A stretch of 64,000 nt of DNA from Escherichia phage vB_Eco_BCPEco_001, in the sequence record PV295200.1; one strand, given 5' to 3'. The notes beneath the pieces were generated by a model. It had not been told where the DNA came from, did not search any database, and saw only the letters and a list, made by a program, of their open reading frames with translations. This document shows, in pieces, positions 1 to 64,000 of this stretch. Numbering within the stretch: position 1 is the first letter of the stretch; each line of letters begins with the position of its first letter. Made by a program: the position numbers and the translations under genes.

Positions 1-1145
1 AAAAATATGTTCAGCAAAGGGCGATGTTTAATGCTACGTCTAAAATAATCGAAATTCAAACTAATGCTGAGCTTCCTCCAGAAAAACGAAATAAGAAAAT
101 GCCGGATGTTGGTGCTATTCCTGACATTATGCGTCAAGCATTATCAATTTCATTTGATAGCTACGTTGGTCATGATTGGATGGATGACTATGAAGCACGT
201 TGGCTATCTTATATGAATAAAGCTCGTAAGGTTCCATTTAAACTCAGAATTCTAAACAAAATTACTAAAGGCGGAGCTGAGACTGGAACACTGAACGTTT
301 TAATGGCTGGCGTTAACGTTGGTAAATCATTAGGACTTTGTTCATTAGCAGCAGATTATTTGCAGCTTGGTCATAACGTTCTTTATATCTCCATGGAAAT
401 GGCAGAAGAAGTCTGTGCTAAACGTATTGATGCTAACATGCTCGATGTTTCTCTTGACGATATTGATGATGGGCATATTTCTTACGCTGAGTATAAAGGA
501 AAAATGGAAAAATGGCGTGAGAAATCTACTCTCGGTCGTTTAATCGTTAAACAGTATCCTACTGGTGGAGCAGACGCTAACACATTCAGGTCTCTCTTGA
601 ATGAATTGAAGCTCAAGAAGAATTTTGTTCCAACAATCATTATTGTCGACTATCTAGGTATTTGTAAATCTTGCCGCATTAGAGTTTATTCAGAAAATAG
701 TTACACAACTGTTAAAGCCATTGCAGAGGAATTGCGTGCTCTGGCTGTTGAAACCGAAACTGTTCTTTGGACTGCAGCACAGGTTGGTAAACAAGCTTGG
801 GACTCTTCCGATGTTAACATGAGCGATATTGCAGAATCTGCTGGTCTTCCAGCAACAGCTGATTTTATGCTTGCGGTCATTGAAACCGAGGAGCTAGCAG
901 CTGCTGAACAACAACTTATTAAGCAAATCAAATCACGATATGGTGATAAGAATAAGTGGAATAAGTTTTTGATGGGTGTTCAAAAAGGAAATCAAAAATG
1001 GGTAGAAATTGAACAAGATTCTACTCCAACTGAAGTGAGTGAAGTAGCAGGTTCACAACAGATTCAGGCTGAGCAGAATCGCTATCAAAGAAATGAATCC
1101 ACTCGAGCTCAGTTAGATGCTTTGGCAAATGAATTAAAATTTTAG
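1..1145 (+). CDS. 41: Replicative DNA helicase gp41, 5'-truncated by window edge (frame starts at nt 3)
   Basis: DnaB-family C-terminal domain, Walker A AGVNVGKS; position upstream of dmd/61 as in T4. Confidence 0.9.
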   Translation, partial: KYVQQRAMFNATSKIIEIQTNAELPPEKRNKKMPDVGAIPDIMRQALSISFDSYVGHDWMDDYEARWLSYMNKARKVPFKLRILNKITKGGAETGTLNVLMAGVNVGKSLGLCSLAADYLQLGHNVLYISMEMAEEVCAKRIDANMLDVSLDDIDDGHISYAEYKGKMEKWREKSTLGRLIVKQYPTGGADANTFRSLLNELKLKKNFVPTIIIVDYLGICKSCRIRVYSENSYTTVKAIAEELRALAVETETVLWTAAQVGKQAWDSSDVNMSDIAESAGLPATADFMLAVIETEELAAAEQQLIKQIKSRYGDKNKWNKFLMGVQKGNQKWVEIEQDSTPTEVSEVAGSQQIQAEQNRYQRNESTRAQLDALANELKF

Positions 1146-1175
1146 TTTACAAGCTGACAAGACTATGGTATAGTA
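1145..1175 (+). promoter_or_regulatory. T4-type early promoter
   Basis: GTTTAC -35, about 17 bp, TATGGTATAGT -10; -10 lies in loop of inverted repeat CAAGACTA/TAGTCTTG. Confidence 0.6.
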
Positions 1176-1203
1176 GTCTTGTTGGTTAAATGAGGAGATT
1201 GTT

Positions 1204-1386
1204 ATGGAATTGGTAAAGGTAGTTTTTATGGGGTGGTTTAAGAATGAAAGCATGTTTACTAAAGAAACCACAATGATGAAAGATGACGTTCAATGGGCTA
1301 CTACTCAATATGCTGAAGTTAATAAAGCATTAGTTAAAGCTTTCATTGATGACAAGAAAGTATGTGAAGTAGATTGCCGAGGATAA
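1204..1386 (+). CDS. dmd: Dmd, antitoxin against host RnlA/LsoA
   Basis: 60 aa as in T4 Dmd, immediately after gene 41; RBS GAGGAG. Confidence 0.7.
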   Translation: MELVKVVFMGWFKNESMFTKETTMMKDDVQWATTQYAEVNKALVKAFIDDKKVCEVDCRG

Positions 1387-1387
1387 T

Positions 1388-1645
1388 ATGCATATTGTTT
1401 TATTTAAACCTACTCCGTATAACGTCAGGAAAAATACTCAATTCAAAGCACTTATTGCAGATACGTGGGAATTGGTGCTAGATATTCCAGCAGAAGAAAG
1501 TCCTCCATTTGGTCGAGTGGAATTTATTAAGTTTGCTGTACGTCCTACGAAGAGGCAGATTCGTCAGTGTAAAAGGTATTTTCGTAAAATCGTCAAGTTA
1601 GAGAAACAGTTTGTAACATGTGATTATGCAGAAGTTTTAAAATAG
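1388..1645 (+). CDS. 61.4: 61.4-position small protein (85 aa); T4 61.4 has been reported as TifA, an inhibitor of ToxN (name from memory)
   Basis: Position and size; TAATATG-type junction with dmd. Confidence 0.5.
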   Translation: MHIVLFKPTPYNVRKNTQFKALIADTWELVLDIPAEESPPFGRVEFIKFAVRPTKRQIRQCKRYFRKIVKLEKQFVTCDYAEVLK

Positions 1646-1647
1646 CT

Positions 1648-1680
1648 GTTTACTTTTGTTGGAAATTGAGATACTATATA
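1648..1680 (+). promoter_or_regulatory. T4-type early promoter upstream of sp
   Basis: GTTTAC ... GATACTATAT. Confidence 0.6.
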
Positions 1681-1705
1681 AACATAAACTACTGAGGAGA
1701 TTATC

Positions 1706-1999
1706 ATGAAAAAATTTATTTTTGCTACAATTTTTACTTTGTCTTCTTGTGCTGCTCAGCCTGCTATGGCAGGATATGATAAAGATTTATGTGAATGGTC
1801 TATGACCGCAGATCAGACTGAAGTTGAAACTCAAATTGAAGCAGATATTATGAATATCGTTGAGCGCGATCGCCCCGAAATGAAAGCTGAAGTGCAAAAA
1901 CAGCTTAAGTCTGGTGGTGTAATGCAGTATAATTATGTTCTGTATTGCGATAAAAACTTTAATAATAAAAATATCATCGCTGAAGTGGTAGGTGAGTAA
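1706..1999 (+). CDS. sp: Spackle (Sp), periplasmic superinfection-exclusion protein / lysozyme inhibitor
   Basis: 97 aa, N-terminal signal peptide MKKFIFATIFTLSSCAAQPAMA, position between dmd and 61. Confidence 0.7.
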   Translation: MKKFIFATIFTLSSCAAQPAMAGYDKDLCEWSMTADQTEVETQIEADIMNIVERDRPEMKAEVQKQLKSGGVMQYNYVLYCDKNFNNKNIIAEVVGE

Positions 2000-2011
2000 T
2001 TAGAGGTTAAT

Positions 2012-2368
2012 ATGTATAGTTCTGAATTTTCATATTTAAAAATTGAAAAAATTTCATACGATTTTATAGATGAAAAGGTTTATTACAGTTTCCATGAACC
2101 ACGTTTTAATAGTGAGGTTGGGTTTATTGTAGTAAAAGACAATTTTATTTTAAAAATATATTCAGCATTAAAGGATTTTCATTACGAAAATATTAACCTA
2201 AAATTTAATAAAGAAAATGTTCGTAATTGCGCGGTAACAATTACAGGAAATAAAGGTACATGTGTTATGCTATCTGATGAAATTAATGATTTGCTAAATG
2301 ATGCAGAAAATATTACTGCACCATCTATTGATGACCAAATTTTTAATGCTTTTATGAATAGAGGTTAA
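2012..2368 (+). CDS. 61.2: 61.2-position protein (118 aa); possibly the anti-DarT factor AdfA reported for T-even phages (name from memory)
   Basis: Position, RBS GAGG. Confidence 0.5.
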   Translation: MYSSEFSYLKIEKISYDFIDEKVYYSFHEPRFNSEVGFIVVKDNFILKIYSALKDFHYENINLKFNKENVRNCAVTITGNKGTCVMLSDEINDLLNDAENITAPSIDDQIFNAFMNRG

Positions 2369-2369
2369 T

Positions 2370-2534
2370 ATGAAAACATATAAAGAATTTATCAAAGAAG
2401 ATATGGTTGCTGGAGATTCAGGTGGTAATCCTGAAAATATCTCTACTGGAACAACATCAGGTGCTGTAGTAAATAAAGGTCCTGAACAGATTCCTAAAAA
2501 GAAAAAAGAGGAATCTAAAGAAAAAGAAGAGTAA
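2370..2534 (+). CDS. 61.1: 61.1-position small acidic/lysine-rich protein (54 aa); not in ORF track (<60 aa)
   Basis: ATG at 2370 after GAGG RBS, ends TAA 2532-2534, fills gap before gene 61. Confidence 0.45.
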   Translation: MKTYKEFIKEDMVAGDSGGNPENISTGTTSGAVVNKGPEQIPKKKKEESKEKEE

Positions 2535-2536
2535 AA

Positions 2537-3565
2537 ATGTCATCAATACCTTGGATTGATAATGAGTTTGCGTATCGTGCATTAGCTCATTTACCTAAAT
2601 TCACACAAGTAAATAATAGTTCAACTTTTAAATTGCGGTTTAGATGCCCTGTTTGTGGAGATTCAAAAACCGACCAGAATAAAGCTCGTGGATGGTATTA
2701 TGGTGATAATAATGAAGGAAATATTCATTGTTATAACTGTAACTATCATGCACCAATAGGAATATATTTAAAGGAGTTTGAACCTGATTTATATCGTGAG
2801 TATATCTTTGAAATAAGAAAAGAAAAAGGTAAAAGTCGTCCAGTAGAAAAACCTAAAGAACTTCCTAAACATCCTGAGAAGAAAATAATTAAATCTCTTC
2901 CGTCATGTGTTAGATTAGATAAACTGGCGGAAGACCATCCAATTATAAAATACGTAAAAGCTCGTTGTATTCCAAAGGATAAATGGAAATATCTTTGGTT
3001 TACAACTGAATGGCCTAAATTAGTTAATAGCATAGCACCGGGAACATACAAAAAGGAAATTTCTGAGCCTCGTCTTGTTATTCCAATTTATAATGCTAAT
3101 GGAAAAGCTGAGTCTTTTCAAGGACGTGCATTAAAGAAAGATGCTCCTCAAAAATATATCACCATTAAAGCTTATCCTGAGGCAACAAAAATATATGGAG
3201 TCGAACGAGTTAAAGATGGCGATGTATATGTTCTAGAAGGACCTATAGATTCACTTTTTATTGAAAATGGTATAGCTATTACGGGTGGTCAATTAGACCT
3301 AGAAATTGTTCCATTTAAAGATAGACGCGTGTGGGTTTTAGATAATGAACCTCGTCACCCTGACACTATCAAGCGAATGACTAAATTAGTTGATGCAGGA
3401 GAAAGGGTTATGTTTTGGGATAAATCTCCCTGGAAATCAAAAGATGTTAATGATATGATTAGAAAGGAAGGTGCAACCCCTGAACAAATTATGGAATATA
3501 TGAAAAATAATATTGCCCAGGGGTTAATGGCTAAAATGCGGTTATCTAAATATGCCAAGATTTAA
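2537..3565 (+). CDS. 61: DNA primase gp61
   Basis: 342 aa as T4 gp61; Zn-ribbon CPVCGDS...CYNC; TOPRIM-like core. Confidence 0.93.
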   Translation: MSSIPWIDNEFAYRALAHLPKFTQVNNSSTFKLRFRCPVCGDSKTDQNKARGWYYGDNNEGNIHCYNCNYHAPIGIYLKEFEPDLYREYIFEIRKEKGKSRPVEKPKELPKHPEKKIIKSLPSCVRLDKLAEDHPIIKYVKARCIPKDKWKYLWFTTEWPKLVNSIAPGTYKKEISEPRLVIPIYNANGKAESFQGRALKKDAPQKYITIKAYPEATKIYGVERVKDGDVYVLEGPIDSLFIENGIAITGGQLDLEIVPFKDRRVWVLDNEPRHPDTIKRMTKLVDAGERVMFWDKSPWKSKDVNDMIRKEGATPEQIMEYMKNNIAQGLMAKMRLSKYAKI

Positions 3566-3762
3566 ATTAACCCAACTAAAGCAAATGCTAGATCTACGAA
3601 TGTATCAAGAGTAACTACTGGAATATTAACACCATGCGCAATTGCAATTGGTGATAAAATAAAGTTCCAGAGTAAAATTCCTACCATAGCAGAAATAGTA
3701 AAAGCTATACGTTTCTTATTACCTTTGATGGCATTAACAAGTGCCATTAATTTTTGTGCCAT
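3562..3762 (-). CDS. Hypothetical small membrane protein (66 aa, about 2 TM helices), convergent to gene 61
   Basis: Minus-strand ORF with strong SD AAGGAGG 4 nt before ATG; stop overlaps gene 61 stop; extended -10-like TGTGATAAT upstream on minus strand. Confidence 0.4.
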   Translation of the reverse strand: MAQKLMALVNAIKGNKKRIAFTISAMVGILLWNFILSPIAIAHGVNIPVVTLDTFVDLAFALVGLI

Positions 3763-3805
3763 ATGTCCTCCTTTAAATTAATATTATCACAAATTTCATA
3801 AATTT

Positions 3806-3838
3806 GTTTACTTTCTCAGCTTGTTATGGTATTATAAA
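3806..3838 (+). promoter_or_regulatory. T4-type early promoter upstream of 186-aa ORF
   Basis: GTTTAC ... TGGTATTATAAAAT. Confidence 0.65.
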
Positions 3839-3860
3839 ATAAATTGCTGAGGATGATATA

Positions 3861-5199
<1,339 letters not shown>

Positions 5200-5200
<1 letters not shown>

Positions 5201-5226
5201 TTGCTTACATATTCAAATGATATAAT
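5200..5226 (+). promoter_or_regulatory. Candidate MotA-dependent middle promoter upstream of gene 56
   Basis: MotA-box-like TTGCTTA, about 13 bp, TATAAT. Confidence 0.4.
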
Positions 5227-5260
5227 TATTTAACTTATTAATGAATTGAAAGGAAAAATA

Positions 5261-5779
5261 ATGGCTCACTTTAATGAATGCGCTCATTTGATCGAAGGTG
5301 TTGATAAAGCAACTCGTGCATATACTGAGAATATTATGCACAATATTGACCCATTGCAGGTTATGCTTGATATGCAGCGGTCTTTACAGATTCGTTTGGC
5401 TAATGATAAGCCAGAAACAAATCGTCATCCTGATTCACTTGAAACCGCAGGAGAAGTTCTTGCTTGGCTGCGAAACCAAGACGATTATATCGCAGACGAA
5501 ACTCGCGAGCTATATACTTCTCTTGGTGGTATGAGTAATGGTGAAAAAGAAGCTTCTGCTGTATGGAAACCTTGGAAGAAACGTTATTCTGAAATGCAAT
5601 CCAAGAAAATTCAAGATTTATCTCCTGAAGATCAACTTGAAATTAAATTTGAACTAATTGACCAATTTCACTTTTTCATGAATAAATTTATTGCTCTTGG
5701 AATGTCAGCTGAAGAAATCTTTAAACTTTATTATCTGAAAAATGCTGAAAACTTCGCTCGTCAAGATCGAGGTTATTAA
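5261..5779 (+). CDS. 56: dCTPase/dUTPase gp56
   Basis: N-terminus MAHFNECAHLIEG as T4 gp56; RBS AAGGAAA; ORF-track start 5246 is a TTG. Confidence 0.9.
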   Translation: MAHFNECAHLIEGVDKATRAYTENIMHNIDPLQVMLDMQRSLQIRLANDKPETNRHPDSLETAGEVLAWLRNQDDYIADETRELYTSLGGMSNGEKEASAVWKPWKKRYSEMQSKKIQDLSPEDQLEIKFELIDQFHFFMNKFIALGMSAEEIFKLYYLKNAENFARQDRGY

Positions 5780-5824
5780 TAGCTCGTTTAAATAAACGAC
5801 GACTTAAAAGCCGCGAGAATTTAT

Positions 5825-5832
5825 TATAAATA
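5825..5832 (+). promoter_or_regulatory. Late promoter (-10 TATAAATA) for soc
   Basis: Exact TATAAATA about 30 nt upstream of soc ATG. Confidence 0.65.
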
Positions 5833-5862
5833 ATCATGTAATTTAAATAAAAGGAGAATTAC

Positions 5863-6108
5863 ATGGCTAGTACTCGCGGTTATGTTAATATTAAAACATT
5901 TGAGCAAAAATTAGATGGAAATAAGAAAATTGAAGGAAAGGAAATTTCTGTAGCTTTCCCTCTTTATTCTGACGTTCATAAAATTTCTGGCGCTCATTAC
6001 CAGATATTCCCTTCAGAAAAAGCAGCATATTCTACAGTATATGAAGAAAATCAACGTAATGAATGGATTACTGCAAACGAAGATTTGTGGAAAGTAACTG
6101 GTGAATAA
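5863..6108 (+). CDS. soc: Small outer capsid protein Soc
   Basis: 80-81 aa, MASTRGYVNIKTFEQ... as T4 Soc; late promoter TATAAATA upstream. Confidence 0.85.
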   Translation: MASTRGYVNIKTFEQKLDGNKKIEGKEISVAFPLYSDVHKISGAHYQIFPSEKAAYSTVYEENQRNEWITANEDLWKVTGE

Positions 6109-6115
6109 ATTCAAG

Positions 6116-6139
6116 GACTCCTTCGGGAGTCCTTTTTCA
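6116..6139 (+). terminator. Intrinsic terminator / stabilising hairpin with UUCG tetraloop after soc
   Basis: GGACTCC-TTCG-GGAGTCC then TTTTT; identical copy at 60576. Confidence 0.7.
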
Positions 6140-6147
6140 TTTAAATG

Positions 6148-6177
6148 GTTTACATATCAAAATGAGTATGGTATAAT
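6148..6177 (+). promoter_or_regulatory. T4-type early promoter
   Basis: GTTTAC ... TGGTATAAT. Confidence 0.6.
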
Positions 6178-6203
6178 AGAATTATCTTATAGAGGAGAGC
6201 ACT

Positions 6204-6410
6204 ATGTTAAATCGTTGGATTAAACCAAATGAAGATTTAGATATTATTATTTCACGGCATGTAATGAAGAAATATGAATTGCAACCATGGTCTACAGAAG
6301 TTGTTGTGCATTCATTTATGATGTACGCAGATGGTTCTGTTGAATTTAACGCAGAGATTCGATATGATTATGGTGAGAAGCAGGTAGAATTCAAAAGAGG
6401 TTTTTTGTAA
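6204..6410 (+). CDS. Hypothetical protein (68 aa)
   Basis: ORF after early promoter; compact spacing. Confidence 0.45.
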   Translation: MLNRWIKPNEDLDIIISRHVMKKYELQPWSTEVVVHSFMMYADGSVEFNAEIRYDYGEKQVEFKRGFL

Positions 6411-6739
6411 TGTTTATCTTTAATTGGTTTAAAAATTTCTTTACAGATTTTTTCTCTACGACTCCTGGAGAAGGTGTAGTTCCTATTTCAAATGACTATC
6501 TTCCTTTAACTGTAGTTGAATATGTTTATATGGGAGATGGAACAGTAGAAGCAGTTACTATGACTTATGAAGAAGCCCAAGAATATTATAAAAATCCTTG
6601 GCGCTGGTCAACACCTACATCATCTAATACGCAGTCTAGTTCTGATTCATATGATACTAATGTTCCTGTTCATGTATGGACGGGCGATTCATGTGGAAGT
6701 TCTTGTGATTCTAGTTGTTCATCTACATCTTGTGATTGA
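6410..6739 (+). CDS. Hypothetical protein with Cys/Ser-rich C-terminal tail (109 aa)
   Basis: TAATG coupling to upstream ORF; tail [17 protein letters not shown]. Confidence 0.5.
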
Positions 6740-6747
6740 GGAAAATT

Positions 6748-7233
6748 ATGGAAGCGATTTTGTTTGAAATGTATATTAGCAGTAATAGTTTGTCGTTTGC
6801 TAAAGACGTTCCAATTACCGTAGCAGTAATGATTGATAAGGGTTATTGTGACCCAATGTATCTCGTAGAAAATTTCGTTTCAATGCCAGTTCCAGAAGAT
6901 GCTGAAATAAAACTTAAAAAGATTGGTATTATTGAAACTGTACCAAATATTCCGTTTAGAGCAATTGAAGCATTTACTAAATCAGAATACATTAATGTTA
7001 GCGCAGAACAATATAATGATAAGCCTTTATCTTTTTATTCGTACGATTCAGTATATAGTTGGAAAATAGATAAAGGAAATAAATTTATAATTGCGAGTGA
7101 AGATGCTTTATCATACTTTATTTCTTCTGTATGGAATAGTTTACATCCAAATTTGCTCAAAATTCATGAATTTGATGATGCTCCTACTGTTGTTTTAGGT
7201 AAAATAAATGAAAGCTCTCAAGAAGATTCTTGA
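6748..7233 (+). CDS. Hypothetical protein (161 aa), mrh-region
   Basis: ATG with RBS GAGGAAA; ORF-track start 6736 is TTG. Confidence 0.5.
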
Positions 7234-7411
7234 ATGGTTCAATAGACCAAACTCAATGTATATTGATGATGGTTGGGTTGAACAAGCAAATAAAGAAATG
7301 CAGAACGAATCGGAAGAATGGATGAAATCAATGATTAGCGCTGAGAAAGAAAAGAAATTAGAACGCTCAGCGCTTAAATTGATGAGAGACATCTATGGGG
7401 ATAAATCATGA
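7208..7411 (+). CDS. Hypothetical protein (67 aa)
   Basis: ORF overlapping the end of the previous gene. Confidence 0.35.
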
Positions 7412-7572
7412 ACAAAGATATGACGTTAGAAGAGGCTAAAGCAAAAGCAAATGAAGCACTGGATTTGCTTCTTAAAATCGGCAGTAAAATGATGGAAGAA
7501 AATGAGAAATATATCCAGGAAAACAAAATTCCCGATGGTCCATTAGTAGGCAAAAGGAAATCACATGATTGA
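7408..7572 (+). CDS. Hypothetical small protein (54 aa); not in ORF track
   Basis: ATG 7408, overlaps next gene start (ATGATTGA). Confidence 0.35.
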
Positions 7573-8035
7573 AGTAGCAAAACATTATTCAGTAGAATTC
7601 ATGTCTAAAGAAGGTAAATCAGTAAATACTCTTGGTAAAAAATGCTCATTAATTATTCCTTTAGCAGAAAATCCGGATATTTTAATTAAAGATATAAAAG
7701 AAAGAAAATATCCAGAAAATGTTATTCTAATTATAAAGCATACTGAAGATATTTTGCAGAATACAGATTCACCATTTTCTTCTTCTGAAGCTTTAACTAT
7801 TAAAGGCTATAAAAGAGCTCATGAATATGGTCTTTTTGACATGTTTGAAGACGATAAAGTTAAATTAGCGAGTCAACCTTCTAAAAGTAAAACATTCATT
7901 ATTGAAGATATTAAAGATATAAATGCATTTGTTAGGATGGTCTGGGCTCATTTTGATGTTGGACTACGCTGGAGAATGTCCGAAGAAGAAAGAAAGATTA
8001 TTGAAGCTAATCGTCAATTTGGTTTTTATCGCTAG
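7565..8035 (+). CDS. Hypothetical protein (156 aa)
   Basis: ORF, RBS, between soc and modB. Confidence 0.5.
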
Positions 8036-8043
8036 GAATTAAT

Positions 8044-8226
8044 ATGGATTTATTTGAGATGTTAGAAGATAATCATTCTACGAATAACCAGAATGATTCC
8101 AGTGATTATAAGAAAGAGTACCGTATAGTATTACAGAATTATGGAATTGAAGCCCCAGATGCTCTTCTAGAAGAACTAGCTTCATACCATCTTGACCCTC
8201 CGCCCTGGGCTCCCTGGGCAAAATAA
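8044..8226 (+). CDS. Hypothetical protein (60 aa)
   Basis: ORF with RBS AGGAAT. Confidence 0.4.
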   Translation: MDLFEMLEDNHSTNNQNDSSDYKKEYRIVLQNYGIEAPDALLEELASYHLDPPPWAPWAK

Positions 8227-8237
8227 TTCAAAAAGTT

Positions 8238-8270
8238 GTTTACTTTCCTTTCTAGCAATGATATGATAGC
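8238..8270 (+). promoter_or_regulatory. T4-type early promoter upstream of modB
   Basis: GTTTAC ... TGATATGATAG. Confidence 0.55.
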
Positions 8271-8293
8271 TTCTGAAGTATACGGAGGCTATC

Positions 8294-8917
8294 ATGATTA
8301 TTAATCTTGCAGATGTTGAACAGTTATCTATAAAAGCTGAAAGCGTTGATTTTCAATATGATATGTATAAAAAGGTCTGTGAAAAATTTACTGACTTTGA
8401 GCAGTCAATTCTTTGGCAGTGTATGGAAGCCAAAAAGAATGAAGCTCTTCATCAGCAGTTGAATAAAATCGTTAAAAAGCATTTAACTAAATCACCTTAT
8501 CAGTTATATCGTGGTATATCAAAATCAACAGAAGAACTTATTAAAGATTTACAAGTTGGAGAAGTGTTTTCAACGAATAGAGTAGATTCATTTACTACTA
8601 GTTTGCTCACAGCATGTGGTTTTTCTTATGTTGAGTATTTCACTGAAATAATTTTTCGCTTAAAAACTGATAAAGCTTTTAATTATTCTGACCATATCAG
8701 CGATATTATACTTTCTTCTCCTAATACTGAGTTTAAGTACACGTATGAAGATACTGATGGGCTAGATTCAGAGCGTACTGATAACTTAATGATGATTGTG
8801 CGTGAACAAGAATGGATGATTCCAATTGGAAAGTATAGAATAACTTCTATTTCAAAAGAAAAATTACACGATTCATTTGGAACATTTAAAGTATATGATA
8901 TTGAGGTAGTTGAATGA
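8294..8917 (+). CDS. modB: ADP-ribosyltransferase ModB
   Basis: 207 aa; R (LYRGI), STN and EQEWMIP motifs of R-S-E ADP-ribosyltransferases. Confidence 0.75.
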   Translation: MIINLADVEQLSIKAESVDFQYDMYKKVCEKFTDFEQSILWQCMEAKKNEALHQQLNKIVKKHLTKSPYQLYRGISKSTEELIKDLQVGEVFSTNRVDSFTTSLLTACGFSYVEYFTEIIFRLKTDKAFNYSDHISDIILSSPNTEFKYTYEDTDGLDSERTDNLMMIVREQEWMIPIGKYRITSISKEKLHDSFGTFKVYDIEVVE

Positions 8918-9516
8918 AATACTCAGTAATGCAACTAAAAGATTTTAAAATAAAATCAATGGATGCATCGGTGCGTGCTTCTATTCGTGAAGAATTACTT
9001 TCTGAAGGGTTTAATTTATCTGAAATTGAACTTTTAATTCATTGTATTACTAATAAACCAGATGACCATACTTGGTTAAATGAAATAATCAAATCTCGTT
9101 TGGAACCAAACGATAAACCTCTTTGGAGAGGTGTTCCAGCTGAGACTAAGCAAGTATTAAATCAAGGAATTGATATTATTACATTTGATAAAGTAGTATC
9201 AGCTTCATATGATAAAAATATAGCTCTACATTTTGCTTCCGGTTTAGAGTATAACACACAAGTTATTTTTGAATTCAAAGCTCCTATGGTATTCAATTTC
9301 CAGGAGTATGCTATAAAAGCTCTACGGTGCAAAGAATACAATCCAAACTTTAAGTTTCCGGATAGCCATCGTTATCGTAATATGGAATTAGTTTCAGATG
9401 AACAAGAAGTAATGATACCAGCTGGAAGTGTATTTAGAATTGCAGATAGATATGAGTACAAAAAGTATTCAACATACACTATCTATACTCTTGATTTTGA
9501 AGGATTTAATCTATAA
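8914..9516 (+). CDS. modA: ADP-ribosyltransferase ModA
   Basis: 200 aa; LWRGV, SAS, EQEVMIP motifs; paralog of ModB. Confidence 0.75.
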   Translation: MKYSVMQLKDFKIKSMDASVRASIREELLSEGFNLSEIELLIHCITNKPDDHTWLNEIIKSRLEPNDKPLWRGVPAETKQVLNQGIDIITFDKVVSASYDKNIALHFASGLEYNTQVIFEFKAPMVFNFQEYAIKALRCKEYNPNFKFPDSHRYRNMELVSDEQEVMIPAGSVFRIADRYEYKKYSTYTIYTLDFEGFNL

Positions 9517-9572
9517 TGGAAGGACTTAGATTCATTATACCATGAAAGTTTTAAAGCATTTTTCATAAAGTT

Positions 9573-9606
9573 GTTTACAAGTTAAAGTAAAAATGTTATA
9601 GTATAA
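9573..9606 (+). promoter_or_regulatory. T4-type early promoter upstream of srd
   Basis: GTTTAC ... TGTTATAGTAT. Confidence 0.55.
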
Positions 9607-9638
9607 GTAGTTAACCGTCCGTAAGATGTGAGAAAAAT

Positions 9639-10385
9639 ATGAAGCTGTCTAATAACCAAATTCGTAAAATTAAACGTCGTCTAGAGCATACTCAGGCATC
9701 TGCAAAAAGACGTTCTAAAGATTTTAACTTAGACTTCAATTACATTAAGAACATTTTAGATCAAAAAGTTTGTGCTTACTCGGGAGAACCTTTTGATAAT
9801 CGTATTGAAGGAGAGAAATTATCATTAGAACGTTTTGATAATAACGTTGGATACATTAAAGGGAATGTTATTGCAGTAAAGAAAAAGTATAATACATTTC
9901 GTTCTGATTATACTTTAGAGGAGTTGATTGAAAAGCGTGATTTATTTGCTTTGCGAATTGGTCGTTCATCTGCGAAAAAAGTTCATAAACTAAATTTAGA
10001 TGAAAAGAAATGGGCTAAAATCAAAAAGACTTATAATCAAATTAAAGCTATACAGAAAAAACGTGAAAACCGAATTGAACACATTTCTCAGCTTTCTAAA
10101 TCAAAACAGACATCTGACATTAAGCTAAGGATTATAGCACTCAAAGCTCGTATTGATGGTTCTCGCATAGCAGAAGGCGCTGAAGTTGTTAAATTGAACG
10201 TTCTTCTTAAAGGCTCGGATTGGAAAATTGTGAAAAAGTTGTCAGAAGCAGAAATGCAATATGATATGTGTGATAAAATTATTCAAGGTGTAGAGCGGTA
10301 TCAAAACTTGTCTTTTATTGATAAACTTAAACTGAAAAGAGGATACCCGCTAAATTGTTCAATTTTTAAACTTATCCGAGGATAA
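9639..10385 (+). CDS. srd: Srd-position protein (248 aa)
   Basis: Position between modA and dda.1; size. Confidence 0.5.
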   Translation: MKLSNNQIRKIKRRLEHTQASAKRRSKDFNLDFNYIKNILDQKVCAYSGEPFDNRIEGEKLSLERFDNNVGYIKGNVIAVKKKYNTFRSDYTLEELIEKRDLFALRIGRSSAKKVHKLNLDEKKWAKIKKTYNQIKAIQKKRENRIEHISQLSKSKQTSDIKLRIIALKARIDGSRIAEGAEVVKLNVLLKGSDWKIVKKLSEAEMQYDMCDKIIQGVERYQNLSFIDKLKLKRGYPLNCSIFKLIRG

Positions 10386-10386
10386 T

Positions 10387-10698
10387 ATGGTTTATGTATA
10401 TGCGATAGTTTACCGAGACAAAGACGGATTTATAGCGCCAGTTCCGCTTGATGAACATCGTCCTGCTGTATTTTTTGAATGGAAGATTGCTGATAAAGTA
10501 TTTACTACTCTTAAAGAGCAGTATCGACTAGCTTTAGGTAAAGGAATTCCAAGATTAGTTGAGACTCCACGTAAATTTTGGTTTAATAAAATAGAAGTTA
10601 AACATGTTAAGCCTGACGTAGACACGCAAAGATTATATCAGCGAATTTTAGATACTGGGCGTATTGTTAGTATACCAATTGCAGGGAATTTACGATGA
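10387..10698 (+). CDS. dda.1: dda.1-position hypothetical protein (103 aa)
   Basis: Position, overlaps dda start. Confidence 0.45.
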   Translation: MVYVYAIVYRDKDGFIAPVPLDEHRPAVFFEWKIADKVFTTLKEQYRLALGKGIPRLVETPRKFWFNKIEVKHVKPDVDTQRLYQRILDTGRIVSIPIAGNLR

Positions 10699-12014
10699 CA
10701 TTTGATGATTTGACCGAAGGCCAGAAAAATGCCTTTAACATCGTTATGAGGGCTATTAAAGAAAAGAAACATCATGTAACTATTAATGGACCTGCCGGTA
10801 CCGGTAAGACTACTCTTACTAAGTTCATCATTGAAGCTTTAATATCTACGGGTGAAACTGGTATTATTTTAGCAGCTCCTACTCATGCAGCTAAAAAGAT
10901 TCTTTCAAAACTATCAGGGAAAGAAGCGAGTACTATTCACAGTATTCTTAAAATTAACCCTGTAACATATGAAGAAAACGTTCTTTTTGAACAAAAAGAA
11001 GTACCGGATTTAGCTAAATGCAGGGTATTAATCTGCGATGAAGTGTCAATGTATGATAGAAAGCTATTTAAAATTCTGCTTTCAACTATCCCGCCGTGGT
11101 GTACTATAATTGGAATAGGTGATAATAAGCAAATCAGACCTGTTGACCCAGGAGAAAACACTGCTTATATCAGTCCATTCTTTACACATAAAGATTTTTA
11201 TCAGTGTGAACTCACTGAAGTTAAACGCAGTAATGCTCCTATTATTGATGTAGCTACTGACGTTCGTAACGGTAAGTGGATTTATGATAAAATTGTTGAC
11301 GGGAATGGAGTACGTGGATTTACTGGTGATACCGCTTTACGCGATTTTATGGTAAATTATTTTTCAATCGTCAAATCGCTAGATGATTTGTTTGAAAATC
11401 GCGTAATGGCATTTACGAATAAATCTGTTGACAAGTTAAATAGCATTATTCGTAAAAAGATTTTTGAAACTGATAAAGATTTTATTGTCGGTGAAATTAT
11501 TGTAATGCAGGAACCATTAATTAAAACATATAAAATTGATGGAAAGCCTGCGTCAGAAATTATTTTTAATAACGGACAATTAGTTCGTATTATAGAAGCA
11601 GAGTATACATCGACGTTTGTTAAAGCTCGTGGTGTTCCTGGAGAATATCTAATTCGTCATTGGGATTTAACAGTAGAAACTTACGGCGATGATGAATATT
11701 ATCGTGAAAAGATTAAAATAATTTCATCCGATGAAGAATTGTATAAGTTTAACCTATTTTTAGGTAAAACGGCAGAAACTTATAAAAATTGGAACAAAGG
11801 CGGAAAAGCTCCATGGAGTGATTTTTGGGATGCTAAATCACAGTTTAGTAAAGTGAAAGCACTTCCTGCATCAACATTCCATAAAGCACAGGGCATGTCT
11901 GTAGACCGTGCTTTCATTTATACGCCTTGTATTCATTATGCAGATGCTGAATTAGCTCAGCAGCTTCTTTATGTTGGTGTCACTCGTGGTCGTTATGATG
12001 TGTTTTATGTGTGA
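10695..12014 (+). CDS. dda: Dda DNA helicase (SF1B)
   Basis: 439 aa as T4 Dda; Walker A GPAGTGKTT. Confidence 0.93.
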   Translation: MTFDDLTEGQKNAFNIVMRAIKEKKHHVTINGPAGTGKTTLTKFIIEALISTGETGIILAAPTHAAKKILSKLSGKEASTIHSILKINPVTYEENVLFEQKEVPDLAKCRVLICDEVSMYDRKLFKILLSTIPPWCTIIGIGDNKQIRPVDPGENTAYISPFFTHKDFYQCELTEVKRSNAPIIDVATDVRNGKWIYDKIVDGNGVRGFTGDTALRDFMVNYFSIVKSLDDLFENRVMAFTNKSVDKLNSIIRKKIFETDKDFIVGEIIVMQEPLIKTYKIDGKPASEIIFNNGQLVRIIEAEYTSTFVKARGVPGEYLIRHWDLTVETYGDDEYYREKIKIISSDEELYKFNLFLGKTAETYKNWNKGGKAPWSDFWDAKSQFSKVKALPASTFHKAQGMSVDRAFIYTPCIHYADAELAQQLLYVGVTRGRYDVFYV

Positions 12015-12020
12015 GGATAT

Positions 12021-12281
12021 ATGATTAACATCAATTCAAAATATTTAAATCGTCTAATAGATGGTATAAGGAAGCATACTAATAAGCAAGATAATCTTAA
12101 TGTTATGGTAACAGGAGCTGAGCTCCTTCATAAGCTTTATCTTATAAGTGATACTATATTAGCAATTAAACGAATTGAAAAACAATCATATCACAGTAAT
12201 ACAGATACGGTAATTACACTAGATGAAAGTGTCTGTAAATTACTAATTAAATTTGAGGAAGCTATTCGTGGAAATAACTAA
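12021..12281 (+). CDS. Hypothetical protein (86 aa)
   Basis: ORF, RBS GAGGA. Confidence 0.45.
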   Translation: MININSKYLNRLIDGIRKHTNKQDNLNVMVTGAELLHKLYLISDTILAIKRIEKQSYHSNTDTVITLDESVCKLLIKFEEAIRGNN

Positions 12282-12513
12282 AGATCAGTTTTATCTTCTT
12301 CAGGATAAAGTTAGCGAAATTTATGAAATTGCTCATGGTAAAAATCGTGAAACTGTAAAAATTGAATCTAGTAAGTTGATGCTTCAATTAGAAGAAATTG
12401 AACGAGATTTAATTGCGTTAGAATTCTTTTGCGGTGAAGTGAAAACTGTTACAATCAATGATTATATTTTAGGCGAAATTAGCTATCTTTATAAGGCGAT
12501 TATTAATGATTGA
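12268..12513 (+). CDS. Hypothetical protein (81 aa, GTG start proposed)
   Basis: RBS GAGGAAG before GTG 12268; ORF-track start 12253 is TTG. Confidence 0.4.
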   Translation: MEITKDQFYLLQDKVSEIYEIAHGKNRETVKIESSKLMLQLEEIERDLIALEFFCGEVKTVTINDYILGEISYLYKAIIND

Positions 12514-12748
12514 ATTGAGTTGGTACCAGTTTAAATCTCTTATGACAAATGTTAAAGCTGTCATTGAAGAAAATCAGGGTCCTGAAAATATTACTATTCG
12601 CGAAAAAGCTTTAAAGATAGTATACAGTCTTGAAGAAATACAAAAAGATATTGAATCTATGGCAAAATTTATTGATGAACCTATTAATAAAGTTTATATT
12701 CAAGATTATACTGTAGGTCAAATTCGCGATTTAGCAAGGAAAATTTAA
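12506..12748 (+). CDS. Hypothetical protein (80 aa)
   Basis: ORF, coupled to dexA start. Confidence 0.45.
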   Translation: MIELSWYQFKSLMTNVKAVIEENQGPENITIREKALKIVYSLEEIQKDIESMAKFIDEPINKVYIQDYTVGQIRDLARKI

Positions 12749-13431
12749 TGTTTGATTTTATTATAGATTTTGAAACAATGGGAAGCGGTGAAAAGGCAGC
12801 TGTTATTGATTTAGCTGTAATTGCTTTTGACCCTAATCCAGAAGTCGTTGAAACATTCGATGAATTAGTTTCACGTGGCATTAAAATCAAATTTGATTTA
12901 AAAAGCCAAAAAGGACATCGTCTTTTTACTAAAAGCACTATTGAATGGTGGAAGAACCAATCTCCTGAAGCTCGAAAAAATATTGCACCATCAGATGAAG
13001 ATGTAAGCACTATCGATGGTATTGCAAAATTTAATGATTACATCAATGCACATAATATCGATCCTTGGAAATCTCAAGGCTGGTGCCGTGGAATGTCGTT
13101 TGATTTTCCAATTTTAGTCGATCTCATTCGTGATATTCAACGTCTTAATGGTGTTTCTGAGAATGAGCTTGACACATTTAAGTTAGAACCATGTAAATTC
13201 TGGAATCAGCGTGATATTCGTACCAGAATTGAAGCACTTCTGCTTGTTCGTGATATGACCACGTGTCCTCTTCCAAAAGGAACTTTAGATGGATTCGTTG
13301 CGCATGATTCTATTCATGACTGTGCGAAAGACATCCTGATGATGAAGTATGCTTTGCGATATGCTATGGGTCTTGAAGATGCTCCATCAGAGGAAGATTA
13401 CGATCCTCTGTCTCTTCCAACAAAACGATAA
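12748..13431 (+). CDS. dexA: Exonuclease A (DexA), DnaQ-like 3'-5' exonuclease
   Basis: 227 aa as T4 DexA; DFETMG exo I motif. Confidence 0.85.
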   Translation: MFDFIIDFETMGSGEKAAVIDLAVIAFDPNPEVVETFDELVSRGIKIKFDLKSQKGHRLFTKSTIEWWKNQSPEARKNIAPSDEDVSTIDGIAKFNDYINAHNIDPWKSQGWCRGMSFDFPILVDLIRDIQRLNGVSENELDTFKLEPCKFWNQRDIRTRIEALLLVRDMTTCPLPKGTLDGFVAHDSIHDCAKDILMMKYALRYAMGLEDAPSEEDYDPLSLPTKR

Positions 13432-13437
13432 AAAGTT

Positions 13438-13469
13438 GTTTACTTCCTCGGTTAGTTGTGGTATTATAA
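13438..13469 (+). promoter_or_regulatory. T4-type early promoter
   Basis: GTTTAC ... TGGTATTATAA. Confidence 0.6.
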
Positions 13470-13494
13470 CACCATAGCTACTGAGGATAATAAA

Positions 13495-13995
13495 ATGAAA
13501 ATTTATCGTGTTGAATCATCGTTTAGTATTCTTGATTATGAAGATGCTATAACAATACGTCGAAATCTTTGTGTTCAAATAACGCCGTACAGGAGTATAA
13601 TAGATTCATGGAGCGAAGAGTGGCTATTACACGTAGGTTATGACAGACCTAATTTTATGCATCATAGCGATAATAATAAAAGAATTCCTTTACCACACGA
13701 AGATAAACTATTAGTTAAAAACGCTAATATAGTAATTAATACTAAGTTCAAGAAAGATTATGTTGGAGTAGAATATCATATTCCAGGATGGTTTATAGGT
13801 CTTTATCATTTTGCTTTCGCTAGTGAATATGATATGATGAGATGGTTCACACGAGAAGAGCGGGAAGAATTATCTTCTAAAGGATTTTATCTCGCTGTAT
13901 ACGAAGTTCCTGAAGATGAAGTTATCATTGGTGGGCACCAAGTAATGTTCCGCAAATCGCATGCTGAACTCATAGATTTTATTGAAATGAGATAA
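13495..13995 (+). CDS. Hypothetical protein (166 aa), motB region
   Basis: ATG 13495 with RBS GAGGA after early promoter. Confidence 0.5.
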   Translation: MKIYRVESSFSILDYEDAITIRRNLCVQITPYRSIIDSWSEEWLLHVGYDRPNFMHHSDNNKRIPLPHEDKLLVKNANIVINTKFKKDYVGVEYHIPGWFIGLYHFAFASEYDMMRWFTREEREELSSKGFYLAVYEVPEDEVIIGGHQVMFRKSHAELIDFIEMR

Positions 13996-13997
13996 TT

Positions 13998-14543
13998 ATG
14001 AAATTTAATTATAATCCTGAATACATACCAAATCCGGTAGCTAAACTGATTGATTTTGATGTTGTAAGCACTTATGTATGCCCTGTTAAACCACTGGAAA
14101 TTAAGGAACCTACTATGACTACCGCTATTGAAATCGGCAAAACCTACAAACTGGTTGAACCTAAAATTAAAACTAATGCCTTGATTTCTGGTCATAAAAC
14201 TCTGACTGATGTTTTTGGCGAAGGCGAATTTATTGTTGAAGAATTTGCCAAAAGTGAGTGGTTTGACAAATCTTACGTCATCCACGGTCGCCGGTTAGAT
14301 AATAACAAAATAAAGAAAAACCTGGTTTATGAAGATGAGTTCATCCTGTTCCAAGAAGTTGAAGAACAAGACCCTACAGACCTGTTGTGTGCTGCTGTGT
14401 CTATCCGTCGTCCTTTTGATAATCCTATCTGTGGTTGGGTAACAGACCAGTGGATTGAAGATGGTGTTGAGCTTCTGAACGTTGTCCATGCAGGAGATTT
14501 TAGTGTAGTACCTCGTAGTGCGGTGGTAGCTATTTTGAATTAA
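13998..14543 (+). CDS. Hypothetical protein (181 aa), paralog of next ORF
   Basis: Shared C-terminal motif TDQWIEDGVELLNVV. Confidence 0.55.
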   Translation: MKFNYNPEYIPNPVAKLIDFDVVSTYVCPVKPLEIKEPTMTTAIEIGKTYKLVEPKIKTNALISGHKTLTDVFGEGEFIVEEFAKSEWFDKSYVIHGRRLDNNKIKKNLVYEDEFILFQEVEEQDPTDLLCAAVSIRRPFDNPICGWVTDQWIEDGVELLNVVHAGDFSVVPRSAVVAILN

Positions 14544-14545
14544 TA

Positions 14546-14575
14546 GTTTACAAACTCTTGGGACCAGAGTATAAT
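14546..14575 (+). promoter_or_regulatory. T4-type early promoter; -10 in loop of inverted repeat GGGACCA/TGGTCCC
   Basis: GTTTAC ... AGTATAAT. Confidence 0.6.
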
Positions 14576-14619
14576 GGTCCCGTGGAGTATAAAATCTTTT
14601 TAACAAGTGAGAGATAACT

Positions 14620-15117
14620 ATGATTATTAATATTGGTGAAATTGCTCGTGTATCTGATAAATCCCGTTCTAAAGCAGCAGGAAAATTGGTCGAAATTGTA
14701 AGCATTCAGCTTAAACACGGCGTTAAAGATGAAGATTCTGAAGTAAAAGTGCGTATCATTCCTAAAGATGGAAAGTCTAAACCTCAGTTTGGTTATGTTC
14801 GCGCGAAATTTCTTGAATCTGCGTTTTTGAAAGCTGTTCCTGCTAAAGGAATTGAAACGATTGATACTTCGCATGTAGGTGTAGACTTTAAGTGGAAACT
14901 CGGTCAAGCTATCAAGTTCGTTGCTCCTTATGAATTCGAATTTACCGAAGATGAGGAAGGGGTTGTTCAAAAACGCCGTACTCGTGCTATGTGCGCATAC
15001 ATTACCGATCAGTGGGTAGAAGATGGCGTTAAGTTGTACAACGCGGTATTTTTAGGAACATACAAAGTCATTCCTGAAAGTTGGATTAAACACTATAGCA
15101 AAGCTCGCTGTGCATAA
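14620..15117 (+). CDS. Hypothetical protein (165 aa), paralog of previous ORF
   Basis: Shared motif TDQWVEDGVKLYNAV; own early promoter. Confidence 0.55.
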   Translation: MIINIGEIARVSDKSRSKAAGKLVEIVSIQLKHGVKDEDSEVKVRIIPKDGKSKPQFGYVRAKFLESAFLKAVPAKGIETIDTSHVGVDFKWKLGQAIKFVAPYEFEFTEDEEGVVQKRRTRAMCAYITDQWVEDGVKLYNAVFLGTYKVIPESWIKHYSKARCA

Positions 15118-15146
15118 AGTTTAAAATTTTTCATAAAACTATATAC

Positions 15147-15189
15147 ATCAGTAGTTGATTATGGTACTATATCAATATCAACTACTGAT
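15147..15189. repeat. Perfect 13-bp inverted repeat flanking a -10-like TATGGTACTATAT element
   Basis: ATCAGTAGTTGAT ... ATCAACTACTGAT; no GTTTAC -35 upstream. Confidence 0.7.
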
Positions 15190-15287
15190 ACAGAAAACAA
15201 CTTGGAGAATAAAATGGAAATTCGCCAAAGGTGCTGATACTCTTCTGAAACGCATCGCTCCAATGTTTAATTAATGAGGAAATTGTA

Positions 15288-15503
15288 ATGAAACGTAAAA
15301 TTGTTCAGAATTGCACTAATGATGAATTTGAAGATGTATTATTTGATCCAAATTTGGTAGTAGTTCAAAAGGAACATACTAGCAAGTTTACTCACTTGAC
15401 TTCTGTTTATGTGTATGAGAAAGTCGGTGATAAACAGCCAATTTATGGTGTATTTCGTGAAATTACTGAAGACGGCACAACTTACTGGAAGGAAATTTAT
15501 TAA
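15288..15503 (+). CDS. Hypothetical protein (71 aa)
   Basis: ORF with RBS. Confidence 0.45.
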
Positions 15504-15916
15504 TGGCTATTAAATTTGAAGTTAATAAATGGTATCAATTCAAAAATAAACAAGCTCAAGAAAATTTTATTAAAGACCATACTGATAACGGAATCTATGC
15601 GCGGCGTTTAGGTATGGAACCTTTTAAAATTTTAGATGTTGACTATTACGGGCGTCCTACTAAAATTGTGACATCTACTGGCATAGTTGGATATTCATCA
15701 CGAGGTACAGTCATTGACGAAAACTTTATCTGGCTTTCTAGCAACGAAGCCGAGTTCTTTAATGAAGTGGAAAATCCATATCAGGCTGCTGAAGAGCAGG
15801 AAGAGCAAGAACAGATAGAAGATTTTACAGAATTTCCCGTCATGAAAGTTACTATTGAAAATAATGAACAGGCATGGTCCTTGTATCAGATGTTGAAAGC
15901 TCACTTTAAGGAATAA
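15503..15916 (+). CDS. Hypothetical protein (137 aa), acidic
   Basis: ORF, coupled. Confidence 0.5.
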
Positions 15917-15918
15917 TT

Positions 15919-16095
15919 ATGCCGCTTTATGATTATAAATGTCAATCAAAAGACTGTGCAAAAGAATACGAAAAAATCAAGAAAATTTCTGAAAGGGATA
16001 CTGATGTATGTCCTGATTGTCATCGGATTGCTATTCGGTTAGTTTCCGCTCCTAAGCATGTGAATGGCGGATTTTACGACTTGCTTAAAGGGTAA
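15919..16095 (+). CDS. FmdB-like zinc-ribbon protein (58 aa); not in ORF track
   Basis: MPLYDYKC..C...CPDCH: CxxC-x(n)-CxxC zinc ribbon typical of the FmdB family. Confidence 0.5.
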   Translation: MPLYDYKCQSKDCAKEYEKIKKISERDTDVCPDCHRIAIRLVSAPKHVNGGFYDLLKG

Positions 16096-16097
16096 TT

Positions 16098-16358
16098 ATG
16101 AAATATATTAATCGTTCTATTGCAGCATTAGTATTAGCAGTGTCTTTAGTAGGATGTACTGATGCTGATAATGCAACCAAAGTTTTGTCTTCAAGTGGTT
16201 TTACTAATATTGAAATCACTGGATATAATTGGTTCGGTTGCTCTGAAAATGATTTCCAGCATACTGGATTTCGTGCTATTGGACCTACTGGACAGAAAGT
16301 AGAAGGAACCGTGTGTTCTGGGCTGTTCTTTAAGGATTCGACTATCCGTTTTAAATAA
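16098..16358 (+). CDS. Putative lipoprotein (86 aa)
   Basis: Signal peptide with lipobox LVGC. Confidence 0.5.
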   Translation: MKYINRSIAALVLAVSLVGCTDADNATKVLSSSGFTNIEITGYNWFGCSENDFQHTGFRAIGPTGQKVEGTVCSGLFFKDSTIRFK

Positions 16359-16376
16359 AAGGCCTTCGGGCCTTTA
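16359..16376 (+). terminator. UUCG-tetraloop hairpin upstream of gene 39
   Basis: GGCC-TTCG-GGCC then TTT. Confidence 0.55.
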
Positions 16377-16424
16377 GCTTTATGATTACCGGAGTATAAT
16401 ATTCCCGAAACCAAACGAGGATAA

Positions 16425-18245
16425 GTGATGATTAAGAATGAAATTAAAATTCTGAGCGATATTGAACATATCAAAAAGCGTAGTGGCATGTACATTGGCT
16501 CTTCTGCTAATGAAATGCATGAGCGCTTTCTGTTTGGTAAATGGGAAAGTGTTCAGTATGTACCTGGTCTTGTTAAGCTTATTGATGAAATTATCGATAA
16601 CTCAGTAGATGAAGGTATTCGTACTAAGTTTAAATTCGCAAATAAAATTAATGTTACTATTAAAAACAATCAAGTAACAGTTGAAGATAACGGTCGTGGT
16701 ATTCCACAGGCGATGGTTAAAACACCTACCGGTGAAGAAATTCCTGGTCCTGTTGCTGCGTGGACTATTCCAAAAGCAGGTGGTAACTTTGGTGATGATA
16801 AAGAACGCGTCACCGGTGGTATGAATGGTGTTGGTTCTAGTTTGACAAACATTTTTTCTGTGATGTTTGTCGGTGAAACTGGCGATGGTCAAAATAATAT
16901 TGTAGTTCGTTGTTCAAACGGCATGGAAAATAAATCATGGGAAGATATTCCTGGAAAATGGAAAGGAACTCGTGTTACTTTCATTCCTGATTTTATGTCA
17001 TTTGAAACTAATGAGCTGTCCCAAGTTTATCTTGACATTACACTAGATCGTCTCCAGACACTTGCGGTAGTTTATCCTGATATTCAATTTACCTTTAATG
17101 GTAAAAAGGTTCAGGGCAATTTTAAGAAATATGCACGCCAATATGATGAGCATGCTATTGTTCAAGAACAAGAAAATTGTTCTATTGCGGTTGGTCGTTC
17201 ACCGGATGGTTTTCGTCAATTAACATACGTCAATAACATTCATACTAAGAATGGTGGCCATCACATTGACTGTGTTATGGATGATATTTGTGAAGACCTT
17301 ATTCCACAAATCAAACGTAAGTTCAAAATTGATGTGACTAAAGCGCGTGTCAAAGAATGTTTGACTATCGTTATGTTTGTTCGTGATATGAAAAACATGC
17401 GATTTGATTCTCAAACTAAAGAGCGTTTGACTTCTCCATTTGGCGAAATTCGTAGTCATATTCAACTTGACGCTAAAAAGATTTCACGTGCTATTTTGAA
17501 TAATGAAGCAATTTTAATGCCAATTATTGAAGCTGCTTTGGCTCGTAAATTGGCGGCAGAAAAAGCAGCAGAAACTAAAGCGGCTAAAAAGGCTTCTAAA
17601 GCTAAGGTTCATAAACATATCAAAGCGAATCTTTGCGGTAAAGATGCTGACACTACTCTTTTCTTGACTGAGGGTGATTCTGCTATCGGATATCTTATTG
17701 ATGTTCGTGATAAAGAACTTCATGGTGGTTATCCATTGCGCGGTAAAGTTCTCAACAGTTGGGGTATGTCATATGCTGATATGCTTAAAAACAAAGAATT
17801 GTTTGATATTTGCGCAATCACTGGATTAGTTCTTGGTGAAAAAGCCGAAAACTTGAATTATCATAATATTGCTATTATGACCGATGCTGACCACGATGGT
17901 CTAGGAAGCATTTATCCTTCTCTGCTCGGATTTTTTAGTAATTGGCCAGAACTGTTTGAACAAGGAAGAATTCGCTTTGTCAAAACTCCTGTAATCATCG
18001 CTCAGGTCGGTAAAAAACAAGAATGGTTTTATACAGTCGCTGAATATGAGAGTGCTAAAGATGCTCTACCTAAACATAGCATCCGTTATATTAAAGGACT
18101 TGGCTCTTTGGAAAAATCTGAATATCGTGAGATGATTCAAAACCCAGTATATGATGTTGTTAAACTTCCTGAGAACTGGAAAGAGCTTTTTGAAATGCTC
18201 ATGGGAGATAATGCTGACCTTCGTAAAGAATGGATGAGCCAGTAG
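16425..18245 (+). CDS. 39: DNA topoisomerase II large (GyrB-like ATPase) subunit, uninterrupted gene 39 (equivalent to fused T4 39+60)
   Basis: 606 aa; GHKL ATPase and TOPRIM motifs; no gene 60 split. Confidence 0.92.
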   Translation: MMIKNEIKILSDIEHIKKRSGMYIGSSANEMHERFLFGKWESVQYVPGLVKLIDEIIDNSVDEGIRTKFKFANKINVTIKNNQVTVEDNGRGIPQAMVKTPTGEEIPGPVAAWTIPKAGGNFGDDKERVTGGMNGVGSSLTNIFSVMFVGETGDGQNNIVVRCSNGMENKSWEDIPGKWKGTRVTFIPDFMSFETNELSQVYLDITLDRLQTLAVVYPDIQFTFNGKKVQGNFKKYARQYDEHAIVQEQENCSIAVGRSPDGFRQLTYVNNIHTKNGGHHIDCVMDDICEDLIPQIKRKFKIDVTKARVKECLTIVMFVRDMKNMRFDSQTKERLTSPFGEIRSHIQLDAKKISRAILNNEAILMPIIEAALARKLAAEKAAETKAAKKASKAKVHKHIKANLCGKDADTTLFLTEGDSAIGYLIDVRDKELHGGYPLRGKVLNSWGMSYADMLKNKELFDICAITGLVLGEKAENLNYHNIAIMTDADHDGLGSIYPSLLGFFSNWPELFEQGRIRFVKTPVIIAQVGKKQEWFYTVAEYESAKDALPKHSIRYIKGLGSLEKSEYREMIQNPVYDVVKLPENWKELFEMLMGDNADLRKEWMSQ

Positions 18246-18274
18246 TTTACTTTACCACAAGGATGTGGTATAAT
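18245..18274 (+). promoter_or_regulatory. T4-type early promoter upstream of rIIA.1/rIIA
   Basis: GTTTAC ... TGGTATAAT. Confidence 0.6.
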
Positions 18275-18299
18275 TAATTGGGCAAATGAGGATATTGAA

Positions 18300-18503
18300 A
18301 TGAAATCATATAAAGTAAATTTAGAACTTTTTGATAAAGCAGTTCATCGAGAATATAGAATCATTCAACGCTTTTTCGATATGGGAGAAGCTGAAGAGTT
18401 TAAAAACCGCTTTAAGGATATTAGAGATAAAATTCAATCTGACACCGCAACTAAAGATGAACTACTAGAAGTTGCTGAAGTTATTAAACGCAATATGAAT
18501 TAA
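18300..18503 (+). CDS. rIIA.1: rIIA.1-position hypothetical protein (67 aa)
   Basis: Position between 39 and rIIA. Confidence 0.45.
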
Positions 18504-18513
18504 TGAGGAAATT

Positions 18514-20691
18514 ATGATTATCACCACTGAAAAAGAAACAATTCTTGGTAATGGTTCTAAATCAAAAGCATTTAGCATCACAGCATCTCCTAAAGTATTT
18601 AAAATTCTATCATCTGATTTGTACACAAACAAGATTCGCGCAGTAGTACGTGAATTGATTACCAACATGATTGATGCCCATGCTCTCAATGGAAATCCTG
18701 AAAAATTTATCATTCAAGTTCCTGGACGATTAGATCCGCGATTTGTTTGCCGAGATTTTGGTCCGGGTATGAGCGATTTTGATATTCAGGGTGATGATAA
18801 TTCTCCTGGGTTGTATAATTCATACTTCAGTTCATCTAAGGCTGAATCTAACGATTTCATTGGTGGATTTGGTTTAGGTTCTAAATCTCCGTTTAGTTAT
18901 ACTGATACGTTTAGTATTACTTCGTACCATAAAGGTGAAATTCGCGGTTATGTAGCTTATATGGATGGTGACGGTCCGCAGATTAAACCTACATTCGTAA
19001 AAGAAATGGGTCCAGACGATAAAACTGGTATTGAAATCGTAGTTCCAGTTGAAGAAAAAGACTTTAGAAACTTTGCTTATGAAGTTTCTTATATCATGCG
19101 ACCATTCAAAGATTTGGCTATCATTAATGGTCTTGACCGCGAAATTGATTATTTTCCGGATTTTGATGATTATTACGGCGTAAATCCAGAAAGATACTGG
19201 CCAGATCGTGGTGGATTGTATGCTATCTATGGTGGTATTGTTTATCCTATTGATGGTGTTATTAGAGACCGTAACTGGCTAAGCATTCGCAATGAAGTGA
19301 ATTACATTAAGTTTCCAATGGGTTCACTTGATATTGCTCCATCTCGCGAGGCTCTTTCACTGGATGATCGCACTCGTAAAAATATTATTGAACGAGTTAA
19401 AGAACTCAGTGAGAAAGCATTTAATGAAGATGTAAAACGATTTAAAGAATCTACATCTCCTCGTCACACATATCGTGAATTGATGAAGATGGGGTATTCT
19501 GCTCGAGATTATATGATTAGTAATTCAGTCAAATTCACGACTAAAAATCTGTCATATAAGAAGATGCAGAGTATGTTTGAACCTGATAGTAAGTTATGCA
19601 ACGCGGGAGTTGTGTATGAAGTAAATCTTGACCCTCGACTGAAACGCATTAAACAAAGTCATGAAACTTCAGCCGTTGCATCAAGTTATCGTCTGTTTGG
19701 TATTAATACAACAAAAATTAATATCGTTATTGATAATATTAAAAATCGTGTTAATATTGTCCGTGGATTAGCGCATGCATTAGATGATAGTGAATTTAAT
19801 AACACTTTGAATATTCATCATAACGAACGCCTTCTGTTTATTAACCCAGAAGTAGAATCACAGATTGATTTACTTCCTGATATTATGGCGATGTTTGAAA
19901 GTGATGAAGTTAACATTCATTATTTGTCAGAAATTGAAGCTTTAGTAAAAAGTTATATTCCAAAGGTAGTTAAAAGTAAAGCTCCTCGTCCTAAAGCTGC
20001 TACAGCATTTAAGTTTGAAATTAAAGACGGGCGCTGGGAAAAAGAGGAATTATTTACGCTCACATCAGAAGCAGATGAAATTACTGGTTATGTAGCGTAT
20101 ATGCATCGTTCTGATATTTTCTCTATGGATGGTACTACATCTCTTTGTCATCCATCTATGAATATTTTGATTCGTATGGCTAATCTTATTGGCATTAATG
20201 AGTTTTATGTTATTCGTCCGCTTTTGCAGAAAAAGGTAAAAGAACTCGGTCAGTGCCAATGTATTTTTGAAACTCTGCGTGATTTATATGTAGATGCTTT
20301 TGATGATGTAGATTATGATAAGTACGTAGGTTATTCAAGTTCAGCTCAACGATATATTGATAAAATTATCAAGTATCCTGAACTAGATTTTATGATGAAG
20401 TACTTCAGTACAGATGAAGTTTCTGAAGAATATACACGACTCGCTAATATAGTTAGTTCATTACGGGGCGTATATTTTAATGGTGGAAAAGATACCATTG
20501 GTCATGACATCTGGACAGTAACTAATCTTTTTGATGTATTATCAAATAATGCTTCAAAAAACAGTGATAAAATGGTTGCTGAGTTTACCAAGAAATTCCG
20601 TATTGTTTCTGACTTCATCGGTTATCGCAATTCTTTAAGTGATGATGAAGTTTCTCAAATCGCTAAAACTATGAAGGCCCTTGCGGCCTAA
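18514..20691 (+). CDS. rIIA: rIIA protector from prophage-induced early lysis
   Basis: 725 aa as T4 rIIA; followed by rIIB. Confidence 0.92.
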
Positions 20692-20702
20692 TAAGGAAAA
20701 TT

Positions 20703-21641
20703 ATGTACAATATTAAATGCCTGACCAAAAACGAACAAGCTGAAATTGTTAAACTGTATTCAAGTGGTAATTACACCCAACAGGAATTGGCTGATTGGCA
20801 AGGTGTATCGGTTGACACAATCCGTCGTGTTTTGAAAAATGCTGAAGAAGCTAAACGCCCTAAAGTTACTATTAGCGGTGATATTACAGTTAAAGTTAAT
20901 AGCGATGCAGTTATTGCTCCAGTTGCTAAATCTGACATTATTTGGAATGCATCTAAAAAATTCATTTCAATTACTGTTGACGGTGTAACTTATAACGCAA
21001 CTCCTAATACTCATTCAAACTTCCAGGAAATTCTTAATCTGCTTGTAGCGGATAAGTTGGAAGAAGCGGCACAAAAAATTAATGTTCGTCGCGCTGTTGA
21101 AAAATATATTTCCGGCGATGTTCGAATTGAAGGTGGAAGCTTGTTCTATCAAAATATTGAATTGCGGTCTGGTTTGGTTGATCGTATTCTTGACTCGATG
21201 GAAAAAGGCGAAAACTTTGAATTTTATTTTCCGTTCTTGGAAAATCTGCTGGAAAACCCAAGCCAAAAAGCGGTATCTCGACTCTTTGATTTCTTGGTAG
21301 CAAACGATATTGAAATTACAGAAGATGGTTACTTCTATGCTTGGAAAGTAGTTCGCAGTAATTACTTTGACTGTCATTCAAATACTTTTGATAACAGTCC
21401 TGGTAAAGTAGTTAAAATGCCACGTACTCGTGTGAATGACGATGATACACAAACTTGTTCTCGTGGTCTGCATGTGTGTTCTAAATCTTATATTCGTCAC
21501 TTTGGCAGTTCAACCAGCCGAGTTGTAAAAGTTAAAGTTCATCCTCGCGATGTAGTATCAATTCCGATTGATTACAACGATGCTAAAATGCGTACCTGTC
21601 AATACGAAGTAGTTGAAGACGTTACTGAACAATTTAAATAA
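20703..21641 (+). CDS. rIIB: rIIB
   Basis: 312 aa as T4 rIIB. Confidence 0.92.
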   Translation: MYNIKCLTKNEQAEIVKLYSSGNYTQQELADWQGVSVDTIRRVLKNAEEAKRPKVTISGDITVKVNSDAVIAPVAKSDIIWNASKKFISITVDGVTYNATPNTHSNFQEILNLLVADKLEEAAQKINVRRAVEKYISGDVRIEGGSLFYQNIELRSGLVDRILDSMEKGENFEFYFPFLENLLENPSQKAVSRLFDFLVANDIEITEDGYFYAWKVVRSNYFDCHSNTFDNSPGKVVKMPRTRVNDDDTQTCSRGLHVCSKSYIRHFGSSTSRVVKVKVHPRDVVSIPIDYNDAKMRTCQYEVVEDVTEQFK

Positions 21642-21656
21642 GGGCTTCGGCCCTTA
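21642..21656 (+). terminator. UUCG-tetraloop hairpin after rIIB
   Basis: GGGC-TTCG-GCCC. Confidence 0.5.
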
Positions 21657-21669
21657 ACTAAGGAAAATT

Positions 21670-21864
21670 ATGTTAGGTTATCAAGCACGAGTAAAAGAAG
21701 AATACGATCAATTAATGCTCAAAATTAATGCACTGAGCAAATTTTTAGAAAGCGCAAAGTTTCTAACAGTTAGTGCAGTTGAGCAAGAACTGTTACTTTC
21801 GCAGTTTATCTCAATGAAATCTTATGCTGACTGTTTAGAGAAAAGAATTGAACAATTCAAATAA
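21670..21864 (+). CDS. Hypothetical protein (64 aa)
   Basis: ORF bracketed by two UUCG terminators. Confidence 0.45.
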   Translation: MLGYQARVKEEYDQLMLKINALSKFLESAKFLTVSAVEQELLLSQFISMKSYADCLEKRIEQFK

Positions 21865-21886
21865 GGGCTTCGGCCCTTTTGTTTTA
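21865..21886 (+). terminator. UUCG-tetraloop intrinsic terminator
   Basis: GGGC-TTCG-GCCC then TTTTGTTTT. Confidence 0.6.
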
Positions 21887-21895
21887 AGGTAAATT

Positions 21896-22225
21896 ATGAT
21901 TTATTGTATGAATATCGGTGACACCGACATAAAAGAAATTTCTCTACATGGTAATCATTACGTTAATATTGTGTACTGCAATAAATTCGAGTTTGGGCAT
22001 GAAAAACTTGGAGTTCTTTACTGCAATGATGTTATAGTCATGGACAAAAAGAATCTCGATGAACTTGATCGTAATTCTTTAGATGAAAATGATCGAATTT
22101 ACTATGGTACTCTTAAAGTGTATAACGCTTATCTTAGTGGTAAAAAGGAAAGTTTAAATGCAGAAAACGAATCCGGGGTTACAGAGACTATTTCAGATTC
22201 CGACATTTACCCTATCGAACAGTGA
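21896..22225 (+). CDS. Hypothetical protein (109 aa), 3' end overlaps denB out of frame
   Basis: ORF with RBS AAGG. Confidence 0.35.
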   Translation: MIYCMNIGDTDIKEISLHGNHYVNIVYCNKFEFGHEKLGVLYCNDVIVMDKKNLDELDRNSLDENDRIYYGTLKVYNAYLSGKKESLNAENESGVTETISDSDIYPIEQ

Positions 22226-22715
22226 CTTGACTAGTGAAATGAAGGTCAAAATTGTTGATACTGCAAGATACTCTTTAAAACAAAACCCAAATCAGGATAA
22301 GGCAGAAGTTATCGAAAGATGCCGTATCGCTGTGTACGCAGAGTTTTTTGTAGCAGATTGGATGAGCGGGTATGTTAACAAAGGTCAAGAAGATGTCGAT
22401 GATCCGTACACATATGCATGGGATGTATTGGCGCATCCAAGATACTGCGGGCTTCGTGTAGAAGTTAAGACACATCAAACTGACTCACGTTGGATTTCGG
22501 TGACAACAGGATGCAGCGGAGAGTATCCATATGGTTCTGGAATAAATCTAGGGCCCATTCTAAATCATCAAGTCGCTGACTGTATAATTATATTCAACAC
22601 TAAAGAAATTCATCCAGGTGTCATCCAATACACTCCGAAGTTCATCGGTGATAGAGAAGACCTTCGTAAGGTTGTAAGAAAAAGCAACTACAGCGGATGG
22701 TATCTTTCCATTTAA
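22158..22715 (+). CDS. denB: Endonuclease IV (DenB), cytosine-DNA specific
   Basis: 185 aa; position after rIIB as in T4. Confidence 0.6.
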   Translation: MQKTNPGLQRLFQIPTFTLSNSDLTSEMKVKIVDTARYSLKQNPNQDKAEVIERCRIAVYAEFFVADWMSGYVNKGQEDVDDPYTYAWDVLAHPRYCGLRVEVKTHQTDSRWISVTTGCSGEYPYGSGINLGPILNHQVADCIIIFNTKEIHPGVIQYTPKFIGDREDLRKVVRKSNYSGWYLSI

Positions 22716-22732
22716 AAAATTTTCACAAAACA

Positions 22733-22763
22733 GTTTACATACCACAAGGACCGTGGTACTATA
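22733..22763 (+). promoter_or_regulatory. T4-type early promoter (cassette copy)
   Basis: GTTTAC ... GTGGTACTATACAACTATCAA. Confidence 0.6.
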
Positions 22764-22797
22764 CAACTATCAACTGATACGGATTTGGAGAGTAAAA

Positions 22798-23061
22798 ATG
22801 AAATTTAAATTTTATTACGCTAAACATAAAATTACCGGTGAATTTATTGCATTTACGACTTCAACTACAGATGAAGGAGATATTTTTACTGCAGTATTTT
22901 TATCAAAATGGGAATCAGATCAACCTTACTTATCATCACGTGAAGATCTCCAACGATTAGTTAATGGAGAATATAATGATTCATGGTCATATTTAGTCCA
23001 TGATTGTGTTAAAAAGGCAATAAAACAAAAACACTTGGAAATCGTTGAGATTGAACTATGA
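22798..23061 (+). CDS. Hypothetical protein (88 aa)
   Basis: ATG 22798 after early promoter and leader; ORF-track start is earlier non-ATG. Confidence 0.5.
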   Translation: MKFKFYYAKHKITGEFIAFTTSTTDEGDIFTAVFLSKWESDQPYLSSREDLQRLVNGEYNDSWSYLVHDCVKKAIKQKHLEIVEIEL

Positions 23062-23140
23062 GTTCATTATGGTGGTGTTTTGTTTGGTTAATTAGTATTC
23101 CAGTAATTTGTTTAACATTTACTTTTGTGATGAGGTTATT

Positions 23141-23239
23141 ATGAAAATTTTGAATTCTGTACTTATTGCTTGTGCGTGGTGGGTTGTGCAAGTTTCAGCG
23201 GTAGTAGTTGGTATTCACATTTATTACGAATATTTTTAA
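23141..23239 (+). CDS. Tiny hydrophobic peptide (32 aa)
   Basis: ORF with RBS GAGG; single TM helix. Confidence 0.3.
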   Translation: MKILNSVLIACAWWVVQVSAVVVGIHIYYEYF

Positions 23240-23245
23240 AAAGTT

Positions 23246-23276
23246 GTTTACAAGACTGTTCTTCCGTGGTACTATT
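23246..23276 (+). promoter_or_regulatory. T4-type early promoter
   Basis: GTTTAC ... GTGGTACTATTACCCTATCAA. Confidence 0.6.
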
Positions 23277-23303
23277 ACCCTATCAACTACGGAGGAACAG
23301 AAA

Positions 23304-23417
23304 ATGAAAAAGATTATTAAAGCTATATGGAATGTAGTTATAATACTAGTAGTTTTGAGTATATTCCCAATCGTTTTAATGATTGATGTATTAAACGTTT
23401 ACTTTGGATTTATGTGA
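23304..23417 (+). CDS. Tiny membrane protein (37 aa)
   Basis: ATG after RBS GGAGGAACAG; TM helix. Confidence 0.35.
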   Translation: MKKIIKAIWNVVIILVVLSIFPIVLMIDVLNVYFGFM

Positions 23418-23424
23418 GGAAAAT

Positions 23425-23622
23425 ATGAAGCGTAAACGCAGTGCTTTTACATTTATTGAATGGTTTTTCGATAATATTTTTCCGGCTTTATTCATTTTCA
23501 TGCTGATTTTTGCCTTAGGTTCAGTTGTAGTTGGAATTTATTTGATGACGGTAGTCGGAATGGATATTCATCAAAATGGTTTAAAATCCGTGGTTGAAAC
23601 AATTTGGAATGGTGTAAAATGA
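23425..23622 (+). CDS. Small membrane protein (65 aa)
   Basis: RBS GAGGAAAAT; 2 TM helices. Confidence 0.4.
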   Translation: MKRKRSAFTFIEWFFDNIFPALFIFMLIFALGSVVVGIYLMTVVGMDIHQNGLKSVVETIWNGVK

Positions 23623-23729
23623 TGAATTTGCTGAGTGGTTGGTTTTATATTCTTATGTTTTACATTGGTGCAAATTTCCCATATTGGATGGGATGGTCAA
23701 CAACTGCATTTGGATTTTATACTCCTTGA
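23619..23729 (+). CDS. Tiny hydrophobic peptide (36 aa)
   Basis: ATG overlapping previous stop. Confidence 0.3.
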   Translation: MMNLLSGWFYILMFYIGANFPYWMGWSTTAFGFYTP

Positions 23730-23737
23730 GGTGAATT

Positions 23738-23953
23738 ATGAAAAGTTTTAAAGATGTAAAAGTTGGTGAAATTTTTTGTTTAGATAACGGTGATCAGTTA
23801 ATTCGTATTTCACCTCTTAAGAGCACTAGCGAGAAAATGACAGTTAACGCTACTTTAGAAAATAATAGTAATGAACGTTTCTGTATTGAAAATGATACTG
23901 AAACTTATACCGTAGAAGAATTCTGGGAATTGAGCGTCGACTGCGACGATTAA
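23738..23953 (+). CDS. Hypothetical protein (71 aa)
   Basis: RBS GAGGTGA. Confidence 0.45.
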   Translation: MKSFKDVKVGEIFCLDNGDQLIRISPLKSTSEKMTVNATLENNSNERFCIENDTETYTVEEFWELSVDCDD

Positions 23954-24013
23954 TTTAATGGCCGCGTGTATTCATACGGCCTTGGAGTAGAAAATAATTT
24001 AGAGGAAATTAAT

Positions 24014-24472
24014 ATGAAATATATGACTGTTACTGATCTGAATAATGCAGGCGCTACTGTTATTGGTACAATCAAGGGCGGTGAGTGGTTTTTGGGAACT
24101 CCGCATAAAGATATTTTATCTAAACCTGGATTTTACTTTTTAGTGAGTAAATTAGATGGTCGTCCATTTAGTAATCCGTGCGTGTCCGCACGATTTTATG
24201 TAGGTAATCAGCGTTCTAAGCAAGGATTCAGTGCGGTTCTAAGTCATATTCGTCAGCGTCGGTCTCAGCTTGCGCGTACTATTGCAAATAACAATGTTCC
24301 ATACACAGTATTTTATCTTCCTGCTTCTAAGATGAAACCTCTGACGACAGGATTTGATAAAGGTCAGTTAGCGTTGGCGTTTACTCGTAATCATCATTCT
24401 GAGTATCAAACACTTGAAGAAATGAACCGTATGTTGGCTGATAACTTTAAATTTGTTTTGCAGGCATATTAA
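24014..24472 (+). CDS. ndd: Nucleoid disruption protein Ndd
   Basis: 152 aa; [11 protein letters not shown]...; directly upstream of stp as in T4. Confidence 0.7.
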
Positions 24473-24558
24473 TGAGTAATTTCCATAACGAACATGTGAT
24501 GCAGTTCTATCGTAACAATCTTAAAAACTTTGGTATTTTAGGTTCTAAAAATAGTTGA
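24472..24558 (+). CDS. stp: Stp peptide (28 aa), activator of host PrrC anticodon nuclease via EcoprrI
   Basis: [18 protein letters not shown] matches T4 Stp N-terminus as I recall it; TAATG overlap with ndd. Confidence 0.7.
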
Positions 24559-24568
24559 GGAGAATATT

Positions 24569-24727
24569 ATGAATATCGCAAAATTATTAGGAGTTATTTC
24601 ATTTATTTGCTGGATAGTAGCATGTGTTTTAACTATCTGTATTGATGCCAGCAGTGTGTTTTCGCAAGCTTTAGCTCAGGGTATGTGTGCATATTTAACA
24701 TTTGTGTTGTTATCTACTAATGATTAA
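24569..24727 (+). CDS. ac: Ac (acriflavine sensitivity) small membrane protein (52 aa)
   Basis: Size and position next to stp; hydrophobic. Confidence 0.55.
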   Translation: MNIAKLLGVISFICWIVACVLTICIDASSVFSQALAQGMCAYLTFVLLSTND

Positions 24728-24860
24728 GAAAATCTTGGGCTATTCATTAGCCCTTGCTATTTTATTGATAGCACTATATTATGGAGTAATGTTCGGATTA
24801 ATTCAAGTCGTGCTTTTCATTTCTGATGTTATTATGGCACTACATTCACTAGTATGGTAA
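24720..24860 (+). CDS. Small membrane protein (46 aa), 52.1 position
   Basis: ORF overlapping ac end, hydrophobic. Confidence 0.35.
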   Translation: MIKKILGYSLALAILLIALYYGVMFGLIQVVLFISDVIMALHSLVW

Positions 24861-24864
24861 ATTT

Positions 24865-26193
24865 ATGCAACTGAATAATCGCGATTTAAAAAGTATCATT
24901 GATAATGAAGCATTGGCTTATGCTATGTACACGGTTGAAAATCGTGCTATTCCAAATATGATTGATGGATTTAAGCCAGTTCAACGATTTGTTATTGCTC
25001 GAGCTCTTGATTTGGCACGAGGAAATAAAGATAAGTTTCATAAGCTCGCTTCTATCGCAGGTGGTGTAGCGGACCTTGGATATCACCATGGCGAAAACTC
25101 TGCACAAGACGCAGGTGCTTTGATGGCTAACACTTGGAATAATAACTTTCCTCTGTTAGATGGTCAAGGAAACTTTGGTTCTCGTACTGTTCAAAAAGCA
25201 GCGGCAAGTCGTTATATTTTTGCTCGTGTAAGTAAAAATTTCTATAACGTATATAAAGATACTGAATATGCTCCGGTACATCAAGATAAAGAACACATTC
25301 CGCCTGCTTTCTATTTGCCTATTATTCCTACTGTTCTTCTTAATGGCGTTTCCGGTATTGCAACTGGTTATGCAACTTACATTCTTCCTCATAGTGTTTC
25401 TTCTGTTAAGAAAGCTGTACTGCAAGCTCTTCAAGGAAAGAAGGTAACTAAACCGAAGGTAGAATTCCCAGAATTTCGTGGTGAAGTCGTTGAAATTGAT
25501 GGACAATATGAAATTCGTGGAACATATAAGTTTACTTCACGAACTCAAATGCATATCACTGAGATTCCGTATAAGTATGATCGTGAAACTTATGTGAGTA
25601 AAATCTTAGACCCACTTGAAGATAAAGGCTTCATTACATGGGATGATGCTTGTGGTGAGCATGGTTTTGGATTCAAAGTTAAATTCCGAAAAGAATACTC
25701 TTTGAGCGATAATGAAGAAGAACGCCATGCAAAAATTATGAAAGACTTCGGACTGATTGAGCGTCGTTCTCAGAATATTACAGTCATTAATGAGAAAGGA
25801 AAGCTGCAAGTTTACGATAACGTAGTTGATTTAATTAAAGACTTTGTTGAAGTTCGTAAAACTTATGTCCAAAAACGAATTGATAACAAAATCAAAGAAA
25901 CTGAATCAGCTTTTCGTTTAGCCTTTGCCAAGGCACATTTCATTAAGAAAGTAATTTCAGGTGAAATCGTTGTACAGGGTAAAACTCGCAAAGAACTGAC
26001 CGAAGAACTTTCGAAAATCGATATGTATTCTTCTTATGTTGATAAACTAGTTGGAATGAACATTTTTCATATGACTTCCGACGAAGCAAAGAAACTTGCT
26101 GAAGAAGCTAAAGCCAAAAAAGAAGAAAACGAATATTGGAAAACTACTGATGTAGTTACAGAATACACCAAAGATTTAGAGGAAATCAAATGA
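24865..26193 (+). CDS. 52: DNA topoisomerase II medium (GyrA-like) subunit gp52
   Basis: 442 aa; topo IIA cleavage-core motifs. Confidence 0.92.
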   Translation: MQLNNRDLKSIIDNEALAYAMYTVENRAIPNMIDGFKPVQRFVIARALDLARGNKDKFHKLASIAGGVADLGYHHGENSAQDAGALMANTWNNNFPLLDGQGNFGSRTVQKAAASRYIFARVSKNFYNVYKDTEYAPVHQDKEHIPPAFYLPIIPTVLLNGVSGIATGYATYILPHSVSSVKKAVLQALQGKKVTKPKVEFPEFRGEVVEIDGQYEIRGTYKFTSRTQMHITEIPYKYDRETYVSKILDPLEDKGFITWDDACGEHGFGFKVKFRKEYSLSDNEEERHAKIMKDFGLIERRSQNITVINEKGKLQVYDNVVDLIKDFVEVRKTYVQKRIDNKIKETESAFRLAFAKAHFIKKVISGEIVVQGKTRKELTEELSKIDMYSSYVDKLVGMNIFHMTSDEAKKLAEEAKAKKEENEYWKTTDVVTEYTKDLEEIK

Positions 26194-26339
26194 GTCCATT
26201 CATTGGTATCACAAGCGCTGCATTAGTATCTGGTGGCATTTTACTGGCGGGTTTAGGTGTTGTTCCTGCCGTAGCAGGAGGTCTTCTTGCGTTCGGAATT
26301 CAACGTGTTATCATGACAGTTATCACAGTCATGCAGTAA
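26190..26339 (+). CDS. Small membrane protein (49 aa); not in ORF track
   Basis: ATGA overlap with gene 52 stop; glycine-zipper-like TM. Confidence 0.4.
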   Translation: MSPFIGITSAALVSGGILLAGLGVVPAVAGGLLAFGIQRVIMTVITVMQ

Positions 26340-26344
26340 TTTTA

Positions 26345-26430
26345 GGGAGAGCCGAGGCTCTCCCTTTTTTATTTCAAAAATTTTTTCACAAACGGTTTAC
26401 AACCAAAGCATACTGTGGTACTATACAACT
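26345..26430 (+). repeat. Terminator-promoter cassette copy A (hairpin, A/T-rich UP region, early promoter, conserved leader)
   Basis: Near-identical to 43159-43245: TTTTTTATTTCAAAAATTTTTTCACAAACGGTTTACA...TGGTACTATACAACTATCA. Confidence 0.7.
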
Positions 26431-26472
26431 ATCAAATAAATGAACTGAAACAAACAACCCGGAGATACAAAA

Positions 26473-26700
26473 ATGAAATTTAAAATCGAAAACGAAATCG
26501 TTAAAGCTAAAAATGCTCTGACTGCTAACAAACTGGTTGTAGATGGTATTGAATATGATATCTGTGGAGTTCGTGAAGAAAAACCTGGTGTTCTGACTTT
26601 CTTCACAATGATTTTTAAATTTAAAGGTGGCACAGAATTCAAACAGTTTGATTTTGCCCATGAAGACGAAATCGAAGTTCGTAATCTGAACATTAAGTAA
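26473..26700 (+). CDS. Hypothetical protein (75 aa) inside a duplicated promoter cassette
   Basis: ORF with own early promoter and RBS. Confidence 0.5.
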   Translation: MKFKIENEIVKAKNALTANKLVVDGIEYDICGVREEKPGVLTFFTMIFKFKGGTEFKQFDFAHEDEIEVRNLNIK

Positions 26701-26737
26701 GTACTTTATTAGAGCTCTTGAAAAAGAGTGCAAAAAG

Positions 26738-26768
26738 TGTTTACTTCTGCTTTAAACATGATACTATA
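26738..26768 (+). promoter_or_regulatory. T4-type early promoter upstream of motA
   Basis: GTTTAC ... TGATACTATAG plus leader CTATCAAATAAATGAACTGAAAC duplicated from 26430-26455. Confidence 0.6.
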
Positions 26769-26804
26769 GACCTATCAAATAAATGAACTGAAACGGAGAT
26801 TAAA

Positions 26805-27440
26805 ATGTCTAAAGTAACTTACATCATCAAAGCTTCTAACGATGTTCTGAATGAAAAAACTGCTGCGATTTTAATTACTATTGCTAAGAAAGATTTCATT
26901 ACAGCTGCAGAAGTTCGTGAGGTGCATCCAGATTTAGGTAACGCAGTAGTTAATAGTAATATTGGGGTATTGATTAAAAAAGGCCTGGTGGAGAAATCTG
27001 GTGATGGATTAATCATTACGGGTGAAGCTCAGGATATTATTTCAAATGCAGCAACTTTATACGCACAGGAAAACGCTCCGGAACTGCTGAAAAAACGAGC
27101 AACTCGTAAAGCTCGCGAAATTACTTCCGATATGGAAGAAGATAAAGACTTCATGTTAAAACTTTTAGATGAAAATGGATTTGTTCTTAAAAAGGTTGAA
27201 ACTTATCGTAGTAACTATCTCGCTATTTTAGAAAAACGTACTCACGGAATTCGTAATTTTGAAATTAACAATAATGGAAATATGCGAATTTTTGGATACA
27301 AAATGATGGAACATCATATTCAGAAATTTACTGACATCGGAATGTCATGTAAAATCGCTAAAAACGGTAATGTGTATCTTGACATTAAACGCTCGGCAGA
27401 AAACATTGAAGCTGTAATCACTGTAGCATCTGAACTATGA
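26805..27440 (+). CDS. motA: MotA, activator of middle transcription
   Basis: 211 aa, MSKVTYIIKASNDVLNEKTAAILITIAKK... as T4 MotA. Confidence 0.92.
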   Translation: MSKVTYIIKASNDVLNEKTAAILITIAKKDFITAAEVREVHPDLGNAVVNSNIGVLIKKGLVEKSGDGLIITGEAQDIISNAATLYAQENAPELLKKRATRKAREITSDMEEDKDFMLKLLDENGFVLKKVETYRSNYLAILEKRTHGIRNFEINNNGNMRIFGYKMMEHHIQKFTDIGMSCKIAKNGNVYLDIKRSAENIEAVITVASEL

Positions 27441-27450
27441 GGAATAAATA

Positions 27451-27780
27451 ATGAACAAGTTAGAAATTGTCAATGAACTTCGTCGTTGTGCAGAACCTAC
27501 TCAAGAGGGTTGGGATATTTGGTACCATGGAGCTTATCTTGGAACTATTGTAAAGATTAAGACTGGTAAATACATGATTATTCGTGAAAGTAAAGATGCT
27601 CCAGTAGGTATTCGCAATAATTTTATGGCAGCGATAAGTTCATTTACAGATGCAGCTTACGAAATTTACCTTGCTGATTATAAAGAATTCCAGGAATCTC
27701 AACCGGTTATTCGCTCAATTGGTGTTAACAAAGCTCAACAGAAAACTTTGTGGCAACGTATTAAAGGATGGTTTAAATGA
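27451..27780 (+). CDS. Hypothetical protein (109 aa), arn.x region
   Basis: ORF, RBS GAGGAA. Confidence 0.5.
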
Positions 27781-28238
27781 ACCCATTTATTAATCGTTTA
27801 AAAATGCTGAATGTTCCTTTATCTCGTGAAACTCCAGAAAGTCTTGTTGAAAAATTTAAAGCGCATGGTTATAAATGCACAGAAGAAGATATTCTGAAAG
27901 AAGTTCCTGAAATCTGTTGGCAGACCGCATACTGGGATGAAAACCAAAAGTATCAACGACGAATTGTTTGTGCCGCCAACCGTTTTAAATTAAAAGATGG
28001 ACGAACTCTTGTTATTCCAGGTGCTCGTCATTATTCTAAAGATATGGCAGAAGTTTTAGATGTAGTTAAACCCCAATTAGTTACTCAGCAAGTTTGTGAT
28101 GATGACCAAGGATTTATTGACCAATATAGTAATTATTGGACACGTGAAGAAGCAATGATTATTGCAACTTACGCTGGACAAGTACGTATTGAACGTGGTG
28201 GTAGTGAAAAAGAACTTTACTCTGAGGACCTTTACTAA
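27777..28238 (+). CDS. Hypothetical protein (153 aa)
   Basis: ORF, coupled. Confidence 0.5.
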
Positions 28239-28534
28239 TGAATATTAAAAAATTTCAAATTGATGGAATTACGAATCAAATTAAGGCATTGGAATATGCT
28301 AACAAAATGATGTCAACTAATTGGGGAATTTATACCAATGAGCCGGGATTTAAGTTCTGTGATATGGAATTCACTAAAAAGCTTGTAGGAAAAGATTATG
28401 TGTGCCCATTTAGTTCTCCAGTAAATGGAATACTAAAACCCACTTTACGCGATCTTTATATTGCGATGAACGAAGAAATGATAAAAGAACTAAAACGTCA
28501 ACTGAAGGTGATTCAATTTGGCCAGGGAAATTAA
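28238..28534 (+). CDS. Hypothetical protein (98 aa)
   Basis: ORF, coupled. Confidence 0.5.
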   Translation: MNIKKFQIDGITNQIKALEYANKMMSTNWGIYTNEPGFKFCDMEFTKKLVGKDYVCPFSSPVNGILKPTLRDLYIAMNEEMIKELKRQLKVIQFGQGN

Positions 28535-28736
28535 TTCAAAATCCGATTATTTTAATTCTCTCAATGATAAAGATAAAAATCTAATACGGCATTTTATTGT
28601 TGAGATGGGATATACCGATACACGCGATTTAAGAGAACATATATTTGAATGTGGTGTAGCTAAAAAGTTTTCATTCACATGCAAATGTTTAAGAGAGGTA
28701 ATTCAGCACTATGAACAATTTAGTCGCAAAGCATAA
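28518..28736 (+). CDS. Hypothetical protein (72 aa, TTG start)
   Basis: SD AGGTGA before TTG; start uncertain. Confidence 0.3.
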   Translation: MAREINSKSDYFNSLNDKDKNLIRHFIVEMGYTDTRDLREHIFECGVAKKFSFTCKCLREVIQHYEQFSRKA

Positions 28737-28819
28737 TTTTAATAAAGCTTCTGTCCATAAAGATAAGAAGAAAGCGTTTAAAGAATCTAATCGCAAACAG
28801 AAACATAAGGGGAAGGTCT

Positions 28820-29098
28820 ATGATTATTGATTCTCAATCTGTGGTTCAATACACAATCAAAATTGATATTCTAGAAAAGCTATATAAGTTTCTACCAAAC
28901 CTATACCATTCAATTGTCAATGAATTAGTTGAAGAGTTACATCTTGAGAATAATGATTTCTTGATTGGAACTTATAAAGACCTCTCAAAAGCAGGATATT
29001 TTTACGTAATTCCAGCTCCAGGAAAAAGTATTGATGATGTATTAGAAACTATAATGATTTATGTCCATGATTACGAAATTGAAGATTATTTCGAATGA
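28820..29098 (+). CDS. arn: Arn, anti-restriction nuclease (McrBC inhibitor)
   Basis: 92 aa acidic protein immediately upstream of asiA region. Confidence 0.75.
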   Translation: MIIDSQSVVQYTIKIDILEKLYKFLPNLYHSIVNELVEELHLENNDFLIGTYKDLSKAGYFYVIPAPGKSIDDVLETIMIYVHDYEIEDYFE

Positions 29099-29247
29099 GT
29101 CATAATCTTGAAAAGGTAATCGAGCATAATGTAGCTCAGGAACGCGAGTCGTTCAAGGAATTCGTAGAAAAAATTTTTGAAGAAAATAACACAGACCAGT
29201 TTACAAATCAAGCGTCTGATGATATTATAACAAAGTCAACTAATTGA
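29095..29247 (+). CDS. Small protein (50 aa), asiA.1 position; not in ORF track
   Basis: ATGA overlap with arn stop. Confidence 0.35.
   Translation: MSHNLEKVIEHNVAQERESFKEFVEKIFEENNTDQFTNQASDDIITKSTN
29199..29229 (+). promoter_or_regulatory. T4-type early promoter upstream of asiA (inside small ORF)
   Basis: GTTTAC ... TGATATTATAA. Confidence 0.5.
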
Positions 29248-29259
29248 GTGGTATAGTTA

Positions 29260-29532
29260 ATGAATAAAAACATTGATACAGTTCGTGAAATTATTACTGT
29301 TGCATCTATTTTGATTAAATTTTCCAGAGAAGATATTGTTGAGAATCGTGCTAATTTTATTGCATTTCTTAATGAGATTGGAGTAACGCATGAAGGTAGA
29401 AAGTTAAATCAGAATTCATTTCGTAAAATTGTTTCTGAATTAACTCAAGAAGATAAGAAAACCCTCATCGATGAATTCAACGAGGGTTTTGAGGGTGTAT
29501 ATCGATATCTAGAAATGTATACGAACAAATAA
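29260..29532 (+). CDS. asiA: AsiA anti-sigma70 factor
   Basis: 90 aa, MNKNIDTVREIITVASILIKFSRED... as T4 AsiA. Confidence 0.92.
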   Translation: MNKNIDTVREIITVASILIKFSREDIVENRANFIAFLNEIGVTHEGRKLNQNSFRKIVSELTQEDKKTLIDEFNEGFEGVYRYLEMYTNK

Positions 29533-30189
29533 TTATTTAGCCCTTCCTAATATTCTGGCCGCCTGAGCACATATTGATTCAAGGCGGTCATTACTTATAT
29601 GATCATTTCTATACCAGTACATGGTTATCGTTCCAGCATAGATATTATCCAAATTAAAATATGGACAACTGTACATGTAGTTTATTTCGGGAGTAGGCTT
29701 TTTAGTTGGTAAAAAAGCAAATTTTGAGTCGGAATAATAATGACGTCCATTTAAATGAACTGTATATTCATCCATAGTTTTATCAACAGGATATCCTCCA
29801 AGTGATTTTTCACTTATTGTTGAAGGTAATTTTCCTTCATATGCTATAATATCAACAAAATAGTTTAAGTTTTTAGGGCGGAAAGAATACACCGCACTAA
29901 AGTCTGCCTCAGATGATATGTGAACTATCTGGAGTTGTTCCAGGGCGACAGATTCAAAGCGTGCATTTCTTTCCTTTTCAATAATTTCACTGTATGTTTC
30001 ATACTTTGATTGCTTATAGTACTCAAAGAAACTATCTCCCCTATACCAAACAATCGCCATCATAAACAAAAGAATTACGACAGCTACCCGGGAAGCAAGA
30101 ACTTTCCCGGTAGCGTTATCTTTGAACAAGCGATCTAGAACACCAAATAGAATATCAGAGGGCGAAAATGATATTCTAGGTGCTGCCAT
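29533..30189 (-). CDS. t: Holin T
   Basis: 218 aa, single N-terminal TM, large periplasmic domain; abuts asiA stop. Confidence 0.9.
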   Translation of the reverse strand: MAAPRISFSPSDILFGVLDRLFKDNATGKVLASRVAVVILLFMMAIVWYRGDSFFEYYKQSKYETYSEIIEKERNARFESVALEQLQIVHISSEADFSAVYSFRPKNLNYFVDIIAYEGKLPSTISEKSLGGYPVDKTMDEYTVHLNGRHYYSDSKFAFLPTKKPTPEINYMYSCPYFNLDNIYAGTITMYWYRNDHISNDRLESICAQAARILGRAK

Positions 30190-30220
30190 AGACCCTCCTT
30201 TTAGGGGTATTTATTCAAAA

Positions 30221-31018
30221 TTATACTCTTGGACCATATATTACTCCAACATTTTGCCAAGTTGGAGCAGATCCTATGACAGCATAACCTGCTGCTCCTC
30301 CTGCACCAACCTTTAGAACTTTACCACCATCAGACCAGGCATTTTGTCCATTTCCTCCGGCATCGCCGCCCTGGCCAGAGTGAGCATTTACGAATTGGTA
30401 ACCACCTCCTGGGGCGACGTATGAAGCTGCGCCACCTGAGTAACCACCGCCACCACCTGGGCCAAATGGTCTTCCGCCACCACCACCAATATCTTGCCAG
30501 TGTGCCCCTGAGTGAACACGGTAAGCAATGCCGCCACCACCGCCTCCGCCACCACAGATTACTCCACCATTGTTAATTCTTAATCGTCCACCAATGTCGT
30601 TTTGAATACAATGCCCGCCTTGTTGTCCATTACCATCTCCACCGGAATGAGTCCATCCACCTTGTCCACCTCTACCCCACATATGAGCGCCAATAATATT
30701 TAACTGAACATATTCATTTGGTGTATCTCCGTACATGAAGAATAAAGGAACATCTTTAGAATATGATACTAAATCACCTGTAATATTAAACACTATAGGT
30801 GCATTACCTGCCTCAAAACATCTATCTCGGAACCATTGACCATTGAAGTTATGGTCTGCTCCAAGCGTGTGAATAATTTCTCGTGAGCGACCTGCAAATT
30901 GACTCATCCAGCAAGGAACACCCAATCTTAATTGACCAGCCGCTTGACTCATCCATCGTTGTCCTGTTTCATTTACGGATGAACTACCAATCCAGCCAGG
31001 AACTCCAACTACTGCCAT
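30221..31018 (-). CDS. 38: Long tail fibre adhesin gp38, T2-type with poly-glycine segments
   Basis: 265 aa; GGGGGGGG and GGGGG runs separating variable segments; position distal to gene 37. Confidence 0.85.
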
Positions 31019-31054
31019 AATTTATACTCCAAAGGGGGCATTTCCCCCTTGTTG

Positions 31055-34000
31055 TTAGAATTTAAAATATTTACTAATTTTGCGAGCAATTTTAGTGAAG
31101 AAAGGCGTTTTTAATTCTTTAATTTCTTCACTCATTTCCTGAATGGCCTTAATTAAAAGAGCATTCACAGCGGAGTTAGAAATTGTCAGAACTTCGTCTG
31201 GTTTATCAAGATTGCCAATTTTCGAAATATTAATCGCTTCTGGTAATATTTCTTGTAAATCCTGTGCGATAATGCCGATCTCATGACCGATAATTTCACG
31301 GTCCTTAAGAGATTTAACTTTATCGTAAGTTTTCACTTTCAGTTTACCAATCAAACTTAACGCATTTCCGGTATAATCTTCTATATTGTCTTTAAGGCGA
31401 CGGTCTGATCGAATATAAACATCGTTAAAGTTTCCGTTGCCACTGGCATCAAAGCTCCCATTTGCATGGAATTGATAATCAGCAGCCTGAACATGAAGAA
31501 TCGCTGTCGCAGTATTATTACTATCACCGGGACAATGAACGTCCAGAGCAGCGATGAAGTTACGCCCCCAATCAACCGCTTTCCAAATAGCATGAGCACT
31601 ATTAACGCTTTGTTGACAGTCAAGCAACAAACCAGCAGGGCGATCTCTCCAATTCACATAAGCACCACCAGAAACTTCACCGCGAATAAGCCCTTGATCT
31701 CCGGCATAAGGAACACGCTCTCCCACTTTAATCATTGCACCCTGGAAGTGATGACTAAATGAACCCCCATGATTATTTCGTATATGTAAAATACCCTCAT
31801 CTGTAGCCCAGATAACAGCCTTTTCTGCATCGCTGCTATCTCTAAACCAGATATGTCGTGCACCAGTTGAGTTTTTGATGGTTATTCCGCTAGGTCCATG
31901 CGCAGTAAAATCGCCAGCAACATCAAACATCAAACTGTTATCTGTCCTGCGTTCCGTATAGAAGTGATAACCTTTTGAATCGCCGACTTCCAATACTGCC
32001 GCGCGACCAACTTCTGAATTTCCCCAATTGTTGATAGAGAATCGTTCAGAGCTATTATTCATCTGATTTAGGTATAATGTACCATCAGTGAATGTTTCGC
32101 CAAAGAAACGAGTTTTAATTGCACCTGTCGCTAAAGTACGTTCAGTGGAAAAATGGGCGCCTTGACTATCTTCTAACTGGATGATGTTATCGCGCGCATT
32201 ATTACTATCACCCCAATGGTTAAATTTAAAATAATCTCGTGATCCTAAACGTCCGGCATCAAAAGTCATCAAGCCTTTTATATTAATATCACCACCAAAA
32301 AATGCGGTGAGAGAATCGCGTTTTAATTTTAAAACGTTAGCACCACTAGCACCACCCAAAGTAACATCACCAGTTCTTAATTCATAACGGAAAGGTCTAT
32401 TTGTATTAAAGTTTCCATCTTGATCATCTTCGTCGGTGGAAAGAATATAAAGACTCTCTCCATCATTACGTAAAATTGTACCAAATTTTCCGCCATACAT
32501 ACGGAATGCATTCAATGAGCGGAATTTAACTTCTGTTTTAAATGTGGTAGTGTTATTAAGGTTAACAGTAGAGTTAAAATTGGTAGGAGCACCGAAGTTA
32601 ACAGCACCATTAAAATCTTGTTGAGCTGTCCATGTGTGGCGACCATCTTCAAGAACAACACGGCGGACTGTGCAAGTTCTATTTCCAGAATTACCGAACA
32701 CACGAACGACAAAATAACGGTAGTTTGTCTGGGATACAGTACCGCGCCAAACCTGAACAGTACGCCCTGTGCCAGTGTGTTCGCTAGGACCAACGGAAAA
32801 CATAACCAAGTTTCCGTCAATCGTCCCCCAATCCATATTTGCTGGCATATTCTTTATTTTGTTCAAAGGAACACTAAACATACTACCAGGAACAAAATCA
32901 AATGTTTGCCAATCTAACTCCGCTAATTGAGCTTTAATACCACCCATACCCAAAGTAATTGGAAGAGAATAAGATGTATATACTTCGTTCCATGCACCCC
33001 ACGCACCACCAGTATATGCACGCTCAAAAATACGATCGCGAGTAGTTGCACCCGTTCCGGCAGTAGTAAATTTTTGGAAAATAGCACCACCAGAAGCACG
33101 CTGTTTAACTTCCAGCAAACCAACAATAACGGCTGGTAAACCTTCACCAGTAGGACAGTTAATAACGGCATCAGTGCCTAAAATGTTATATAACCCAGGA
33201 GTTTTAAAATCATTCAGATCTCCATCATAGAAAGTCGCTGGTGTGCCATGACCAACCTGCTTCCATTCCTCCCACTTAGGTGCACTAGCATCCCATGCAG
33301 CAGCGAGACAACGAGTATAAACCATACCCATGCGGGTAGTATAACGCTGCGTTCTTGCGTATAAACCACCTTCAAATATTTCTAAAAATCCTTGTGCGGC
33401 TGATCCTTCTTCTGGATAATGGCGATCAAATGATGCGATTGCGCTTGAACTGTTTCTCCATAAGCCACAATGTTCTAATTCTCCCAAGCTATCAAGGTCA
33501 ATCGTTTGTGAAAGTGGACGAGTTGACGCTTGAACATTACGCCACACACCCCATGGACCATCGACGCCATTCCATTTAGCAGATAAGGAACGAATATAGA
33601 CGTTACCAGATCTTACAGTATAACGCTGAGTGCCAGCAAATTGGCCGGCCACAAATACTTCTAGTACACCTACGGCATTTTCTTCTGGGAATTTATTTGC
33701 TGGTTGCGCATTTGTTGAAGTAGATTTCGACCAAACACCAAGATATTCTTCAATGGGCCCATACGTATCTAAATTAGCATCAGTAGGTAATTCGCCATTA
33801 TTTTTTATAAATGTTGTGCTATTGACATTTATGTCAGATGGAGTTAGCGTGATATCTTTTGACCCATCAAAAGATATACCATTAATTTTCCTAGGTGTTT
33901 GCAATTTAGTAGCTGTGCTAGAATTTCCAATTAAAGTTCCAGTTATATTTTCTGTAACCTCTAAAGACCCATTTATAGTTCCTCCATATTTTAAACCTAA

Positions 34001-34147
34001 TTCTATAACACTACCTGAGTCATCTTTTGTGAAAATTGTTTTATCTTTTAAGTTTATAGCCAATTCACCTTCGGCTAATACTGAAGCAGCAGGACGTTGA
34101 CCTGCGGTTTTGCTTCTTTTAAATTGTATTTGTTTTAAAGTAGCCAT
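31055..34147 (-). CDS. 37: Long tail fibre distal subunit gp37 with C-terminal intramolecular chaperone domain
   Basis: 1030 aa; C-terminal [10 protein letters not shown]... autoproteolytic chaperone motif. Confidence 0.9.
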
Positions 34148-34155
34148 AAGTCCTC

Positions 34156-34806
34156 TTAATAATAGCCGAAATCTTGAACAGAATCCTTCATTACGATTTG
34201 GTCAAATCGTGGAACGTGTGAAGGTTGAGATGCAGGATTCTGCGAAAAAAGGTTTGGCGCAGTTAAATTTCCTGTCATAGTGTCTCCAGAGCGTAATACC
34301 CTAGAGTTTGCATTTGCTGTAACAGTATTTATTGCTCCATCAACATAATCTTTGCGAGTAACATCAGATGCTGCGGAAGGAGTAGATGTAACAGTTACAG
34401 ATGGAGCCGTTACAGCTTTGGTAAATGTTGTCAAACCTTCTGGCGTAATAGTAATTTGTCCAGTAGTGATTTCACTACCTGCAGGTCTAAAACTAATACC
34501 GCCGGAAGAGCCGCCAACTACAAGAGTATTACCGGTACCGCCACCAGAACGAATTCGAATGGGGGTTTCATTATTACTTAATTGAAGATAACTATTTACC
34601 CCGTAATTAATAGTAATTGGACCGGTGTAAGTACCACCATTAGCTTTAGAAACGAAATCGTTATCAGCTGCCTGTGGTTTATTATATTCTGAATATATTT
34701 TAAATGATTTGTAGAGTACATCGTCACCGGCTGAATTCAATGGAAAATTTCCTTGATGCCAAATGACAGATCCACCTACAGTTGAACCTACTTTTAAATC
34801 AGCCAT
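34156..34806 (-). CDS. 36: Long tail fibre hinge connector gp36
   Basis: 216 aa; position. Confidence 0.88.
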
Positions 34807-34829
34807 TATATGCCCCTTTATTTTAATAT

Positions 34830-34837
34830 TATTTATA
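34830..34837 (-). promoter_or_regulatory. Late promoter (TATAAATA on minus strand) upstream of gene 36
   Basis: Plus-strand TATTTATA between genes 35 and 36. Confidence 0.5.
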
Positions 34838-34842
34838 AAGAA

Positions 34843-34866
34843 AAAGGGAACCCGAAGGCTCCCTCA
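34843..34866 (-). terminator. UUCG-loop hairpin after gene 35
   Basis: Minus-strand GGGAGCC-UUCG-GGUUCCC then U run. Confidence 0.5.
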
Positions 34867-34868
34867 GT

Positions 34869-35984
34869 TTAAACTTCTCTAAATTCTTGCCCAAACACTT
34901 TGCCAGTTTTAGAAGAGGCTTGTGTAGGAAGTACCATTATATCTGGAGGTGAAGCCGATTCGCAGACATAATTAACGCGAATACCGTTGACGCCAAATTC
35001 GGCAGGTTTTGAAATGCCGCCATTTCTTGATACTTCAGAAAAGCTTAAATTTCTCATGCCGCCTTGACCTGCTTGGGCAGTTCTTTGTGTGTATATCGTA
35101 AATCCTACTGCATTTTCAGGAACAACTACATAATCTTCTTTTAATTCCCAAGACCCAGCTTGCCCAGTAAACTCAGCTTGGGTAGAGGAAATATATCCAT
35201 TTGATGCATCATAAAAACGAATGGATATGTTTGTAGTTCCAAGATCAAGTAAATCAGCATCAGCATATAACTGTGCTTTAAGATAAAGAACATCACCAGG
35301 AATTAAATTATAGTCAGAAAGTTTACTTATAGCAGCTGAAGTTGGCAATCGCGCAATTTCGTTATTAGTTCCACCAACTGCTGACATGAATTGCTCTACA
35401 CTTTCATAAGTTCTTTTTGGAAATCCTGTCGCTCCGACGTCTTCTAAACTATCAAATACAACATCTAAAATAGTTTGATAATCATCTGTGCTTTTTCTAT
35501 TACTTAGTTTAACATGCTCTAATGCAATAGCTCTTTTAGAAGAAGTATAAAAAGCAGCATATGACACGTCAAATCTTGACAATACTGAATCTGATGGAAA
35601 AACTGAAGTTCCTGCTCCCCTTAACCAAGATACCACTTCAGGAGGAAAATTAACCTTTCCGCTAGTTAATATAGCAACAAGTCTATTGTTTGACAAAGAA
35701 TTCATGAAACTGACAAAAGTGGTAGATGTTGTATTGTTTGAAGCAGAAAAAGCATATGACTTACTATCAACTAATGCTCCCGTAGAAGGGTCAAAAACTC
35801 TTAAATGAAGACCTGCACTAAATGTTTGATTTCCAACGGGATTATCCTGAAATTTAACATATGGTCCCGCAGTAGAAAGCGGGCAAGAACCCGCTATGCT
35901 TATTTTATATCTTACTGAATTGCTTTCCGATAAAAATGGCGTTTGGACATATCCTTGTCCAAACTCTGCCATAAATTTTTCCAT
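34869..35984 (-). CDS. 35: Long tail fibre hinge gp35
   Basis: 371 aa; position. Confidence 0.88.
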   Translation of the reverse strand: MEKFMAEFGQGYVQTPFLSESNSVRYKISIAGSCPLSTAGPYVKFQDNPVGNQTFSAGLHLRVFDPSTGALVDSKSYAFSASNNTTSTTFVSFMNSLSNNRLVAILTSGKVNFPPEVVSWLRGAGTSVFPSDSVLSRFDVSYAAFYTSSKRAIALEHVKLSNRKSTDDYQTILDVVFDSLEDVGATGFPKRTYESVEQFMSAVGGTNNEIARLPTSAAISKLSDYNLIPGDVLYLKAQLYADADLLDLGTTNISIRFYDASNGYISSTQAEFTGQAGSWELKEDYVVVPENAVGFTIYTQRTAQAGQGGMRNLSFSEVSRNGGISKPAEFGVNGIRVNYVCESASPPDIMVLPTQASSKTGKVFGQEFREV

Positions 35985-35992
35985 AATACCTC

Positions 35993-38900
35993 TTATTCAA
36001 CCCATTCAAATTTAACAGTTTTATTCACTGGGTCAGGAATAATGCGAACATTACCAATTCGTAAGAAATCACGAATAGTAAGATTACCTATTATTCCATT
36101 ATCAGATGGGATTGCTCCTATATCCGAAGGTTGAGGAGGGTTACCTCCGTCAAATACCTGAACAAAACTTGACCAAGAGTTTTTGGTTTTCTGCCATGTA
36201 CGTGTCCAGCGAGTGGTACGTGCTTCTGGAGTTGTTGGATAAGTAATCCAATCTTGATAAAGCGAATCAAGCGTGTTACCAAACTGAGTCAATGTACCAG
36301 GAGATTTAACCTCTTCGCCACGTTCTAAGTATGGAAGTCCAGTCACTTCATTAGTTTTTTCAACCATCTTAAAATAACCTGGGAACTGGTTATAAGTGGC
36401 TGAATCATTAATATCTATTGACCAGAATCCTACAGTATCAGATGTTGGCGCACGAGTATATAAATCAGAGGTTTTAGTACCCTGAGAACGAATTCTCGAG
36501 TTGACAGTTAAACCACCTGAATTTATAGTAGCACCTTTGGCGATGATTAAGCTTTCACCAATCGTTACTTGACCAGATGCATTATTGATAGCTAAAGGAC
36601 GCAATCCATTAAATCCACCAGTCTGATCACCCGATGCAGTAAGCATAAAATGCGTTACTGACCCACCATTGCGAATAAAGAATCCATAATCACCATTTAT
36701 TGCTCTAAAAGCATTCGACGATTTACTGATAATTTCACCAGTTGCAGTGACTGAATTACCAAATGTTGCTACGCCGTTTGCATTCAATGTTCCTGAAGCA
36801 TTAACATTTATCGGTGTTACTGTACCGTTAATATTAAATGTTATATTTCCAGCTTTATTACGCTGAGAATAAAAATGACTAGACGTTTCATCACTAACTT
36901 CAAATACGGTAGAACGTGTTGTGTCTGATTCCCCACTAAATTGATTACCCCACACTCTGACTGTCATCGTTTGAGCAGGGTTTGTTCCAGTTTGAGGTCC
37001 TTTCTCAAAAATCAGACGAGTTGCCGTTCCAGTATTAGAAATAGTTAATGTACTATTTGCTGAAACTGATCCACCGAATGTAGCAGTACTAGATGATACA
37101 AGAGGGGCACTCAGATTCGTTTGTTGGGTTAAGGTTAGTGAACCATTAACTGTTTGTGCAATGTCCCTACGAATGAACTGGAGCGAATCTAGACCATCTA
37201 ATAAATTACTATCTACAGCTTTTGCTTTTAATGGCAAATAATTTGCTAATACGCGATTTAATTCATATGGTGATACTGCATAACCATTTTTCTCATATGA
37301 TTCTAATGGCTGTGTTGAACCTACCGTATCATTACCAACGAATGTAATTGAACCAGATGAAGTTTTAACAAAGCCTCTTATTGCAGTAGTAGCTGCCCAA
37401 GTAGGTTCACTCTGCACAATCCATTTTAAATTTTTTGGAGATACAGCAGTATTTGCTGATGTTCCAGTCACAGTTTCAGACTGAGTTGCAACTTTAATAA
37501 CACCTTCCTGTGCTTCAGTAGATTTAGTACCTAAAAGCTTTTTAGGAGTTATTAAAACATTATCTAATGTTCCTGCAGCAGCTTCAACTTGTGTAGCTAC
37601 ACGAAGTGTACCACGCTGTGTCTCATTTGCTTCAAGAATATTAAGTGTATAATGGTCCCAGAGAGTTCCTGATTCAACTAATCCAGATAGAGCAACAACA
37701 GAAGTACGATCAGTACTATTAAATCTAGTTTTAATTTTTAATGGTGTAGAGATACGAGTATCGTCGACGCCTGCGTCGAATTCAACCTGTGTAGCAATTT
37801 CAGCTATACCACTTAAACTTTCAGTTGCTCTACGGTCATTTAAAGTTTTAGGAGTGACTGCACGAGTATAGTCAGTTCCTGTATTAACTTCACTTTGCGT
37901 AGCAATTTCAATTAAACCAATTCTTCCATCAGTTGATGTCTTTTTATGTAACGTTTCTGGCGTTACAACCGCATTTGCCCATCCTTCTTGGCTTTGTCCA
38001 GCAATTACTTCACTTTCAACTGCTAAAATTACTGCGCCTTGTTGCGTTGGAGTAGCTTTATACTGATCCAAAGCTTTAGGTGAAACAACTAAATTATTAG
38101 TGTTTTTATTATAAACATTCGTACCATTTAATTCACGGCTAGAAGCTGGAGTAGCTCCTGCAGTAGATACATAAGTTACAATACCAGATAATGATTCAGA
38201 ACCTTGGCGAGCTTGAAGCTTTTTAGGAGTGATGATTGTAGTATCATCAGTACCTGTATTAGTTTCCTGCTGCGTAGCAATTTCAGCGACACCTCTACGA
38301 GTTTCTGTAGCAGTTCTTTCATTCAGCTTTTTAGGAGTGATGATAAGGTCATCTGCAAAAGAGAATGTGGTGTTCTGATTCACTTGAGCAGTAGTTGCTA
38401 TTCTTGCAATACCTCTGCGAGTTTCTGTAGCAGTACGATTAGCTAACGTTTCTGGAGTAATTGCTAATTCTTTTTGTGGAGAATTTTCTAAATCAGCATT
38501 TGCTTGAGCTTGCGTAGCTAAAGCAATTACGCCTAATCTTGCTCTAGTAGAAGCATTTAAAGAGTCTACTCTTTCTACAGTTGGAACGTTTTGCTGTACA
38601 ACCCAGCATTTTCCATCAGAATCTTCTATATAAGCAAGTTGTAAAACTGGTACATAATTAGTTTCACCGTTAAAAACTAATTCTTGAACTGTTACCCATT
38701 CAGCTTCAGGCGGATATTCTGAACGTTTTGGGAATTGCAGCAATTGAACTGAAGAAGCAATTTTATCTTCACCAGCAGCTTTGATTTTAACTGTTTGTCC
38801 TTTTCTCATGTAATTCATGGAAATTTTAACAGTATCACCAACAGAAATATCAGTCGGAAGCTGAAGTTCAATTGTTTGGGTTGTTCCATTATTCGCGCCA

Positions 38901-39862
38901 AATACCATGACTTCTTCATTTGGACGAATATTTGAATTAGTTGTTATAATGCGTAAACGTGCTTTACTATCCCCGTCAAACAATCTCCACAATTTCTCAT
39001 TATCGTCAAACATCAAGAAACCGTCAATCGATGTACGGCCTTCAATGGAATGAGTTCCAACTTCTTGTACTGAAGTCGTTTCATCGTATGTAGTAACAAT
39101 TGTATGATAAAGTGGATTCAGTTTATCTAAATCAACGAAATTAATAATATCGCCATGATTAGCAAATCTCGGAAGTTTAACATTAATTGGCGCAGCAGAA
39201 GTAAATCTACGTACGATAAAATCATTAGATTGTGCTTGATATGCAGTCGATGGAGTAACAATCGCAGCTTCTCTGCTATAATCAGCAATATACATTTGCC
39301 ACAAACGATTATTAAAAATGAATACCATCTGTGACTTTGGATGAGTCATTAAAACTGAACGTACCTGTTCACCTCTAAAATTGACAATACTCTGATTTGA
39401 AGAATTTATTTTAACCTGATTTATGCCAGGTTTTCCACCGATATCTTGAATTATTACGGTTTCTCCATCAAGCGGAGAAGGTGGTAAAGTAAACTCAATG
39501 TCATTGCCAACTGATGTATCTACTGAAATTGCTTCTCCGGATTTTAATTGATATGGTCCAGATGATACGGTTGTATATACAGCATCAGTACGTAATGCTT
39601 TCCAACGAATTCTATTAAAATTTCCAGCAGGTTTTGGAATATTATCCGTTGCTGCCCAAAAACGATTATTATAAATGATTACAAAATCTTTTAAATATCC
39701 ACGAGTTGGATCATATTGCTGAACTGTGTTTTCTTGAATTAAGTAATCAACGTTAACACCGTCAGTTCCTACGGTACGATCAGCTAAAGCTACGTTGATT
39801 ATTTTATCGCCACCTGCGTCCAGACCATCTTCTGCTCTGAACTTTCTTTTAATCTCGGCCAT
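35993..39862 (-). CDS. 34: Long tail fibre proximal subunit gp34
   Basis: 1289 aa as T4 gp34; internal ITPKKL...IAT repeats. Confidence 0.93.
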   Translation of the reverse strand: MAEIKRKFRAEDGLDAGGDKIINVALADRTVGTDGVNVDYLIQENTVQQYDPTRGYLKDFVIIYNNRFWAATDNIPKPAGNFNRIRWKALRTDAVYTTVSSGPYQLKSGEAISVDTSVGNDIEFTLPPSPLDGETVIIQDIGGKPGINQVKINSSNQSIVNFRGEQVRSVLMTHPKSQMVFIFNNRLWQMYIADYSREAAIVTPSTAYQAQSNDFIVRRFTSAAPINVKLPRFANHGDIINFVDLDKLNPLYHTIVTTYDETTSVQEVGTHSIEGRTSIDGFLMFDDNEKLWRLFDGDSKARLRIITTNSNIRPNEEVMVFGANNGTTQTIELQLPTDISVGDTVKISMNYMRKGQTVKIKAAGEDKIASSVQLLQFPKRSEYPPEAEWVTVQELVFNGETNYVPVLQLAYIEDSDGKCWVVQQNVPTVERVDSLNASTRARLGVIALATQAQANADLENSPQKELAITPETLANRTATETRRGIARIATTAQVNQNTTFSFADDLIITPKKLNERTATETRRGVAEIATQQETNTGTDDTTIITPKKLQARQGSESLSGIVTYVSTAGATPASSRELNGTNVYNKNTNNLVVSPKALDQYKATPTQQGAVILAVESEVIAGQSQEGWANAVVTPETLHKKTSTDGRIGLIEIATQSEVNTGTDYTRAVTPKTLNDRRATESLSGIAEIATQVEFDAGVDDTRISTPLKIKTRFNSTDRTSVVALSGLVESGTLWDHYTLNILEANETQRGTLRVATQVEAAAGTLDNVLITPKKLLGTKSTEAQEGVIKVATQSETVTGTSANTAVSPKNLKWIVQSEPTWAATTAIRGFVKTSSGSITFVGNDTVGSTQPLESYEKNGYAVSPYELNRVLANYLPLKAKAVDSNLLDGLDSLQFIRRDIAQTVNGSLTLTQQTNLSAPLVSSSTATFGGSVSANSTLTISNTGTATRLIFEKGPQTGTNPAQTMTVRVWGNQFSGESDTTRSTVFEVSDETSSHFYSQRNKAGNITFNINGTVTPINVNASGTLNANGVATFGNSVTATGEIISKSSNAFRAINGDYGFFIRNGGSVTHFMLTASGDQTGGFNGLRPLAINNASGQVTIGESLIIAKGATINSGGLTVNSRIRSQGTKTSDLYTRAPTSDTVGFWSIDINDSATYNQFPGYFKMVEKTNEVTGLPYLERGEEVKSPGTLTQFGNTLDSLYQDWITYPTTPEARTTRWTRTWQKTKNSWSSFVQVFDGGNPPQPSDIGAIPSDNGIIGNLTIRDFLRIGNVRIIPDPVNKTVKFEWVE
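37580..38570 (-). repeat. In-frame tandem coding repeats in gp34 (approximate bounds)
   Basis: Recurrent peptide motif (V/I)TP(E/K)(T/K)L...AT(E/T)...G...IATQ at least 6 times. Confidence 0.6.
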
Positions 39863-39896
39863 TCTCCCGGGCTCCTATTGTGTTTTCAATAATAAG

Positions 39897-39904
39897 TATT
39901 TATA
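39897..39904 (-). promoter_or_regulatory. Late promoter (TATAAATA on minus strand) for tail-fibre gene 34
   Basis: Plus-strand TATTTATA about 35 nt upstream of gene 34 start. Confidence 0.6.
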
Positions 39905-39907
39905 CCT

Positions 39908-39938
39908 GTTTACTTTAAGATTTAGATAGTATATAATA
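39908..39938 (+). promoter_or_regulatory. T4-type early promoter upstream of rnh, divergent from gene 34 late promoter
   Basis: GTTTAC ... TAGTATATAAT. Confidence 0.55.
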
Positions 39939-39966
39939 GAAATCTCACTAATTGAACGAGGTTCAT

Positions 39967-40884
39967 ATGGATTTAGAAATGATGCTGGATGAAGATTACA
40001 AAGAAGGAATTTGCTTTATTGACTTTAGTCAAATTGCTCTTTCAACTGCTCTGGTAAACTTCCCAGATAAAGAAAAAATTAATTTATCAATGGTTCGTCA
40101 TTTGATATTGAACTCAATTAAGTTTAATGTCAAAAAAGCAAAAACGCTTGGATACACTAAAATTGTGCTGTGTATTGATAACGCGAAATCTGGATACTGG
40201 CGTCGTGATTTCGCTTACTATTACAAGAAAAACCGTGGAAAAGCACGAGAAGAATCTACTTGGGACTGGGAAGGTTATTTTGAATCCAGCCATAAAGTTA
40301 TAGATGAATTGAAAGCTTATATGCCATACATTGTTATGGATATTGATAAGTATGAAGCGGATGACCACATTGCTGTTCTTGTTAAAAAGTTCTCTTTAGA
40401 AGGACACAAGATTTTAATCATTTCGTCGGATGGTGACTTTACACAGCTTCACAAATATCCAAATGTTAAGCAATGGTCACCGATGCATAAGAAATGGGTT
40501 AAAATTAAAAGCGGTTCTGCTGAAATTGACTGTATGACTAAAATCCTTAAAGGCGACAAAAAGGATAACGTTGCTTCAGTTAAAGTACGATCTGACTTTT
40601 GGTTTACCAGAGTTGAAGGTGAACGAACTCCTTCAATGAAAACTTCAATCGTTGAAGCTATTGCTAATGACCGTGAGCAAGCTAAGGTGCTTCTCTCAGA
40701 ATCTGAGTATAATCGTTATAAAGAAAATTTAGTTCTAATTGATTTTGATTATATTCCTGATAATATTGCTTCAAACATTGTGAATTACTATAATTCATAT
40801 AAATTACCACCGCGTGGCAAAATTTATTCATATTTTGTAAAAGCGGGTCTTTCTAAATTAACTAATAGCATTAATGAATTTTGA
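39967..40884 (+). CDS. rnh: RNase H (5'-3' exonuclease / flap endonuclease)
   Basis: 305 aa from ATG 39967 (MDLEMMLDEDYKEG...); ORF-track start 39952 is TTG. Confidence 0.92.
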   Translation: MDLEMMLDEDYKEGICFIDFSQIALSTALVNFPDKEKINLSMVRHLILNSIKFNVKKAKTLGYTKIVLCIDNAKSGYWRRDFAYYYKKNRGKAREESTWDWEGYFESSHKVIDELKAYMPYIVMDIDKYEADDHIAVLVKKFSLEGHKILIISSDGDFTQLHKYPNVKQWSPMHKKWVKIKSGSAEIDCMTKILKGDKKDNVASVKVRSDFWFTRVEGERTPSMKTSIVEAIANDREQAKVLLSESEYNRYKENLVLIDFDYIPDNIASNIVNYYNSYKLPPRGKIYSYFVKAGLSKLTNSINEF

Positions 40885-40892
40885 GGTGAATA

Positions 40893-41162
40893 ATGGCTAA
40901 AAAAGAAATGGTTGAATTTGATGAAGCTATCCATGGCGAAGACTTGGCTAAATTTATTAAAGAAGCATCTGATCATAAACTGAAAATTTCCGGTTATAAT
41001 GAATTGATTAAAGATATTCGAATTCGTGCCAAAGATGAACTTGGCGTTGATGGTAAGATGTTTAATCGTCTATTAGCTTTGTATCATAAAGATAACCGTG
41101 ATGTGTTTGAAGCTGAAACTGAAGAGGTAGTTGAACTTTATGACACAGTTTTCTCTAAATGA
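40893..41162 (+). CDS. dsbA: DsbA dsDNA-binding late-transcription enhancer
   Basis: 89 aa; position between rnh and 33. Confidence 0.8.
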   Translation: MAKKEMVEFDEAIHGEDLAKFIKEASDHKLKISGYNELIKDIRIRAKDELGVDGKMFNRLLALYHKDNRDVFEAETEEVVELYDTVFSK

Positions 41163-41478
41163 CATTCGTCCGGTCGATGAGACCGGTCTTTCAGAAAAAG
41201 AACTTTCAATTAAGAAAGAAAAGGATGAAATTGCAAAGCTTCTTGACCGCCAAGAAAATGGATTTATTATTGAAAAAATGGTAGAAGAGTTTGGAATGAG
41301 TTATCTTGAAGCTACAACAGCATTCTTAGAAGAAAATTCTATTCCTGAAACTCAATTTGCTAAATTTATTCCTTCGGGTATAATTGAAAAAATTCAGTCA
41401 GAAGCTATTGACGAAAATCTTTTACGTCCTTCTGTTGTTCGTTGTGAAAAAACTAATACATTAGATTTTCTACTATGA
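41140..41478 (+). CDS. 33: Late transcription co-activator gp33
   Basis: 112 aa from ATG 41140; position. Confidence 0.8.
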   Translation: MTQFSLNDIRPVDETGLSEKELSIKKEKDEIAKLLDRQENGFIIEKMVEEFGMSYLEATTAFLEENSIPETQFAKFIPSGIIEKIQSEAIDENLLRPSVVRCEKTNTLDFLL

Positions 41479-42128
41479 TTAAACTCCGCATGCCTGCTGG
41501 TGGTGAAAGATACATTGATGGTAAATCAGTTTATAAATTATACTTAATGATAAAACAACATATGAATGGAAAGTATGATGTTATTAAGTATAATTGGTGC
41601 ATGCGGGTGTCTGATGCCGCTTATCAAAAGCGAAGGGATAAGTATTTTTTCCAGAAGTTATCAGAAAAATATAAATTAAAGGAACTTGCTTTAATTTTTA
41701 TAAGTAATTTGGTTGCTAACCAAGATGCTTGGATTGGTGACATCTCTGACGCTGATGCACTTGTGTTTTATCGTGAATATATCGGACGCTTAAAGCAAAT
41801 TAAATTTAAGTTTGAAGAAGATATTCGCAACATTTATTATTTTAGTAAAAAAGTTGAAGTTTCTGCTTTTAAAGAAATCTTTGAGTATAATCCAAAAGTC
41901 CAATCAAGTTATATTTTTAAACTACTTCAATCGAATATAATTTCGTTTGAAACGTTTATCTTGCTTGATTCGTTTTTAAATATAATTGATAAACACGATG
42001 AACAGACTGATAATTTAGTCTGGAATAATTATTCTATAAAGTTAAAGGCTTATAGAAAAATTTTAAATATTGATTCACAGAAAGCTAAAAGTGTTTTCAT
42101 TGAAACTGTGAAATCTTGTAAGTATTAA
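41475..42128 (+). CDS. 59: Helicase loader gp59
   Basis: 217 aa as T4 gp59; directly upstream of gene 32. Confidence 0.9.
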   Translation: MIKLRMPAGGERYIDGKSVYKLYLMIKQHMNGKYDVIKYNWCMRVSDAAYQKRRDKYFFQKLSEKYKLKELALIFISNLVANQDAWIGDISDADALVFYREYIGRLKQIKFKFEEDIRNIYYFSKKVEVSAFKEIFEYNPKVQSSYIFKLLQSNIISFETFILLDSFLNIIDKHDEQTDNLVWNNYSIKLKAYRKILNIDSQKAKSVFIETVKSCKY

Positions 42129-42152
42129 TTGCTTATTATAAATAGATTATAA
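42129..42152 (+). promoter_or_regulatory. Candidate overlapping middle (TGCTTA ... TATAAT) and late (TATAAATA 42137-42144) promoters of gene 32
   Basis: Sequence motifs upstream of the gene 32 operator. Confidence 0.45.
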
Positions 42153-42161
42153 TTATTTCAC

Positions 42162-42193
42162 TGACCAGCTATGAGGTCATACATCGTCATAGC
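42162..42193 (+). promoter_or_regulatory. Gene 32 translational operator RNA pseudoknot (autoregulation by gp32)
   Basis: Stem 1 TGACC/GGTCA, stem 2 GCTATG/CATAGC in H-type arrangement, followed by A/U-rich unstructured region to the ATG. Confidence 0.8.
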
Positions 42194-42227
42194 ACCAACT
42201 GTTAATTAAATTAAAAAGGAAATAAAA

Positions 42228-43136
42228 ATGTTTAAACGTAAATCTACTGCTGAACTCGCTGCACAAATGGCTAAACTGGCTGGAAATAAAGGTGGTTTTT
42301 CTTCTGAAGATAAAGGCGAGTGGAAACTGAAACTCGACAATGCGGGTAACGGTCAAGCAGTAATTCGTTTTCTTCCGTCTAAAAATGATGAACAAGCACC
42401 ATTCGCAATTCTTGTAAATCACGGTTTCAAGAAAAATGGTAAATGGTATATTGAAACATGTTCATCTACTCACGGTGATTACGATTCTTGCCCAGTATGT
42501 CAATACATCAGTAAAAATGATCTGTACAACACTGACAATAAAGAGTACAGTCTTGTTAAACGTAAAACTTCTTACTGGGCTAACATTCTTGTTGTAAAAG
42601 ACCCAGCTGCTCCAGAAAACGAAGGTAAAGTATTTAAATACCGTTTCGGTAAGAAAATCTGGGATAAAATCAATGCAATGATTGCGGTTGATGTCGAAAT
42701 GGGTGAAACTCCGGTTGATGTAACTTGTCCGTGGGAAGGTGCTAACTTTGTACTGAAAGTTAAACAAGTTTCTGGATTTAGTAACTACGATGAATCTAAA
42801 TTCCTGAATCAATCTGCGATTCCAAACATTGACGATGAATCTTTCCAGAAAGAACTGTTCGAACAAATGGTTGACCTTTCTGAAATGACTTCTAAAGATA
42901 AATTCAAATCGTTTGAAGAACTGAGCACTAAGTTCAGTCAAGTTATGGGAACTGCTGCTATGGGTGGTGCCGCTGCAACTGCTGCTAAGAAAGCTGATAA
43001 AGTTGCTGATGATTTGGATGCATTCAATGTTGATGACTTCAATACAAAAACTGAAGATGATTTTATGAGCTCAAGCTCTGGCAGTTCATCTAGTGCTGAT
43101 GACACGGATCTGGATGACCTTTTAAATGACCTTTAA
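42228..43136 (+). CDS. 32: Single-stranded DNA-binding protein gp32
   Basis: [24 protein letters not shown]...; acidic C-terminal tail; 301 aa plus Met. Confidence 0.95.
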
Positions 43137-43158
43137 TAAATTATATTACTAATTAATT

Positions 43159-43245
43159 GGGGACCCTAGAGGTCCCCTTTTTTATTTCAAAAATTTTTTC
43201 ACAAAACGGTTTACATCCTTGTCCTTCCATGGTACTATACAACTA
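43159..43245 (+). repeat. Terminator-promoter cassette copy B downstream of gene 32
   Basis: Hairpin GGGGACC...GGTCCCC, T run, then the same UP region, GTTTAC and TGGTACTATACAACTATCA as copy A. Confidence 0.7.
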
Positions 43246-43281
43246 TCAGCAATACTGCTAATAATTGAAGAGGAAAATAAT

Positions 43282-43509
43282 ATGGCTAAAGTTGATATTG
43301 ACATCGTTGATTTTGAATATATTGAAGAGATTATTCGTAATCGTTATCCTGAACTTAGTATTACAAGCGTGCAAGATTCTAAGTTTTGGAGTATTCAAAT
43401 CGTTATTGAAGGTCCTCTTGAAGACCTCACCCGCTTTATGGCTAATGAATATTGTGATGGCATGGATTCTGAAGACGCAGAATTTTACATGGGACTGATT
43501 GAACAATAA
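43282..43509 (+). CDS. Hypothetical acidic protein (75 aa), frd.x region
   Basis: ATG after GAGGAAAATAAT RBS. Confidence 0.5.
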
Positions 43510-43554
43510 TTATCAAGGGGCTATTAAGCCCCTATTAAAATGAGGAAAATCAAA

Positions 43555-43941
43555 ATGGAAATCGGCAAAAAATACGAGTTAAATCCACATCGTATTAAAT
43601 CTTTCATTGATATTAGTTCATCAAATGCTAATATGGTCGGCATCATTCAAGAAAATGGTGGTTGGTTTGAAGTTAAATCAATATCAAGTTTAGATGGCTT
43701 TGATTATGTAACCGAAATCATTTGTGCTAATGGTGAAATCTATAATGATGATGGTATGGGTGATGATTATTTTGAACTTAGTGAAGAAGAGTTTTATTGT
43801 TTCCGCGAATATAAAGAACCGACTTCTGAAGAAGATGAAGTCAAAGACAAGGTTTATGGCGTAACAAAAATTCACTGCATTGTAGACGAAAACAATGTAG
43901 ATGAAATCATTGAACTTTTGCGAAAAACTTTCAAAAAGTAG
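43555..43941 (+). CDS. Hypothetical acidic protein (128 aa)
   Basis: ATG 43555 with RBS GAGGAAA. Confidence 0.5.
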   Translation: MEIGKKYELNPHRIKSFIDISSSNANMVGIIQENGGWFEVKSISSLDGFDYVTEIICANGEIYNDDGMGDDYFELSEEEFYCFREYKEPTSEEDEVKDKVYGVTKIHCIVDENNVDEIIELLRKTFKK

Positions 43942-43971
43942 TTTACAACAGGGTAGTAGTGTGATACTATT
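43941..43971 (+). promoter_or_regulatory. T4-type early promoter
   Basis: GTTTAC ... GTGATACTATTACCCTATCAA. Confidence 0.6.
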
Positions 43972-44000
43972 ACCCTATCAAAATTAATGGAGAAAAGAAA

Positions 44001-44069
44001 ATGTTCGCACCTTATATTATGGCAGCAGTTATGTTGGTCTGTTTATACCTTTTGATTAAAGCTTGCTAA
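44001..44069 (+). CDS. Tiny hydrophobic peptide (22 aa)
   Basis: ATG after RBS GGAGAAAAGAAA, right after early promoter. Confidence 0.25.
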   Translation: MFAPYIMAAVMLVCLYLLIKAC

Positions 44070-44080
44070 GGAGAATAAAA

Positions 44081-44323
44081 ATGAGATTACAACGTCAGAG
44101 CATCAAAGATTCAGAAGTTAGAGGTAAATGGTATTTTAATATCATCGGTAAAGATTCTGAGCTTGTTGAAAAAGCTGAACACCTTTTACGTGATATGGGG
44201 TGGGAAGATGAATGTGATGGATGTCCTCTTTATGAAGACGGAGAAAGCGCAGGATTCTGGATTTACCATTCTGACGTCGAGCAGTTTAAAGCTGATTGGA
44301 AAATTGTGAAAAAGTCTGTTTAA
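44081..44323 (+). CDS. Hypothetical protein (80 aa)
   Basis: RBS AAGGAG. Confidence 0.5.
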   Translation: MRLQRQSIKDSEVRGKWYFNIIGKDSELVEKAEHLLRDMGWEDECDGCPLYEDGESAGFWIYHSDVEQFKADWKIVKKSV

Positions 44324-44333
44324 GGAAAATAAT

Positions 44334-45160
<827 letters not shown>

Positions 45161-45180
45161 AATAACGCGTGGCGGAAAAT

Positions 45181-45528
45181 ATGAATTTTAATTATTACCC
45201 TATTCTATTAGAAAAAGACGTGAAACAACCTAAATGGCAGGGTCCTCAGTTTATTAAAGGTGTCTATCAATTAGTAGTTCCTAAAGACAAGATTTATAGC
45301 AGTTGTTTCACTGAATCTGCTTGCAGTATTTTCGGTAATAGTTCTCCGTATTGGAATTTTGACATAAAGCTGGATAGAAATATCGATATTTGGTTGAAAG
45401 CTATGGATATTGGTAATATTACGTTTGATGAGAATAATTATCATATTATTGGTCGCTTTTCCAAACGCGGTAAAGAATTGTATTTCACGCCTGAAATTGA
45501 AAGAAAATTTGATGCTAAACCGTATTGA
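45181..45528 (+). CDS. Hypothetical protein (115 aa) encoded on an insertion between frd and td
   Basis: ORF between genes that I recall as overlapping in T4; flanked by AAATGAAA direct repeats. Confidence 0.45.
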   Translation: MNFNYYPILLEKDVKQPKWQGPQFIKGVYQLVVPKDKIYSSCFTESACSIFGNSSPYWNFDIKLDRNIDIWLKAMDIGNITFDENNYHIIGRFSKRGKELYFTPEIERKFDAKPY

Positions 45529-45573
45529 TTATTTAGCTTCATAAAATGTATTATAATTTATATAAGGTACTAA

Positions 45574-46122
45574 ATGAAACAATACCAATTTTTAATTAAA
45601 GATATCCTGGAAAATGGCTACGAAACCGATGACCGAACAGGCACAGGAACAATTGCTTTGTTCGGTACTAAATTACGCTGGGATTTAACTAAAGGTTTTC
45701 CTGCAGTAACAACTAAGAAGCTCGCCTGGAAAGCTTGCATTGCTGAGCTAATATGGTTTTTATCGGGAAGCACAAATGTCAATGATTTACGATTAATTCA
45801 GCATGATTCGTTAATCCAAGGCAAAACAGTCTGGGATGAAAATTACGAAAATCAAGCAAAAGATTTAGGATACCATAGCGGTGAACTTGGTCCAATTTAT
45901 GGAAAACAATGGCGCGATTTTGGCGGTGTAGACCAAATTATAGAAGTTGTTGATCGTATTAAAAAATTGCCAAATGATAGACGTCAAATTGTTTCAGCAT
46001 GGAATCCAGCTGAACTCAAGCAGATGGCATTACCGCCTTGTCATATGTTCTATCAGTTTAATGTGCGTAATGGCTATTTGGATTTGCAGTGGTATCAACG
46101 ATCAGTAGATGTTTTCTTGGGT
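45574..46122 (+). CDS. td: Thymidylate synthase, exon 1
   Basis: 183 codons ending ...DVFLG, then the conserved td intron 5' sequence begins. Confidence 0.9.
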
Positions 46123-46225
46123 TAATTGAGGCCTGAGTATAAGGTGACTTATACTTGTAATCTATCTAAACGGGGAACCTCTCTAGTAGACAATCCCGTG
46201 CTAAATTGTAGGACTGCCCTTTAAT

Positions 46226-46253
46226 AAATACTTCTATATTTAAAGAGGTATTT
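46226..46253 (+). promoter_or_regulatory. RBS-sequestering hairpin upstream of I-TevI with late-promoter-like AATAAATA inside
   Basis: AAATACTTCT pairs with AGAGGTATTT (10 bp, one G-U), covering SD AGAGG. Confidence 0.65.
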
Positions 46254-46991
46254 ATGAAAAGCGGAATTTATCAGATTAAAAATACTTTAAACAATAAAGT
46301 ATATGTAGGAAGTGCTAAAGATTTTGAAAAGAGATGGAAGAGGCATTTTAAAGATTTAGAAAAAGGATGCCATTCTTCTATAAAGCTTCAGAGGTCTTTT
46401 AACAAACATGGTAATGTGTTTGAATGTTCTATTTTGGAAGAAATTCCATATGAGAAAGATTTGATTATTGAACGAGAAAATTTTTGGATTAAAGAGCTTA
46501 ATTCTAAAATTAATGGATACAATATTGCTGATGCAACGTTTGGTGATACATGTTCTACGCATCCATTAAAAGAAGAAATTATTAAGAAACGTTCTGAAAC
46601 TGTTAAAGCTAAGATGCTTAAACTTGGACCTGATGGTCGGAAAGCTCTTTACAGTAAACCCGGAAGTAAAAACGGGCGTTGGAATCCAGAAACCCATAAG
46701 TTTTGTAAGTGCGGTGTTCGCATACAAACTTCTGCTTATACTTGTAGTAAATGCAGAAATCGTTCAGGTGAAAATAATTCATTCTTTAATCATAAGCATT
46801 CAGACATAACTAAATCTAAAATATCAGAAAAGATGAAAGGTAAAAAGCCTAGTAATATTAAAAAGATTTCATGTGATGGGGTTATTTTTGATTGTGCAGC
46901 AGATGCAGCTAGACATTTTAAAATTTCGTCTGGATTAGTTACTTATCGTGTAAAATCTGATAAATGGAATTGGTTCTACATAAATGCCTAA
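46254..46991 (+). CDS. I-TevI: Homing endonuclease I-TevI (GIY-YIG)
   Basis: 245 aa; GIY (IYQIKN) ... YVG motif; Zn finger and C-terminal DNA-binding domain. Confidence 0.92.
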   Translation: MKSGIYQIKNTLNNKVYVGSAKDFEKRWKRHFKDLEKGCHSSIKLQRSFNKHGNVFECSILEEIPYEKDLIIERENFWIKELNSKINGYNIADATFGDTCSTHPLKEEIIKKRSETVKAKMLKLGPDGRKALYSKPGSKNGRWNPETHKFCKCGVRIQTSAYTCSKCRNRSGENNSFFNHKHSDITKSKISEKMKGKKPSNIKKISCDGVIFDCAADAARHFKISSGLVTYRVKSDKWNWFYINA

Positions 46992-47138
46992 CGACTATCC
47001 CTTTGGGGAGTAGGGTCAAGTGACTCGAAACGATAGACAACTTGCTTTAACAAGTTGGAGATATAGTCTGATCTGCATGGTGACATGCAGCTGGATATAA
47101 TTCCGGGGTAAGATTAACGACCTTATCTGAACATAATG

Positions 47139-47450
47139 CTACCATTTAATATTGCATCATATGCTACGTTAGTTCATATTGTAGCTAAGATGTGTAATCT
47201 TATTCCAGGAGATTTGATATTTTCTGGTGGTAATACTCATATCTATATGAATCACGTAGAACAGTGTAAAGAAATTTTGAGGCGTGAACCTAAAGAGCTT
47301 TGTGAGCTGGTAATAAGTGGTCTACCTTATAAATTCCGATATCTTTCTACTAAAGAACAATTAAAATATGTTCTTAAACTTAGGCCTAAAGATTTCGTTC
47401 TTAACAACTATGTATCTCACCCGCCAATTAAAGGAAAGATGGCGGTATAA
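47139..47450 (+). CDS. td: Thymidylate synthase, exon 2
   Basis: In-frame continuation LPFNIASYATLVHIV...; total 286 aa. Confidence 0.9.
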   Translation, partial: LPFNIASYATLVHIVAKMCNLIPGDLIFSGGNTHIYMNHVEQCKEILRREPKELCELVISGLPYKFRYLSTKEQLKYVLKLRPKDFVLNNYVSHPPIKGKMAV

Positions 47451-47473
47451 TTTTAATTTAATTGAGAGGATAT

Positions 47474-47737
47474 ATGATTTTACGATTTAAAGATATTTCT
47501 GGTGCCATTCTTTTTACACTTCCTAACCCAAGCGAGTTAGAAGTTCCAGGACCAAATCAGCCTATTATCATTTATGGTAAAAAATATTATACTCATAAAA
47601 TGACCCGTGAGTATTTTGATAATAAAATTTCCACAGTTAAAACTTCTTCTGATTGTTACTATGATATTACTGTTTTAACGGAAAAACAATATGCCGAATT
47701 ATCACCGCGCGGGCCGTCTATGCCAGGTAGTGAATAA
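47474..47737 (+). CDS. Hypothetical protein (87 aa), nrdA.1 position
   Basis: ATG with RBS GAGAGGA. Confidence 0.45.
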
Positions 47738-48017
47738 ATATAAATCCGACTTTGATGTTAATATTCACCGTGGTACATTTTGGGGAAATTACGTCGGTAA
47801 AGATGCTGGCAGCCGGGAGGCTGCCATTGAATTATTCAAAAAAGATTTTATACGTCGAATTAAATCCGGAGAAATAACTAAAGCACATTTAGAGCCTTTA
47901 CGTGGAATGAGGCTAGGATGCACATGTAAACCAAAGCCGTGTCATGGTGATATAATAGCTCATATAGTTAACCGACTGTTTAAAGACGATTTTCAAGTTG
48001 AGGACTTATGCAATTAA
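47691..48017 (+). CDS. DUF4326-like protein (108 aa), nrdA.2 position
   Basis: Motif [12 protein letters not shown] resembling DUF4326 as I remember it. Confidence 0.5.
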
Positions 48018-50272
48018 TTAATGTTATCAAAAGTAGTGGTGTTTCTCAGAGCTTTGACCCGCAAAAAATTATTAAAGTTTTATCTTGGGCAGCTGAAGGA
48101 ACATCAGTAGATCCTTATGAATTATATGAAAATATTAAATCTTATCTCCGTGATGGAATGACAACTGATGATATTCAGACTATTGTCATTAAGGCCGCTG
48201 CGAATTCTATTTCGGTTGAAGAGCCTGATTATCAATATGTAGCTGCACGCTGTTTAATGTTCGCTCTTCGTAAGCATGTTTATGGGCAGTATGAACCACG
48301 TTCATTTATTGACCATATTTCTTACTGTGTAAATGAAGGTAAATACGACCCTGAATTGTTGTCAAAATATTCAGCAGAAGAAATTACATTTTTAGAATCA
48401 AAAATTAAGCACGAGCGGGATATGGAATTTACTTATTCCGGGGCGATGCAATTAAAAGAAAAATATCTAGTTAAAGATAAAACCACTGGTCAAATTTATG
48501 AAACTCCACAGTTTGCATTTATGACTATTGGAATGGCATTGCATCAAGATGAACCTGTTGATAGATTAAAACATGTTATTCGTTTTTATGAAGCAGTATC
48601 TACTCGACAGATTTCATTGCCAACTCCTATTATGGCTGGTTGTCGTACTCCAACTCGACAGTTTAGTTCATGCGTTGTTATTGAGGCAGGTGATTCATTA
48701 AAGTCTATCAATAAGGCTTCTGCTTCAATTGTTGAGTATATCTCCAAACGCGCTGGAATTGGTATTAACGTTGGTATGATTCGTGCCGAAGGTTCTAAGA
48801 TTGGCATGGGTGAAGTACGTCATACTGGTGTTATTCCTTTTTGGAAACATTTTCAGACTGCAGTTAAATCATGTTCACAGGGTGGAATTCGTGGCGGCGC
48901 TGCTACTGCTTATTATCCTATTTGGCATTTGGAAGTTGAAAATCTTCTCGTTTTGAAAAATAACAAAGGCGTAGAAGAAAACCGCATTCGTCATATGGAT
49001 TATGGCGTTCAACTGAATGATTTGATGATGGAACGTTTTGGAAAGAACGATTACATTACTTTGTTCAGTCCGCATGAAATGGGTGGCGAGCTTTATTATT
49101 CTTATTTTAAAGACCAAGACCGTTTCCGTGAATTATACGAAGCAGCAGAAAAAGACCCTAATATTCGTAAAAAGCGTATTAAAGCCCGTGAACTATTTGA
49201 ATTGCTCATGACTGAACGTTCAGGAACAGCAAGGATTTATGTACAGTTCATTGATAATACGAATAACTATACTCCGTTTATTCGTGAAAAGGCACCTATT
49301 CGTCAGAGTAACTTGTGCTGTGAAATTGCTATTCCAACAAATGATGTGAATAGTCCTGATGCTGAAATTGGATTGTGTACTCTCTCTGCATTCGTACTAG
49401 ATAATTTTGACTGGCAAGACCAAGATAAAATTAATGAATTGGCAGAAGTTCAAGTTCGTGCTCTTGATAATCTTTTGGATTACCAAGGATATCCAGTTCC
49501 TGAAGCAGAAAAAGCTAAAAAGCGTCGTAACCTCGGTGTAGGTGTTACAAACTATGCAGCTTGGCTGGCAAGTAACTTTGCTTCTTATGAAGATGCCAAC
49601 GATTTAACACATGAACTATTTGAGAGATTACAGTATGGACTCATTAAAGCATCCATTAAGCTCGCCAAAGAAAAAGGACCTTGCGAATATTATTCAGACA
49701 CTCGTTGGTCTCGAGGCGAATTACCTATCGACTGGTACAATAAAAAGATTGACCAAATCGCAGCTCCAAAATACGTTTGTGACTGGTCGTCGCTGCGGGA
49801 AGACCTTAAGCTCTTTGGCATCCGTAATAGCACATTATCAGCACTTATGCCATGTGAGTCATCTTCCCAAGTTTCTAACAGTACAAACGGTATCGAGCCT
49901 CCACGTGGACCAGTCTCTGTTAAAGAATCAAAAGAGGGCTCCTTTAATCAAGTCGTGCCCAATATTGAGCATAACATAGACCTTTACGACTATACATGGA
50001 AATTAGCTAAGAAAGGTAATAAACCTTATCTTACGCAGGTAGCTATTATGCTGAAATGGGTATGTCAATCAGCTTCAGCGAATACATACTATGACCCGCA
50101 GATTTTTCCAAAAGGAAAGGTTCCAATGTCAATAATGATTGATGACCTTTTGTATTTCTGGTATTTTGGCGGAAAAAATTTCTATTATCATAATACCCGT
50201 GATGGTTCTGGTACTGATGATTATGAAATAGAAACTCCAAAAGCTGAAGATTGTTCATCCTGTAAATTATGA
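48008..50272 (+). CDS. nrdA: Aerobic ribonucleotide reductase large subunit
   Basis: 754 aa; ATP-cone N-terminus; class Ia catalytic motifs. Confidence 0.95.
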   Translation: MQLINVIKSSGVSQSFDPQKIIKVLSWAAEGTSVDPYELYENIKSYLRDGMTTDDIQTIVIKAAANSISVEEPDYQYVAARCLMFALRKHVYGQYEPRSFIDHISYCVNEGKYDPELLSKYSAEEITFLESKIKHERDMEFTYSGAMQLKEKYLVKDKTTGQIYETPQFAFMTIGMALHQDEPVDRLKHVIRFYEAVSTRQISLPTPIMAGCRTPTRQFSSCVVIEAGDSLKSINKASASIVEYISKRAGIGINVGMIRAEGSKIGMGEVRHTGVIPFWKHFQTAVKSCSQGGIRGGAATAYYPIWHLEVENLLVLKNNKGVEENRIRHMDYGVQLNDLMMERFGKNDYITLFSPHEMGGELYYSYFKDQDRFRELYEAAEKDPNIRKKRIKARELFELLMTERSGTARIYVQFIDNTNNYTPFIREKAPIRQSNLCCEIAIPTNDVNSPDAEIGLCTLSAFVLDNFDWQDQDKINELAEVQVRALDNLLDYQGYPVPEAEKAKKRRNLGVGVTNYAAWLASNFASYEDANDLTHELFERLQYGLIKASIKLAKEKGPCEYYSDTRWSRGELPIDWYNKKIDQIAAPKYVCDWSSLREDLKLFGIRNSTLSALMPCESSSQVSNSTNGIEPPRGPVSVKESKEGSFNQVVPNIEHNIDLYDYTWKLAKKGNKPYLTQVAIMLKWVCQSASANTYYDPQIFPKGKVPMSIMIDDLLYFWYFGGKNFYYHNTRDGSGTDDYEIETPKAEDCSSCKL

Positions 50273-50323
50273 TATAATTTGACTCATGGACGAGTCACTA
50301 TCTATTAACTAAGTGGAAAATTT

Positions 50324-50999
50324 ATGAGCACAGTTTTTAATACAAACCCAGTTGATGTTTTAAAAGAACCTATGTTTTTTGGTTCAGGTCTTGGTATTGC
50401 GCGTTATGATATTCAACGGCATCGAGTATTTGAAGAACTTACTGAGAAATCTTTATCATTTTTCTGGCGTCCTGAAGAAGTAAACTTAATGATGGATGCT
50501 GCGCAATTTAATAAGCTTCCTCAATATCAGCAAAATATTTTTACTAACAACCTGAAGTATCAATCACTTTTGGATAGCATTCAGGGTCGTGCACCTTCTG
50601 CTGTACTTATGTCATTAATTTCAGACCCGAGTCTTGATACATGGGTTGCTACATGGACTTTTAGTGAAACTATTCACAGCCGTTCATATACACATATCAT
50701 GCGAAATCTTTATACTGATCCGTCAAAGGTATTTGATGAGATTGTATTAGATGAAGCTATTATGAAACGTGCTGAATCCATTGGACGCTATTATGATGAC
50801 GTTCTGATTAAAACCCGTGAATGGGAAAATGCTAAAGAATTTGTAGAACTAGCTAAAGAATCTCCTGATGCTGTCTTTCGTTTAAACCGAGCTATTAAAC
50901 AAGAAGCCGAAGCTAAACGTGCTTTAATGAAATCTCTTTACCTCTGTTTGCACGTTATTAATGCCTTAGAAGCAATTCGTTTTTATGTATCTTTTGCGT
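50324..50999 (+). CDS. nrdB: Ribonucleotide reductase small subunit, exon 1
   Basis: Ends ...EAIRFYVSFA plus first base of a Cys codon. Confidence 0.85.
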
Positions 51000-51109
51000 A
51001 AAATGCGCCTTTAAACGGTAACGTTTATCGAAAACTCCTTTAATTGCTGGAAAGTCCTTTATAGGAAAACTAGCAGCCAAGGTTTTGCTTGCACCTTTAA
51101 TTAGTATAA

Positions 51110-51117
51110 TATAAATA
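51110..51117 (+). promoter_or_regulatory. Late-promoter motif TATAAATA upstream of I-TevIII
   Basis: Exact TATAAATA about 28 nt upstream of intron ORF start. Confidence 0.5.
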
Positions 51118-51144
51118 TGATTATACTTTTAAGAGGATGCACAA

Positions 51145-51954
51145 TTGAACTATAGAAAAATTTGGATAGATGCTAACGGACCTATACCTAAAGATTCTGA
51201 TGGAAGAACATACGAAATCCATCATAAAGACGGTAACCGTGAAAATAATGATTTAGATAATTTGATGTGCCTTTCTATACAGGAACATTATGATATACAT
51301 TTAGCTCAAAAAGATTACCAGGCTTGTCATGCTATAAAGCTTAGAATGAAATATTCTCCTGAAGAAATTTCTGAATTAGCTTCTAAAGCCGCAAAATCTA
51401 GAGAAATCCAGATTTTTAATATCCCTGAAGTACGAGCTAAAAATATTGCCTCTATTAAATCTAAGATAGAAAATGGTACATTTCATCTTTTAGATGGTGA
51501 AATACAGCGTAAATCTAATTTAAATAGAGCTGCATTAGGTATACATAATTTTCAACAAGCTGAGCATATTGCAAAAGTTAAAGAACGCAATATTGCAGCT
51601 ATAAAAGAAGGTACTCATGTATTTTGCGGTGGTAAAATGCAGTCAGAAACTCAATCAAAACGGGTAAATGACGGTTCACATCATTTCTTATCAGAAGACC
51701 ATAAGAAAAGAACATCAGCAAAAACATTAGAAATGGTTAAGAACGGGACCCATCCTGCACAAAAAGAAATCACATGTGATTTCTGTGGTCACATTGGTAA
51801 AGGTCCTGGATTTTATCTAAAACATAATGACAGATGTAAATTAAATCCAAATAGAATTCAATTGAATTGTCCATATTGTGATAAGAAAGATTTATCACCA
51901 TCAACATATAAACGATGGCACGGCGACAATTGCAAAACAAGGTTCAACGACTAG
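51145..51954 (+). CDS. I-TevIII: HNH homing endonuclease I-TevIII, apparently intact (269 aa, TTG start)
   Basis: HNH motif EIHHKDGNRENNDLDNLMCLSIQEH; C-terminal Zn finger; SD AAGAGGA before TTG. Confidence 0.8.
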   Translation: MNYRKIWIDANGPIPKDSDGRTYEIHHKDGNRENNDLDNLMCLSIQEHYDIHLAQKDYQACHAIKLRMKYSPEEISELASKAAKSREIQIFNIPEVRAKNIASIKSKIENGTFHLLDGEIQRKSNLNRAALGIHNFQQAEHIAKVKERNIAAIKEGTHVFCGGKMQSETQSKRVNDGSHHFLSEDHKKRTSAKTLEMVKNGTHPAQKEITCDFCGHIGKGPGFYLKHNDRCKLNPNRIQLNCPYCDKKDLSPSTYKRWHGDNCKTRFND

Positions 51955-52089
51955 TCTTCGGACGTAGGGTCAAGCGACTCGAAATGGGGAGAATCCCTCC
52001 GGGATTGTGATATAGTCTGGACTGCATGGTAACATGCAGCAGTTCATAAGAGAACGGGTTGAGAATTAGCGAGCTCAATCGAACATACG

Positions 52090-52592
52090 GTACCTTTAAC
52101 TTCCATAAGAATATGGAAATTATGGAAGGTAATGCAAAGATTATGAAGTTCATTGCACGTGATGAGCAGCTTCATCTTAAAGGCACCCAATATATTATTC
52201 GTCAGCTTCAATCCGGTACTGATGGCGATGAATGGGTTAAAATTGCTCAAGAGTGTGAACAAGAAGCAGTTGATATTTTCATGGAAGTTAACCGCCAAGA
52301 AAAAGATTGGGCAGTTCATTTATTTAAAGATGGAGATGTTCCTGGATTAAATACAAATAGCATGTGGAGCTTTATTGATTACTTAACTGTATCTCGTATG
52401 AAGCAGTGTGGTCTTCCATGCCCAATTACCGATGCTCCGGTTAAACATCCATATCCTTGGATTCGTGAATATCTTAATTCTGATAATGTTCAATCTGCGC
52501 CACAAGAAGTAGAATTGTCATCTTACCTTGTTGCACAGATTGATAATGATGTTGATGATAAAGTTATGATGAGTTTTAAAAAATACTTTTAA
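52090..52592 (+). CDS. nrdB: Ribonucleotide reductase small subunit, exon 2
   Basis: Continues (C)TFNFHKNMEIMEGNAKIM...; spliced product about 392 aa. Confidence 0.85.
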
Positions 52593-52619
52593 GGAGTGGG
52601 CCGCAAGGCCCATTTTATT

Positions 52620-52622
<3 letters not shown>
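52591..52622 (+). promoter_or_regulatory. SD - hairpin - AUG arrangement for denA
   Basis: AAGGAG, then GGGCC-GCAA-GGCCC hairpin, then ATTTTATT ATG; folding would bring SD to about 9 nt from AUG. Confidence 0.5.
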
Positions 52623-54207
<1,585 letters not shown>

Positions 54208-54210
54208 GCT

Positions 54211-54241
54211 GTTTACAAGTCCCTCATGTTGTGTTATAGTA
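54211..54241 (+). promoter_or_regulatory. T4-type early promoter upstream of alc
   Basis: GTTTAC ... TGTGTTATAGT embedded in inverted repeat TCATGTT/AACATGA. Confidence 0.55.
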
Positions 54242-54271
54242 GTCTTACTGACATAACATGAGGACTTTATG

Positions 54272-54775
54272 ATGGATTTACAACTTATTACTACTGAAAT
54301 GGTCGTTGAAGCATACGGTGATACTACAGATGGGATTTCTGTATTCAAAGGAAATCGTCGAGTTGGATATATCACCGATCTTAAGAAAGATTTAGCTAAG
54401 CAAGTCAAGCGGAAAACGACCATTAAAGAATATCGAAATCGTCGTCTTGAGCAAGCCCGTGATATGCTTCCTGATGCGGTTGAAGAGATGAAAGTCTTTT
54501 TAGAAAATCAACTTGCTAAGTATGATTGTGAAGTGTTCATTAATCAGACTCAACCTAATGTTCATATCAATAGTTGTAAATGCTATATCATCGTTAATCC
54601 TTTGACTGGAAAGCATCGTCTTGGAATTAGTAATCCAAATCGTAGTGCATCGGATATGGCAGAAGATGTTGAGGCATGCTTTAAAATTTCTAAATCTCCA
54701 GCTGAACATCATATTTTAATTAACGGTCTTTCTCAAGACGATATTGTAGAGGTTATTAAAACTTTATGCATGTAA
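54272..54775 (+). CDS. alc: Alc, blocks elongation of transcription on cytosine-containing DNA
   Basis: 167 aa; position after gene 63. Confidence 0.6.
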   Translation: MDLQLITTEMVVEAYGDTTDGISVFKGNRRVGYITDLKKDLAKQVKRKTTIKEYRNRRLEQARDMLPDAVEEMKVFLENQLAKYDCEVFINQTQPNVHINSCKCYIIVNPLTGKHRLGISNPNRSASDMAEDVEACFKISKSPAEHHILINGLSQDDIVEVIKTLCM

Positions 54776-55119
54776 GTAATTTTACAGCTGGATTGCTATT
54801 ACTTGTAATAGCATTTGGCGGAACATCTATTATTTTAAAAAATAAGGTAGAAAGATTAGAAACATCAGTTACTGAAATTACAAAAACGGCCAATGAAAAC
54901 GCCTTAGCATTAAATAATTTGCGAATTCAGTATAATTATATTGATGCGATGAATAATAAAAATCGTGAGGCAATTGCTGCTATTGAGCGTGAAAATGAAA
55001 AACTGCGCAAAGATGCAAAGAAGGCGGATGTGGTGGCTCATAAGCCAGGATTGGTTGAAAAACAAATCAACAACTCCTTCAACAAGTTCGCAGAAGACAT
55101 CCAGGACCTTTCTAAATGA
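54766..55119 (+). CDS. Hypothetical protein (117 aa) with N-terminal TM and coiled coil, pseT.3 position
   Basis: ORF, coupled. Confidence 0.5.
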   Translation: MHVSNFTAGLLLLVIAFGGTSIILKNKVERLETSVTEITKTANENALALNNLRIQYNYIDAMNNKNREAIAAIERENEKLRKDAKKADVVAHKPGLVEKQINNSFNKFAEDIQDLSK

Positions 55120-55415
55120 TTAAACTATCAGCAGTAATATTATCTATTGGTCTTCTAGTTGGTTGTTCGACAAAGCCTCTAGAAGTAAAGAAAGAAACAG
55201 TTCATCCTAATTGGCCTGTGCAAATAAAGTCATATGATGAAGCTAAACTATCTTGGCAAGTTAAAGTTATCGATGGTAAAGCTTGGGTAGGTATGCCATT
55301 TGAAGATTCCCAGGAATTTCGTATTTGGCTTAATGATGTAAAACGATATGTACATGACCAAAAAACTATGATATGTTATTATCGTCAAGAGCTAAAAGAG
55401 GATAAATGTAAATGA
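55116..55415 (+). CDS. Putative lipoprotein (99 aa), pseT.2 position
   Basis: Signal peptide with lipobox LVGCS. Confidence 0.5.
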   Translation: MIKLSAVILSIGLLVGCSTKPLEVKKETVHPNWPVQIKSYDEAKLSWQVKVIDGKAWVGMPFEDSQEFRIWLNDVKRYVHDQKTMICYYRQELKEDKCK

Positions 55416-55638
55416 TTTCATGTCATCAATTTGAACATCTCAAAGGATTGATTTATGAATCTGAGATGGCTGCAATGATTTATGGACGCCAGATTCAACG
55501 ATTAGAATCTTTGCCTCCAACTAATGATGTTTTATTAGCTCAATCTCGGGCTAATCTTAAAAATGAATACCAAAATAAGTGGGGTAAAGCATCTAAAGAC
55601 CTGCATGATTATATTCAATCATTGGTTGAGAAAAATAA

Positions 55639-55642
<4 letters not shown>
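55412..55642 (+). CDS. Hypothetical protein (76 aa)
   Basis: ORF, coupled. Confidence 0.5.
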
Positions 55643-56864
<1,222 letters not shown>

Positions 56865-56928
56865 TGGCTTTGCACCATGAAACTTGGGATATTATTAATT
56901 GGCTTGAAGAAAATTATGTGAGGTAAAT

Positions 56929-57204
56929 ATGTTTCCGACTTACTCTAAAATCGTAGAAGTAGTGTTTAGCCAAATTATCGCTAATAATATGTTTGAAAAG
57001 CTTGATAACGCAGCCGAGCTTCGAATCCATGCTCAAGTGACTCATGTATTGAATACTTTGCTTCCAGACCAGGTGGATTCTGTTGCCATCACGTTGTATC
57101 CAGGTTCCGCGCATATCATTGTCGTATTTGGTCTTGATGCTGAGCTAGTCATCAAAGGCGATATTCGCTTTGAATCACAGACATCAGAATTCAAAGCAAT
57201 TTAA
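56929..57204 (+). CDS. Hypothetical protein (91 aa)
   Basis: ORF. Confidence 0.45.
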   Translation: MFPTYSKIVEVVFSQIIANNMFEKLDNAAELRIHAQVTHVLNTLLPDQVDSVAITLYPGSAHIIVVFGLDAELVIKGDIRFESQTSEFKAI

Positions 57205-57206
57205 TA

Positions 57207-57237
57207 GTTTACTTTACGGTAGAGTTGTGATATTATA
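57207..57237 (+). promoter_or_regulatory. T4-type early promoter; -10 in loop of inverted repeat GGTAGAG/CTCTACC
   Basis: GTTTAC ... TGTGATATTATAG. Confidence 0.6.
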
Positions 57238-57266
57238 GCTCTACCAAAACAAATGAGGAAATTGAA

Positions 57267-57797
57267 ATGAGCGAATGGTTTGAAGAAGATAAGGTTTATC
57301 GCTTTAAAGCTGGATATAAAGATATTTTTAATGAAACTTGCGGGGCTAATAAACGAATTGCCCAGTTTATTGGGGAAAATTCATTTAAAGTAAAAATTGA
57401 CCCTGCAAAGAATGTTATTAGCATTAAACGCGAAATTGATGACTGCTGGTATAAAGCTATTGATGTAATGGGCGAATCCTATAAAGATAGCCCGTTATTT
57501 TCAATTGCTTATATGTTAGAATATTCTTTTTTCGAAGAAGTTCAAAAAGATGATTCTGTCAGTAAATTTGAAATTAAAGCTGATAAAGAAATTAAGTGGA
57601 AAGTAGTAGGTATTACTGGTTGTATGTTTTATATCTATGCTCAAACTGATACGAAGGAAGAAGCTAAAAAGAAAGCTCTAGAATATCTTGAAGAGTATGA
57701 AGAAGGTCCGGTAATGATTACTCAAGATGCTGAATTAGTTTCTGTCAAATTAGTTAAAAACGTTGAAAGTAAGGAGCTGGGATCAACATGCTACTAA
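57267..57797 (+). CDS. Hypothetical protein (176 aa)
   Basis: ORF after early promoter. Confidence 0.5.
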   Translation: MSEWFEEDKVYRFKAGYKDIFNETCGANKRIAQFIGENSFKVKIDPAKNVISIKREIDDCWYKAIDVMGESYKDSPLFSIAYMLEYSFFEEVQKDDSVSKFEIKADKEIKWKVVGITGCMFYIYAQTDTKEEAKKKALEYLEEYEEGPVMITQDAELVSVKLVKNVESKELGSTCY

Positions 57798-58027
57798 GTG
57801 AAAAACCAATCACTGTTAAAGAATTCCAAGAAAAAGTTAAACTATTTGCACAGGAATTAGTAAATAAGGTTTCTGAACGATTTCCTGAAACATCGGTTCG
57901 TGTTATTACCGAAACTCCTCGTTCAGTATTAGTAATTGTGAATCCAGGTGATGGCGATCAAATATCGCATCTTAAACTGGATTTTGATGGATTAGTTGAA
58001 GCACAAAGGGTGTATGGCGTACTATGA
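57788..58027 (+). CDS. Hypothetical protein (79 aa)
   Basis: ORF, coupled. Confidence 0.45.
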   Translation: MLLSEKPITVKEFQEKVKLFAQELVNKVSERFPETSVRVITETPRSVLVIVNPGDGDQISHLKLDFDGLVEAQRVYGVL

Positions 58028-58362
58028 TGAATTTAACTGATATAATTGATAATTGTCTTGAAAATGATACTGGCGATCATAGAGCGCTTGATTCTGAAAC
58101 AGCAAAGTTCATTAGAATAACTTTAATGAATGATACTCTGGTGAATAGTATTCATCCTTCTGTGTATGATGCTATTATTGTGACGAAGTATCCAGTTGAG
58201 CTTCACAAAAAGATGACTGGCGCAGTTTTTATTGATAAGAAAAACCGCTTTAAAGATGGGCAGAATATAATTAGTTCTGTTATTAAAAGTATAACTAAAC
58301 TTCGTCACGAAATTTATCGTGTTGAAACTGCTAAATCTGCTTATCTGGTGATTATGAAATGA
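58024..58362 (+). CDS. Hypothetical protein (112 aa)
   Basis: ORF, coupled. Confidence 0.5.
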   Translation: MMNLTDIIDNCLENDTGDHRALDSETAKFIRITLMNDTLVNSIHPSVYDAIIVTKYPVELHKKMTGAVFIDKKNRFKDGQNIISSVIKSITKLRHEIYRVETAKSAYLVIMK

Positions 58363-58940
58363 AAGCGAGTACAGTACTTCAAATTGCATATTTAGTATCG
58401 CAGGAATCAAAATGTTGCTCCTGGAAGGTAGGAGCAGTAATTGAAAAGAATGGACGTATTATTTCTACTGGGTATAATGGTTCACCCGCAGGGGGTGTGA
58501 ACTGTTGTGATTATGCTGCTGAGCAAGGTTGGTTGTTGAATAAGCCTAAACATACTATCATTCAAGGTCATAAGCCTGAATTCGTATCATTTGGTTCAAC
58601 TGATCGTTTTGTCTTGGCGAAAGAACATCGTAATGCTCACTCAGAATGGTCATCTAAAAATGAAATTCATGCTGAACTAAATGCAATTTTGTTTGCTGCA
58701 CGAAATGGTTCTTCTATTGAAGGTGCTACTATGTATGTAACACTTTCTCCTTGTCCAGATTGTGCAAAAGCGATAGCTCAATCTGGAATTAAAAAACTGG
58801 TTTATTGCGAAACATATGATAAGAATAAACCTGGCTGGGATGATATTCTGCGAAATGCAGGTATTGAAGTGTTCAATGTTCCTAAGAAAAACTTGAATAA
58901 GTTAAACTGGGAAAATATCAACGAATTCTGTGGTGAATAA
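58359..58940 (+). CDS. cd: dCMP deaminase
   Basis: 193 aa; zinc-binding HAE ... PCPDC motifs. Confidence 0.9.
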   Translation: MKASTVLQIAYLVSQESKCCSWKVGAVIEKNGRIISTGYNGSPAGGVNCCDYAAEQGWLLNKPKHTIIQGHKPEFVSFGSTDRFVLAKEHRNAHSEWSSKNEIHAELNAILFAARNGSSIEGATMYVTLSPCPDCAKAIAQSGIKKLVYCETYDKNKPGWDDILRNAGIEVFNVPKKNLNKLNWENINEFCGE

Positions 58941-59176
58941 TGAAATTTCGTTTGGTAAAGCTCACAGCAATTAGTTCTTATTCTAACGAGAACATCTCAT
59001 TTGCTGTAGAGTATAAGAAATATTTTTTCTCTAAATGGAAACAGTATTATAAAACTGATTGGACTAGTATTGATAGACCATATAGTTGGAAATCTGATTT
59101 AGAAAAATGCCAAAAATTACTTTCCACCCTTAAAGAACGTGGAACAACTCATATTAAAACTGTAATAGGTAAATAA
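58940..59176 (+). CDS. Hypothetical protein (78 aa)
   Basis: ORF, coupled. Confidence 0.45.
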   Translation: MKFRLVKLTAISSYSNENISFAVEYKKYFFSKWKQYYKTDWTSIDRPYSWKSDLEKCQKLLSTLKERGTTHIKTVIGK

Positions 59177-59485
59177 ATGAAACTGACAACTGAGCAGAAA
59201 GTAGCAATTCGTGAAATTTTGAAAACTAAATTGTCCATGGGTGTTTCAAACATAGTTTTCGAAAAGTCTGATGGTACTATTCGTACTATGAAAGGTACTC
59301 GTGATGCAGACTTTATGCCAACCATGCAAACCGGTAAATTGACTGAATCTACTCGGAAAGAATCTACTGACATGATTCCAGTATTTGATGTTGAACTTGG
59401 TGCATGGCGAGGTTTTTCTATTGACAAATTAATTTCTGTTAATGGTATGAAAGTTGAGCATTTACTCCAATTTATTGGTAAATAA
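59177..59485 (+). CDS. Hypothetical protein (102 aa)
   Basis: ORF. Confidence 0.5.
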   Translation: MKLTTEQKVAIREILKTKLSMGVSNIVFEKSDGTIRTMKGTRDADFMPTMQTGKLTESTRKESTDMIPVFDVELGAWRGFSIDKLISVNGMKVEHLLQFIGK

Positions 59486-59541
59486 ATGCTTTAAGAATTA
59501 TTTGTTATTATTAATTCATCTGTTAACAAAAAGGAAAAACG

Positions 59542-59877
59542 ATGTCTGAAGTACAACAGCTACCAATTCGTGCTGTCGGTGAATATGTTATTTTAGTTTC
59601 TGAACCTGCACAAGCCGGTGATGAAGAAGTTACAGAATCAGGACTTATTATTGGTAAACGTGTTCAAGGTGAAGTTCCTGAACTGTGTGTAGTTCACTCT
59701 GTCGGTCCTGATGTTCCTGAAGGTTTCTGCGAAGTTGGCGATTTGACTTCTCTTCCAGTTGGTCAAATTCGAAATGTTCCGCATCCTTTTGTAGCTCTGG
59801 GTCTTAAGCAGCCAAAAGAAATTAAACAAAAATTCGTTACTTGTCACTATAAAGCTATTCCATGTCTTTATAAGTGA
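59542..59877 (+). CDS. 31: Co-chaperonin gp31 (GroES analogue for capsid folding)
   Basis: 111 aa, [24 protein letters not shown]... as T4 gp31. Confidence 0.9.
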
Positions 59878-59885
59878 TATAAATA
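59878..59885 (+). promoter_or_regulatory. Late-promoter motif TATAAATA upstream of rIII
   Basis: Exact TATAAATA right after gene 31 stop. Confidence 0.45.
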
Positions 59886-60025
59886 ATAATATGAATTAGG
59901 TGTCGGAATAATAAGTTAACCGAACAATTCTATGTGGTAGTCTACAACTGAGAGATCTGTCGAAAGAAGATGAAATTCAGAAGAACGTGACTACCGAGTT
60001 TTAATCTCTAACGAGAATTTTTTAA

Positions 60026-60274
60026 ATGATTAAACAATTACAACACGCTCTTGAACTGCAACGAAACGCATGGAATAATGGTCACGAAAACTATGGCGCA
60101 TCTATTGATGTTGAAGCCGAAGCTCTTGAAATCCTGCGTTATTTCAAACATCTGAATCCTGCTCAAACTGCATTAGCTGCTGAGCTTCAGGAAAAAGATG
60201 AACTTAAATATGCTAAGCCTTTGGCTTCTGCTGCACGAAAAGCAGTTCGTCACTTTGTGGTAACACTGAAGTAA
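60026..60274 (+). CDS. rIII: rIII lysis-inhibition accessory protein
   Basis: 82 aa; position after gene 31. Confidence 0.8.
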   Translation: MIKQLQHALELQRNAWNNGHENYGASIDVEAEALEILRYFKHLNPAQTALAAELQEKDELKYAKPLASAARKAVRHFVVTLK

Positions 60275-60393
60275 TTATGTTGACGAGGTTTATGGTTATC
60301 CTGTCGGTAAATATTCAAAACCTAAGTACCCCTTGAGGGCTTGCGCAGGCAATGCCAATAAGTCCTGCATTTTCATTTAAAAGAGAATTTATA

Positions 60394-60570
60394 ATGGCAA
60401 AACAAGCTAAAGCAAAGAAAGCAGTTGAAAAGAAAGTTGGTGATTCTAAACGCGCTGGTTACAAGCGTGGGTCTAACTCTCGTATCAATCAAACTGTTGA
60501 GAAGATCATGCGCCGAGCACGTGCGGTTCTTCGAGATGATGCTTCTCGTTTTGGTAAGCAGAAAGCATAA
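60394..60570 (+). CDS. Small basic protein (58 aa)
   Basis: Lys/Arg-rich; ATG 60394. Confidence 0.45.
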   Translation: MAKQAKAKKAVEKKVGDSKRAGYKRGSNSRINQTVEKIMRRARAVLRDDASRFGKQKA

Positions 60571-60575
60571 GTTGA

Positions 60576-60599
60576 GGACTCCTTCGGGAGTCCTTTTTT
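60576..60599 (+). terminator. Intrinsic terminator with UUCG tetraloop (exact copy of 6116-6139)
   Basis: GGACTCC-TTCG-GGAGTCC then TTTTTT. Confidence 0.7.
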
Positions 60600-60623
60600 A
60601 TTTTCCAAAGATTGCACAAAGTT

Positions 60624-60657
60624 GTTTACAGTACGATTTCTTTGTGATAGTATTATC
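60624..60657 (+). promoter_or_regulatory. T4-type early promoter for 30.x block
   Basis: GTTTAC ... TGTGATAGTATTAT. Confidence 0.6.
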
Positions 60658-60705
60658 TTATACAAACAAAAGAAAAGGGCTTCGGCCCCTATTGAGGAAA
60701 ATGTT

Positions 60706-60993
60706 ATGTTTATGACTACTTATTTTGATACCCGCAAAAATTTCTGTGAAGTGGTTTTCTCAAAGGCACCTAAAGACCTTCCTGCACATTTGCAACCTAC
60801 TAGCGAATCGATTAAAAACTACGTTGATGTGGTTTGTCCTTTAGAGTTTCGTACTGTAAATGGGCGCGATACTTTAGCTATCACTAAACTCAATCGCGAA
60901 ATTGACATTGACCCTTTAATTGCGCGCGAAATTAATAGTTCTGATATTAATGGCGGTAACGTTAAATCGCACGGTTTTCAGATGAGGTTCTAA
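60706..60993 (+). CDS. Hypothetical protein (95 aa)
   Basis: RBS GAGGA; after promoter and UUCG hairpin. Confidence 0.5.
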   Translation: MFMTTYFDTRKNFCEVVFSKAPKDLPAHLQPTSESIKNYVDVVCPLEFRTVNGRDTLAITKLNREIDIDPLIAREINSSDINGGNVKSHGFQMRF

Positions 60994-61190
60994 TGAAATT
61001 CTTTTTAGGTCAAACTGTTGAATTAAAGGGAGTTGGTATACCTGGATTAATTTCTAAGGTTCTACCTCCATTTAAATGGAGTGGTATTCAAATAAAAGAG
61101 GCTTATATTGTTTCCTGGGTAGATGGAAATGAAGACCTTCGTATGGGTGATGAATTATCTCCTATTTACGGATTAAAGGAATTAGTATGA
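60993..61190 (+). CDS. Hypothetical protein (65 aa)
   Basis: ORF, coupled. Confidence 0.45.
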   Translation: MKFFLGQTVELKGVGIPGLISKVLPPFKWSGIQIKEAYIVSWVDGNEDLRMGDELSPIYGLKELV

Positions 61191-61393
61191 ATATAATTAA
61201 TAAGATTTTTGGAATTCAGTACATTAAGGTTACATATAAAGTAACAGATAAAAATCCGTATACCGATGAACACGAAGAACCACAAGTTAAGTCTATTATA
61301 TTAGAAAAAGGCAGTGACTGGCCAGTTGAATTTCGTCTTCCTTGCTATGGTCATTGGGCTGATGTTGAAATTATAAGCATTGAAAATGTCTGA
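61187..61393 (+). CDS. Hypothetical protein (68 aa)
   Basis: ORF, coupled. Confidence 0.45.
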   Translation: MNIINKIFGIQYIKVTYKVTDKNPYTDEHEEPQVKSIILEKGSDWPVEFRLPCYGHWADVEIISIENV

Positions 61394-61844
61394 GTTAGAG
61401 ATTAGAAGCAATTTTAGGTGGCCATCATGCGCATTAAGTAATTTCGCCCATTGGCCTTTCGTCATGGATGGTATTCAATTTGGAGGTCTCGAAGGATTCC
61501 TCCAAGGATGTAAGGTGAAAAATGTTGAACAACAACGTCGTATATTTGGGTTATCCGGGCTTGCCGCCCAACAAGCTGGAAGGTCTTATGCTAGAGCTCA
61601 GGACCGTGGGACCCTCTTCTGGCTTGGAGTTCCGTTTTCAAGATACTCCCCGGCGTGGAAAGAATTATACACAAATGCATATTTTGAAGCAGCGATCCAA
61701 AACAAGGGCTTTCGTGATGCATTACAAGCCTCGAAAGGAAAAGTTTTGAAGCATAGCATGGCTAGTGGTCTAACAAAAGATGATACAATACTAACCGAAG
61801 CTGAATTTATTGATGTGTTAAACCTATTAAGAGACTCTCTATGA
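61380..61844 (+). CDS. NADAR/YbiA-like protein candidate (154 aa), GC-rich
   Basis: Motif LSNFAHWPFVMDGIQFGGLEGFLQGCK resembling NADAR; local GC about 45-50 percent versus about 35 percent around it. Confidence 0.5.
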   Translation: MKMSELEIRSNFRWPSCALSNFAHWPFVMDGIQFGGLEGFLQGCKVKNVEQQRRIFGLSGLAAQQAGRSYARAQDRGTLFWLGVPFSRYSPAWKELYTNAYFEAAIQNKGFRDALQASKGKVLKHSMASGLTKDDTILTEAEFIDVLNLLRDSL

Positions 61845-62677
61845 AGCCTACTATTTTAACTGATATTGATGGAGTATGTTTAAGCTGGCAATCAGGCCTT
61901 CCTTATTTTGCTCAGAAATATAATCTTCCGTTAGAACATATTTTAAAAATGATCCAAGATGAAAAATTTATTTCACCTGGTAAACTCTTTAATTGTGATG
62001 AAGAACTTGGCGTTAAGCTAATTGAAAAATACAATCGATCAGATTTTATTCGTTACTTGTCTCCATATAAAGATGCTCTGTGTGTAATTAACAAATTAAA
62101 AGAAGATTATAATTTTGTAGCTGTTACAGCATTGGGTGATTCTATTGACGCTCTGTTGAATCGTCAATTTAATTTGAATGCTCTTTTTCCTGGTGCCTTC
62201 TCAGAAGTAATGATGTGTGGTCATGATTCTTCAAAAGAAGAGTTGTTCAAAAAGGCAAAAGAGAAATATAACGTAATTTGTTATATTGACGATCTCGCTC
62301 ACCACTGCGATCATGCGAGTGAAATATTACGTGTTCCTGTGTATTGGATGGCTCGAGGGGAACGTGACAGTATTCCAAAAACTGCTCAGCGAGTTTATAC
62401 ATGGAATGATGTAGAAAATAAGCTTTTTTCACCGAAGGAAAATAAAGAAAGTTTTGATAGTGAAAAAGCTATAAAAGATGCAATCGAGAAGATGATTAAA
62501 AACGATTCTTTTCCTTGGAACACTACCTGGAGAACTCCTGGATTTAATCCTTATAATCTATATCATCCATATCAGACGCATCCGTTTCAGACATGGAACT
62601 ATATTAAACCTGGCGGCATAGAGTATTTGTATAATAGACCTACTTGTGGTGATAATATTTTCCAAGGAGCATTCTAA
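61841..62677 (+). CDS. HAD-superfamily hydrolase-like protein (278 aa)
   Basis: Motif I LTDIDGV and motif IV YIDDLAHHCD. Confidence 0.5.
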   Translation: MKPTILTDIDGVCLSWQSGLPYFAQKYNLPLEHILKMIQDEKFISPGKLFNCDEELGVKLIEKYNRSDFIRYLSPYKDALCVINKLKEDYNFVAVTALGDSIDALLNRQFNLNALFPGAFSEVMMCGHDSSKEELFKKAKEKYNVICYIDDLAHHCDHASEILRVPVYWMARGERDSIPKTAQRVYTWNDVENKLFSPKENKESFDSEKAIKDAIEKMIKNDSFPWNTTWRTPGFNPYNLYHPYQTHPFQTWNYIKPGGIEYLYNRPTCGDNIFQGAF

Positions 62678-62946
62678 TGTTTGTTGTTCACACTATTTAT
62701 GAAAATGAAGGTAATACTACACGTGATTACGGTCACGTAAATCAATTTTTTAGATGCAATCCAGAATTCCGAGCTCAAAAAGACGAACGAATTTTTAAAA
62801 AATGTGTAGAGCAAGGTTTCATTTACGTCAAGCATTGGATGCAAGGAAATAAAGTTAGAACCACGTACCACAGGTCTTTGACTGAGCTTAATGATGAATT
62901 GATTTATAATAGAGCTGTAAACCAAACTCTAAAGGATGAACAATGA
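62677..62946 (+). CDS. Hypothetical protein (89 aa)
   Basis: ORF, coupled to ligase start. Confidence 0.45.
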   Translation: MFVVHTIYENEGNTTRDYGHVNQFFRCNPEFRAQKDERIFKKCVEQGFIYVKHWMQGNKVRTTYHRSLTELNDELIYNRAVNQTLKDEQ

Positions 62947-64000
62947 TTCTTAAAATTCTGAACGAAATAGCATCTATTGGTTCAACTAAACAGAAGCAAG
63001 CAATTCTTGAAAAGAATAAAGATAATGAATTGCTTAAACGAGTATATCGTCTGACTTATTCTCGTGGGTTGCAGTATTATATCAAGAAATGGCCTAAACC
63101 TGGTATTGCTACCCAGAGTTTTGGAATGTTGACTCTTACCGATATGCTTGACTTCATTGAATTCACATTAGCTACTCGGAAATTGACTGGAAATGCGGCA
63201 ATTGAAGAATTAACTGGATATATCACCGATGGTAAAAAAGATGATGTTGAAGTTTTGCGTCGAGTGATGATGCGAGACCTTGAATGTGGTGCTTCAGTAT
63301 CTATTGCAAACAAAGTTTGGCCAGGTTTAATTCCTGAACAACCTCAAATGCTTGCAAGTTCTTATGATGAAAAAGGCATTAATAAGAATATCAAATTTCC
63401 AGCTTTTGCCCAGTTAAAAGCTGATGGAGCTCGGTGCTTTGCCGAAGTCAGAGGTGATGAATTAGATGATGTTCGTCTTTTATCACGAGCCGGTAATGAA
63501 TATCTAGGATTAGATCTTCTTAAGGAAGAGTTAATCAAAATGACCGCTGAAGCCCGCCAGATTCATCCAGAAGGTGTGTTGATTGATGGCGAATTGGTAT
63601 ACCATGAGCAAGTTAAAAAGGAGCCAGAAGGCCTAGATTTTCTTTTTGATGCTCATCCTGAAAACAGTAAAGTTAAAGAATTCGCCGAAGTAGCTGAATC
63701 ACGTACTGCATCTAATGGAATCGCCAATAAATCTTTAAAGGGAACTATTTCAGAAAAAGAAGCACAATGCATGAAGTTTCAGGTCTGGGATTATGTCCCG
63801 TTGGTAGAAATATATGGTCTTCCAGCATTTCGTTTGAAGTATGATGTACGTTTTTCTAAACTAGAACAAATGACATCAGGCTATGATAAAGTAATTTTAA
63901 TTGAAAACCAGGTAGTAAATAACCTAGATGAAGCTAAGGTAATTTATAAAAAGTATATTGACCAAGGTCTTGAAGGTATTATTCTCAAAAATATCGATGG
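62943..64000 (+). CDS. 30: ATP-dependent DNA ligase gp30, 3'-truncated by window edge
   Basis: MILKILNEIASIGSTKQKQAILEKN...; adenylation motif KADGAR. Confidence 0.92.
   Translation, partial: MILKILNEIASIGSTKQKQAILEKNKDNELLKRVYRLTYSRGLQYYIKKWPKPGIATQSFGMLTLTDMLDFIEFTLATRKLTGNAAIEELTGYITDGKKDDVEVLRRVMMRDLECGASVSIANKVWPGLIPEQPQMLASSYDEKGINKNIKFPAFAQLKADGARCFAEVRGDELDDVRLLSRAGNEYLGLDLLKEELIKMTAEARQIHPEGVLIDGELVYHEQVKKEPEGLDFLFDAHPENSKVKEFAEVAESRTASNGIANKSLKGTISEKEAQCMKFQVWDYVPLVEIYGLPAFRLKYDVRFSKLEQMTSGYDKVILIENQVVNNLDEAKVIYKKYIDQGLEGIILKNID

Follow-up and report, generated by a model that had tools for sequence, protein, structure and literature searches.

The window analysed here, a stretch of 64,000 nucleotides from Escherichia phage vB_Eco_BCPEco_001 (PV295200.1), comes from a Tequatrovirus (T4-like) phage, and its genes cd, 31, rIII, the 30.x block, and DNA ligase stand in the order found in slur07 and T4. 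Within the 30.x block lies an ORF on the plus strand (61380–61844), and the 2.1 kb around it are 97–99% identical to hundreds of T4-like phages of Escherichia, Shigella, Salmonella, and Yersinia. The initial annotation had given this ORF 154 residues; the ORF exists, but that count runs from a TTG at 61380 that is merely the earliest start codon downstream of a stop. In T4, slur07, and other relatives, the start is annotated two codons further on, at an ATG that corresponds to 61386 in the window and yields 152 residues. This ATG, rather than the TTG, is most likely the true start, and with it the numbering agrees with the published catalytic residues E36 and K43. The features of the region are as follows.

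60574–60653, plus strand: terminator-like hairpin (60574–60595), then a sigma-70-like promoter match (60625–60653), from a consensus scan
61187–61393, plus strand: gene 30.4, 68 aa, PHROG 2042 (unknown function); its stop and the 30.3 start share 8 nt (ATGTCTGA)
61386–61844, plus strand: coding sequence of gene 30.3/adfN, a predicted NADAR-fold DNA ADP-ribosylglycohydrolase, 152 aa plus stop
61491–61493, plus strand: Glu36 (codon GAA), predicted catalytic glutamate read from the sequence; equals E88 of E. coli C7 DarG1 and E43 of PnNADAR
61512–61514, plus strand: Lys43 (codon AAG), predicted catalytic lysine, read from the sequence
61522–61749, plus strand: ORF 30.3', 75 aa, +1 frame inside 30.3, PHROG 14037, from the T4 annotation
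61752–61754, plus strand: His123 (codon CAT), directly after the last β-strand (120–122) of the structural model
61797–61841, plus strand: C-terminal helix, residues 138–152 (138–151 in the AF2 model), intact
61841–62677, plus strand: gene 30.2, with a HAD-superfamily phosphatase-like domain (residues 1 to ~195) and a C-terminal tail, from motifs and a model

The synteny of 30.4, 30.3, 30.2, 30.1, and ligase is identical to that of T4, and every junction from 30.6 to ligase overlaps or abuts, with the 30.3 stop and the 30.2 start sharing the letters ATGA. The hairpin and the promoter match stand upstream of this overlapping chain (30.6-30.5-30.4-30.3-30.2-30.1-30) and may mark the boundary of a transcription unit. 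T4 genes 30.7 and 30.8 (782 bp) are missing here (window 60277–60706 versus T4 129476–130257), as are 124 bp that T4 carries between rIII and 30.9, and a 30.9-like ORF is followed by the strong terminator-like hairpin and then by 30.6.

The protein is identical to T4 gp30.3 (NP_049816) at 150 of 152 positions (99%), has the same length, keeps E36, K43, and H123, and is encoded at the same place, between 30.4 and 30.2 upstream of ligase and with the same overlaps. The two proteins differ only by Q22H and I125M; both positions are variable in the family consensus, and I125M lies two residues past H123. The protein matches the Pfam family Phage_30_3 (PF08010) with E = 7.7e-70 and 233.5 bits, against a gathering score of 36. 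Proteins that are identical or 99% identical occur in 143 phage records; several records hold a protein that is 100% identical, and in one of these it is labelled 'NADAR domain containing protein'.

The +1-frame ORF 30.3' is unlikely to be a functional overlapping gene: its ATG is ACG in slur07, RB69 has an internal stop, and tblastn found no match to it among divergent phages. It is probably a by-product of locally GC-rich sequence rather than a conserved gene.

NADAR fold and catalytic residues of gp30.3

We searched for NADAR relationships with the single protein, with its family, and with a structural model. The single protein had no match to Pfam NADAR (PF08719) at E ≤ 1, matched no solved NADAR chain when phmmer was run against the PDB sequences, and returned nothing from NCBIfam or PADLOC, the last of which also gave no match for gp30.2. 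We then gathered 104 homologues and aligned the 80 full-length ones. Twelve of these 80 family members match Pfam NADAR directly (best E = 1.5e-7), and when the profile of the 80-sequence alignment was compared with all PDB sequences, the top match was E. coli YbiA (2b3w; E = 0.0056), over the motif SNF...E..Q..K. The AF2 model of gp30.3 (pLDDT 93.5, pTM 0.89) has an α-helical core flanked by small β-sheets, as expected of a NADAR fold, and a Foldseek search with this model placed 2b3w, 8bau, and 8bat as its top three matches, with E > 2 for all others; the alignment to 8bat spans 132 of 219 residues. These results support placing the gp30.3 family in the NADAR superfamily, on the basis of family-level transitivity and predicted structure. 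The assignment leans on these two lines because the single sequence has no direct match, and we did not read the single-sequence nulls as a refutation because the family-level and structural evidence is decisive. The Pfam NADAR search that the initial annotation had named as its check thus came out negative for the single sequence at E ≤ 1, and this outcome was overturned by the 12 matching family members, the profile match to YbiA, and the structure. The N-terminal motif that it had likened to NADAR and YbiA was correctly recognized: LSNFAHWPFVMDGIQFGGLEGFLQGCK occupies residues 17–43, and it is here that the family profile aligns with E. coli YbiA.

Two of the predicted catalytic residues fall within this motif. 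Glu36 is present in 80/80 aligned homologues and in 78/78 genome-derived homologues that have a residue in that column, and Lys43 in at least 90% of the former and 77/78 of the latter. The E. coli C7 NADAR has its counterpart catalytic pair, E88 and K95, in the N-terminal motif, and the substitutions E36A and K43A impair AdfN-T4, the T4 gp30.3 protein, weakening rescue (PMC11825919). At the third position, His123 is invariant in the 80-sequence alignment and present in 79/79 sequences of a second alignment (78/78 of the genome-derived homologues). A histidine here marks phage NADARs of the gp30.3 type, whereas YbiA has Glu and DarG1 has Asp (PMC11543638, PMC11125620). The C-terminal helix is complete. 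The inactive RB69 allele of gene 30.3 is annotated as 414 nt (137 aa); its translation goes out of frame past 'DDTILT', and the frameshifted protein lacks the helix; an RB69-like C-terminal truncation lowers AdfN activity (PMC11825919). Thus, gp30.3 of this phage has the sequence and structural features of the Phage_30_3 clade: a PF08010 match, the third-position His, and a core domain only, with a full C-terminal helix.

Comparison with characterized NADARs sets this clade apart from its relatives. AdfN works like DarG1, for which the NADARs of Geobacter/Trichlorobacter lovleyi (8bat) and E. coli C7 serve as references, but 30.3 does not belong to the DarG1 clade. It has no adjoining DarT1, its neighbours being 30.4 and the HAD-fold gp30.2; it has His123 in place of the catalytic Asp; and it consists of the core domain only, with 152 residues compared to about 190–220 and without the N-terminal extension, the first conserved motif beginning 13 residues from the protein start. 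Identity to YbiA (2b3w) and to the Phytophthora nicotianae NADAR (8bau) is about 18–20%, and both carry Glu (E125 in PnNADAR) where 30.3 has His123, which places 30.3 outside the YbiA family; YbiA, unlike AdfN, serves riboflavin metabolism as a housekeeping enzyme. AdfN-Bas32 and AdfN-Bas60, from T5-like and Vequintavirinae phages, resemble 30.3 in being orphan phage NADARs that counter DarTG1, but they fall into other NADAR clades, go back to independent acquisitions, and need no T-even-specific factors.

Base composition and distribution of gene 30.3

The GC content of 30.3 is 42.7%, compared to 35.3% for the window. The initial annotation had rightly seen an elevation over the surroundings, but its estimate of 45–50% was too high, as 46% is reached only in the central 300 bp. 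Among 98 non-overlapping ORFs (a crude set with a mean of 34.6% and an SD of 3.8), 30.3 ranks second in GC (z = 2.15) and fifth in GC3 (34.6% versus a mean of 24.6%). The sliding-window and codon-usage calculations that had been proposed as a check bore the claim out in part: 3% of equal-length windows are as GC-rich as 30.3, and in a leave-one-out synonymous codon likelihood, 30.3 is the most atypical of the 98 ORFs (z = −3.4). Compared with its local flanks, 30.3 is richer by 6 to 7 GC points in the window, T4, and slur07; the excess is 4 in KVP40, 3 in a Gaprivervirus, and 2 in both Matisse and RB69, and in ZZ1, Phi1, and RSP15 it is close to zero or below. The compositional oddity of 30.3 is therefore real but moderate, and specific to one lineage. 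Taking GC content as proof of recent horizontal transfer would be over-reading, since the excess fades across lineages and the gene occurs throughout the Straboviridae. Horizontal acquisition, which the initial annotation had suggested, is plausible but, with the gene found across this family, would be ancient. The atypical codon usage would fit an acquisition long ago, exchange among T-even lineages, or a compositional constraint.

Two other genes stand out in the same comparisons. The GC-richest gene of the window (47%) encodes a glycine-rich, 265-aa gp38 tail-fibre adhesin of the T2/T6 type (30221–31018, minus strand; Pfam GP38, E = 9e-67). It adjoins a gp37-like long tail fibre (31055–34147, minus strand) with a C-terminal Peptidase_S74 intramolecular chaperone domain, which makes the receptor-binding module one of the T2/T6 rather than the T4 type. 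The second most codon-atypical ORF (22158–22715, plus strand; 41% GC) encodes a DenB-like endonuclease IV (PHROG 1360, E = 7.9e-97).

By tblastn, gp30.3 homologues are found in 1510 phage records, mostly of Straboviridae and from many hosts. Outside the Straboviridae, Ralstonia phage RSP15 (Ackermannviridae) carries a gp30.3-family gene at 3495–4013, in a tRNA gene cluster and not beside ligase. When prokaryotes were scanned at one genome per species, 250 stretches were found that code for relatives 36–43% identical to gp30.3, mostly in gut or rumen Clostridia and Bacteroidales and in CPR and DPANN metagenome-assembled genomes. The GC content of these genome-derived homologues tracks that of their own contigs, from 27% to 67%. 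We surveyed 143 immediate neighbour ORFs at 79 loci and found the neighbours of these His-type NADARs to be heterogeneous and mostly housekeeping, including GroEL (five times), ADP-ribosylglycohydrolase PF03747 (three times), NUDIX (three times), and tRNA synthetases. The 25 families at the top of the Pfam and PADLOC listings for the 143 ORFs did not include DarT, which leaves room for lone occurrences. The clade of His-type NADARs thus seems widely distributed among bacterial and archaeal assemblies, and some of the contigs may be phage DNA binned into metagenome-assembled genomes. Should many of the contigs be chromosomal, the 'phage NADAR' clade would not be confined to phages, a point that matters for the proposal that this clade arose from DarG1.

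Gene 30.2 and the slot of adfA

The initial annotation had also called the neighbouring ORF at 61841–62677 a HAD-like hydrolase, and our analysis agrees. The gp30.2 sequence itself has no Pfam match, but among its homologues 11 match Pfam Hydrolase and 4 match NT5C. An alignment of 68 homologues shows no variation at D8, D10, K132, D150, or D151 and hardly any at T96, and together these residues make up the four HAD motifs (I, DxD; II, S/T; III, K; IV, DD), and the model, confident over residues 1–190 and of low confidence over about 200–278, has the Rossmannoid HAD fold. The protein resembles 5'(3')-deoxyribonucleotidases and ends in a variable tail of ~80 aa; many homologues have merely ~200 aa.

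Encoded in the same translationally coupled chain, gp30.2 would be the leading candidate for a T-even partner of AdfN, in our estimate an improbable one. Were it a partner, it could process the released ADP-ribose or nucleotide product, or stabilise or localise AdfN. The spread of the two genes over phage genera is near-identical, with 30.2 in 1452 and 30.3 in 1510 records and near-equal counts for Klebsiella, Aeromonas, Acinetobacter, and Yersinia phages, and the genes are adjacent in T4, RZ, RB69, and ZZ1 and two genes apart in Matisse. In Phi1, KVP40, and RSP15, 30.3 is present and no 30.2 homologue lies within 3.5 kb, and the text of a preprint on a T4 transposon screen names adfN alone as lost on DarTG1 (bioRxiv 10.1101/2025.11.20.689424). 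An obligatory partnership of gp30.2 with AdfN is therefore not supported, given its absence near 30.3 in these three phages and its not being named as DarTG1-conditional in the preprint.

T4 encodes another anti-DarT1 factor, AdfA, in gene 61.2. Its slot in the window (2012–2368, plus strand) holds only a 118-aa ORF (PHROG 4122), half the length of AdfA, that matches the C-terminal half alone of Pfam AdfA (PF23813; E = 1.1e-7, positions 115–211 of 211) and shares 34% identity with the final 100 aa of T4 gp61.2. With the AdfA homologue reduced to half-length, AdfN is seemingly the sole obvious anti-DarTG1 factor of vB_Eco_BCPEco_001.

Function of AdfN

Published work has established that T4 gp30.3, under the name AdfN, removes guanine ADP-ribose from DNA, and that it is both necessary and sufficient for T-even phages to resist DarTG1 (Johannesman et al. 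2025; Toxins 2024; Schuller et al. 2023). In RB69 × T2 and RB69 × T4 chimeras, DarTG1 resistance mapped to the 3' part of 30.3, and the gene was renamed adfN, its product being the anti-DarT factor NADAR (Johannesman et al., Nat Commun 2025, PMC11825919). Deletion of adfN renders T4 and T2 sensitive to DarTG1, ectopic AdfN rescues RB69, and purified AdfN strips ADP-ribose off DarT1-modified DNA (PMC11825919). The target is the modification made by DarT1 (guanine) and not that made by DarT2 (thymine), and DarTG2 is not countered by AdfN (PMC11825919). Independent work found hydrolysis of G-ADPr by the T4 NADAR in vitro (PMC11125620, PMC12945103) and none of C-ADPr (PMC12945103), and in a T4 transposon screen, insertions in 30.3/adfN were lost specifically on DarTG1 hosts (bioRxiv 10.1101/2025.11.20.689424). 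Unlike DarG1, AdfN-T4 reportedly does not neutralise DarT1 in uninfected E. coli, and it gives only weak help to non-T-even phages (PMC11125620). It is fully effective only during T-even infection, from which its authors infer a further T-even potentiating factor. Simple hydrolysis of the DarG1 kind therefore does not account for the mechanism in full, and a T-even factor seems to be needed.

Applied to the phage studied here, these findings outline the following course. On infection of a host with the toxin-antitoxin defence DarTG1, the toxin DarT1 would ADP-ribosylate guanines of the phage DNA and thereby block replication. AdfN, probably transcribed from the plus strand within the tightly coupled chain from 30.6 to 30 (ligase), would hydrolyse the N-glycosidic bond between guanine and ADP-ribose, with E36, K43, and H123 predicted to position the distal ribose. 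Unmodified DNA would thus be restored and the phage could replicate. In this role AdfN would be an orphan enzyme, antitoxin-like and performing the task of DarG1 with no toxin linked to it.

Other readings of the gene weigh differently against this body of evidence. YbiA is the best PDB match of the family profile and the best Foldseek match of the model, JGI labels several family members 'YbiA (DUF1768 family)', and the adjoining gp30.2 is HAD phosphatase-like, with homologues that some sources name 'FMN phosphatase YigB'; from these associations one might take gp30.3 for a housekeeping N-glycosidase of the YbiA kind, with riboflavin-pathway intermediates or other small-molecule ribosyl compounds as its substrates, and hence for a metabolic auxiliary gene rather than a counter-defence gene. 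We regard this as extremely improbable, given that clear G-ADPr hydrolase activity and a lack of action on riboflavin intermediates have in essence already been reported for T4 gp30.3. It is also very unlikely that the allele in this phage is a non-functional, decaying remnant like that of RB69. Such decay would fit with the two substitutions relative to T4 gp30.3 and with the loss or divergence of nearby accessory genes (30.7 and 30.8 absent, AdfA truncated), but the frame is full-length, the C-terminal helix and catalytic residues are intact, both substituted positions vary within the family, and 143 phage records hold the same or a 99% identical protein. The allele accordingly looks functional.

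We also consider it unlikely that the main substrate is something other than DarT1-modified DNA, such as G-ADPr RNA, what further toxins that target guanine produce, or side products of the phage's own ADP-ribosyltransferases Alt, ModA, or ModB, with DarTG1 resistance being one facet of a broader role. A link to Alt is suggested by alt lying within a few kb of 30.3 in T4, slur07, and ZZ1. Alt and Mod enzymes, however, act on proteins, or on RNA via NAD-caps, and not on guanine bases. For the other candidate substrates, NADARs including the T4 enzyme clear G-ADPr from RNA in vitro (PMC12945103), the AdfN authors themselves propose other toxins as possible targets, and the gp30.3-type clade occurs in ~250 bacterial and archaeal contigs with no obvious DarT neighbour; nevertheless, the sole phenotype demonstrated so far is specific to DarTG1, with no effect on DarTG2 and no C-ADPr hydrolysis (PMC11825919, PMC12945103).

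We therefore conclude, with a probability of about 0.95, that the ORF is adfN (T4 gene 30.3) and encodes a minimal NADAR-fold ADP-ribosylglycohydrolase of 152 residues that counteracts DarTG1. Family identity, fold, catalytic residues, full intact length, and synteny are observations of the present analysis, and the 99% identity together with the intact, full-length C-terminal helix gives high confidence in assigning the published mechanism to the ORF. Enzymatic activity and resistance to DarTG1 were demonstrated in the literature for the 99%-identical protein, and the exact allele is expected to act like that of T4. A NADAR-like reversal of DarT guanine ADP-ribosylation, with a role in counter-defence, is what the initial annotation had put forward, and it is upheld by the identity to AdfN-T4, the retained E36, K43, and H123, and the published experiments. 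The check is of limited value because all of this was published in 2023–2025 for a 99%-identical protein, so that adfN and its function are already known; it shows that an inference made blind from the raw sequence was right, and it amends the start codon and the GC figure. For the T-even phages, AdfN is the main reason that they withstand DarTG1, and it is the first case described of an orphan antitoxin-like enzyme in a lytic phage.
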